Below, one piece after another: positions 1 to 64,000 of a stretch of 64,000 bases of DNA. A program made the translations under genes and the position numbers. Origin of the DNA: Eledone cirrhosa (Eukaryota); NCBI GenBank assembly GCA_964016885.1, contig OZ024742.1, positions 77,066,001-77,130,000 on the forward strand. Direction: 5' to 3'. The notes under the pieces were generated by a model. That model was not told where the DNA came from and did no database searches. It saw only the letters and a list, made by a program, of their open reading frames with translations. Each line of letters begins with the position of its first letter. Position 1 is the first letter of the stretch.

Positions 1-129
1 TCTCACACACACAACACCCATATACACACACAACTCACTCCACCATTTCTACTAATAGAATCATCTTCCTATACACACACACACACACAAGCACACAAAT
101 AAACGTACATATCCCTACTTTCTTTATTT

Positions 130-815
130 CAATAGAAAGTTTGAATTCTGACACCCCAGCGAACCAGCCATATTCACTGAACCACAACAATTATCCCATT
201 CCATTTCTCTTGACCATTATCTTTTGTTTGTCATAAAATTCTCTAAAAGGCTACAAAATCAATTCCCAAATACGGGCCCGAAATTTAATGAACTTGTTCA
301 CGTGACGAGCATAATTTCATTTATAACCAATCAAATTACATTTATATAAAAAGCCTTCGTGAGCCCCTTTTTTTAAGTAGAAAGAAATTCAAACAAACTG
401 CAGCGATAGCTGATGTGCTTATTCACGTGACTGCATCAACCAACCAAACTTCATTCATACCTGACCCCTCTTGTTTGAAGAACTTTGTAATGCGAACTGC
501 CACGAAATTTATTATCCTTATTGACCAACCAATCAAATTACTTCTCTAAAAACCTGGCGTTTCGAGCCACTTTTTTCCATATAAAACAAGTAACATTCAA
601 AGACAAACCAGATGTGAGAAAAACCACAGACCCTTCATCTCAACTCTACTTTTGAAAAGCAGAAGAACTGCTAAACCTGTAAAGGAACCAAATAAATATA
701 TATATATTTTTTGAAAATAAGACTCCAGTTGCATTTTCGATTTGATCTTTGTTTCTTTATACATTCACTCGTGTAGGACACCTCGGTTATATTTCATTTT
801 GTAAAAAAACCTCAC

Positions 816-822
<7 letters not shown>
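130..822 (+). mobile_element. PLE pseudo-LTR / 3' terminal fragment (family with U3-A8 HHR), ending in (TA)n
   Basis: 613-822 is near-identical to 39401-39612 and related to 52855-53021 and 45697-45828. It shares TCACGTGAC and ACCAATCAAA motifs and the HHR-like block with the PLE terminus at 17900-18260. Degenerate HHR at 648-685. Confidence 0.6.
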
Positions 823-851
<29 letters not shown>

Positions 852-852
<1 letters not shown>

Positions 853-1088
853 ATAGCTTTCACCGTATTTTTGACTCAAGGAATTTTATCCTGATAATGA
901 GGTTTAGCACCCTCAGTTAAATGGAAAAAGATGAGTATTGACTCCCATGTACGTCAATACTCATATTTTTCCATTTATCTGAGGGTTCTATACCCCATTA
1001 TCAGGCTAAAATTCCTTTAGTAAAAAATACGGTGAAAGCTATTCAATTTTCTAATTTCAAACTGCTCACTGTTTCAAAACATACTTAA
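852..1088. repeat. ~190 bp fold-back palindrome of the tRNA-bearing 270-bp repeat family, between (TA)n tracts
   Basis: Arms 852-941 and 952-1043 are reverse complements. The centre GACTCCCATGTACGTC matches the 3' end of the tRNA-like unit at 63695-63710. Confidence 0.75.
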
Positions 1089-1269
1089 TATATATATATA
1101 TAACTTAAGCCAATTTGTTTATTTTGGGGGTTATAAGCTAGACCGATATCCATTTTATTATGGCAGTATAGTGAGTATTGTTAGTCTAGTCTAGTCACAG
1201 GGTCATAAGGCAATACTTTTCTATACATATATATATTTATGTATATATATTAATATATATACATATGAT

Positions 1270-1778
1270 GGCTGCAATTTGACTTCGAGTAATGCTATCG
1301 CTTGATACATATGCATGAGCAGCATAGACATGGCGCTTTAGTCTGCTAAGTATTAGCTAAGAGCCAGTCCTAACATGCATCGCAAAAGATGTCACATATG
1401 AAGCAATGTCTGTCCTTGAAGCTTTTTTTATGTGCAGAAAGAGTTTGCATCGACCCAATCCGACTCCCTGTACATCGAATCCATTTACCCAAAAAGTATA
1501 ACTGATTTACATCATTGGATTCACACAGTCACAGGTTTTATATCAGAGTGATCATCTTCTACAGAGACACATGTAATGAACTGTCGGGGTGTTTCACTCC
1601 ACTAACTGCTTCCTTTCACGGGATTTGCAATTTATTAACAGGGCGTCAGAAGTCACACTCTGTGCAGGCAAGCTTGGCGGGTTTGCCTGTTTAGCAGGGT
1701 CATCACCGATGAAACTGGCGACTCCACCATACTTATTTATTGAGGAAGGCTATTTTGGACAACCTGTGGGATGAAACA
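1270..1778 (-). mobile_element. Decayed SINE/RTE-5'-UTR-like repeat
   Basis: The reverse complement of 1690-1775 (…GTCCAAAATAGCCTTCCTC…TGGTGGAGTCGCCAGTTT…) resembles 61770-61860. The left boundary is uncertain. Confidence 0.35.
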
Positions 1779-2867
1779 CACTCACACACACACACGTGCG
1801 CGCGCACACACACACGCGTGTGTGTTGAGGTGGGCGGAAGGACTCGTATTCATGTCTGTATTTTATAAATTTATTATAGAATAACTAGGATTTTTATCAG
1901 CATAAAATATTACTTCTTTTCACAAAAAGCTTTACATTTTACGATATGCACCAATCATCAATATTCAATGATATTTATGTGCATTTAAGTATGTATGATA
2001 ACAGTATGTTATACTTAATGTGGCGTGGTAAATAAATGTATGCATATATACCAGGACTGAACATAATTGAAAGAATCTCCCACTATCACTGATTCCGTCT
2101 CTCACTATTGTGAGAAAATGGGGGCCCACGTGCTGACTGCTTCGTTGTCCCGGTAGACAGAATAGAGAAGGCGTTTCCGAGGAAGATGGTGAGACACACG
2201 CGCTGGAAGAGCCATTTCAGCTAGCAAGGCTCACACCTGCAGGTTGTCAACGCTGTGCCAATGGTGATCCTAGGTCCAAGGACACTAGAAGTCTCCACTG
2301 CTATGGGTTCGACCGCAAAACTGTCGGAGAGCGACCAATATTTGGAGAGTTTACTTTTCTCGGTCCAAAGTGCAGTAAAGCCACGGTTAATCACGGATTG
2401 CACCTGGTTATGGCTGGAGAATGTGTCGCTGCATGTGTCTTGCCAGATGAGAGGATATTATAGTATTGCATGATTTATAGAGTCTTGGACATAATATCCA
2501 GTGTCAATTGTTTAGTAACTTTGTGAACTCACTTCCCCACACGTCATTGTCTATTATTCCATTGATCCTATATAAAATTGCTACAGTTCAAGTGTTGGCG
2601 TTGTTTTAAACTTTGCGTCTTGCTGATTTACAATTAGCAGAACATTCATATTCTTTACATTGATTAGTTCATTATAATTTAGTAAATCCTTAAAAAATGT
2701 TCCGTTGATGAAACACAATATTGTGCTTTTAGTAATGCTGTTCTTTCGTTCGATAAACTATCTAAGCTACCGAAAGAAAACCGATTCCGTATGAGACGAA
2801 TTATATAGAAAATGCTTTTATGATATTATGAATAACATATCTCATGATAATGTTATATTACGCAAAG

Positions 2868-3025
2868 AGGTTGCAAATCGACAGAATCGTTAAAACGTCG
2901 GAGAGACATTTTTGCCATACTCGTTTCGAGTGTCTTCTCTCCGAGTTCAAAATCCCGTCGAGGTCAACTATCTCTTTTATCTACTCGAGCTCTATAAAAT
3001 GTACCCGCTAAGTAGTGAAGTCAAT
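2868..3025 (+). mobile_element. Degenerate tRNA-derived SINE copy
   Basis: GAGTTCAAAATCCCGTCGAGGTCAACT… matches the B-box and central domain of the copies at 35407 and 42803. Confidence 0.6.
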
Positions 3026-4448
3026 TTTTCCTCTATATTTTCTCACTTCCATTCCCTTACACTTTATCCTTCTCTGGATGAAATCTGATGAATTGAGACC
3101 CGGAGAGGGATGGGTTACGACCTAAGAGCGCCATATATAAATACAGCACCGATACTTCCCCACCAGGAATTACGAGACTATGCATAAATGCATATTGCGT
3201 TAAAAGAGGCATTTTAGCTCTGAGGATTATTATTTACGATGTTTGAGATATACCAAACGTCAGGCAAAAAGACAAAGAATTTGTTTTCTCACTGAATAAT
3301 TATTGAAATGTGTAATTTCTATCCTCTCCATGAACAATATTAGTAACGTTAGTGATTTTATAGCTACACATAAATGTTATTTGAGATAATTATGATAAAT
3401 AAATTATGTTTGCATGGAAAAAATGAGGCATAAAAAAGCAAAGGCTTGTCAGATAAAAATACGGAAGAGAAAATCAACCTGCGATTACAGGAAGAAACTC
3501 GTGTAGTATGTTTAGTAAAATATTGCTGGCAAATGGTCATACAAAAATAACTGATTAGTATCATATATTTATTAGAGGTATTGATTTTTATATATTTAAT
3601 GATTTTTAATTATAGAGATACTGAAAAATAATATTGTTTGTGCCAATTAATAATTTCATTTTCACACATACAGGTAAATCATATCACACTTGATATCTTT
3701 GTAATTTGCCCAATTATTATTATATAGTATTATAATCTAATATTTAACATCAATAAAATTAACGTCCTAACAAATACAGCCAACAAATACGCACACATAG
3801 CCACACGAACATACAATTACACACAAAAGCACACACATACAAAGACACACACAGACGCACACGCACACACACACACACACACGCACACACACACACAATA
3901 TATATATATATATATATACATGCATATATACATACGTGTGTATGTATATATGTATATATATATAGAATTATTACTCTGTGTTCATCATGACATTTTACTG
4001 ATCCTAAGAAATGCTTGGCTGGGACCATCACATCTCAAAATAAAAATATTCTGACATAACGGTGAGAGTAAAACTCGAAAGTGTACTGTAAAAAGCCTGA
4101 GGAGACATTTAGAATGCTAAATATACATTTATTTTCCAGCATACGCATACTCCCATTGGAAATTCTAAATCTAAATATAGTTATAGATAAATAAGCAAGT
4201 AAGAAATATGTATATGGTATTATATATTTAACACTTGATAAATTTAAAACAGATTAGACGGCTTTCGAATCCAGTCCAGTCCAGCGCCACCTCACTCCTG
4301 GTGGAGGAACCTCTCCCTGGTTGACTTCCACCGCTTTCTGTTTGGTTTTGGTCATGCCAGGCGTGTAGTCTTACTCACCACGCAAGGGCAATTGTTGTAC
4401 TCAAATATATATTCCATAAAACCTGAATGCTCAACACAGACCAAATTA

Positions 4449-4723
4449 TCTATATATATAAAACTGAGGATGTATGTCTGTGTGTGAGTTCGAATCCCTA
4501 AAACTCGAGAACCACTCAACCGACTGTTTTCAAACTTTACACATGTAATACTTATGTTTCAAATGTTTAATACCCTAGGGACAGCATTAGGCGATTTAGC
4601 GATCTCGCTCTATAATTCCTAGTCTTTTTCTTTTTAGATAGATACATACATACAACGTTGCGCCCTTATAATATCTGTCTGTATGTCTGGCTGTCTGCAT
4701 TACGTCACTTCCCCGAGTATGTA

Positions 4724-4769
<46 letters not shown>

Positions 4770-5369
4770 TGTGAGTTTGAATCCCTAAAACTCAAGTACC
4801 CAACCGATTTTTTTCAAACTTTACATGTGTATTACTTATGTTTCAGGAAGTGTTATGCACATGAAAAATTCAACTTTTGTTTATCTACTAGCGCCCGCAT
4901 TAGGTGAAAATTGCGTTTTTTAAGATTTTTAGGGGGTTTTTGAGGCGTTACGTCAGACCGATTTGCTTAAAATTGTAACTATGTATTAGTCAGTCTCTTC
5001 TTCATACCGTAAGCAAAGAAAATCCAACTTTCTTATGGCTTAGGGCCCGCATTAGGTGAACAACTTCATTGTTTTCAGCTTCTGAGGGCTTTTTGGAGGC
5101 GTTACTTCTAGCGGATTTTCCCGAAATTTAAAGGCATATTATGCACATAAAAAGAATTCATTTTCTTGATCCCCTAGGGCACGAATTAGGGGAAAACCTG
5201 CATTTTTTCTGCTTCATCGAGGAAAATCTTAAAGATTATCCACCCATCAGAGTATTCGGTTTATTTTCTTTACATATTGTCCAGGCATGCCGTTTTTCCA
5301 CGATTTTGTCTGTTGGCGGCCCGCGTTACAAAATACCTTATCCCGTGCAACACCGAGTACCACTGCTAG
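4449..5369 (+). mobile_element. Non-autonomous Helitron
   Basis: Starts TC (TCTATATATATAAAA) after an A and ends CTAG before a T. It has a subterminal GC-rich hairpin-like stretch (CCCGTGCAACACCGAG) and no TSD. Internal features are subrepeats (…CGCCCGCATTAGGTGAA…) and a (TG)n tract. Confidence 0.7.
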
Positions 5370-7164
5370 TACTTCTCTAAAACGCAGTACTTAAAACATA
5401 TGATTAAAACGAACAACGACATACCCTATTAATCAAGAGATGATTGCAGTTAAAACAATAGTACACCAAGAACATATATAGAGGGCCTAAAGCTAAAGCT
5501 CTGATGTATTTAATATGTATATATTTTCCTTAATAAACGATTATATCATAACACGTAAATATCGTAATATGTAACAGGAGAAATATGCATTAAATTTTGA
5601 TTAAACAAATAATATATTGAAAGATATCTTTATTTAACGAGAAATAAAATTCCTAAGGTCCCAGATAAGATTTCTATTACATTACTCATGTCGATAAACG
5701 CAGCATATGGTGCACAGCGTCCCGAAATACAGTAAAACAGTATAACCACAAGATGAATATTATAAAACAATAGATTTTCCTCCAGGATTAGCTCTATATC
5801 TTAGAATGAATTTAACAAAATTATAAAATTACTATCTTATACTTAGGTTTGTTTACAAACGTTCCTCTGCCCGAAACAATACACACTATATTGTGTAAAA
5901 ACAACAAATAACATATTTTCTCGCTATTGCACTTCACATATTGAAAATATCAATAGTGCCTTAACAACCAGATATCTTCCGCTTCCCACAAACCAAATTA
6001 TATAATTAACAATATCGAGTACACACTTGTTTTCTTTTCGTAAACACATTGAAGCCGTTCTACATAGATCTAATTGAATGGAATATTGTCGTAATTAAGA
6101 GTGAGAGAAATCAAGGTAATACCCGTTTATTAATATTCAACGTATTTAATAGTTCAATAATCCTTTTTTGTATTTAACATATACATTTTTAGAAATAGAT
6201 ATTCATATATAAAATGAATGTAAATCAAGAAGCAACAGTTCGTTCTATTTACCCTTACGAGCTAGTACAATGTATCACATCATATAACACAGAAATACAA
6301 TTAGATACGAAATCATTATTCAACACCACAACGTAACAATTGAGAATTCCCAACAAAAAAATATGCGATTAATGAGGCAAGCTCAAATTATAAACATATA
6401 TGAAGCGTATGTAAATATCAAACAGAAATTAACATTCCTCTACTGGTGCTGATTCCAATAACTGCATGTAAACTTTGTACTGCCTATGTTAAAGCAGAAG
6501 CAAAGCAAGCACACAATTTAATGTCAACAAGAGAAGTGCATGTAACAACACATATATAGATAGATATACACAAATTTTGTATAATTTCACATGGAACTTG
6601 CACTGATAGCAGTTCAGCTAAGTCATGGAAATAATACAAATTTATTGTCCTTCCAAAAACGTATGTGCATAAATTGATGAGGAAATTAAGTTGAACCACT
6701 AAGGAATATGTGGTTTTTGAAGCCTACATATCAGCACACATCATTTGCCCAAAATACTTGCAGATGCTAAAATATAAAAGAGTATAACTGTATACAATTC
6801 GAATACGAAGCAAATATATTTATTATTCACTGAAAATGTATTTTTTGCGTTTATGGTATTTATGATAAAGCCTTTTGCTTCATTCAAGGCGAACCATAAC
6901 CAATAGTGAAGTCATTGCTTTGTGATTACGCTTGGGAATTTGCCAGCGCATTCCATTAGATCTATGCACCGCGCATGTTTCCTTGAGAAGACGCGTCTCA
7001 TTCAATCCAGCACTGATTTTCATTCTGCCTTGCAATACTCGGCTACACATCTAGTATGTGCATGTCGGAGATAACTTGTCGACTAGTTTCGTAGCTCCAA
7101 GTTGTCTGAAGATGCCAAACGGCTGGTCCTACACCTAACAATCTTGATATCTATTCCAGGACCG

Positions 7165-7555
7165 GGGTGCTTGGTGGGGAGTTTCAGGTACCTCGGAGGA
7201 TTTTTCAGGTGTAACGAAAGGCAGGAGTCTGAATTAAGTGCAATAAGTACAGGACCTAGTACTGTAATGCGCCAGTTTCAGCATTCCGTCATCGGAAGAA
7301 GGAAGGTAGATGGAAAAGCCAAATTCGCTATCTTTAATTCGGTATTCGTGCCATCCCTCACCTATAGTTATCAATCTAGACTCTAGATTCTAGAGCAATA
7401 ACCGAAAGTATACGATCCCGAATACCAGCAGTCAAAATAGGGTTACTCCAAAGGGTCCTTGGTGTAACATTACTAACCCCCCCCCCCCCATAGAGTGCGC
7501 AGCTCGAAGATCAGCGAGTCACTCCTTCTAGTGTCACTACCTCTCCGAATTGAGA
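7165..7555 (+). mobile_element. RTE-clade LINE ORF fragment (decayed)
   Basis: Translation VGSFRYLGG…KAKFAIFNSVFVPSLTYS…LLQRVLGVTL matches the post-RT region of RTE/Expander-type ORFs. Confidence 0.65.
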
Positions 7556-7610
7556 AATCAGAGCTTTGATACTAAAAATATGGGACATAATAGCTATCAT
7601 CATCATCATC

Positions 7611-8390
7611 ATATCTTGTCGCGCCAGTGCCGTATCCTTTGAAGTGCAGCGTGGTTTGCTTCCATCAGGTCTTGGTCGGAGAATGTGGGTCCCAGTGAGC
7701 ACCCACGGAGGATGTGGGCTATGGTCTGGAAGGTCTCGCCGCAGGGGCCCAATCCCTACTTGTGGAGGTTGTCTCCAGTTTTGCCCGTGTTGGCTCTGGC
7801 TCTGTTTAGGGTTACCCAGTCCTTTCTGCTAAGATATGTTCCATTTGGGAGGGTTTCATTTGGTCTTGGCAAGGCCGCACTGGATGGGCGGCGGTCACTC
7901 TCCCTCTACTTTTCCAACCTGTAAGCCGCCGATTGTGCATGCTCCAGGCTATCCACGGTTAAGAAGCTTTTTCGAGATTTTAATCGTCTTTCCTGGTGGC
8001 CATAGAGCGGATGCCTGAGGTCGTGTTGTTGTTTGTACTGTTCAGAGTGTATATGGCAAGAGTGTATACGGCTGGAAGGGGAGTTGCTTTTAATGTTCCG
8101 GTATTCATCCGGCATGATTTGTTCACTCTGGGTCAACTCTGTTTACATGGCACGACCTTGTTAATTACTGATGAACAATATTTTGCGGTAGAGTAGCTGA
8201 GTGCCAGTGCTGTTTGCAATAGCTATGTAAATTATCGTTGGAGAGATTTTACATGCAAAATCAATTGGCAAGAGATTCAGAGGTATGGCCTGAGCAAGAT
8301 ATTAGGTTATCAACCATGAGTTCGACTGGTCACTCTTGGGTATATACCCGGGTGAATTGGTGACAGTTGTTCCTGTCTGAACACGAATGA
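7611..8390 (-). mobile_element. Vingi/Ingi-like LINE 3' fragment ending at (GAT)n
   Basis: The minus strand encodes TALALSYSTAKYC…SCRMNTGTLKATP…WVTLNRARANTGKTGDNLHK*G…CGETFQTIAHILRGC (C-terminal Zn-knuckle-like region). It has stops and frameshifts and a (CAT)n tract at 7597-7611. Confidence 0.6.
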
Positions 8391-8475
8391 TGACACCACT
8401 ACCAAAACCCCCTCAGAGAGAATTTGTTGAAGAAGAAGTAAAAGATGAAGACAGAACAAAGGAAAAATAATTATT

Positions 8476-8664
8476 ATTTCTACTATAGGCACAAATCCAA
8501 CACTTTGTGGGGAGCGTAATGTCCTTTAATAAACCGGAGTGCGTGACTATTACTTCATTTTATCGAGCCCATAAGAAGAAAAGGCAAAGATAATCTCGGC
8601 GGGACTTGAACTCAAAATGTACAGGGCCGTAACTCTATGTCACTAAGCATGCTGTCTGACGCTC

Positions 8665-8666
<2 letters not shown>
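8476..8666 (-). mobile_element. tRNA-derived SINE copy
   Basis: The reverse complement contains GAGTTCAAGTCCCGCCGAG and GCCTTTT…TCGATAAAATGAAGTA, as in the other copies. Confidence 0.7.
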
Positions 8667-8702
<36 letters not shown>

Positions 8703-8705
<3 letters not shown>

Positions 8706-8935
8706 GTGGTCCCGATTGTCATAGGCGCTCTAGGTACTATCTGAAAGAGTTTCCAAAGATGGTTAAAGAAAATTGTTCCCGCCCCGCTTTTTGGAACACT
8801 TCAAAAGGCATGCTTGCTGGGAACAGCAAGAACCCTCCGATACGTCCTGAATATCTAAGGCTGCAGGTAGTGGCTTGATATTCATTTCAACAAACTTTCC
8901 AGTTAAATAACATCAATGACTGAGACTCAAAGAAC
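8703..8935 (+). mobile_element. 5'-truncated R4/Dong-clade non-LTR element 3' end inserted in (TAA)n
   Basis: Encodes KVVPIVIGALGTI*KSFQRWL…LQKACLLGTARTLRYVLNI*, the typical R4/Dong RLE C-terminus. It is flanked by (TAA)n at 8666-8703 and 8936-8975. Confidence 0.8.
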
Positions 8936-8975
<40 letters not shown>

Positions 8976-8976
<1 letters not shown>

Positions 8977-11900
8977 TTTTTTTATTGGCTACAACGGTTG
9001 ACATCAAGAAAAAACTTTACAGAAGACACGGGATGGTACAGGACGGTACGATGTGGGTTTTATGCTTGTAAAGATGTTTATTATTCATGTAAGAAAAGAA
9101 AAAGAAAAAGACATAGAAACAGATATATATATAAAAAAAACAATAAAAATGAAAATTGAAACAATTAAGAATTCCCCATTAGGGGGGGGGACCTCCCAGG
9201 GTTACTCGTGGCGAAAACCACACAAAAGACTACGGCCACCCTGATCACCAGGGCAAGGGCCTCTCTCAATGTTTCCCATTTCTCAAACTACAGGCGTATG
9301 TTCAGAGCGGCGCGTTCACTCGGACCATTCTCGCTACATTCACCCACCTTTCAACAAACTTTCTAGAAGGCAGCACAGGCCTCTCCACCCTGATTTTCCT
9401 CTTCAAGTGAAACTTGAAAAAGTTAATCAGGGATTCGCCGAAGAGGAAAGTGTCTGTCTTTAACCCTTTCAACCTTGTCCACCACACAATCTCTTTCGCC
9501 ATGGCCACCAGGCAGATTAAAAACCGCCTGTCCTTGCTCCTCGAGGGAAGACGGTGAGACCATCTGCACAGTCAACTCAGTCGATAAACGGATCAGTCCT
9601 ACACACGACACCAACTGTTCGACGTAGCTCCACAACTAGGCAATGCTCGGACACTGAACGAGTGCGTGCACGGCAGTTTCGTCGCTCTACGCGCATCTCA
9701 GACAGGCTCGGCTGACGGCACTTGCGTGCCTGTAGAGATTATCTCGAACCGGCAACGCTTCCCGGTAGCACTGCCAGTCCATCAAGTTTTGGAAGTTATC
9801 CATAGGCCCTGGGCTGAAATTTCTCCGGAAGAAACCAAACAGCCCATCTTCTTCGACGCCCAGGAGCTCTCGAGAACGTCGTCGCTCTTTTCCTCCACTA
9901 GTCCTCTATATAACGCCGACTTGGATGTTCCACCGATACTGGTGCCTAGCTGTTCACCGTCAAGGAAGAACCAGAGATGCCGCGGCCTCAGCGTATGTTT
10001 GCGCATCATCAGCCATGGCATGCTCAGTCCTCCACGCAACGGGTGTTGACAGCAGATGGATCGTCTGACCATGGGAACGCGTCCCTTCCACAAAAAAGCG
10101 GAAGAAGAATCGCTCCATTTTGGTCAGAGTTGGGCCGGGGCAAGGGACGACTGTAAGGTGGTACCTGATGATGGATGCGATGTACGCATTCGCGATCTCC
10201 GCCCGGCCTTTCAAGGACATCTTCCTCTCGGCCCATTTCAGGGTGAGGGAGGCCACGCTGCTCGTCACCTCGCTCCAGTTTTTCTCCATCTGGTGGTCCG
10301 GTCCGAACCAGACCCTGAGCAATTTAACCGGTCCGTCGGGCGGCATGGACTTGCCTCTCCAGGTGCCGAGCTGCAAGCCCACCGACTTTTCCTCGTTTAT
10401 CTGTCAACGCTTCGTATTCCTTGAGAGCGGTGGAGAGCATCTGGACGTGTCTATTGCTCGACACCACCACGGTGACGTCGTTGGCGTAAGCCCACTCAGA
10501 TTTCCCGCATCCTATTTCCGTGGGACGCCCCTCAGCGACCCCAGTTTGTGCAGTAACGGCTCGGGAGCCAATACGTACAAGAGGGACGAGAGGGGGAAAC
10601 CCTGGCGGACCGAATGCATGATGCTGAACGGCTGCGACAGGTGACGGTTCACCCTCACAACTAAGCAGATGTCGATGTACATCGCAGCGATCCAACCCCT
10701 GAAAACGGGCCCGAAACCGACTGCCTCGAAGACCGCCGCCAGGTACCGATGGTCGACCCTGTCGAATGCTTTGGATTGATCCAAGTTGATCAGGGTCTCA
10801 CGGGTGCCAGGTTCATTAACCACACTCTTTACGATGTATCGCATGAGGTGGAGGTTGTCGTGTATGGATTTGTCCGGAATCGCGCATGTCTGCGCCTCTC
10901 CCACCAGACCCCCGACGACAAGCACCAGCCTCGTTGCTAACACCGTGGCCAAAATCTTGAACTCTGCGTTTAGCAGGTTAAGGGCCTGAAGTTATCGATA
11001 ACATCCCCCTTGTTCGAATCTATTCTCAGCAACCCCACCGCTCCCAGGTTCACAAAACTGGGAATGCTCCCGTTCTGCTGCCAGTAGCAGTAGACGTCTG
11101 CCAAGAGGTCACCGAACAAGTCTGGCATAAATGCATAAATCTCGTAGGGCACACCATACAAACCTGGCGATTTACCCCTCGTGCAGGTAGCCATCGGTTC
11201 CCGTATTTCACCGGCCGATATTGGCTTTTCGCAACACTGTGCTGCGGTTGTCGAGAGCCGAGGCAGTCCGTCGAGGTATGCCCTGAAGTTCATACCCCGA
11301 TCCTGCCCGCCACTGCTCCTGAAGATTTCACCGAAGTGCTGCTGAAAAGCCTCACACATATGCTCGGGTTCGAGCAACACGCGCCCGTTTTGGTCAGAGA
11401 AAGACCGAATTGTGGCCATGTTGCCACCCGGCCCCATTGGACGGCTTTTGTCCCGTCGTGTTTCAGAGCACGCGCTATAACTCTGACAACGCAGCCTTTG
11501 TGTTTTGCGTTGAAGAATTGGTCGAGTGCCAATCTCAACGGAAGCGGGTCGGTTGCGATGCCTGTCCTAAACGCCTCTTCTAGTTTTCTGACTAGCTCTC
11601 CCTCTATTTTCCTCTATCACGTGTCCTTTGTTAAACCTAATCGACTCGACTTTAATTGCCCTTTTCAGGGCGAACCACCACCTGTTGTTGACGACTGCTC
11701 CCGTCAACGCCCGCTTAACTAATACGCTAATCCGGTCTCTGTAGGCTTTGCGCGCCGGGAAAGACGCGGTTAGCTTCCAGTAACCGGGTACTAGTCTATG
11801 AAGTTTGTCTATTTCAATCTCACAGATCACAAATTTGTGGTCTGTGTAGTCGACTATTTTAAATTGTGTACAAGTTATACTAGCCGTATCTAGTTCTCTG

Positions 11901-14034
11901 CAGAACACCCTATTGAGATACGATCTGGATGACCTGTTACGGTTTGTCCATGTCCACATTGGCACATTCGGGTGTCCATTCGATACCTGTCAGACAGTTC
12001 AAAACATCTGAGCAGGTTGGTGAGGCCCTTGCACCCTTCTCCGCTATCCACTAGCCACACACATTCCCAGCGTGCATCCAAGATACCGTTCCAGTCGCCC
12101 ACTAACACTAAAGAGCGGGACGTTCCAAGAGAGGTCTCTAGACGTCTGAAGAAATCTGGCCGTCCTGTCCCAGTTGGAGCATAGACGGCTACTAGCCTGA
12201 ATGCATTGCCTTCGCTGCCGGTCACGTCCAGCACCAGCGACTTACCTTCTGAGGTCGTTGAGCAGGTGACCCTGCTTCCAAGATGACCCCAGGCCACGTG
12301 CATTTATACTGCTTATTCTAAGTACGGCCATTATGGATGAGAAACGAGGCATGTGTGAAAGGGTCATTTACCTTAATCGTGTTGCGAAGGGATAGTAGAA
12401 CCGTCCCTTTGACTGGTCATGGGGGTTTTCAAGGGGATGTCAGTGTATATCCTCTTGGTAACTGACCTACTGAAGTCTCCAACTGCGTTGGGGAATTTTT
12501 GTTTTAAAAGTTCGTACTTTTCTATTTTGATATCAATGATGCTTATGTTTGTCGGAAGATTTCTTGGTGTTGGTGAGATGTAGTAACTTGTTTCTGTGAT
12601 GTCTGTGTGCTGCTTTATATATTGTATGAGTTCTTTATTTGCCATGTTTATGGCTGTGTACTTTTTGGCGGCAAGGGTGATTTTGTTGCTGTTGGGTATG
12701 TGTGTTTTGTTGTGTTTGCGTTGTTGGTGTTTTTGGTGAGGTTGGTGGTGGTGTTGTTATTGTTGGCGGTGGTGCTTGTGGTGGTGTTGTTGCAAGTCTC
12801 CTTGCAGCTTTTACCCCTCTTTGCGTGCCTTCGCTTTTGGAGGGTGAAGCTAAGGGTTTTTCGTTTTTGTTTGTTTGTTGCAGACCGTTTGCCAATACAC
12901 TCCCGCGTCAAACTCCATGTCGGATTCTGTGGCGTCTGGGAGAGGTATGTGCTCCACGGCTGTTGGTGGTGGTTGTAGAGCCCTCTCCGGCGATTTTGTT
13001 CCTGGTGCAGCTACTGAAATTGTAGCTACTGGTGTTGCCGCCACTGATGGTGCTGCTTTAGTTGTCCGTGGCCATGGTACGGGTGCTACGACGTTTCTCT
13101 CCTACTCACTGTGGGAGGGGCTTCTGCGTTTGTTGTCTGCTCTGCTCTTGGTAGCAGCGAATCAGGTATTGTAAGGGGAGGGGCCTGTTCTTCGTTGTCT
13201 TCTGCGGGCAAAAGGCCCTGAGGTGACCTTTTGACCCACAGAGATAACTTTTTGGTCGTCTTCGTTCCACGCTTATAGGGAGTTGGAGTCCTTCCTCGAG
13301 GTCTATGATATCGGGGATAGCGTGGCGATACATTCCTGGTCAGTTTGTATAAGCATTTGCATGCCTATACCTGACCAGTTCTCTCACCCTATTTTCTCTA
13401 CTTGCAGCATAGTCGTCCTGTCCTCGATTCCAGCAAGGACATACTCGGCCAGCCAAGTTATGGGCTATCGTGTGGGACCTGGCTCATTTTGACCTTCACA
13501 ATGTTCTGCCCGCAGTAGGAGGGCACCAACAGTATCTCCTCACCTTTTAGGGTTTCAAAAGAGTGAGACTTCGCTTCTTGGGCGGGGGGGGGGGGCATAC
13601 TCTACTGTGGCGTACTTTCTGCCTCGGGTAATGTAGGATTTGCGTACCCAGACGCACCCCAAGGCCTTTTCGATTTGAGATTCCGTGGCTCTTTCCAACC
13701 GATGTGACATTTTGCTTACGGTGCGCTAAGTTACCGTCCATAGATGCTGGTTCTTGAAAAAATCGGGTGGACGTTTCAAGGAAACTCTATTGGCGTTTCT
13801 TGTCACCATGGCCTTTGCGACTGCCATCTCCTCCTCTGTGACTAATACAGTTTCGATATTTAGGGCGACACACTCAAAAGAAGTGGTCCCTTTTTAAGCA
13901 GCACCAATATTGCTGCCGTTACTGGTCCTGCTGGTAGTCCTGTGATCGCTGTTACAGGTATCGATGTCATTGTTGATGTTTTCGTTGGTACTGTTGTTGC
14001 TGTTGTTATTGTTTTCGTTGATACTGCTGCTGTT
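8976..14034 (-). mobile_element. Decayed L1/Tx1-type LINE (ORF1 + APE-RT ORF2, polyA 3' end)
   Basis: ORF1 has a knuckle SYLCGSKGHLRAFCP. ORF2 starts MAVLRISSINARGL near 12331 and has APE motifs (VYAP, VGDWN, TDHK) and RT motifs (KSPG, FRPL, LDQSKAFDRV, VRQGFPLS, YAND). The 3' end is AATAAAAAAAA at 8976-8986. Many frameshifts. Confidence 0.9.
9300..12331 (-). pseudogene. LINE ORF2 (AP endonuclease + reverse transcriptase), frameshifted, with an internal deletion in the APE domain
   Basis: ORF-track pieces 11890-12303, 11567-11965, 10970-11437, 10512-10952, 9960-10382 and 9782-10093 join into a collinear APE-RT-Cterm order. Confidence 0.85.
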
Positions 14035-14678
14035 GTTCGGCAAACATCGTTGCCCTTTTGTTCAACACCGAGCATTATAATAAATGTTCGGTAAACCCAT
14101 ACGTACATATGTATATGTGTGCATGTATGTATGTATATACATACTACTGTACATCTGTATACATATATGCATGTACGTATACATACTTACATTTAAGTAT
14201 CAGCCGTACTAAGTGTGAGAAATGAAATTTCATTTTTTCAATTTATGGTTATCGGTTAACCCGGCCAACTAACTCACTCGATATGCAAATTAGGCTGCTC
14301 AGCCGTTAATTTGAATAAGGAAAGTATATACTTTCAAACGTTCGATCAACTGACAGCAAGGAATACGGTGCTGATGACAGCTAATAAGCTAGAAACTAGT
14401 TCATCTTTATTTTGTCAGTGTTGAACAAAAGGTCACCGATGTTTGCCGAACACTGTACGGCTAATAATTCGGGTTGTTTGTTTACAAACAAACCGATCAT
14501 TATAATAAATGTTCGGTAAACCCATACGTACATATGTATATGTGTGCATGTATGTATGTATATATATATATATATACTACTGTACGTCTGTATACATATA
14601 TGTATGTACGTATACATACTTGCATTTAAGTATCAGCCTTACTAAGGGTGAGAAATGAAATTTCATTTTTTCCATTTA
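14035..14678 (+). mobile_element. ~420-bp HHR-bearing non-coding repeat, 1.5 tandem units with a 34-bp 5' inversion
   Basis: 14069-14250 is repeated at 14492-14678. 14035-14068 is the reverse complement of 14418-14451. It ends in (TA)n. Same family as 42545-42800 and 43633-44445. Confidence 0.8.
14367..14405 (+). ncRNA. Minimal type I hammerhead ribozyme motif
   Basis: GGTG-CTGATGA-CAGCTAATAAGCTA-GAAA-CTAG-TT-CATC: stem I, canonical core, stem II, palindromic stem III, GUU site. Confidence 0.75.
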
Positions 14679-14789
14679 TATATATATATATATTTTTTTT
14701 AAATAGAGGTGTGACACACGAGTTGTGGCATATTAGTAAAAAGGGAAAGAAAATGCTGACAAATTTTTCCCAGTGGAAAATATTTTAAT

Positions 14790-17700
14790 TAGGAATAAGT
14801 AGAAATTAGTAATAAGTATTAGTTAGTATTCAGTTTTAGTTTTAAGTTTTTACCGGTTGCGCATTTCTTATGCTTTTCAAAAATAATTTTGAGATAGAGT
14901 GCTCGTGATTTTTGCTCTAATCAGATCAGTTTTGGAAATTCTTCCTGTTTTATGCGAAAAAAGTGGCTTAGGAGGTATTAACATTTGGTTGGTTGTTGAA
15001 TGTCACGTGAATAAGCACTATAAATTTTGCGCCAATTCCTGTTGCAAACATTCTTGAAGTCAAAACAATTTTGTTTGATCGGTAGAAGTCACGTGAATGT
15101 TTAAATTGATTTAGCGCAAACTGCTTTCGCGCCAAATGTTGGTTTTTCGAAGAGTGTCCTTTTCCGCTTGATTGAGTTACAGTCATGTTGAGAGGTCAAC
15201 AGTTAAGGTGTCTATTAAGACAAATATATATGTGTGTATGTGTGTGTGTGCGTGTAACAAAGTGGTTCACTGTTGTGATAATGGAAATGAATCGGTCAGT
15301 AGGAATCTATGTGTGGGTGTTTTATTTTAACATGTTGAAACATATTTTTCAGGTCCTGTCTCATACGGAGAACTGTGTGTGTATGTATGTCTGTATGTTA
15401 GTGTGAGCATGTGCATGCGTGTGCGTGTGTGTGTGTTTGTGTGGATGGACCAGTATTTTTGTCGTTCTGGTAAAAATGGCGTACATTATTCGATATTTTC
15501 AGTTATTTGCAAAAACGATTCTCTCAAAAGAACACCAATAATAAAAGTGGTGAAATGATGTATAGTATTGTCATAACAACAAGGCGTGTGTGAGTGTCCA
15601 GATTGTATGGGATACTTGTGTACAAATATGTATTCACCCATCAATGTGCAATACATGTTTGCGTATGTGTATGTGTGCGTGTCGGTACGTGTATGCAAAA
15701 TGTATGCAAATTTGTGTATATTTGTGTTGCACCATAGAACATGTGTGTTTACGTATGTCATTGCGTTTAAATGTGGGTAGAAATGTATGTAGGTTGTATG
15801 CTGATGTAGGTATGTATATCAACGTGTGTATGTTGTAGGTTCGTATTAAGAAGAATTGTTTAGAGGAGATCCGTATTTGTTAATAAAGTGTGATTCCTTG
15901 CTTATGCGCTGGGTGTGGGTGGCATTATCTTTAAATTTGTAGAGGAGTAAGTTTCTAAAGTTGGGATAATTTTGAGCGGCATAGGTATCAATTTGTTCAA
16001 TCAGTGGTATTTTTCTGTATTCCCGTATTTTGATTTGGGATCTATAGACAGTCATCCGTTGGCGGAGGCTGTTTTTAGTGTGGCCTATGTATTGTTCTCG
16101 ACAACTTGAGCAAGTTAATACATATATTAGAGTTTCTGATGCGCATGTGAAATTGTGTTATACTATAAAACGGTGTCATTGTTTGAAATATAATTCCGAA
16201 CCCTCTATTAGGTTGATACATATACAGTTGGGTCTATCGCATTTTTTTACTGGGGGTTTCGTTGTTGTGGTTGGCAGTACTTTCGCTTGTGTTAGTATGT
16301 TTCTCATTTACTTAGATTGTCTTTTGCTCTTTATGATATCGTGTGTTCGAAGGATTTGGTTCATTCTATGGTCCTTTTTTTAATACAGGGATATACTGCA
16401 GGATGGTGTCAAAGGCCTCATTGGTGAGGGGGTGTGTGTGGAGATGTATGGAAGAGCTTTTAGTTTCGGTTGATTAACCTTAGGGTGTCTAAGGTCCTGG
16501 GTACTGTGTTTTAGGGCACGTTAGATTCCATTGACAATTAGTGATGCAGTGTACTCCCTGCTTATGAGTGCGTCCTTTAGTTCTTGTAGACGTACCTAAG
16601 TAACAAGTATTTTTATTAGAAAATATGATACAGATTTTATTTGCTAAGTTGTAGGGAATATTAATTTTAACGTGTCCTGGGTGGCATGAATTGAAAGGAA
16701 GATATTGCTTGGAGTCTGTGGGCTTATAGTATATGTCTGTTTCTATTTTTTTGTTATGAATCTTAATGAGGATGTCGAGAAAAGGGAGTTGTTGATGGCT
16801 GTATTCCATTGTAAAATTAATATTCGTGTTGAGCCCATTTATAAGCATGTGAAATTCTTTAAGTTTCTCGATATTTTCGAGCGAAACGATGAAGCAGTCA
16901 TCTAGATATCTATTCCAGTTCTTTTCAATGTGTAAACGGAGAATGTTTCGAAATTTGTTTAGTACTCTAGTGTAGAGGGGGATTTCCAGGTATCCCAAGA
17001 CTAGGTTGGCATAAGTGGGGGCCGTTTTCGTTCCCATAGCGGTCCCAGATTTCTGCCTGTATAATTTGTTATTGAAAACGAAGTAATTATTCTCCAAGAC
17101 AAATTTGAGTCCTTCTATCACGAATTCTTTTTTGATGCGTTGTGGGAGTTCATTGGTGTAATTATCCAGCCAGAATTGGATAGCTTCTATTCCTAGGTTG
17201 TGGAAGATGTTGGAGTATAGGTTGACTACATCGAACGTCACTAGCAGGGTTTGTTCAGTAAGGGTATAGTAGGGAGGTGGTTGAGCATATCTAGGTCGTC
17301 CCTTATGTAGCTTTTAATGTGTTTGAGAAAAGGTTTGAGAAGGGTAACAATGAAGTTGCTAAGGAGGTGGGTTTCGCAAGCGGGGCCTGCTATTATAGGT
17401 CATAATTTGAGATCATTAGGCGAGGGGACATTGATGACTATGTATGTGGCTTCCTTGCATGCCTTACTTATTAATTCGCTTGTATGTACTTTAGGGATAC
17501 TATAGAAAAGGCTAGATTTACTTGTGAAGTCTGTGATGAAGCTGAATTCCTTGTTAGTGAGTCCTACTTTGTATGGGTTGATCAGTGTTTTTAGATTTCT
17601 CATAATTTCCTGTTGATTGTAGTGTTCAGCCTTTTCGTAGTATGTTTCATTTTCCAAAGTGAAGAGCGTTAAGTTGATATAGAATTCTGTCTAAATTAGG

Positions 17701-18305
17701 ATTACTGCACCCACTTTATCAGCCTCTTTAATTGTAATAGTTATGATGTTTTTTAATCTAAATAACCCCCCCCCCCCCACACACACACACGTGTACACAC
17801 ACATTCTTACTGACCGATTCCTTTCCATTATCACAACAGTGGACCGCTCTGCTATACGCACACGCACATATTTGTTTTAATAGACACCTGAACTGTTGAC
17901 TTCTCAACATGACTGCAACTCAATCAAGCTGAAAAGGACACTCTTCGTTAAACCTACATTTGGCGTGAAACCAGTTCGCGCTAAAATCATTTTAAACATT
18001 CATGTGACTTCTACCGACCAATCAAAATTGTTTTGATTACAAGAATTTTTGCAACACGAACTGGCGCGAAATTTATAGTGCTTATTCACGTGACATTCAA
18101 CAACCAACCAAATGTTAATACCTCCCAAGCCACTTTTTTCACATAAAACAGAAAGAATTTCCAAAACTGATCAGATTAGAGCAAAAATCACGAGCACTCT
18201 ATCTCAAAATTATTTTTGAAAAGCATAAGAAATGCGCAACCGGTAAAAAGTTTAAACTAAAACTGAATACTAACTAATACTTACTACTAATTTATACTTA
18301 TATAA
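14790..18305 (-). mobile_element. Penelope-like element (lineage A; Cys-rich linker, Neptune-like) with inverted pseudo-LTR
   Basis: RT 16489-17241 (FDVVNLYSNI, GTAMGTKTAPTYANL, YLDD, LPFLDI, YYKPTD…SCHP). GIY-YIG region near 15850-16160 (IYVLTCSSCREQYIGHT…RQRM). 17790-18305 is the reverse complement of 14790-15320. Confidence 0.9.
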
Positions 18306-18343
18306 TTTATCCTTTTTACTAATATATATATACATATAAATAT

Positions 18344-18569
18344 AATAAATGTAATCTGAGTTTTTCTAATATTAATAATAACATTCGATTCGTTTGTAAT
18401 TATGCAAACAAGCCTCAATTTTATAGCCATGTCAGTACAATGAACCCTTCATTCTTGCTCTAGTCTTGGCATGATCACATACCAATTGCAAACGAATCGA
18501 ATGTTATTATTAATATTCGAAAAACTCAGATTACATTTATTGTATTCAGCCATGTTGAGCAAAATATTT

Positions 18570-18574
<5 letters not shown>
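18344..18574. repeat. Short element with ~58-bp inverted arms, next to (TA)n
   Basis: 18344-18401 (AATAAATGTAATCTGAGTTTTTC…TTTGTAATT) is the reverse complement of 18484-18541. Confidence 0.7.
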
Positions 18575-18664
<90 letters not shown>

Positions 18665-18810
18665 TTAAGTTTCTACTGTGGTTTTGTTTCCCTCCTTAGA
18701 AAGCAGAGAAATGATCCAATACAATGGATTGGCGGTATTCTAGATTATATAGCAACACATAATAGTGCATGTATATTCCATATATATTTACACTCAAATG
18801 ATCACGCGCG

Positions 18811-18930
<120 letters not shown>

Positions 18931-18941
18931 TAGATTATATG

Positions 18942-18972
<31 letters not shown>

Positions 18973-19183
18973 GTATATATACATGTGTATATATATGTAA
19001 TCCTGTCTGTATGTGTCCGTGTGAGTAATTACATTGTATATGCATGATATCAGTTTGCGTGTGTCTATGGTTTCTGTAAGTAAGGCAGGGTGAGAGATAG
19101 AGAGAGAGAGAAAGAGAGAATTTGTCTGAAAAAAATTGAGAACAGCCCCTATTGTATTTGACAAAGAATGCTTTGATGTAAAT

Positions 19184-20057
19184 TCAATCTATACGTTGTG
19201 CCAATGTATAATATGTTCTATTATATCCTGATACATCAGCGTTGGCTTTCTTAATAACAACCTCTTTTTGTCTGAGAAATCTTACTGCAGGCTCACATTT
19301 AATGTTGTTCACCGTACTAGAAAACCGATATATTCCTAAATGAAAAATGTCTTCTCCCTTAACAGAAGTAATTAAAAACGATGTTTTATCAGAATGGATT
19401 TAAATAGTTCACTAACAGCGAAAATTGCTTAAACAAACACCTTCTCCTGTGATAGTTGACTGAAAGAATTCAGTTTGAAAGCATTCTTTCATGAAATACA
19501 CTGCATGGTAAATCACTGGGAGTTCTTGATCTTTTATCAAACATTCTAAGGACAGTTTTCGATATTTCTATATTACAAAGCGAAAACAACGATATAACAT
19601 AAGAATCTACATAACGTTGCTTTCATTTTAAATGTTAGGCACGTCGAAACTATAATCATAAACTACTCTTCCTTATACGATATTGGTCGTATTTCAAAAT
19701 GAATGAAAAGCGTAAAATATCCATATATCTTATGCATTCAAATACATCTTAAACTTTGACAAGCAAGTCACAATTAAATATCTATCATTCTTTTCATAGT
19801 TTACTAAATATAACATATCTAAGCAGCAGTAGTTATTTTAAACATGAAACTGAAAGGCGATTACGATCGAATAATGTCTTAAAGTATAGAGCTGCTTCGA
19901 AAAAAAAATAAAAACATATAAACTGTAGCACAGATACATGCACATATACACACCCACTTACATTTTCTTTCCTTTCTCATGCATTTTTATAATCGTTTAT
20001 TGTTGATATGCATTGATATATGAATGTGTGTGTGTCTGCATGTCTGTCAGTGTGTAT

Positions 20058-20126
<69 letters not shown>

Positions 20127-20397
20127 TGTGTGTGTGTGAGTATTTTTGAGAAGGTTTTGCACCTATGTATATTTTATAAATAATAGTCATTTTTTTGTTT
20201 GTAGGCAGGCAGGGGGGTAGACACATAAATACTTGATATTATAATATAAAATGTAGAAGTTATTCCATTTTCTAAGGTGTATTCATAATAATCATAGAAT
20301 ATATCGCGCAAATGTATTAGAAAATTAAAAATGTGATTGTGTTGCATCATCGCAATTCGATGCGTTTGACAACCCTGGAGATAAGATGTGGCTTCAA
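19184..20397 (-). other. Candidate three terminal exons of an unknown gene (20233-20397, 19441-19545, 19184-19335)
   Basis: AG/GT-bounded, stop-free, phase-1-compatible segments ending in TGA at 19184-19186. No recognisable domain and the donor sites are weak. Confidence 0.25.
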
Positions 20398-21674
20398 CTG
20401 TGAAAAGACATTCAGCATCAATGTTGCTTAGCAAAGAAGTTAATCATTATCTTAAAAACATTTTGTATGCAGGCACCGGTTTTCCTGTTTATTAAGAATT
20501 GAGAAATAATGAATCGTGCAGTTTACGTCTTAAGCTTCTACAAGACATAATGAAGTGGGCTATAAAGCGAAGCTTGGTCACAGGTTCGAGTAACAGTGAG
20601 GGAGGGTCTTATTCCTGGCTCGCTCAACTCCTCTACATTTAAAGATTGATGAGTCTTCTAACACATTTTGATATTACATACTCGCATTTAAGAATTCATT
20701 TCATGTGTTGCTCCTATTCTCTTAAAATTCGAAATAGGAATCGAAGATATTTTTGTGAAATTTAGAGTGTTACCATTTCTTTTGCTGGAACGCTGTCTCA
20801 TCTGGCTTGTATGTACATTAATAGTGACTGAAATCAACTGCATTTACTAAAATCACATCAATGAGCTGCAGCAGAAGAACACTACAGTCATTTCCTGGTT
20901 GGGTATCCATTGAATTAGCGAATGGTACTGACTGTGTTCTTAAACATCTCCCACTACTTGATTTAACTCATGCATTTCCGAACCAAGAAGGAAGACTATA
21001 CGATATCGTTTAACATGAACTGAATTTAAGCTAAATAACTCTTTACATGGAACATATTACATCAGAAGGCAATGGAGATTTCGGAAATATATATTTAGGT
21101 ATCGAAAGCCACGAAATGTTGAGGACAGTTATACTTATAGGTTTGATTGAACATAAATAAATACCATCAATAACAAAAGCAGCATGAAGGAATCTCGTGA
21201 ATGATTGTGAATACAAATAGAAATTCGAACTTGGGGAGTAGTTATTTCTCTTCATTAATTGCATGGATTACTCATCTCCGAATGTGGCAGACGTTCGAAT
21301 GACTTAAAGCCAAATAAAACGTACATTCGCATAATATAAATCAAGTATGTCTGCTATCAGATATATAATCGAGGTTTAAAGTGGTGCTGCCAGCATTAGT
21401 ACAAACGACATATCAGTCAATAAGAAGACATATTTCAATATCTAATTTTCATGTTTAGGTTTCGAAATGAAATACAGTCACATAATTGAAGCTTATGATT
21501 AAAACGCAATATCAATGCAGAATGCTTTATTTATGACAACAAAACAAAGTCTCGTCTCCTGGGAGTTTATAAGTAGTGTGGAATTTCTTTAGTGTTTCTT
21601 TGTACTATTCAATGGAATACACACGCGCACACACACACAACACACACACAGTGTGTGTGTATATAGATAATTAT

Positions 21675-21717
<43 letters not shown>

Positions 21718-21720
<3 letters not shown>

Positions 21721-22506
21721 GACGTAAAATAAGAAAATCTTAAAAATTAAAAATTAACTTACTTACTAAAATGTTCACTCCAACTAATTAGTTTCTCTAA
21801 GGGGATAAATATAATTACGTAATATAACTATAGAGAATTCCTTACGTCATCAGGGAGTCTATTCTCAGCTAAGTTCCCAGGCAATGCGCGGACACTAGGA
21901 ACCCATATAAAAATAATAGTAATTCAGTGGATGGAATAAAGCTAGCGGGCACTAAATTCCAAAGCACTGAAAAAATTCACTGCCTCTGGTCAGTAGTAGA
22001 TTCTAAAGAATCAATCACGTGACACTGAGGTTAATCGGTAATGAGTGGGGTGGTATTATGACAAGAGTCTACTACTACCATGAATCAGCAGTAAATTCTG
22101 GCAAGTTTTACTCAACAAATAATTTGGAGATAAATATAGAGAATTAGTATATATACCAACATATGTGTACAGGTGTACACCCATGCTAGCAAATATATAT
22201 GTTATGTCTTAGTACATTTGTGGTTCTATGCAGGGGGATGCAGAACAATTATATGAAAGACGTAAAATAAGAAAATCTTAAAAATTAAAAATTAACTTAC
22301 TTACTAACCTAAAAGAAACTAATTAGTTGGAGTGAAAATTTTAGTAAGTAAGTTAATTTTTAATTTTTAAGATTTTCTTATTTTACGTCTTTCATATAAT
22401 TGTTCTGCATCCCCCTACATAGAACCACAAAGGTACAAATACATAACATATATATTTGCTAGCATGGGTGTACATCTGTACACATATGTTGGTAGATATA
22501 CTAATT
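21718..22506 (-). mobile_element. ~537-bp HHR-bearing repeat, partial tandem with 5' inversion, between (TA)n tracts
   Basis: 21718-21770 is repeated at 22255-22307. 22313-22505 is the reverse complement of the 22138-22310/21718-21800 junction. HHR at 21777-21858. Confidence 0.8.
21777..21858 (-). ncRNA. Type I hammerhead motif with long stem II
   Basis: Minus strand ACTCC-CTGATGA-CGTAAGG…CCTTAGA-GAAA-CTAATTAG-TT-GGAGT. Confidence 0.7.
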
Positions 22507-22514
22507 ATCTCTCA

Positions 22515-22628
<114 letters not shown>

Positions 22629-22808
22629 TACAATAACAGAGATAGTTTAAAGCTAAACTCTGACTGGTAACCATCTCACTCAACAAACATTAGGTTATAT
22701 TAAAATATAAACCCAATTTAAGTGTTTGGGGTGCTAACAAAATGTATAATGTGGAAAAACCAGTTGTATTATTTTATGAGATATAATTAAAGTAAAAGTA
22801 TATCTCTC

Positions 22809-22936
22809 TTTCCAAACAATTGTTTCATTATAAGTTTTCTACAAGTTTGGGAGAATGTTTCCAGTTTATGTAGAAGCCTAATATATATTCATGTATGAAT
22901 ATATTTATGTGGGCACTTATAAATCATCAGTGCGAG
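22809..22936 (-). ncRNA. Type I hammerhead motif with ~100-nt branched stem II
   Basis: Minus strand CTGATGA-T-TTATAAGT…ACTTATAA-T-GAAA-CAATTG-TT-TG. Stem I is partly decayed. It lies in a 22620-23290 element bounded by (TA)n. Confidence 0.6.
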
Positions 22937-23305
22937 CCCATTAAACATTGATATAAGAAAACAATTTCTTACCGCTGTCAAAAATCATGTCCGTAAAGTA
23001 GCTCTCTCTCACCTCGAATGACCGCCAAATTTGAAATTCCAGCAGTTTTTGACTGAGGAAGTATCATAGCGACACGAAGCGGGAAGGGGAGACAACCCAC
23101 GAAATGAGGAAAAAAATAATATACACGCGGGTTAATTAGTTTTTTTGAAAACATTATCAATCCGACGTGTTTAAGAACTCAATTGAAAATAAAAAAATAA
23201 ATATATGCTTGTATAAATTACACACGCATATAGATATTTTCTTAGGCTAAATCAGAAGTTGTACCCGAATAAGAACCGCTTCTCAAATATATATATATAT
23301 ATATA

Positions 23306-24087
23306 GTAATAATAATAAATTTGAAGACTAAAATCCAAAGAGGGCTCGATAAGGATGAATATATATCAAATATATAAGAACCGTAGAGCAAATATTTATT
23401 AAAATAACAGATTAAAGTTTAAGCAAATAATCTCTGCTTTCATCCTTAACGGGATCTTCTGAAACTAAAAAAGTTAATCTCTGAACACAGAAGTAAATAT
23501 TTCAAAAAACGTTGCAACCGGAGGAAGATAGGAAGACGATACTTTGGTTCGTGGAAATGATCCCTGGCAAAGAACGGGAAAAAACGAAGATAATACGTCA
23601 TTATATGGAGCGGTGAAAAACAATTACACGCAAAGATAAAACCACGTTTATGGTATGAAAGAAGTCGTAGACTAATATTCTATTAGGTGGTTCATGCAGA
23701 CGTGCTCTGGCAAGGAAGGGAAAAAAACGAAAATAATACGTCATTATGTGGAGCGGGGAGAACAATTGCACGCAAAGACAAAACCACGTAAATGGTATAA
23801 CTGAAGTCGTAAACTAAAATTCTAACTAGGACACATCATGATTCTCGGCTTCAGAGTAAAGAATAAAGTAAATAAAATACAGAGGTAATTGAAATTAAAT
23901 AAATACATAAACGCATCAATATACGTTCATACACAAGCATACGCGAAAACACCAGCCATAGGTATACAAATACAAGCACATACACAAAATAACAACCCAG
24001 CACGCACATACAGAACCCACGCAACGCCTATACGCGCACACGTACACATGTATACGCCAAATACACATAAAAATATATATGAAAAAA

Positions 24088-24159
<72 letters not shown>

Positions 24160-26527
24160 ATACATTAAATTAAATAAACGTATAAATAAATAAATACGTA
24201 TATAACGCGCGCGCACACATACCTACCTGTAAATACACATATGTTCGGAGACTACGTCAGCCAAAACACAAAGTACACATATACACACACCCTACATACG
24301 TACGAACCCGCATACTCACACAGACGGAAAACTCGCATATACACATAACCAAATGCATATGTACCAGAATATATAATATATACGCCATAAAATATACAAT
24401 CAAATATAAGTACGAGAAAGTATACGTACCTTCACAAAACATACAGGTAATATATACTTACCTATACAAATAAGTAATGGTATAAACATAACATATACTT
24501 AACTACCACATCAAGACGGAAAATATCCTCGTATAGATCGTACTATCCGTTAGGGTATAATCTGGTGCTGTAATACAGGAAAGTTTTGTGCAATTTATGT
24601 TTACAAGCCGAAATTGTCTCAGATTTTTTGTTTAAGATGTGGTCTTTGGCGTAGAATATTTACAGGGCCTCAGCGTCGCAGAGGTCACACGGTCTTTTAT
24701 TTCCGTTATACGATCTAGCCATAGCTAGGATCTCCCAGTGTAACTTATATTGGGTGTGGTTGTCTTTTAAACTCCAGATGTAAGCTGAAAGTGACGTCAT
24801 ATTCCTTCTTAAAGGATTAAGAATGGGTATTCATATAAAGACGCTGCTTGAATCTATTGGCGTTTAACACTATGTAGGCCCTACGGGACGTGGGTGTTTC
24901 AACCTTACATTTGTAGACAATGTTACTAGAGAGGCATTTCCCGGATAGGGGGAAGTCAACCCGATTCCTACAATTACAGTTAGTACTAGCTACAGGGTTG
25001 CACGCGTTCCTACGGCTAGGCACTTTAGCTAAATTTGAAGCTGTGATGTTATGTGCAAGGTTAGGTGTCGTAGAGTAAGAAATGTTAATGGTATTTCTAT
25101 TAAACATTTTACTATATTTATGTGTTGGGGAAAATGCTTGTTAATAAGGAACAGAAGGCTCTTAGCTAATTGTGTGGTCACCTCCATATTATATGGTGGG
25201 TTATACCATATAATGCGGCGGGATCTATTTTTTCTAAGTCTATTCTCGTACTCTGTATATGCTACCTTATCGACAAATCCACTCCGAGCAAGAGCTCCAT
25301 TGTAATATGTGGAATGGTCGTTGAAAATATGCTCGTTAGTAGATAGACGGGAAAGGCTCAAAGAAACGTTTCTTACCAGGTTCTTGGTTATGCTGGCAGG
25401 ATGGTTAGAATGCTTAATTATGTAATTAAACGTATCATTCGGCTTTCTATACGGGTAGTGTAAGCCATTCGGCAAATTGAGGGTAACGTCGAGGTAATTA
25501 ACGACCGACAGGTTGGCCTCAACCTGTGTGGAGAGGTTGAAGCCTTTACAGAAGGCTGCGAGTTCTTTTCTGAACCTGTCGCAAGCACGTGGGCCGCACT
25601 TTGTCATGGTCGAAAGACCATCATCAAGGTACAAACCACCGCCCACGTTTGGGAATTCATCCTTGATAGAGAAAATAAGGAAAAGGCCGATAAGATCAGT
25701 AACCTCCGCGGAATCGCTGGCGCCTATACTCACGTCAAATGGGGTAATGCATTTCGTTATGTGTATACGCGAGTTTTGCTTCTGTATGAGTATGCGGGTT
25801 CGTACGTATGTAGGGTGTGTGTATATGTGTACTTTGTGTTTTTGTTGACGTACGTCTCCGAACATATGTGTATTTACATGTAGGTATGTGTGCGCGCGCA
25901 TTATATTCGTATTTATTTATTTAAGCGTTTATTTAATTATATGTATACACGCACAGACACACGCATATATATATATATATAATTTTATATACCTTTTTAT
26001 GTGTATTTGGTGTATACATTCGTACTTGTGCGTGTACAGGCGTTGCGTGGGTTCTGCATGTGCTTGCGGGGTTTTTTTGTGTATGTGTTTGTATTTGTAT
26101 AACTATGGCGAGTGTTTTCGCGTATGCTTGTGTATGTTCGTATATTGATGCGTGTATGTATTTATTTAATTTCAATTACCTCTGTATTTTATTTACTTTA
26201 TTCTTTACTCTGAAACCGAGAATCGCTCGGTTTCCTAGTTATAATTTTAGTCTACGACTTCAGTTATACCATTTACGTGGTTTTGTATTTGCGTGCAATT
26301 GTTCTGTACGATCCACATAATGACGTATTATCTTCGTTTTTTCCGTTCATTGCCAGAGCACATCTCCATGAACCAATGTATCGTCTTCCTGTCTTTCTCC
26401 GGTTGCAACATTTTTTGAAATATTTACTTCTGCGTTCACAGATTGACTTTTTTAGTTTCAGAAGAATCCGTTAAGGGTGAAAGCAGCGGTTATTTGCTTA
26501 AACTTTAATCTGTTATTTTAATAAATA
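23306..26527 (-). mobile_element. Penelope-like element (lineage B), 5'-truncated, with long inverted 3'-UTR copy
   Basis: RT/EN 24600-25746 (FDVSIGASDSAEVTDL, GLYLDDGL, YLDVTLNL, SNHP, WYNPPY, CNCRNR…PLSGKCL..NIVYKC). 25746-26527 is the reverse complement of 23393-24358. Confidence 0.9.
26454..26504 (+). ncRNA. Hammerhead-like motif with CAGAAGA core (U4A variant)
   Basis: AGTTT-CAGAAGA-ATCCGTTAAGGGT-GAAA-GCA…TGC-TT-AAACT. The same core occurs at 23416-23466 (-) and 32970-33020 (+). Confidence 0.55.
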
Positions 26528-28601
26528 TATATATACATATATATATATAATTATGTGAAGCTTATTGAATAGCATGGATACACCTTCGTTCGTTTCCTCA
26601 CTCACTCAGTAATATGATTAAGTCCATATTAGTAAAACTCGAACACAACTGATTAGAGTGTTCAAATACGTTAATCAGTGAGAAAGACGATGTCATGTGG
26701 ATGGGAATTTTGAGATTGTCGGACAGATGCACCAGTTTCTACGATTCCTACCTGGTGGTTATGGTCCGACCATGTGCAGAAATTAGGTAATGTTAGGCGA
26801 ACTCCTGCTGGCAGCGCGGTTCCTGCTAATATAAATATACACACTCCTTTTATCTGCTTTTTACATCTTCTTTTAAAACCACACCTGCAGTGTTTAAGCA
26901 TGAGTAATATAATGAATCGTTTTAGCGAAACATAGGATAATAAACCATTTATATATTTCTATTAATATGTGTATGTTGGAAACAAATACTTCAAATGATA
27001 AGTGTCGAATGACCATGTACATTCTAGCATAAAATATGTTTAAATTCCGGATACAGTTTGGTTACTGTATGAAATTCTATGTAATTATCGTTTGCATGTT
27101 TAAGGGAGATATAACTGCACCGGTGAAAGAATTAGTAAAAACCGTTAATCTAAATTGAATGTTCTCTCATTCCCAAATATTAACTAATAATATATCATCT
27201 AGTGAATGCCAGATATATCCGTGTATGTGTATTGGGAGTGAGTCTTCATTGTGCAGGAAGTCGAATTTTGGATAGTCACGTTATTGCAGATGTGGATATA
27301 AACGCGTATAATATACAGCTGCAGCGCATCCATTACAAATGTACAAGTGTTAGAATGGTATCCTTACAGGTATACGTGTCAATTCACCTCAACTGTTCGT
27401 ATCAGATTAACATAATTTAATAAAATCTGGACTTCTGCACGGTCATCCAAATCCTTGTTGTTATATACATTTCAATTGTTTTACACATTGGTTATTTACA
27501 TGACAAATATTACGGAAACTTATTCATGATTGAATCAGTTATTGAATAATAGCAATGAATACAGTATTGAAAGATATATATGTCAAAGTGCACACTTAGT
27601 GATTTAGACACATATTTCTCTAATCACATATATATTCGCCTAACATATAAAAAACGGAAACAATACACTTTGGCTAAATTGATCATTTCCCTAAATGAGA
27701 AATGGTCATGTCTGGAATGAGTTGGTCTTAAATCTTCCAGGGCGATTCAAACGGCAGCGTTAAACACATAAAAAGAAATATGCTATAGAGTCTGCATCCG
27801 ATCAACTATCCCGGCTAATGTCAAGATGATGATAGAATTTAGGTATATTGAAAGGAAAGTATAACTGCCCAAAAGGCAAAGAAAAGGTATACAAGTGTAC
27901 ATCACCTAGGTTTTGTAGGTGGTTACTAGAGAATATTTACTTTGCTATATCTACATCACTTCTCGTATATATGCTAATGATAAACAGTCTGAAAGATGAG
28001 GGAGATATATCTAGCCAAGATAGTTTTTTAAGATATTTAAGTTTTAGTACATGCTTGTGTGCAGCAATGCAATAATTGTATAACTGATTGTATCATATTG
28101 TTATGGATATATTGAACTTATATCTGCTTATTAATATGTCTTTATATCTCATATACAATATGAAAATTTGTCTCTTATCCAGTTATCTGCACTTTCTTTA
28201 AACTTATTTTTCTCTCAACGTCGAATCAAGATAACACTGTTATTTGTGGTGTAACAATCTAAATATTCTCTTTTCCTAGTTTGGCTATATTCCACAAACA
28301 GAATAATATTCATCAAATCTCAATCCGATAGATTGTTGTAATTAAAGTAACGTCATTATATGTCAAATTGTGCAAATGCACATCGATAGATATAGAAATC
28401 CTATCGTTATATCGCCAGTAGATATTTTCTATTTAAACACATGTTATTGTTGCCAGAATTTCGGAAATGGATGTCTTCCAAGAATCTGGAATAGTCACTG
28501 CAAAGTTACTTATGCTCACAGTTTTAAATAGAAATAAATGCGAGTTTGTGAATGACTACCGAAAAGCACTTGCACACACAAATACACATGCACGCACGCA
28601 C

Positions 28602-29306
<705 letters not shown>

Positions 29307-30626
29307 AGAGAGAGAAAGAAAGAGAGAACCAGAGTGAGAGTGAGTTAGATAGATAGATAAATAGTTACGCATGAACGTATGTATATATGTATATAAGTAT
29401 ATATGTCTATGTATATAGGTGGTGAGATGTCACTGATGATAAACTGACAATAGAATGTTTTCCGATATTCTACATGTGTTCAAAAGTTCAATTTTGCTAT
29501 TTATTCTGTCGATTTATTTAAGTATATTAAACATATATCAATCTCGATGCGATTTTTTAAAACTGAGAACACTTCACAGCTCTATTATTACCCAAGTGAT
29601 GATCGCAGTGGAATATGTTCATGATTTATTTATCCGCTGGCGATCATGGTTAAAACTACCCTATACCTTATAAAATGTGTGTGTATGAAACATCTGAGGG
29701 AGATGCTCATTTGCGTATAGAGCCTGTTTCATTAGCTAGAATTTATTATCGGTAGCCCTAACATACCTTGATTCGAAACACAGACTAACATTGGACGTCT
29801 TGGAACCAAAACCGAACGGTAGACCTCTCGATGCGGTAATTGTAGGAACCTTGTCTGAGATAAAGAAAGTCCGACAACGAGAGTGTGCCATGAAATTTGA
29901 GAGAAACCCGAATTATTTCGCACTAGTTATGAGTCTATTCCTATCTATTCCACTGTATTCTTCTTAAAATACAATCTATGTGTCGACATGTTGCTATCTA
30001 TGTATAAGTGTTGCCATATGGATTAATATATTCATTTAATGTGACCGTAGCAGAAGGGCTTTGGAGCTTTAAAAGGACAAGGTATGAGGTACGCATTCCC
30101 GATTGCAAATAGATAGCTATTATGTGTCGCCAGCATGGACATCAAATTAGTAGCTAGACCTGATTGAGAATGCTGGTGTAACTCTATTAAAATACACATT
30201 ACGGCATTTCGTATATGTGCCGACGAAAGATATATGAATATGTGTTAAAAATAGCAGCCAAATTATATTTCAAATCGCACTTCACACATAAGCATGATAA
30301 TGGAATTCTTGCGTACATCTTAGTATTAGGTTCTTCTACGCCGTTCGGCGTATCGATCAGTAAGTTGTTGCCGACGGTCACGAGCAGTCGTAGCTTTTTC
30401 GCGTCCATGCCAAGTGGTGTTGGCTGCCACCAGGTCTTTTCGGAATATTCATCGCCGGTTGATCTTGGTGCAACCCAGCCTCCATCTTGCGTACATACAG
30501 CAATAATAATAATATATGTGAATACCTGTGCGTATGTACCCATGGCTATCGGGCTTCAGCAAATATGAGTATTGTACTGATTCAGTTTGTATATAATGTA
30601 TAATATACAATAAACTATATAATTGA

Positions 30627-32605
<1,979 letters not shown>

Positions 32606-32625
32606 GTATATATACATATATGCCC

Positions 32626-32939
<314 letters not shown>

Positions 32940-32940
32940 C

Positions 32941-33141
<201 letters not shown>

Positions 33142-33421
33142 TATACATATATATATATATACATATATATATACATATGTTTGCGTGTAGGGATATATAT
33201 TTCTTATTATTATCCTCCTCTTGGTCGAGAAAAAATTTGGTCGTTTTGACTGCTGCTATTTATAGTGGTAGTAAACTGACCTCCCTGCCTATGCTTCTAT
33301 ATTTACACACGGCACTGGACATAATTGCTTCCACATCATTCATTCTTATCTCGGGAACAATTTTGAATAGCGCCAGTTCGTAATTTGAACTCGGAAATTT
33401 TATATTCTCCGAGTGAAAAGA

Positions 33422-33508
33422 ACCTTCTGACGAGAATTCATCTTTTCAATGGAAGGCCGCAAGCACTGTCCATTTATTTTTGAGACTCGAATCCGATTCG
33501 GTAAAGGT
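33422..33508 (+). ncRNA. Degenerate type I hammerhead motif with long stem II
   Basis: ACCTT-CTGACGA-GA…TGAGACTC-GAAT-CCGATTCGG-TA-AAGGT (GAAA mutated to GAAT). It lies in a 33195-33578 segment between (TA)n arrays. Confidence 0.6.
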
Positions 33509-33584
33509 AACCATAGTGAGAACAGTGAATTTTTTGAAATTCATTTTGAAACTTTTTTTTATTTGCTAAACCTTAATATATATA

Positions 33585-33644
<60 letters not shown>

Positions 33645-33984
33645 AAATACATTGTTTAATCATTTTCTATATATAGTAGCTAGGAATTATTCGGCAATTC
33701 TAAAAAGAATATTTGTCCCCTGTTTTCTTCATAGCAAGAATATTATTTCTTCCTGCGTAGAATTTGTTCTTCCCGCTCCACATACTGACTTAATTCTCCT
33801 TGCATATATTCCGCTCATCTCATGAGAATGTCCTCACGTACTATTGTACTACCTTCTTGTTTTCTAAAGGTTATCAGTTTTTTTAAATAACTTCTTCTGC
33901 GTCCATAGATTGACTTTCTCTATTTCACATTATTCTGCTTAGGGTGAAATCAGAAATTCATTGCTTAACATTTAATCTTTACTA

Positions 33985-34177
33985 ATAATTGTTTCTTCTT
34001 TGGGCACAATGTCAGAAATTATCCAACTGCATTACTGGTACTTTATTTTGCCGACCACATAGGGATGAAAGGCAAAGTTGACATTGGCGGGATTTGAATT
34101 CAGAAAGTAAAGGGCCTTAACTCTATGCTTCAAATCATGGCGTCCCACCCTGTACCGATACTTCGAATCCACCGCCT
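33985..34177 (-). mobile_element. tRNA-derived SINE copy
   Basis: Reverse complement of the 35407-35597 family (GGCGGTGGATT… GAATTCAAATCCCGCC… GCCTTTCATCC…). Confidence 0.8.
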
Positions 34178-34327
34178 TTTCTTAAACTGTACTAATAATA
34201 TCATTATATAAGAAGCACAATGTTCAAAATAAAGATTATCTTATCAGGCGATGCCAACGTTTTAGATCCTGTATTAAAGCTGTCATCGATGTTATCAGTG
34301 GGTTCAGTGAGTAGATGTGTCAATAAC

Positions 34328-34602
34328 AGTCTAAGTCCTTCTTAAGCCGTTTACAGCTCATTAAGCAACTGCTTATCCCGGTTTCATGGCGTGAAGCGAC
34401 TGAGAATACAAGATTCCCGCCTGGACAGGATGCAAGTCCATCGCAGCTCTTGCTTGTACACATTTTCAACTTAATATAATGGAGCAATGTGAAATGAAAT
34501 GGTTTCCTTAATAACACAACATGAAACCCAACCCAGGAATCGAACCCATGACATTATGATCCTAAGTCCAACACCTTTACCCCTTTACCACGTGCCTCCA
34601 CA
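34328..34602 (-). mobile_element. Second tRNA-derived SINE with V-domain-like core
   Basis: The minus strand has A-box-like TGGTAAAGGGG, B-box GGTTCGATTCC, then CTGCGATGGACTTGCATCCTGTCCAGG…GAAACCGGGATAAGC. Confidence 0.65.
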
Positions 34603-35406
34603 AGAAGAGGCTCAAAATTATTCATGTAAATTATATCTGAAATTAATCTTTTCTTTCATGGCTTATCCGTGTTAGTAAACCCAAGCAAATGGCCTCAAAG
34701 ATTGAGCAGCCATGCATACAACTTTCAATGAAGTTTTTGTAGGTTTCTGAATTTAAATATCCATGAAGGCAAGCCTTATGTCACAACTAATGGGAACATC
34801 ATGTTGCAGTAAACGCTTCAAATCAATATATAACACATGCGAAACCCAAGCATATTTGTATTCCATATACAAAGAAATATATTCATATAGTTTTAGACAG
34901 ACGACGTACGTTGGTTCTATTATTCAGAATATAGAATATGTGATGAAAGATGATTGCAAATCTGCATCTTTGGAGATTCAAAGCGTATTCACTAGACAAC
35001 CCGATTAAAATTCCAGTTGTTTGAATATTTCATGTCATTTTTTTGGTAATTTTCATGTAATCCATGTTATATTCATGTTTTCTATTGCACCTATGTTTTA
35101 TAAGTATTTTTCATTTACAAAATATGCTGTTACGGTTGTGGTAACTAATGGAAAATAGCACGTTATTCCACAACAGATTTCTAAATCTGAAAAAGCTGTT
35201 TATAATTATCAGATAATTCGCTCAGTTACTGATAATTTCTCGAAAAGCGTCTCATATAATAACACCAACCACAAACGCATGAATCCGCCATATTATATTT
35301 TATTCAATAGGGAAAAACAATCAACAAAATTACATATCGAAATAAAAGAAAATTAAAAACAACTTGTCCTCCTCACCTAAGACTATGATACATTATACAA
35401 ATTACA

Positions 35407-35597
35407 GGCGGTGGATTGGCAGTATCGGTAGAAGGTCGGATGCCATGCTTTGCAGCATAGAGTTACGGAAGTTTATGATCTGAGATCAAATCCCGCCGAG
35501 GTTAACTTTGCCTTTCATCCTTACGGGGTCGATAAAATAAAGTACCAGTAATTTACTGGATAATTGCTGGCCATGTGCCAAAAGTAGAAACAATTAT
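35407..35597 (+). mobile_element. tRNA-derived SINE (Meta-domain-like core), best-preserved copy
   Basis: A-box TGGCAGTATCGG, B-box-like GATCAAATCC, core GCCTTTCATCCTTACGGGGTCGATAAAATAAAGTACCAGT. Confidence 0.8.
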
Positions 35598-35871
35598 ACA
35601 AATTACAGATTATCGTTGGGAAATTGTCCCATCCGAATACTAACATTATTAAGACAATACCATAAATTGAGCTTGAGCTTATATCACACGACTCAAGTAA
35701 GTATTCTTAATTTTGTTGGTACCATAATGTTAAAAAACGGAAATGTAGTGAACGATATGCATTACAAATCATTCAACGCAGTGCACCAGTATCGCAGCTG
35801 CCAGGTATCTGAAGCTAGTAAAAGAATAAAAATATACATACGCATATATATATGTATATATATATATATCT

Positions 35872-36269
35872 TCGAAAGTATTTTAATTAAACATACAATG
35901 TATTGCAAAATACACTATATATACATTCATATATATATCGCTATTTCAGAGCACCAATTCTAATTTTCAATTTCTGCTTGACCGGCAACCGCTCTGTATA
36001 ATCAGTTCCTGATTATTACTAGAATTCTATAAGAATCAAACATTCATGATATTCAGCAAACAGGCGGAGTACTTAGCTTTGATAAGAACCAACAAGTGCG
36101 AAACAGAGCTCTGTCAGCTTTATCTCCCCTGTTTGCTGAAAATTAAAGTAAGTGAGACTGTCATTACTCTAAAACAATAGCGTAAGTTTTAAATAAGCAT
36201 ACAGGGTATTGCAAAATACATTACATATACATTCATATATATATATCGCTATCTATTTCAGAGCACCAA

Positions 36270-36276
<7 letters not shown>
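35872..36276 (+). mobile_element. ~310-bp retrozyme-like unit with terminal direct repeat, in (TA)n
   Basis: 35881-35964 is repeated at 36187-36276. It contains an HHR at 36075-36119. Same family as 44885-45517. Confidence 0.8.
36075..36119 (+). ncRNA. Type I hammerhead ribozyme motif, U3-A8 core variant
   Basis: AGCT-TTGATAA-GAACCAACAAGTGC-GAAA-CAGAGCTCTG-TC-AGCT, enclosed by a longer stem 36052-36140 (TTCAGCAAACAGG/CCTGTTTGCTGAA). Confidence 0.75.
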
Positions 36277-36331
<55 letters not shown>

Positions 36332-36333
<2 letters not shown>

Positions 36334-39300
36334 GAGGTTATATTTAATTTGTTGGGATACAACAAGCTTAAAAATATTTTTATAACTGATATAACGCACT
36401 CAACAAATTATTGGAGTAAATATACAATATATTAACAAATGGAAACTATATTTATAAAACCATATTTATTTCATTATACATATTTCAAGAGCCATCAAGG
36501 CAGATTATGGTTCGCTTTCATCAAATAAAACACAATGCAGATTAGTTTTATAAATAAATTTTGACATACCCTGAAAAAAGACAACCTTAACGGTTGGAGC
36601 TTCCTGGATAGTGGAGATATTATATTTATTGAGGGTGATATAATGTTACGATTGAGTGTGCAAATGAGTGCCCGAAAGGTTTAAATAAAGTATATTTAAA
36701 TTAAACCGTTGGAAGAGAAAAAAAAAAGAAGAACTGTTTATATATATGTTTTCCAGTGGAAAGAGTATAGCGTGATTATGTTTAAGTGAGAGTAAATATT
36801 AGTTATAAGGACAAATATAGCGTAAGTGTGTTTACGTGAGAGGAAAGAAGAAGAAGCGAAAAAACGAATACAACGTGGATGAATAATAAAGCAGGATTCA
36901 TTATAATGATAGGCTGAAAAAATTGTTATCAAAGGTTTAATTGATAAATTTGATTAAATGTTTAATGAATAATTTAATAATTTAATAATTAGTTTAAATG
37001 TGTGTTAGATTATTAAAAAAATAAAAAAAATAAAAAAAATAAAAAAATATTAAAAAATATTAAAACCTATTATATATTATTACAAAATATATATTAAAAA
37101 ATATACATATTATTATAAAATATATATATTATTATTAATTATTAATTATTAAAAGATTCTAAGTTAAAAATTTAAGATATCCAAATAATTCTAAATTTAT
37201 GGAAATTCAGAGAGTTTACAGAAGAATAACCCCTTATGTGTATTATAATAGCAGTAAAGCGTAAAGGAAGTTATTAGTGATTTATTAATAACTCTAAGGA
37301 TTAAATGCTATAAGGTTAAGAAGTTAAAAAGTTAAATTTTCTATCTTAAGAATGTAATTAGAACATGAATCTTATGTTATTTTATACGAAGTCATAAATT
37401 TATAAATTCATAAATTTACTTGTTATAAAGTTACAAAAGTTAAAACATAAATTTACTTGTTATAAAGTCATAACATATAAAAATTATAACATTTAAAAAA
37501 TGTTCACAAAAATATATTTAAAGCATAAAAGAACATTTTCATAAGAATATATTTATAAAATATATTTAAAGCATAAATTCTAGGTTATACCACGCATACA
37601 TAAAAGAAACACTATGTTTATCATATATATATAAATATTTGGATATATATATATATTTTAAACATTTGGATATATATATATTAAACATTTGAAAAATATA
37701 AGAATATAAAAATATAAAAATATAAAATATAAAATATAAAATATAATTTTTCTATACTCTTCAAAGGAATTTTCAAAAAATGTTTCTTAACCCCTTCAGG
37801 AAGTTTATCAAGAAAAAATTTTTCAAGAAATAATCTTCTTTAAGGGAGTTCTAAGCAGTCATATAAAGGAATTTAATGATTTATCGATAGGTGTAATAAT
37901 AATATATGTGAAGTAGAGATAATGGACAATAAGTTATAGAGGACATTATATTATATTTTATATATATATTTAAAAGTTGAATTCAACCGATGTTTGCAAG
38001 AACTGAATAAGTATTCCTTAAATTAACAGAATTCTTACTTTTTAATATAAAGAATATTTCTTCTATACAAAGAGCGCAATTTTCGGATAAAGCATTGAAT
38101 GAAGGAGCTTTGGAAATAATATTCCAAAGTAAAGAATAGTTAATGTTCTTTGATTTTAGGTCCCATAGTAAATTAGATAGAGAATTTGAAGTTTTTTTTA
38201 CTAATATTCGTAAAAAAGCATTTGTGGTTATTAAAACGGGACTTTACATTTGTTTTTACATTACAATTGTATACTATGTTTTTAACTAAACAGTTATTAT
38301 TTAGAGGACAGTTAGATTTATTTCTACAGTTACATTTATCTAAATTTAAGTTACTAGGAGCCGTACTATTATATTGGATATTGCTAGGGGTATTAATGGT
38401 ATTCTGGTTAGGTTTTAAGTTTCTATTATTAATTCTATTAATACTCTGAGCTAGATTCATAGTGGTGGAATATGATAATTTGATGTATGTCTATCAAATA
38501 TTTAGTAATATATATGTGTTCTAGGAAAACATTTATCTAGAGCTTTAAAGAATAATTTAGCAATAGGAGTTTTAATACTTAATGATAAAGGGGTAGCGAA
38601 CCATAATATATTTCTAGTTCTATTTCGCCTTTTGGTTTTCGATTTATTGTAAGGTTTTCTATTATAGTCTTTATAGTTATGGTTAGTTGGCACATCGTTA
38701 TTATTAATGTATTTAATTGTATTACTATACCCTACTCTACTTAACGCGTCGTTCTAATATTGTGTTTTATCTTCAAAAATATTCTTATTAGCTAAAATTC
38801 TAAAAATACGTTGCTGCACAGAATTTACTATAGTGTTTTAAACATTTCATCAAATGTATCAATTAAACCTTTAATAAAAATTGTTTCAAATTATCATTAT
38901 AATGAATCCTGCTGTATTATTCATTCACATTGTATTCGTTTCTTCGCTTCTTCTTCTTTCCTCTCACATAAACACACTTACGTTATATTTGTCCTTATAA
39001 CTAATATTTACTCTCACTTAAATATAATAACGCTATACTCTTTCCACTGGCGAAAAATATATATAAACAGTTCTTCTTTTTCTCTTTCTTTCTTTTTTTT
39101 TCTCTCTTCCAACGGTTTAATTTAAATATACTTTATTTAAACCTTTCGGACACTAATTTGCATACTCAATCGTAACCTTATATCACCCTCAATAAATATA
39201 ATATATCCACTATCCAGGAAGCTCCAACCGTTAAGGTTGTCTTTTGTTCAGGGTATGTCAATATTTATTTATAAAATTAATCTGTATTCTATTTTATCTG

Positions 39301-39390
39301 ATGAAAGCGCACCATAATCTGCCTTGGTCGCCCTTGAAATATGTATAATAAAAAAAATATGGTTTTATAAATATAGTTTCCATTTGTTAA
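36332..39390 (-). mobile_element. Very AT-rich PLE lineage B remnant with inverted pseudo-LTR
   Basis: 38502-38693 (NILWFATPLSLSIKT) and 38173-38460 (CNCRNKSNCPLNNNCLVKNIVYNC). 38840-39390 is the reverse complement of 36430-36965. Confidence 0.85.
39292..39353 (+). ncRNA. Type I hammerhead motif in PLE pseudo-LTR
   Basis: TTTTAT-CTGATGA-AAG…CTT-GAAA-TATGTA-TA-ATAAAA. The mirror copy near 36468-36530 (-) has C3U. Confidence 0.7.
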
Positions 39391-39435
39391 TATATATATA
39401 TGTGAGAAAAACCACAGACCCTCCATCTCAACTCA

Positions 39436-39473
39436 CCTTTTGAAAAGCAGAAGCACTGCGAAACCGGTAAAGG
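39436..39473 (+). ncRNA. 38-nt minimal type I hammerhead, U3-A8 core variant
   Basis: CCTT-TTGAAAA-GCAG AAGCA CTGC-GAAA-CCGG-TA-AAGG, within the repeat 39401-39612. Confidence 0.75.
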
Positions 39474-39605
39474 AACCAAATAAATATATATATTTTTTTA
39501 AAAAAGAAGACTTCAGTTGCATTTTCGATTTCATCTCTTTTTCTTTATACTTCCACTCGTGTAGGACACCTCGGTTATTTTTCATTTCGTAAAAAAAAAC
39601 CTCAC

Positions 39606-39668
<63 letters not shown>

Positions 39669-39678
39669 CATATTCATC

Positions 39679-39766
<88 letters not shown>

Positions 39767-39965
39767 AGTGTGTGAAATAGTGACAGTGGCCGTGTGATCG
39801 AGTAACGGTTTGCGTTTGAACACATTCTTGCCTAGTCATATGTTCTGCGTTAACATACGTATGTACCACACTATAATTTAAAAGTTGTGTTGTTTTTCTT
39901 ATATTATTTTCATTATATGTAAATAATATTTGTTCCATGATACTTTTCCATTTAAGTATTTAAGT

Positions 39966-40160
39966 ACTTAAATGGAACCCACAGGGAATCAGACGGAGAG
40001 GGCTACCCAAAATGAACTGGTGGCAGACAGTTGAGAGGGACCTGCGAGCGACATACAGACAATGGCGGGACGCTGTGCAACTGGCTGCTGACCGAACGCG
40101 GTGGAACACTATGACTGCCTCATGCGTCGCAAGACGCGGGAGCTTCTGAGTCTGAGTCTG
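39966..40160 (+). mobile_element. RTE-clade LINE 3' end
   Basis: KWNPQGIRRRGLPKMNWWQTVERDL…WRDAVQLAADRTRW followed by a (CTGAGT)n tail. Confidence 0.75.
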
Positions 40161-40893
40161 ATACTTTTCCACTTTCCAGAAAATATCTAATAGTAATCTA
40201 ATCATTTCCGGAAATGTAATTTTGTAATATATTCTTGGTTTATTGAATTTAGAGTGTTCGGAATCATTTGCTTAATTCACCGTTTTTTTTTTCTCGTAGA
40301 GTATAAACACTTTAATGACTTCTTTAGTGAATCATTTGACTTGCTTTTAAAATCGATATATATATTTATTTCAATGACCTCTCCTCCACTTGGAAATATC
40401 TTTACAAATATATTTTACATTTTTTTCTCTAAAGAATATTGTCCTTGTTATTTAGTCATACGAAAGTTCTAATATATATTGTCAATTAAATAAAGTTATT
40501 TCTAACAATTAATGCATTGTATATTTTAAAATAAATATACGAAAATGTTATATTATATATAGTTTCAACTAGCTGAACCTATTTCTGTAGAAAAGTACTG
40601 AAATTCGCTCTCAAATATAAATGTCTAGTCACGAGAAAATTTATTTCACTTACAATACAAAAAAATCAGAAATAAATTAACTAAAAAAGTAAACATCCTA
40701 TATTCCATTGGTTTTATTTTATGAATATGCCTTAATTTTTCTTTCAAATACATACGTAAATGTTGTGTATTTGATAGAAAGCTTCACCAATCACTAAATT
40801 GGTTGTAAATGTTCAAAGATACTTATAAGAAAAACGCCTTGTTATAGAACAATTTAACCCAATAGTTCGCGTACAGAAATATTAAGGATTGAA

Positions 40894-40940
<47 letters not shown>

Positions 40941-41109
40941 CATCTCATTAAAAAGGAACAGAAGGCAGGACTGAAATCATTTTTCTATGTTTTAATTTTG
41001 TACTGTACGTATTTCAATGGCCAAGTTTCACCATTCCATCATGATGGAATACTTACGTGATTTTATCATGTATGGATTGCAAAATTAGACATTTAAAATC
41101 ACAGGTTTC

Positions 41110-42030
41110 CGGCGAGCTCAAACAGTAGAGAGAATAGATGATCGATTTATTTTCGGGATGGTTCGCCAATTTGGTGTTATCTTAACGACAACCCGTCCCG
41201 GAATGGCACACATGCAGTAATGCTAACTATTGTCGGTTGGGAGGTTGTGGGTCGAACGTTAGGCGAGCCCTAGAAATATATAATGGATGCTAAGCACGGC
41301 GTCGTGGAATTTGGGGGGCTCTCCGTAGATAACGTGTATCCCCTCACACTTGGGAGCGTTGACATCACGTCCGTGGAGCTTTAGAGTTGGAATGATTTGC
41401 CAAATGTCCTCAACTACCGTTTCAGTTTTCCCATCCATGGTCGCGTCTTCCAGGTACCATACATTGAAGTGCGATCGGGCCGAGCGGGCAACAACATCGA
41501 CTGCCAGCTCAAAGAGGAGTGGGTTTCCTTGTTGGATACCCACAGCGATAGGCAATGAATAAGCTGGGTCTTCCAGACGAGAGGCGAGCGATATGATGAA
41601 TGGAGGGGGCTCGTCTGGGACACGTCTTTCCGACGTGGTTCCGCCTAAGGAGGTTGAAGGCGTCTCTCATGTTAAGCTTCACAAGGGAGCGGTTTGATGA
41701 AGGAGGCGCGGTCTCTATAAAATGACTGGCCGCATGATCTACAGCATCACATACGCACAAGATTTCCACTCCAATCTAGACAGGGATTAGCACCTCACTC
41801 AGATCGTATTTGATAGATTTGCAGGCTATCTTAGCTCAGATTCCTCGTAACATTTTGCCCAGTGCGATGGAGCAGTGGCCACTGTCATTCTTCTTCAGGG
41901 CAGTCAGATTTGTTGAGACAAATAGATCTCGGGATTGGCAGGGCGCGTTGGCTCCGAGAAGGCAGTTGCGGAAGATTGTTAACGACTGGAGCAATCGAAT
42001 CTTTTTTCTGCAGCGTGACGCGAGATGAGG
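41110..42030 (-). mobile_element. CRE-like non-LTR RT fragment (decayed)
   Basis: KKDSGHCSIALGKMLR…LVKLNMRDAFNLLRR…GIQQGNPLLF…WYLEDATM…NAPKCE, in collinear order. Confidence 0.7.
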
Positions 42031-42471
42031 TCTCTAAGATGGCCGATTGTACATGTACCTTAATCTACGATTTACGTAATACTATATTGTTCTGAAACCT
42101 TGTGTTGTGTGTTTCATCTTGATATAACTGACAAGCTAAACCCATTATAAACCAAATAGAGTAATTGTTTAATAACATAATTTACGAGAAACTTGTTTAA
42201 TGATCTTAAGTGAATGTTGAAAGTAAAACAAAAACCTATATATTTAACGAGAGTGAAAGAGTTAAAAAGGTGGGGGAGAATAAGGGAAAGAAAATTGGGA
42301 GAGGGAGACTAGACACAAAAGCGTATGAAAGCATTGTAAGATGTTGTCTCTCATAACCACCTTAGATTTAGTTCCAAATCCGGAAGTTGATTTGGTTCCC
42401 TGATAAAAGCACATTATGTCAAGTATTTCAGCTTTCTCTATATAAAGGAACGGTCAATCTTACTCACACAA

Positions 42472-42504
<33 letters not shown>

Positions 42505-42505
42505 T

Positions 42506-42540
<35 letters not shown>

Positions 42541-42544
42541 AACA

Positions 42545-42802
42545 AGTATGTTTGTATGTATACGTACATACATATATGTATACATACGTACAGTAGTATG
42601 TATATATATACATACATGCACATATATATATATGCACGTATCGGTTTACCGAACATTTATTATAATGCTCGGTTTGTTTGTAAACAAACAAACAGCCCGA
42701 ATTATGCCGTACACTGTTTAGGCAACCACGTCACCTTTTTGTTCAACACTGACACATGAACGATGTACTACCCTCAAGCTTATTATCTATCGTCAGCATC
42801 GT
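42545..42802 (-). mobile_element. Partial copy of the 420-bp HHR family (HHR decayed)
   Basis: Reverse complement of 14365-14620. Confidence 0.7.
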
Positions 42803-43125
42803 CGGACGACATGCTTTGCAGCATAGAGTTACGGCCCTTTGTGATCTGAGTTCAAATTCCGCCGAGGTTAGCTTTCTCTTTCATCCTTACGGGATCGATA
42901 AATAAAGCACCAGTAATACACTGGGGTCGATCTAATCTACTTTCCTCTCCCCTTCAAATTGCTGGCCTTGTGCCTAAAGTAGAAACAATTATTATTATTG
43001 TTGTTGTTATTGTTACAAGATTACAAGATTGCCTTTCATCCTCACGAGGTCGATAAAATAAAATTCCAATCACACACTGGGGTCGATTTAATACGACTTT
43101 TCCCTTCACCAAAATTGCTGGCCTA
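42803..43125 (+). mobile_element. Two adjacent tRNA-SINE pieces (42803-42997 and 43029-43125)
   Basis: GAGTTCAAATTCCGCCGAGG and two TTTCATCCT…TCGATAAAATAAA cores. Confidence 0.75.
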
Positions 43126-43282
43126 GTAGGCTGCAGATGGCATCAGAACATTGTTGTACATTTACACGAAATGAAGAAGCATGATTTCTGTGGTGTTTTC
43201 TATATTCGGAGACGACAAACAAGAAATTCAGCTGCTATTGAAATAGTTGTATATTTGCGGTCAACACGTACCTCATTTCAGA

Positions 43283-43475
43283 ATGGTAAGCTGAAAAGTA
43301 CATAGGTGGAACAAGATACTTTCGTGGAATGACCAAATGATATTTATTTATCAACACAGTCCATGGGAAGCACCAATACACTTAATAAAATATTTGGAAA
43401 TTAATGTCTACAACATTTCACAGATCTAGCATCACTCATTCATATTCATTTATGAACTTTTTAGCCCACCCTCAT
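43283..43475. mobile_element. Possible mariner-type MITE remnant
   Basis: Imperfect TIRs GGTAAGCTGAAAAGTACATA / TATGAACTTTTTAGCCCACC, the right end followed by TA. Confidence 0.35.
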
Positions 43476-43632
43476 ATTCAAGGTATTCTGGCAGTTTGTA
43501 TGAAAATGCCTTATGTTCGAATCAATAATAAAATAAAGTTAAACTTCAAAAAGCGTCTAATTGAGAAAGAAATTGATAGTTAAGGGCTCTGTATACATTT
43601 TTAATTTTTGTGTGTATATATATATATATATT

Positions 43633-44884
<1,252 letters not shown>

Positions 44885-45517
44885 GTGACAGTGTCACTAT
44901 TTTAAACAATAGTGTATGGTCTTCAAAATGCTGTTAATTAAGCATACAGTGTATTGCAAAAAAACACACTATATATACATTCATATATATATCGCTATTT
45001 CAGAGCACCAATTCTAATTTTCAATTTCTACCGGACCGGCGTACGTTCGGTATAATCAGTTCCTGATTATTACTGGGATTCTATAAGAATCCAACACACA
45101 TAATTTTCAGCAAACATGAGGGGTATTGCACTTTGATAATTACCAAAACAGAGCTCTCTCAGTTTATCTCCCCTGTTTGCTGAAAATTTAAATAAGTGAC
45201 ATTGTCACTATTTAAAAACAATAGCGTATGGTTTTCAAATTGCTTTTAATTAAGGATACAGTGTATTACAAAATACCTATATATACATTCATATATATAT
45301 ATATCACTATTTCAGAGCACCACTTCTAATTTTCAATTTCTGCTGGACCGGCGACCGCTCTCTATAAGTTCCTGATTATTACTCGAATTCTATAAATGAC
45401 ATTGTCACTATTTTAAAACAATAGCGTATTGTCTTCAATATGCTTTTAATTAAGCATACAGTGTATTGCAAAATACACTATGTATATATATATCTATTTA
45501 AGAGCACCAATTCTAAT
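44885..45517 (+). mobile_element. Head-to-tail array (~2.3 units, one with a deletion) of the 310-bp retrozyme-like family
   Basis: Units start near 44885, 45196 and 45396. It has the same 3' end GAGCACCAATTCTAAT(TA)n as 36276. The HHR at 45130-45155 is degenerate. Confidence 0.8.
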
Positions 45518-45586
45518 TTATATATATATATATATATAATAAAATAACAGGAGGATGGACTTGTGTAATTCCTAATATATATATAA

Positions 45587-45694
<108 letters not shown>

Positions 45695-45841
45695 CTGTGA
45701 GATAAACCACAAAATCTCCATCTCAATTCTTAAAAATAGTCCAGTTGCATTTTTGAATACTTTTCCTTATGCTTTCACCCTTGTAGGACATCTCGTTGTT
45801 TTTCATTTAAAAAAACCTCATTCTCTTATATATATATATAT

Positions 45842-45904
<63 letters not shown>

Positions 45905-45926
45905 TATAAAAATAATGTGGTGTTGA

Positions 45927-46413
<487 letters not shown>

Positions 46414-49400
46414 TTGAGAATTGTTTCTGTAAGTGTACTAAGTTAAGTGGAAACACAACATAAGTGTGATTAGAACTCAGAATGAGAGTGATGTACAGAA
46501 ATTTTCTATAATCTTTTGCATTAAGTGCTATATAAAACCTTTCACAAAGTATCACAATATTCAAATATAATTCAGATCAAGCTGCTTCGAACAAATTTAA
46601 TGTAAGGCTTATTACACAAATTTTATTTCTGTATTTCGAAACCGGCGAAGTTAATCTTGCTACTCATGATTTTCTACTCGATAAAGTTACTACCAGTCAA
46701 GTACCTGGATCAATAAAATTGACTATTCCTCCAACAATTTGAGGCATTTGACATCAATATTTTTGCTGTGTTGACATTTAATATGTATCAATGCACTCCA
46801 ACCATCCATACTGTGATATTAATAAATATATTAAAAAAGAAAAATCTCCTTTGCACACAATTTCATAGGATGCCTGATTTAAAGAGGTTGGAATGATCTA
46901 TGAAACTCAAATTGGTGCGTATGTGATAAAAATGTAGATATAGTTAAGAGCAGGGGTTAAAACCAATTGAAATAATGGAATGTAATAGCATGAATCACAT
47001 GAAATTCTGTCAGAAGGAAAGCAAATTGCTATTAATTTCATATACATATGTTCGCAAATGTGTACAGACATATTTGTATATATAACAGATTAAAAGAAGA
47101 GCACGAACCTGGTACACATACACACACATATATACTCTTATATATATATATATATATATATATGTGTATATATATATGTGTGTAGTCATAAGCACACACA
47201 AACATACACACATACTCATACACACACATATATGTGTGTGTGTGTCTATCTGTATTACGTGTGTATACTTTTGCGTTACAATAAATTTCAAGTGAAAAAG
47301 AAAACAATGATGAACTGCGCTCTCCATAGACATAGGCTTACAATTTGGGCATTTATTTGCAAATATGACGTATGGTAAACTCCAGTTATGACTACTTAAA
47401 TGAAAAAGAATAATATATCCCGCAAATCCATTTACGTATATCTAATATAAGCTAATGTGCAGAGTAAATTATATTACAAATGTATAAAGTTGAACAATGA
47501 GAGCGAATATCGAATTGTACCGAAGGTTTGGAAATATATGATGAGTATTAGAACCTACAGCAAATAGCTCATCTAATATAACAATTCCAAATGGTATTCG
47601 AAATTACGATGATTGAGTTAATCGAATGCAATTACTGTTATAATCTACAACATTACAGGTATTAATAAATAGATAAAGAACATTTTAACATAATAAAATT
47701 CTGTTAACAATTTCTTAAACGAACTCACTGACTAAATCATGATACGATTTTCTCAAGCACAATGTAAGATTATGAACAAAAGGAGAAAAGGCAAATATAG
47801 CAGACCTACTGGATGTATTACAGAAAACACACTACCTTGAAAATCTTGCGAAACATATCTACACTGGGTATTATCAGGACTCGAAAAAACAACTATATCA
47901 AGTAGGATGCTTTAGGAAATGATAAATGCACAATTTGCAGAGGGACATGTTTAACATGCACAGGAAATAGTACGCTAAATGTATATTAAAATCTATCGGA
48001 TGTGCGGAATGTAATCCCGGTATATATAACTGAATGGAAACCCACATAATTTACTGTAGACCACAAAATATATCGCGTAACCACATCTCATCAAATGAGT
48101 GAATATCGCATATGATAAATAAATGCGCGATAAAAGCATTTCTTTCAAGCTGAACATTAGACATGCTGCAATGGTCAACATATTTGTAAAAGTACAATTT
48201 CTGCTCAGCAAATATATAGCCAACGAATTAATAAAATCGAAAAAGATATCACGTGTTGGTGTTCTCTGGAAACCATACATACATCAAACAAAAATTGAAA
48301 TCCTACTAAATTAAAGTATATCGCACAGGAAAGCTATATTCTACCCAATCCCTTTCTGTCTGCTATTTAAACTTTTCACAATTTAAGATTATAATGAACG
48401 TAAATAGGACTTTGTACATGCTCTTCACAATCCTTCACACAGATGAGATTTAATGCTTCAAACGATTCAAATCGCTAGCAGCATCATAATCGAGGAGGAA
48501 AAAAACTCAAAATGGCTCAAATTCTGTGACTTACCGATGTGCCGCGTGAGTATGATTTATTGATAACAGGGTGAAAGACGGGTAATTCTGGAGTGTTTTG
48601 TTGGGGTGGGCTGATATCAGCTAGCAGTGAGAAACAAGTAAATCATGGTTTATAGAAGTAACTACTGACTGACGAGGCAACACGTCTCAACAATTTGCTT
48701 GAGATTCCAAGTTGCTTTATTTCAGCCAGTCATGTGATATTGTTTTGTGTGAATTGTAGGAAATCTCCGTGAGTAGCCGTGGTATTTGATAAACATTACT
48801 ACATTACCCAGTGAAGACCTCACCTGACAATTGTAGTAGGTTTTTCGGAATATTATGAAGCAATGAAAAGAAAACATCTGCCGTTAAAATGCAGACCTCG
48901 CTATCTTGATGATGTGCTTTCGTTAAATTAAATCTCCAGGGATATAGAGCTTTAACATTTGCAGTGATTGTGAGGTGACTAAATGTGTGGGAGAACATAA
49001 GTGAGCCAATGTTTCCTTGATATTTGCAGTGATGGTTTCCTTTTGGAGTTTAAAGAGGAAAAAAAAACAGTGGATGATATTTCTGTGTTTGAAAGTTTGA
49101 TGTCACCATACAAATGATAGGGAATGTAGTAGATAGATAACGTCGAGACAGACACAAGTTATGGTGGATGTGTTGCTTTGTGATAGAAATGTAAAGAGAT
49201 ATAGAGGAATAGTATATATTTGGAAAGTAACCTAAATATCTTCCAGTGAGAATAATATAAGTGGTCGGCATAGAATACACTAGATAGGCACATACCCAGT
49301 CCATCGGTGTGAAATGCTGACAAAGGAAGATACAAAAACACATTTTGTATATGATAACATTCAACATACGCACATCATATGACAAAAGCTGAAAAAAATA

Positions 49401-51897
49401 TGTGTATGCGGATATGAAAATAATTATATGAATTACTGTGTATAAAATGGTAGGAAATAAACTTGGTAGACACCTAAATTAACATCAAACACTAATGAAA
49501 AGTTTAGAAAACATTGAATTGGAAATCAATGAATATAGATAATTTCATTTGTACCAATGTTTAATTTCGTCTGCAAGCAAACGGCACAAACAGAAAAATG
49601 AGTGGAAGTCAAATAATAAAAGGGAAAGAGTATGTGATGAAAATTATACCCATTGAGGAATAGAAGAAATTAATTAAAAATATATCTAAATGCATATACA
49701 TAAACCCGCGCACATACAGACACACGTAGTTATATGTATGTAGTTGCATACACATACATATGCACATATAAAAATATATTCAAACTTAAACATACATACT
49801 ACATTATGATTGAACTATAGAAATGATGATGAAATTAACTTGACATTCATTAAAATATACATAGAAGAGTTAGAAAAATACAGTGACAGTAAAAAAGAGT
49901 GAGGGAGAGAAATATGCATAGAGATAAAGAGAATGAAAAGAAAAAATGAGTACCAGAAGATAATTAATGAAATAGTAATTTCAAAACCTTGCTTAGTTTT
50001 CCCAAGCTCTTTGTATGTTTAGACTTACTTAACGTAAATTGTACACCTCTCATTAAACAGTTCATTGAGGTATTATTTGTTAAATTAATAAAGATGTCAT
50101 TTTGAAGTCTCAAGTTGCTTATATACCGTTTTTATCCATCATTTCAGGTGACCGTCATGCACTTAGAATTTAATGTTAATGCAAACATGGAACACGGACG
50201 TTAAACGATGATGATGATTTGATCTTCAATTAAAGAAAAAGTATTTAGTAAGGCATTTAGCAATGCTTACACTAAATCTTCTTGCATGGTTACTCCCTGT
50301 ATTAAAAAAAAAATGTTGTCATTCATAAAGATTGGAGGTGTACTATTATTAAGAGTAATTACGGACATGAGATTAAATAGGGTGACATATTCTTATTTTA
50401 AGTAATCCATGAAACCAATGAAAATACAAAACAATTTACAAAATACAAACATTGTTAATAGTATGTCAAAGAATCAAAAAATACTAAAGATATCGAATCA
50501 AAAATAGAAAATAAAAGCCTCGTCATTATAAAAATAATAACAACAGCAATAACATACACACTTTGACACTAACATGAGAATAGAAGCGTCGTTTGCCACG
50601 TAGGGTCAAGTATTGACTTATTAGAAATAACAAAATGAGTGCCCGAAACAGAATGGTGGTTACATTGTGCTCGAAATGATGTTATACCATTGTACGTTGA
50701 TTATATGCGGAAACTGAAAAGAAAACAAACTTATTTACCATTTCACCAAGAAGGGGGTAGGGGCTTTTTGTATGCCTTCATAAAATGAATTTAATGAAGA
50801 GCCATCTATGACTGGCTGATTTTAGAGATGATGATTAAGGGACGAGATTCTGCTTACACGGTGTCATTCAATATATGCTTCGGCGTAACATAAAGTTAGT
50901 AGTCATAGGATTATCAAACGTTATTGACCCTTGGTTGATAATCGTCATTTTAAAGACTATTATGAGTTACGTAGTTGACAGGCGTCACCATGAACTTACA
51001 TTTACTCTTGACATCACTGAAAAAGTCAAGTCTAATTAAGAATTTCATGCCGCTATGAGAACAGAATCAAAATCTATAAGACTGTTGGTGCAGGACTGGA
51101 GGACTGTTTAAGGGCCTTTTCTCCCGAGGTACTAGACGAAAGCCCAAATAACGAATATTTCCCGCAGCCGCATCAATCATACCACCAGTTCCATTTATGA
51201 AGTGGACAGGGCGAAGGTGAGATAGTACGTTTAAAGGTGAAATATGTCAGAGTAATTCTTTCTAACACTACACCTTTTCATTGGAAGTAAGGAGAAATAA
51301 ATTGACGCTGAGAAAGGCTGTGTAGAATTGAAAGGAATAGAAATGAAAATAAAATCCTGCCTGTAGTCACCTAGAAAGGGGGTAATCCATATGATCCTTT
51401 GAAATACATGTTCACCAGATGCAACAAGACTGGGTGCTTAACAACACATCAAATTATAGGAGACATATCAACGTAATATCTGTTTGGACACGGAAATAGA
51501 GATTGCTCATTCTAAAAAAAATATGAGGTTATGTAATTTTGTCCAGAAATTTTGAGTGCTTTTGTTAAGGAAATTAACGGAGAAATGATTATAGTAAAAG
51601 TCACTTACCATGTTTATCAGTTATTGCTGGTTGGCAAGCAGAAATATGATACGTTCTTCACCTTTTTGAACGGTAGATTCCAAACCGTATTTAGATGGCT
51701 AGCCCTACATTATATTTATAATTCTATATTATGTTTTGTTAATCCTGTTTGGTTTATCATGCATGTTTAATTAATCTGTCACTGTTTGACGTGTTCTAAC
51801 TACTATTGTTTTATATAAATTGTTTGAGCCATTGAAGCTACAAATGAAATTATTATTACTAATTATTACTAATTATTGTTAATATGAATAATTATGG

Positions 51898-51959
<62 letters not shown>

Positions 51960-52041
51960 CATATATATATGTGTGTGTATTTGTGTGCGTGCGTATGCGC
52001 GTGTATCTGTGTGCGTGTGCGCACACGCGTGTGTGTGTATT

Positions 52042-52261
52042 TACGAATACATATTTCAAAGCTTTTTAGCTATGAATTATGGAAGCTGAAGTCTAGCGCC
52101 ATTTAGCGAATTCCAGAAGAAGGAGTAGAGAGTAAATGCCGATTTAAGTTTGTGGCTGAATGCTGGTGTCCTCTCCCGCGTCTGCTTAAATTCGTTAGCT
52201 AACGCTAGCTACCAGCCTCCAAAGTTCATAGCTAAAAGGATTTCAAAGGTTTATTCGTAAA
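52042..52261. repeat. ~220-bp MITE-like inverted-repeat element
   Basis: TTACGAATA…TTTTAGCTATGAA mirrors TTCATAGCTAAAA…TATTCGTAA. Confidence 0.6.
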
Positions 52262-52588
52262 GATAACGTATATCGTTAGATATACAAAATACACATTTTT
52301 ATTTGTATACAACTATGTCGGAGCGAAAACGTGAATATATATAGAGAGATAGATAGAACAATTTTAAAGATTCGAAGTTAATGTTGTAGTGTGTATACAA
52401 ATTTTATTTACATATTACAGCTGTTTCGATATCGATCGGCTCAGATTACAATCAAAGTGGCGGGCCCAACTCTACACAAACACACACACACACACTCACA
52501 CACACACACACACATATATATATGAGATTAAAAAATCTGTCTTGATGTAAAGTACTGGTGTCTGCAGTTTTTCGGTCTACAACAATAT

Positions 52589-52632
<44 letters not shown>

Positions 52633-52646
52633 ATGTCTATATCAAT

Positions 52647-52738
<92 letters not shown>

Positions 52739-52740
<2 letters not shown>

Positions 52741-53020
52741 AAAAAATATGAAATCGAAAATGCAACTAGAGTCTTTTTAAGAATATTTATCTGTTTTCTT
52801 TATCGGTTTCACAGTTCTTATGCTTTTCAAAAGTAGAATTGAGATGGAGGGTTTCTCAATTCTACCTTTGAAAAGCATAAGAACTGTGAAACCGGCAAAG
52901 GAAACGAATAGATATTCTTAAAAAGACTCCAGTTGCATTTTCGATGTTATCTTTTTTCCTTATACTTTTATTCGTATAGGACATCTCGTATTTTTTTCAT
53001 TTTGAAAAAACCTCATTTTG

Positions 53021-53021
<1 letters not shown>
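52739..53021. repeat. Palindromic copy of the U3-A8 HHR pseudo-LTR family between (TA)n tracts
   Basis: 52739-52845 is the reverse complement of 52855-52960. Both arms carry a degenerate TTGAAAAGCATAAGAACTGTGAAACC. Confidence 0.75.
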
Positions 53022-53069
<48 letters not shown>

Positions 53070-55104
53070 CATTAGGATTATTTAATGTGAATGAAACAGT
53101 TGTAGGGCTGTAAGAGTCATTTTTATTTAATATAAAAATCTATTGAGTACATTTTTTAACTCTGGTTACCCACCACCGCACTCCGAGTATGAAAATATTA
53201 TATACATAATATTATATATGTGTTTGTGTTTGTGAGTATTGGTTTACAAATTAAAAACTTGTTATACTAAATACAATATTATGAAAGGAGAAACCTAAAC
53301 CTGAGCATACGAATACTTTCAGCCTGGTGCATCTATTGCCAGTTTCTATATTCTTGGTTAATTTGATCGAACTCATAATGAAATGTCACATGCTTTGATA
53401 CGAATGATATTTGAAGTTTTGTTTAAGAATAATAAGCTATTTATCAATAACGCCAAGAGCTTAGTCTTTAATATTGTCATTCTAATATATTCTATATGAA
53501 AATATTTAGTATTCCATTCATTTCTCTAGAGATGGTTCCCATATATGTTAATTGTTTCCTGAGGTAAGCCATATATAGATAAATTATTAGGATAGTTACA
53601 TTCAATTTACTGTTGGTTTACTAGTTCTTTCGATCTACTAAGGTATATAATATATATTCGTAATATAAGGAGTATTAAAACAATCTACAGGATTTTTAGG
53701 TAGTAAAGTTTAGGGTGCATTTATATTTAATTTCAATATTTGCCGAAAATATGTGTATTGGATGAATACAATTTAGCACAAATTACTTCATGTTGATTTT
53801 TTTCTCACTAGCTTTATTACATCCATCGGGGATATTCTAATATATCATTTCATCTTGGTTGTCAACGTTAAATATCATTCACAATTCTTATATTTATATA
53901 TATTTCATATATTTTCTTGTCTTCAATTAATCTGAATTCCTCTAAATGAGAGGTTATTGGATATATTTCGAAATATCACTTTAATGGTATGCAATGCATT
54001 TAGATAAACTTCACGTATGAAGTTATATGGCACCTGTTTATATATACTTAGTTTCACATGATTCAGCGTGATACATTCTACAGCGCTTTAAAATAATAAG
54101 ATATTAACCTAGCACAGCATTCATGACAAATATACATGTTTATGTTGCATGTGTTATTTTAACTGAGTCTTGACGATAATGATACATTTGCATATATGGA
54201 ATAAAAAAAGAGACCATTAATATATATGTTAATGCTGGTGACATATGAACTAAGAAATTGCATAAATTTATATTTTTTATGAGTCTGGGAAAATACGTTT
54301 GTATGTGTGTATATATATATAAAAACTTACTCAAGATTTAAATCAAGCAAATTTATGATCTGATCTCACAATTCAATTTTCATTTTCACATGAGTCAGAT
54401 TGGCAAGGGACAAATAGACTGGCGCAAATCTACTATTTCAATAACTTCCTTATTTATAATACTAACCTCTCAACTATCTCTAATATCAATATTATCTTAA
54501 CCCATCAATTAAACAGCGAAGGCTATATGGATTTACGGCTTGTATCATTTCATCACAACTGACACTCTCATTTCATAAATCGGTCCGCTTTTATATGTCG
54601 AATGACATTCCTTACACTAGCGGTATTATAAATGCTCGAAGGTTTTTAACTACTATCCACTTCACTTACTCCTCCTACGCCTCAACACAAATATACCTAA
54701 AATATTTATCATTTTCTTATTTCATTATGATCATTCTCTGAAGATTCGCCGTTAATGAGCATCGCCAGGGAGTGAGTAGAGAACATATTCATATCCACCT
54801 CTCGTACACAATTATAAAACCAATGATGAAGCACGTGTTAGATTATATAATCTAATAGGTTCTCCCTTCTCTGCCTGTTTTTCCTAATATGAATGCTCGG
54901 AACATGTACCATACTCGAGGATTTAACATCTGGAATGTTATATCAGAGGATTAGTTTAATCACGTAGAGATAGTATATTTGGAAAGCTGTTCCTTCACAC
55001 TTGTGGTTAAATAATCATTCGATAAAGTGAAACACCTATCATCTCCTCATATGTATATACATATATATATATATATATATAATATAATAATAATAATGAT
55101 AATA

Positions 55105-55287
55105 ATAATTGTTTCTACGTTTGGCATACGAACAGCAAATACCCGGTACATTACTGGTACTTTATTTTATAGAGCCCGTAAGGATGAAAGGCAAAGTTAA
55201 CCTCGACGGGATTTGAACTCGAACCGTAAAGAAACGTAACTATGCTAGAAATTATGGTGTCCAACCCTCTACAGATGCTGCCAATTC
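55105..55287 (-). mobile_element. tRNA-derived SINE copy
   Basis: GGATGAAAGGCAAAGTTAACCTCGACGGGATTTGAACTC on the plus strand. Confidence 0.75.
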
Positions 55288-55289
55288 AA

Positions 55290-57583
<2,294 letters not shown>

Positions 57584-58069
57584 CGATCATAGATTACCAC
57601 AAACTTGCATATTACGTAAGTTGGATTGATGATTTTGGATTAAAAAAACCTATCGGACGTATAATATCGTTCGATTTTTCCAGGTCAGTTGTCTAAACTG
57701 ATTAGTTTTTTCGTTGATTTGTATTGTGTCGTTTACCTGCCGCAATTTTCAATTTTTCAAGCTGTCTAAACGTATGTTATTACTCTAAGGCCTACAACCT
57801 TATCGAGTGCTTTGCTGCACTTTCTTAAGTGTAGGTCGTTAGCTTGGCCACAGCCAAAGCTTCGATTTTACTCAGCTTCCACTTGTATGATTATCACCTA
57901 GACCTAATATTTAATAAATTAGACTATTCCATTGATATGTTAATTAGTTACGTTTGTTTAATAACGTCTAGTCGAGAGATTCTCATTCGGATTGTGGAAC
58001 GGAATTGTTTTCCTTTGTTCACATTTTGAATTTGCGACCCAGCTCAAGTTTTATTACCCGCACCCTGCG

Positions 58070-60150
58070 AAAACACAATATCGACTCCTCCACCAAGGAA
58101 ATCCCAGTTCCACCGAGAAATCTTTACCTTCGGATGCTCCCGCAAAAAACCGACCTGTTTGCGAAACGACTGAGATGGAGAACATTTTTCTACGATAGAT
58201 AACGCGACAACCAGGACTTCGACACCAAGGAGAGATTCGGATTCAATACCAACAAATCTGCCCCACCGAACCCTATGCTCTCAGCTTTCTAGAACGACTA
58301 CTTCAACCTGGTCAAGGGTATAACATTAAAACACAGACACAACCGAATCCTACAACAACTCCGTAGCAAAATAACTGAGTATTAAAGCACCAACGACATA
58401 CTGGTGCATTCGGACAAAACTGGAAACCTTCTTCCTCAACCCTGACAGATACCACACACTCATCAGGAGCAGCCTGAACTCCACCTACAAAAAGGCTAAC
58501 CATTCAATAATCGAGGACAACAAATTACCTCAAAAATCGGGGTCGCCGCCGCACTGAACCCCCCAAGCCACAGACCCCCTACTTCACCCTGAAGGACCAC
58601 AAATCCGACTTCTACCGCAAACCAGCCATCAGGTTTATAAACCCGACGAAGTCGGACATAGGGAGTATCAGTAAAATGATCCTAGACCGCGTTATACCAA
58701 TAGTTAAGCAAAACGCGAGACTTAGCTTTTGGGTCAGCACGCAGGAGGTCATCTTATGCTTCAGGAATATTGAGGACAAAGAGGACACCAAATTCATCCA
58801 GTTCAAGATAGAGAGTTACTACGCCTCTATTACCTTACCGCTCCTAACGGCCTCTTTGGACTTTGCCAAAACACTCACACTCATCACCAACCAGGAAAGA
58901 AACATCATTCTCCACGCAAAGAAGACAGTCCTCCTTTTCGACAACCCCAAGTGGATAAAGAGAGCGACCGACACCCCCTTCGACGTCAGTATGGGCGTGA
59001 CCGACTCGGCCGAGGTGACCGATCTACTATATAAACTCACCGAAATGTTTCCTGCATTCGGCGGTGGATTGTACTGAGACAATGGGCCCCTTACTCTCAA
59101 AGGGCACAACCCCAGTAATACACATCGGGTCCGTAAAAAACTAATCAACTTCTTCCGGAACTGGGGATTTAAAATCCCCCTACAAACGTCCCTAACCCGA
59201 GTCAATTTCCTGGATGTTACCCTCAACCTGGAAAATGATCTGCACTTCCCATACAGGAAACCAAACGACAACCTGCACTACATCCACCGCGGTTCTAACC
59301 ATCCTAGAAACATCAGCAATAACCTGGTTAAAAACAACTCCCTCTGATATTTCGTTTGGCCGCTAATGAGGAGATATTCGATGAACATGCGCCTCATTAC
59401 AATCAGGCCCGCAAGCGAAGCTGCTTCCGGGAGGAAATCTCCTTTTATCCAGCTTCCCTTAGCGGAACCAACAGGTGAGACCGCCGCTCACGCCACGTAA
59501 CGTGGTTCAACCCTCCCCACAATGCCGAGGTGGCAACACCTATAGGGAAAATCTTCTTTAGGCTCCTCGAAAAACAGTTCGCACCAAAACATAATCAACA
59601 AAACCACTATCAAACTCTCCTACAGCACCACTCCCAACTTCGCACAAAACATTGCCTCCTCAAACAACAAGAATCTCAACCCCTATTGAAGAAACAATAG
59701 TGGAGAGCCGACCAGGAGGTGAAACTGCCCTGAGAGATCTACGTGCCCACTCAACAACAGATGCCGAGAACGTAACGTGATCTACCAATGCAACATGACG
59801 ATGGAAACCTCCAACGAAGCCTTTATAGGAAGATAATCGCTTGTGACTTTAAGTCCCGGCACTACCAACACCGACATACGTTCCAAAACCCGGCCCGGCG
59901 ACATGCCACTACACTTTAGGGCCACATCTGGGAGCTCCAAGATAATAACATAACATACAATCTTACTTGGAGCTTACTGTCCAGGGCTGACTCCTACACG
60001 GGAGGACGCCGTCCGTGTAACTTATGATCGGAGGAAACATTACAAATGCTGTTTACGAAGGACCAACTCCTAAACAAAAAATACGAACTTGTAACCGCAT
60101 GCAAACACCGATTGCGTAGGACTTACCTCGCCCTCAAACCCCCTCGTGAC
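58070..60150 (+). pseudogene. Near full-length PLE lineage B RT + GIY-YIG-type ORF with stops and frameshifts
   Basis: STKEIPVP…KRLRW…FTLKDHK…RFINPTKSDIG…FDVSMGVTDSAEVTDL…FLDVTLNL…SNHP…WFNPP…CPLNNRC..NVIY…LLNKKYELVTACKH. Confidence 0.88.
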
Positions 60151-61639
60151 CCGGGTGGGTAGACAATGGCTGCAACATACTCGTTTTCCACACTTGCCGA
60201 ACAAGATAGGGGAAACCCCAGCTAACATAGGTAGACGTACTTCTTTTCTTTTCCTTTTTATTTTCTTCTTCCCTTTATCTCTTCCTATCACTTCCTACCA
60301 CTCCCTATCCTCTTCGTTTTCATTTTTCCCCATTTCGCCTACCCCGAGGCAGCCCATCGCGCTTTTTTAGCCTCAGTAAATTATATATAGCATTGACCGA
60401 AAACGCTATAGTCTAAATATAGCAGCTGTTTTAGACTCTAGAGATTTGATATTACTTCTTACTATCCAATTTTATATATTTATATTTTCTTTATTTATTC
60501 ATTATCTACTAATCTCAATTTATTAACCTATTCTACAACGTCGTCTCTCTATTTTCTCCAGAATCATTTTTTCGCCTGCTTCCTATCTAGCCTATTTCCA
60601 TACACAATCCTTAGAATTTGCTGTATAGAATTCACTTTCAACGCTTGATCGGCTCCAGCCACTCCCTCATTGTTCAACAAGCAAGTTCAGCCACACTCAC
60701 CTCCCACCCACTGTCATGAAACACTTAATTGTGTTTACAAGAAATGTTGACCAATCCTCTTGGCAACTACATCGGGGTCAAACTTTTTCGTATATATACA
60801 CACACACTAGTGTGTGTGTGGGGGGGGGGAGACAGAGAGTGAGGGAGGTATATGACAACAAACTAGAAGCCAGCACGTATAAATTTGCAGTATGTTATTG
60901 ATGCAATAATGGCTGCGAATCGAAATGCATGTTTATTTTTTGTCCATATAACTTGTTTTCATGTTTTTATTCATGTAGTGTCTTGAATATGTAATTGTTA
61001 TTTGATGAGCTCGTATATGTTACATAATAGGTACCATTGAAATACGTATAACTGTGATTATTTAATCAATAAAATGAGGTCAAATTGAACCTGCTTGCTT
61101 CTACTTCATCGTTATAGCAATAACCCGTAGCACGCAAACTTGCATCCGTCATTATGTATTTCGTTGACAACTCAACGAAATATACATGTGAGTTAACTAA
61201 TGACGGATTAAGTAACAGAAAATTTCCCAATTCTATATATATATATATATATATATGTGTAAACAGAAATAATAATCCAACTGATACATACATACATGGT
61301 GGCTGCCAACTCGTTTTCGAGTACGGCCACTACTTTATATCCATGTAGGAGAACCCCTACCGATGCGCTGAACGAATGTGACTTTTTAGTCCAGCCAGCG
61401 ACTTGAAAACTCTGGTACAAAGACTACACTTGTGACCATTATTGACACATAGTGCAGGGCCCACGGTACCATGTGACGACAAGTGCAGAGAGATCTCCAG
61501 ATATAAAGCAATGCCTGTGCTGTGAAGCTTTTATAGTGAGCAAAGGCACTGCACAAAGCCAGTCCCACTCTCTTAACCAAGATGATATTTACCAAAAAGA
61601 AGAACAAGTCAACATCATTGGATACCATCAGGGTTGCAG

Positions 61640-61906
61640 GTGTTATATCAGAGTTTTCCTTCTCCTAGAATTCTGCCTTGACAAAGGCTAAGGGGTCATC
61701 TCTCCCGGTGATTTTGGATGGCTATTGAGTCTTAAGAGCTCCCTTGCCCTTTGACAGGTTTTGTTTTTAGTCCTGCAGGATGTCCAAAGTCACCCTCCTC
61801 ACCAAGAAACCTTGGTGGGGTTGCCAGTTTAGTCGCCTACGACCCGACCATGAGACAGGTTGTACTGGGATACATGTTACCAGTAGCACCAACTGGTGAC
61901 CTGACA
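61640..61906 (+). mobile_element. SINE/RTE-5'-UTR-like repeat
   Basis: TTTTCCTTCTCCTAG…CTTGGTGGGGTTGCCAGTTTAGTCGCC; shares a block with 1690-1775 (-). Confidence 0.4.
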
Positions 61907-62020
61907 TATGGGAACGGTTCGTTTTCTAGGCGCATCGTTTTCTAGGCGCATCCTACGCCATTTTGAAAATGGCGTAGGATAGAAGAAAGGAAAGGCACAG
62001 AAACGAAGAAAGAAATCCCC

Positions 62021-62065
62021 AGTCACTGAAGAGGTCACAGAGTGTGTGACGAAAGAACTATGACT
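62021..62065 (+). ncRNA. Type I hammerhead motif with a 1-nt insertion after A9
   Basis: AGTCA-CTGAAGA-G-GTCACA GAGTG TGTGAC-GAAA-GAAC-TA-TGACT; perfect 5-bp stem I and 6-bp stem II. Confidence 0.75.
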
Positions 62066-62278
62066 ATATATATATAAACAACTATCTGGTTGTGGAACCA
62101 ACCAACCAACCAGAAATTTATAAATTTGTAAATTTATAAATATTTAATAAATTAAATTGAAGTGAAAGCAACTGGTGCGTGTGTTTCTTATTGGCAGCAT
62201 GACCCTCCCAAAGTGTAACAATATCGGTTTCAACACACGATTTCAGATAAAGAATCTTGCTAAACAAATTCAGAAACG

Positions 62279-62312
<34 letters not shown>

Positions 62313-62469
62313 ATACTATTTATAGTTATGTATATTTTAAACTTGTTATAGTTATGTATAATTTAAACTATAAACAGGGAAGGTCAGTAATTTATTACTA
62401 CCTTATTACCAGTAAGATAAATAACTCAATGTAAGAATATCAGTTATTCTACAGAGCAGTCATATAGAA

Positions 62470-62738
62470 TAAGTGGGTTTGAAATTATTTGAAATGTAAG
62501 ATATCGCCGAATTTTGACTAAATAAATTAAAGAAATGATTTAGCCTGCTAGTGGGGTTAACAACCCTCGGATAAATGGAAAAAGATGTACGTCAATACTC
62601 ATCTTTTTCCATTTCTCCGAGAGTTCTTAACCGCACTATCAGGCTAAATAATTTCTTTAATTTATTTAGTCAAAATACGGCGATAGCTTACCTTTCAAAT
62701 AATTTCAAATCCACTCACTGTTTCGAAAATATTCTCAC
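62470..62738. repeat. Fold-back copy of the tRNA-bearing 270-bp family
   Basis: 62470-62587 mirrors 62600-62720 and ends in (TA)n. Confidence 0.75.
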
Positions 62739-62771
<33 letters not shown>

Positions 62772-62776
<5 letters not shown>

Positions 62777-63062
62777 ATTTACAAGGATCAAAGCTATGTT
62801 CAAAGCATTTATTCACTTACGATTGTTTCATCCAAACCTAGGCCTGGTGTCTTCGGAGCATTTTTCAATGGTTGTACATATAATTGACCTCCTATCCAAC
62901 GCAAGAGACATACAGATACATAAATATATATTGATGTACAGTGGAGTGGCATATATTATACTATACTATATTTGTACAGCAATTCAAATTTAAAACCAAG
63001 CCTAGGTTTGGATTAAACAATTGTAAGTGAATAAATGCTTTGAACATAGCTTTGATCCTTGT

Positions 63063-63070
<8 letters not shown>
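62772..63070. repeat. Element with ~77-bp inverted arms and HHR-like motif (62814-62860, -)
   Basis: 62772-62849 mirrors 62995-63070. Minus strand TGCT-CCGAAGA-…CCAGGCCTAGGTTTGG…-GAAA-CAATCG-TA-AGTG. Confidence 0.65.
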
Positions 63071-63134
<64 letters not shown>

Positions 63135-63142
63135 TATATACG

Positions 63143-63247
<105 letters not shown>

Positions 63248-63260
63248 GTATATATATATG

Positions 63261-63292
<32 letters not shown>

Positions 63293-63294
<2 letters not shown>

Positions 63295-63812
63295 GTGAGA
63301 ATATTTTCGAAACAGCGAGTGGATTTGAAATTATTTGAAATGTAAGCTATCGCCGTATTTTGACTAAATGAATTAAAGAAATTATTTAGCCTGATAGTAG
63401 GGTTAAGAACTCTCGGAGAAATGGAAAAAGATGAGTATTGACGTACATCTTTTTCCATTTATCCGAGGGTTCTTAACCCCACTATCATGCTAAATCATTT
63501 CTTTAATTTATTTAGTCAAAATACGGCGATAGCTTACATTTCAAATAATTTCAAACCCACTCGCTGTTTCGAAAATATTCTTATTTGACATCATAATCGC
63601 TACGTTTATAGCTTCCAATTTGAATGGAAAAAGACGGGTGATGTGTTGGTGTAAATGGTAACACAGTGGTCCGGTTAACCAAAGATGTGGGTTCGACTCC
63701 CACGTACGTCGATACTCATCTTTTTCCATTTCTCCGAGGGTTCTTAACCCCACTTTCAGGCTAAATAATTTCTTTAATTTATTTAGTCAAAATACTGCGA
63801 TAGCTTACATTT
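63293..63812 (+). mobile_element. tRNA-bearing ~270-bp repeat: 5' inversion (63293-63445) + 1.35 tandem units, in (TA)n
   Basis: CATCTTTTTCCATT recurs at 63446 and 63717. The left part is the reverse complement of the unit. Confidence 0.8.
63640..63711 (+). tRNA. tRNA-like cloverleaf (pseudo-tRNA/SINE head; atypical anticodon loop)
   Basis: Acceptor GATGTGT/GTACGTC, D-arm GTGT/ACAC, anticodon arm TGGT/ACCA with loop CCGGTTA, T-arm GTGGG-TTCGACT-CCCAC. A- and B-boxes are present. Confidence 0.65.
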
Positions 63813-63813
63813 G

Positions 63814-63844
<31 letters not shown>

Positions 63845-64000
63845 TACACGGGTGTGTATGAGTGTGTATAGAAGATTATATTAATAAAAGGAATTCCAAC
63901 TTTGTCTGAATTACTCGTTTGATTTACTGTGACAGTTGAAAATTACAAACTTGACTGTCAACACAGAATATGAACCTGAAGTTTGCGAAAGCATGAAAAT

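Follow-up and report, generated by a model that had tools for sequence, protein, structure and literature searches.

Near the end of the window, a stretch of 64,000 nucleotides of Eledone cirrhosa DNA, lies a short repeat whose unit carries a tRNA-like fold (Table 1). The original prediction had described a unit of ~270 bp with (TA)n flanks, a partial tandem and an inverted 5' arm, and all of these are borne out in the copy at 63293-63812, where the period is 271 bp. The fold, detected by ARAGORN and Rfam (RF00005, 44.1 bits, E 4e-6), is the sole tRNA in the window by both. Its acceptor has 7 bp, including three G.U pairs, its A and B boxes are intact, and the stem that was said to clamp it is real, with 17 bp, one C.A mismatch, one G.U pair and a 3-nt bulge.

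Three copies had been thought to hold the tRNA, which is true of the third. The other two, at 852-1088 and 62472-62739, are fold-backs; they start within the T-arm, so that just the last 10-17 nt of the tRNA are left. Given that 62472-62740 is the reverse complement of 63293-63561 (96% alike, with an identical junction), the window contains two independent insertions, not three. The interval 62470-63561 forms one large inverted duplication around a further TA-flanked fold-back element (62777-63066), and either local copying of a read-through transcript or folding back at the DNA level may account for it.

Other parts of the window hold fragments of several families of Penelope elements (PLEs; 15846-17690, 24817-25916, 30739-31251, 38173-38490, 55416-56045 and 58511-59077) and a broken LINE-like RT/endonuclease element (9960-12303). 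At 62000-62280 is the end of another PLE-type family with a canonical-core hammerhead; this family is also found fused to the tRNA repeat at locus L159. A separate hammerhead-bearing family, used here as a control, is present in the window at 44885-45519 as well as at the position listed in Table 1, and at loci L315-L364.

Table 1. Features of the tRNA repeat and of the elements compared with it. Locations are window positions unless a contig is named; unit positions (m) are counted from m1, the first tRNA base, in the natural 271-bp unit of locus L007, and -1 is the preceding base.
Feature	Location	Strand	Remarks
Subfamily-B-type fold-back copy	852..1088	.	Forward arm from T-loop (about 940), long end 1088, (TA)n both sides
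Hammerhead-bearing control family	35869..36276	+	319-bp unit, variant core; outside the tRNA family
Fold-back copy	62472..62739	.	m193 back to m78, then m63 to m217; almost no tRNA left
(TA)n target, long end of third copy	63067..63294	.	Window sequence
Inverted 5' arm of third copy	63294..63448	-	Long 3' end (m217) back to m63, in the T-arm
Forward arm of third copy, 1.35 units	63446..63812	+	m78, across the unit boundary, to m173; short 3' end class
Purine-rich leader arm of 17-bp stem	63623..63639	+	Holds the putative RNA 5' end, A(-6), at 63634, deduced from the cliff in 5' ends
Degenerate tRNA	63640..63711	+	A box 63647-63658, B box 63690-63700
Stem trailer arm	63714..63730	+	Includes the conserved T5 run, 63721-63725
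(TA)n target, short end of third copy	63814..63846	.	Window sequence
Hydra-clade PLE tandem, intact	L307 (G000:C1:91473000-91482999)		3.5 kb period

The anticodon of the fold varies among copies. Among 71 distinct element-type ARAGORN calls, 48 are Ser(GGA), 11 Ser(CGA) and 2 Thr(GGT), and the Thr(GGT) assignment is specific to the window copy. A functional tRNA gene is ruled against by this variation, by an anticodon loop in which U33 is not fixed, and by a best identity of 47/71 to the part of the host tRNA set compared. No source tRNA emerged from an Rfam search scoring 63 of about 552,000 candidates or from a D-arm pattern search, the best identities being 35-47/71. In energy, the predicted MFE fold is 2-2.7 kcal/mol lower than the cloverleaf.

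Clusters of about 11 and 44 tRNA-Trp D-arm motif matches are found at G000:C4:277.41-277.44 Mb and 353.39-353.49 Mb, the first of which consists of tRNA-Trp(CCA) genes and pseudogenes (ARAGORN). A different dispersed repeat of about 1.7 kb (L263 and L265-L273; e.g., G000:C2:16467255-16470327) starts sharply, is flanked by TA and has a short hairpin at its terminus, and a well-formed tRNA (53-72 bits) of variable anticodon is located about 310 bp inside it. It resembles a DNA transposon or an element of Helitron type that has taken on a tRNA as passenger.

Genome-wide, the family is made up of non-coding units of 260-290 bp in which the longest stop-free frame is 53-72 aa. A 22-mer in the tRNA has 1,316 exact matches in the 3.0-Gb genome and a 17-mer near the 3' end has at least 8,160, with no match to the reversed-pattern control in either case. 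Three subfamilies, A, B and C, have units of 271, about 260 and 290 bp, respectively. At one locus (L311; G000:C1:131458900-131465830), about 26 subfamily-B units, 81-91% alike to the reference, form a head-to-tail array with an inverted arm at its start and a long-class end; this is a PLE passenger growing into a satellite. Copies of subfamily C are 88-100% alike to one unit, and the strand asymmetry of its 962 pattern matches (292 vs 670) hints at a second large array.

Fixed differences between subfamilies A and B, taken by commonest letter, affect 1/71 columns of the tRNA, 3/34 of the stem and 26/151 of the spacer (p 3e-4), in a comparison whose B class includes some C copies and whose sample was in part chosen by the tRNA motif. 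The three stem changes, two from A-U to G.U and one that repairs a mismatch, all keep or add pairing. As originally stated, the unit lacks a hammerhead: a motif scan that found two of three controls and missed the third detected no core on the sense strand of the three subfamily units, and gave a single loose match on the antisense strand of B.

The way in which the repeat inserts was examined in 136 distinct insertions, picked by exact pattern and all on contig C1, after the 30 best BLAST matches and two edge-cut arrays had been set aside. Here an arm is one continuous stretch of repeat in a single orientation, and its ends are BLAST ends by default. Outer ends lie within 25 nt of (TA)n in 179/211 cases, and they fall into two 3' classes about 40 nt apart, with 107 long (m205-230), 87 short (m160-190) and 17 other ends. 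The 3' end quoted in the original prediction is thus a genuine end class, but just one of two. More than half of the insertions (75/136) are head-to-head, and in 36/136 an arm exceeds one unit. Among the 62 head-to-head insertions that could be classified, 58 pair a short with a long end, four are short+short and none is long+long (p 1e-13), which suggests that reverse transcription would have one start site per strand. The inverted arms differ in length and in the unit position of their ends.

Partial tandems, inverted 5' copies and a tail of 30-40 bp at one end are described as PLE features by Craig et al. (PMC8557442), who also report (TA)n as the insertion target of Hydra-clade PLEs. According to Frangieh et al. 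(PMC11167929), the tail lies between two internal start sites of reverse transcription, a two-end tail is unique to PLEs, both target strands are extended, and hammerhead cleavage is dispensable in vitro. We consider PLE-type mobilisation of the tRNA repeat, which the original prediction had proposed, very likely; end pairing, (TA)n targets, inversions and fusions with PLE ends strongly support it. One insertion, at L020 (1255-1273 and 1753-1775), lies outside (TA)n and has a 9-bp direct repeat at both sides together with inverted flanking sequence. In an unrelated repeat at L458-L460 the fold-backs are near-perfect, share a centre that recurs and end in (TA)n; this repeat is probably another PLE-type passenger with a fixed 5' stop of its own.

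It is very improbable that the repeat is an ordinary LINE-dependent SINE, a MITE or a satellite that came to lie in (TA)n by chance. The family is short and high-copy, has a tRNA-derived head and includes one long array, as such a reading would have it, but the two fixed 3' end classes with their short+long pairing (58/62), the variable 5' arms, the permuted partial tandems and the fusions with PLE ends do not suit it. Contrary to what an ordinary SINE would show, most arms begin elsewhere than at the first base of the tRNA, and the mapped loci revealed no tail of LINE type. The inverted arms, for their part, are variable 5' inversions rather than the fixed TIRs of a MITE, which are absent from the same loci.

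PLEs are abundant in the genome. Hydra-type ORFs of 784-786 aa are intact, with RWR, DKT and CxCx5C motifs and tandem copies that are 99.8% alike; Pfam recognises no family in the Hydra-type ORF, and assigns RVT_1 and GIY-YIG to the other PLE ORF. Searches by blastn and nhmmer, covering 383 kb of PLE loci and 848 kb of flanks, detected no autonomous PLE with sequence in common with the repeat. The best match to a PLE locus has an E of 0.55 within these 383 kb, which come from three PLE protein searches and cover few of the families present, and the search for a partner gave one weak match, at L146-148 (E 0.07).

The 5' neighbour is neither (TA)n nor another arm in 25/241 arms examined, and 3/241 are fused to other PLE-type ends. 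At L008 and L014 the repeat is joined head-to-head, at a junction without TA, to Hydra-type pLTR ends that finish in (TA)n, and at L159 it is joined head-to-head to a third, hammerhead-bearing family. We suspect that each of these fusions was a single event in which the two strands were primed on different RNAs. The fusions point to Hydra-type machinery without naming one partner.

The 5' ends of the arms are not randomly placed. In a set anchored on a spacer motif (three tail-only pieces were dropped, and six ends at m42, which are fold-back alignment artefacts, were moved to m62), stops are rare in the spacer (m92-165: 21/104 arms, 0.003 per base) and just 3' of the tRNA (m70-91: 7/83, 0.004 per base). 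They are concentrated in the T-arm (m57-69: 49/76, 0.050 per base), which in the window copy places the main stop of reverse transcription within 63640..63711, and are again rare over m9-56 (8/27, 0.006 per base). At the tRNA start 3/19 arms stop, and the other 16/19 run on through the unit boundary.

The T-arm peak, at m62-63 (29 arms), corresponds to the 3' strand of the T-stem. It is seen in fold-backs, in asymmetric inversions and adjoining TA, so a local 4-base palindrome is not its whole cause, and it recurs in subfamily C. Because the 17-bp stem, though longer, gives no peak, what halts the cDNA here is more likely to be a modification, a protein bound to the RNA or the elbow of the tertiary fold. 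The modification m1A58 is a candidate, and no excess of misincorporation was observed at the A58 equivalent (2/96 and 2/84, against backgrounds of 1.7% and 2.4%). At L012 (1886-1935), an arm of the tRNA repeat is joined at the T-arm to the head of what appears to be a different tRNA-derived SINE, which suggests a template switch between tRNA-like RNAs.

A second group of ends lies at the tRNA start, where 34/92 arms of a set anchored on a tRNA motif end between m262 and m8 (31/58 among first-pass arms). To place the upstream limit, we considered junctions near the tRNA start with ends allowed to about -20, at 73 candidate loci from among the matches listed and at 9 further loci; such junction-targeted searches set a limit and not a frequency, and they exclude ends 3' of about +3. 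Maximal-match ends of the 55 arms at head-to-head or TA junctions are at -8 (1 arm), -6 (12), -5 (6), -4 (4), -3 (4), -2 (6), -1 (12) and +2 (10). There is therefore a cliff at -6, beyond which lie 1/55 junction arms and 0/19 further arms; among the matches listed, one additional arm outside the 55-arm count reaches -8. The -6 class is inflated by AT microhomology, and once microhomology is removed the ends range from -7 to +4 with a mode at -4, and 37/55 keep a leader of 1-7 nt. In subfamily C, judged by eye, three junctions end at -4 to -6, and none of seven long-end arms that pass the tRNA 5' half stops at the tRNA start. A different spacer was present at 7/50 of the listed junction loci; these belong to an unrelated repeat (3 examined).

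The cliff falls on a purine that lies 13 nt upstream of the A box, a position in keeping with initiation by Pol III. RNase P cuts at +1, and the cliff is harder to reconcile with such a cut. Given PLE-type mobilisation, we regard a Pol III start as likely on the evidence of these sequences. Few arms in the spacer-anchored and C samples stop at the start site, so many templates must reach further upstream, and multimeric or read-through RNAs would contribute too.

The hammerhead control family shares the two-end, inverted, (TA)n architecture of the tRNA repeat. It has 1,259 exact 21-mer matches in the genome and two 3' end classes about 30 nt apart, and its core, in which U replaces the first C and A occupies the sixth position, is a local variant that Rfam misses. 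Its 5' ends are spread over the unit, with 3/59 of those listed within 10 nt of the cleavage site (three array pieces split at that site by the reference are set aside), so the 5'-end peaks are specific to the tRNA family. The original prediction had a tRNA in place of the ribozyme. This holds for position, but as a statement about function it is probably wrong, given that the ends of the hammerhead family do not pile up where its ribozyme would cut.

Taken together, we consider it fairly probable that the repeat is a SINE-like passenger of Penelope elements, with a Pol III RNA that is headed by the tRNA and primed at two sites by PLE machinery. In this scenario, Pol III would start at about A(-6) on partial-tandem loci, and a fraction of the transcripts would pass the T5 run. 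The PLE protein would nick both strands of the (TA)n target and cDNA would start at two internal sites of the RNA, m~160-187 and m~210-227, one per strand, as the positions of the ends indicate. The cDNA usually halts in the T-arm, probably at the barrier of a folded or modified tRNA; otherwise it would reach the RNA 5' end or continue into the next unit. Head-to-head joining of the two cDNAs, in many cases with short microhomology at the junction, gives the inverted arms with one short and one long end. Run-on along multimeric transcripts, or template switching at the repeated tRNA, may rebuild partial tandems that could be transcribed again, whereas copies truncated at the T-arm lack the promoter and would be dead. 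The tRNA was originally described as internal, unlike that of an ordinary SINE. Within the DNA unit this is so, but the tRNA probably stands at the start of the RNA, as it does in a SINE, and would owe its internal place solely to PLE-type permutation.

Several observations count against this scenario, including the missing sequence match to an autonomous PLE in the loci searched, the lack of stops at the tRNA start in the subfamily C sample, the AT microhomology of the -6 class, the absence of a misincorporation excess at the A58 equivalent and the energy of the cloverleaf relative to the MFE fold. The T5 run, which follows the tRNA by 10 nt, belongs to the most strongly conserved segments of the repeat and is kept in all three subfamilies. 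A run of this kind is expected to terminate most Pol III transcripts, here ahead of the start sites of reverse transcription, and its disruption should then be favoured. The run may be leaky, its second copy then setting the bounds of a terminal repeat; alternatively, a Pol II-derived RNA may retain it for the sake of pairing. Stops at the start site are also fewer in the spacer-anchored set (3/19) than in the tRNA-anchored set (34/92). The template of the local inverted duplication at 62472 may have extended into the upstream flank, and in that case it would have been made by Pol II read-through.

The T5 problem disappears if the repeat is instead a Pol II read-through passenger from which RNase P frees monomers by cutting at the tRNA 5' end, much as in MALAT1/mascRNA. 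The leader-trailer stem would then help RNase P to cut, keep RNase Z from acting and afterwards enclose the new 3' end, so that a circle, either nicked or ligated, would remain. This is an unlikely explanation, though one with several points in its favour: the bulged 17-bp stem resembles the arrangement described as promoting RNase P cleavage in MALAT1 (PMC8457004), the stem changes between subfamilies keep pairing, unit junctions are seamless among the aligned copies listed, and -1/+2 is one of the two most frequent end classes. Processing by RNase P or RNase Z, which the original prediction offered beside a Pol III promoter, fits poorly with the ends, however, since they extend upstream of +1, with the cliff at -6 and, as a minimum estimate, 37/55 junction arms keeping part of the leader; since just 7/83 arms stop right 3' of the tRNA; and since the breaking of pairs 1:72 and 2:71, which leaves 5/7 acceptor pairs, has not kept subfamily C from being mobile. 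The mobility of subfamily C also favours a promoter role for the tRNA, and of the two original proposals it is the Pol III promoter that fits the 5' ends.

Slightly less probable still is a passenger whose template was a long or circular RNA lacking any particular 5' end, in which both peaks would be pauses of reverse transcription at RNA structure and the tRNA a module for folding, stability or protein binding. The T-arm peak shows that structure can halt reverse transcription, 16/19 arms cross the unit boundary and an array of roughly 26 units exists, all as this explanation would predict. It has difficulty with the 17-bp stem, which gives no peak when met from the 3' side (7/83, m70-91), and with the leader, which holds nothing that would explain the cliff at -6. 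The tRNA-headed Pol III RNA is the reading that we prefer.

The nearest precedent is the Schistosoma repeat that combines a Pol III promoter with a hammerhead. As described in PMC6765202, these SINE-like repeats likewise have a Pol III promoter in a short tandem retroposon and need a partial tandem to propagate; their hammerhead frees monomers, whereas the tRNA repeat has none. Metazoan non-LTR retrozymes and non-autonomous PLE derivatives are described as having non-coding units of 170-400 nt, as forming monomers to arrays and as probably mobilised by PLEs (PMC7229834; bioRxiv 10.64898/2026.07.22.740005), and the tRNA repeat is similar in these respects. Each non-LTR retrozyme unit, however, carries a type I hammerhead, which the sense strand of the tRNA repeat lacks. 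Retrozymes also seem promoter-less in the account given in PMC7761336, unlike the tRNA repeat with its A and B boxes, its 5'-end cliff and its 5' ends that peak at tRNA landmarks.

Like the tRNA-derived SINEs catalogued in SINEBase (PMC3531059), the repeat is shorter than 700 bp and non-autonomous, with a tRNA-derived head and a putative internal Pol III promoter that likely starts the RNA. The SINE definition given there includes dependence on a LINE RT, and the tRNA repeat differs in its PLE-type, permuted insertion, its two internal starts of reverse transcription and a T5 run directly behind the tRNA. The MALAT1 mascRNA module, as presented in PMC8457004, shares the tRNA-like fold, an acceptor stem extended by pairing of a purine-rich leader with the trailer, and a bulge at the junction; in the tRNA repeat the bulge is on the 3' side, no triple-helix element was seen and the copy ends are off the RNase P site. 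Hydra-clade PLEs (PMC8557442) and Anolis Poseidon (PMC11167929) are reported to have the same (TA)n target, partial tandems, inverted 5' copies, a tail from two starts of reverse transcription and extension of both strands. The tRNA repeat differs from them in lacking an ORF, a hammerhead and, for the PLE families tested, detectable shared sequence. Penelope elements that are short and non-autonomous find mention in 10.1101/596502, with no link to tRNA in the part of that source consulted. We found no report of a tRNA-headed, ribozyme-free PLE passenger in the openly accessible literature searched, and the family may be catalogued elsewhere, for instance in repeat libraries, under a different label.

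We put at slightly better than even the broader proposal that such repeats form a class of SINEs that parasitise PLEs. Members would have a tRNA-headed Pol III RNA with no ribozyme, two internal priming sites, a dimeric PLE protein carrying two RNAs and an LTR-like strand transfer at the terminal tRNA repeat, and their copies would record both the start of transcription and a block to reverse transcription at the tRNA elbow.

From the perspective of PLE biology, the short+long pairing (58/62) and the cross-family fusions provide genomic evidence on the per-strand start of reverse transcription and on the carriage of two RNAs, and the repeat, at less than 300 nt, is a compact substrate for studying pLTR formation, per-strand starts and the use of different RNAs per subunit. 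Repeats of this kind also push up the number of tRNA genes counted in a genome, and would wrongly be classed as SINEs or MITEs. The PLE passengers known so far are mainly promoter-less retrozymes that bear a hammerhead. If our reading is true, a PLE passenger with a tRNA promoter would widen the definitions of both SINEs and PLE passengers, and the hammerhead would be dispensable for trans-mobilisation by PLEs.
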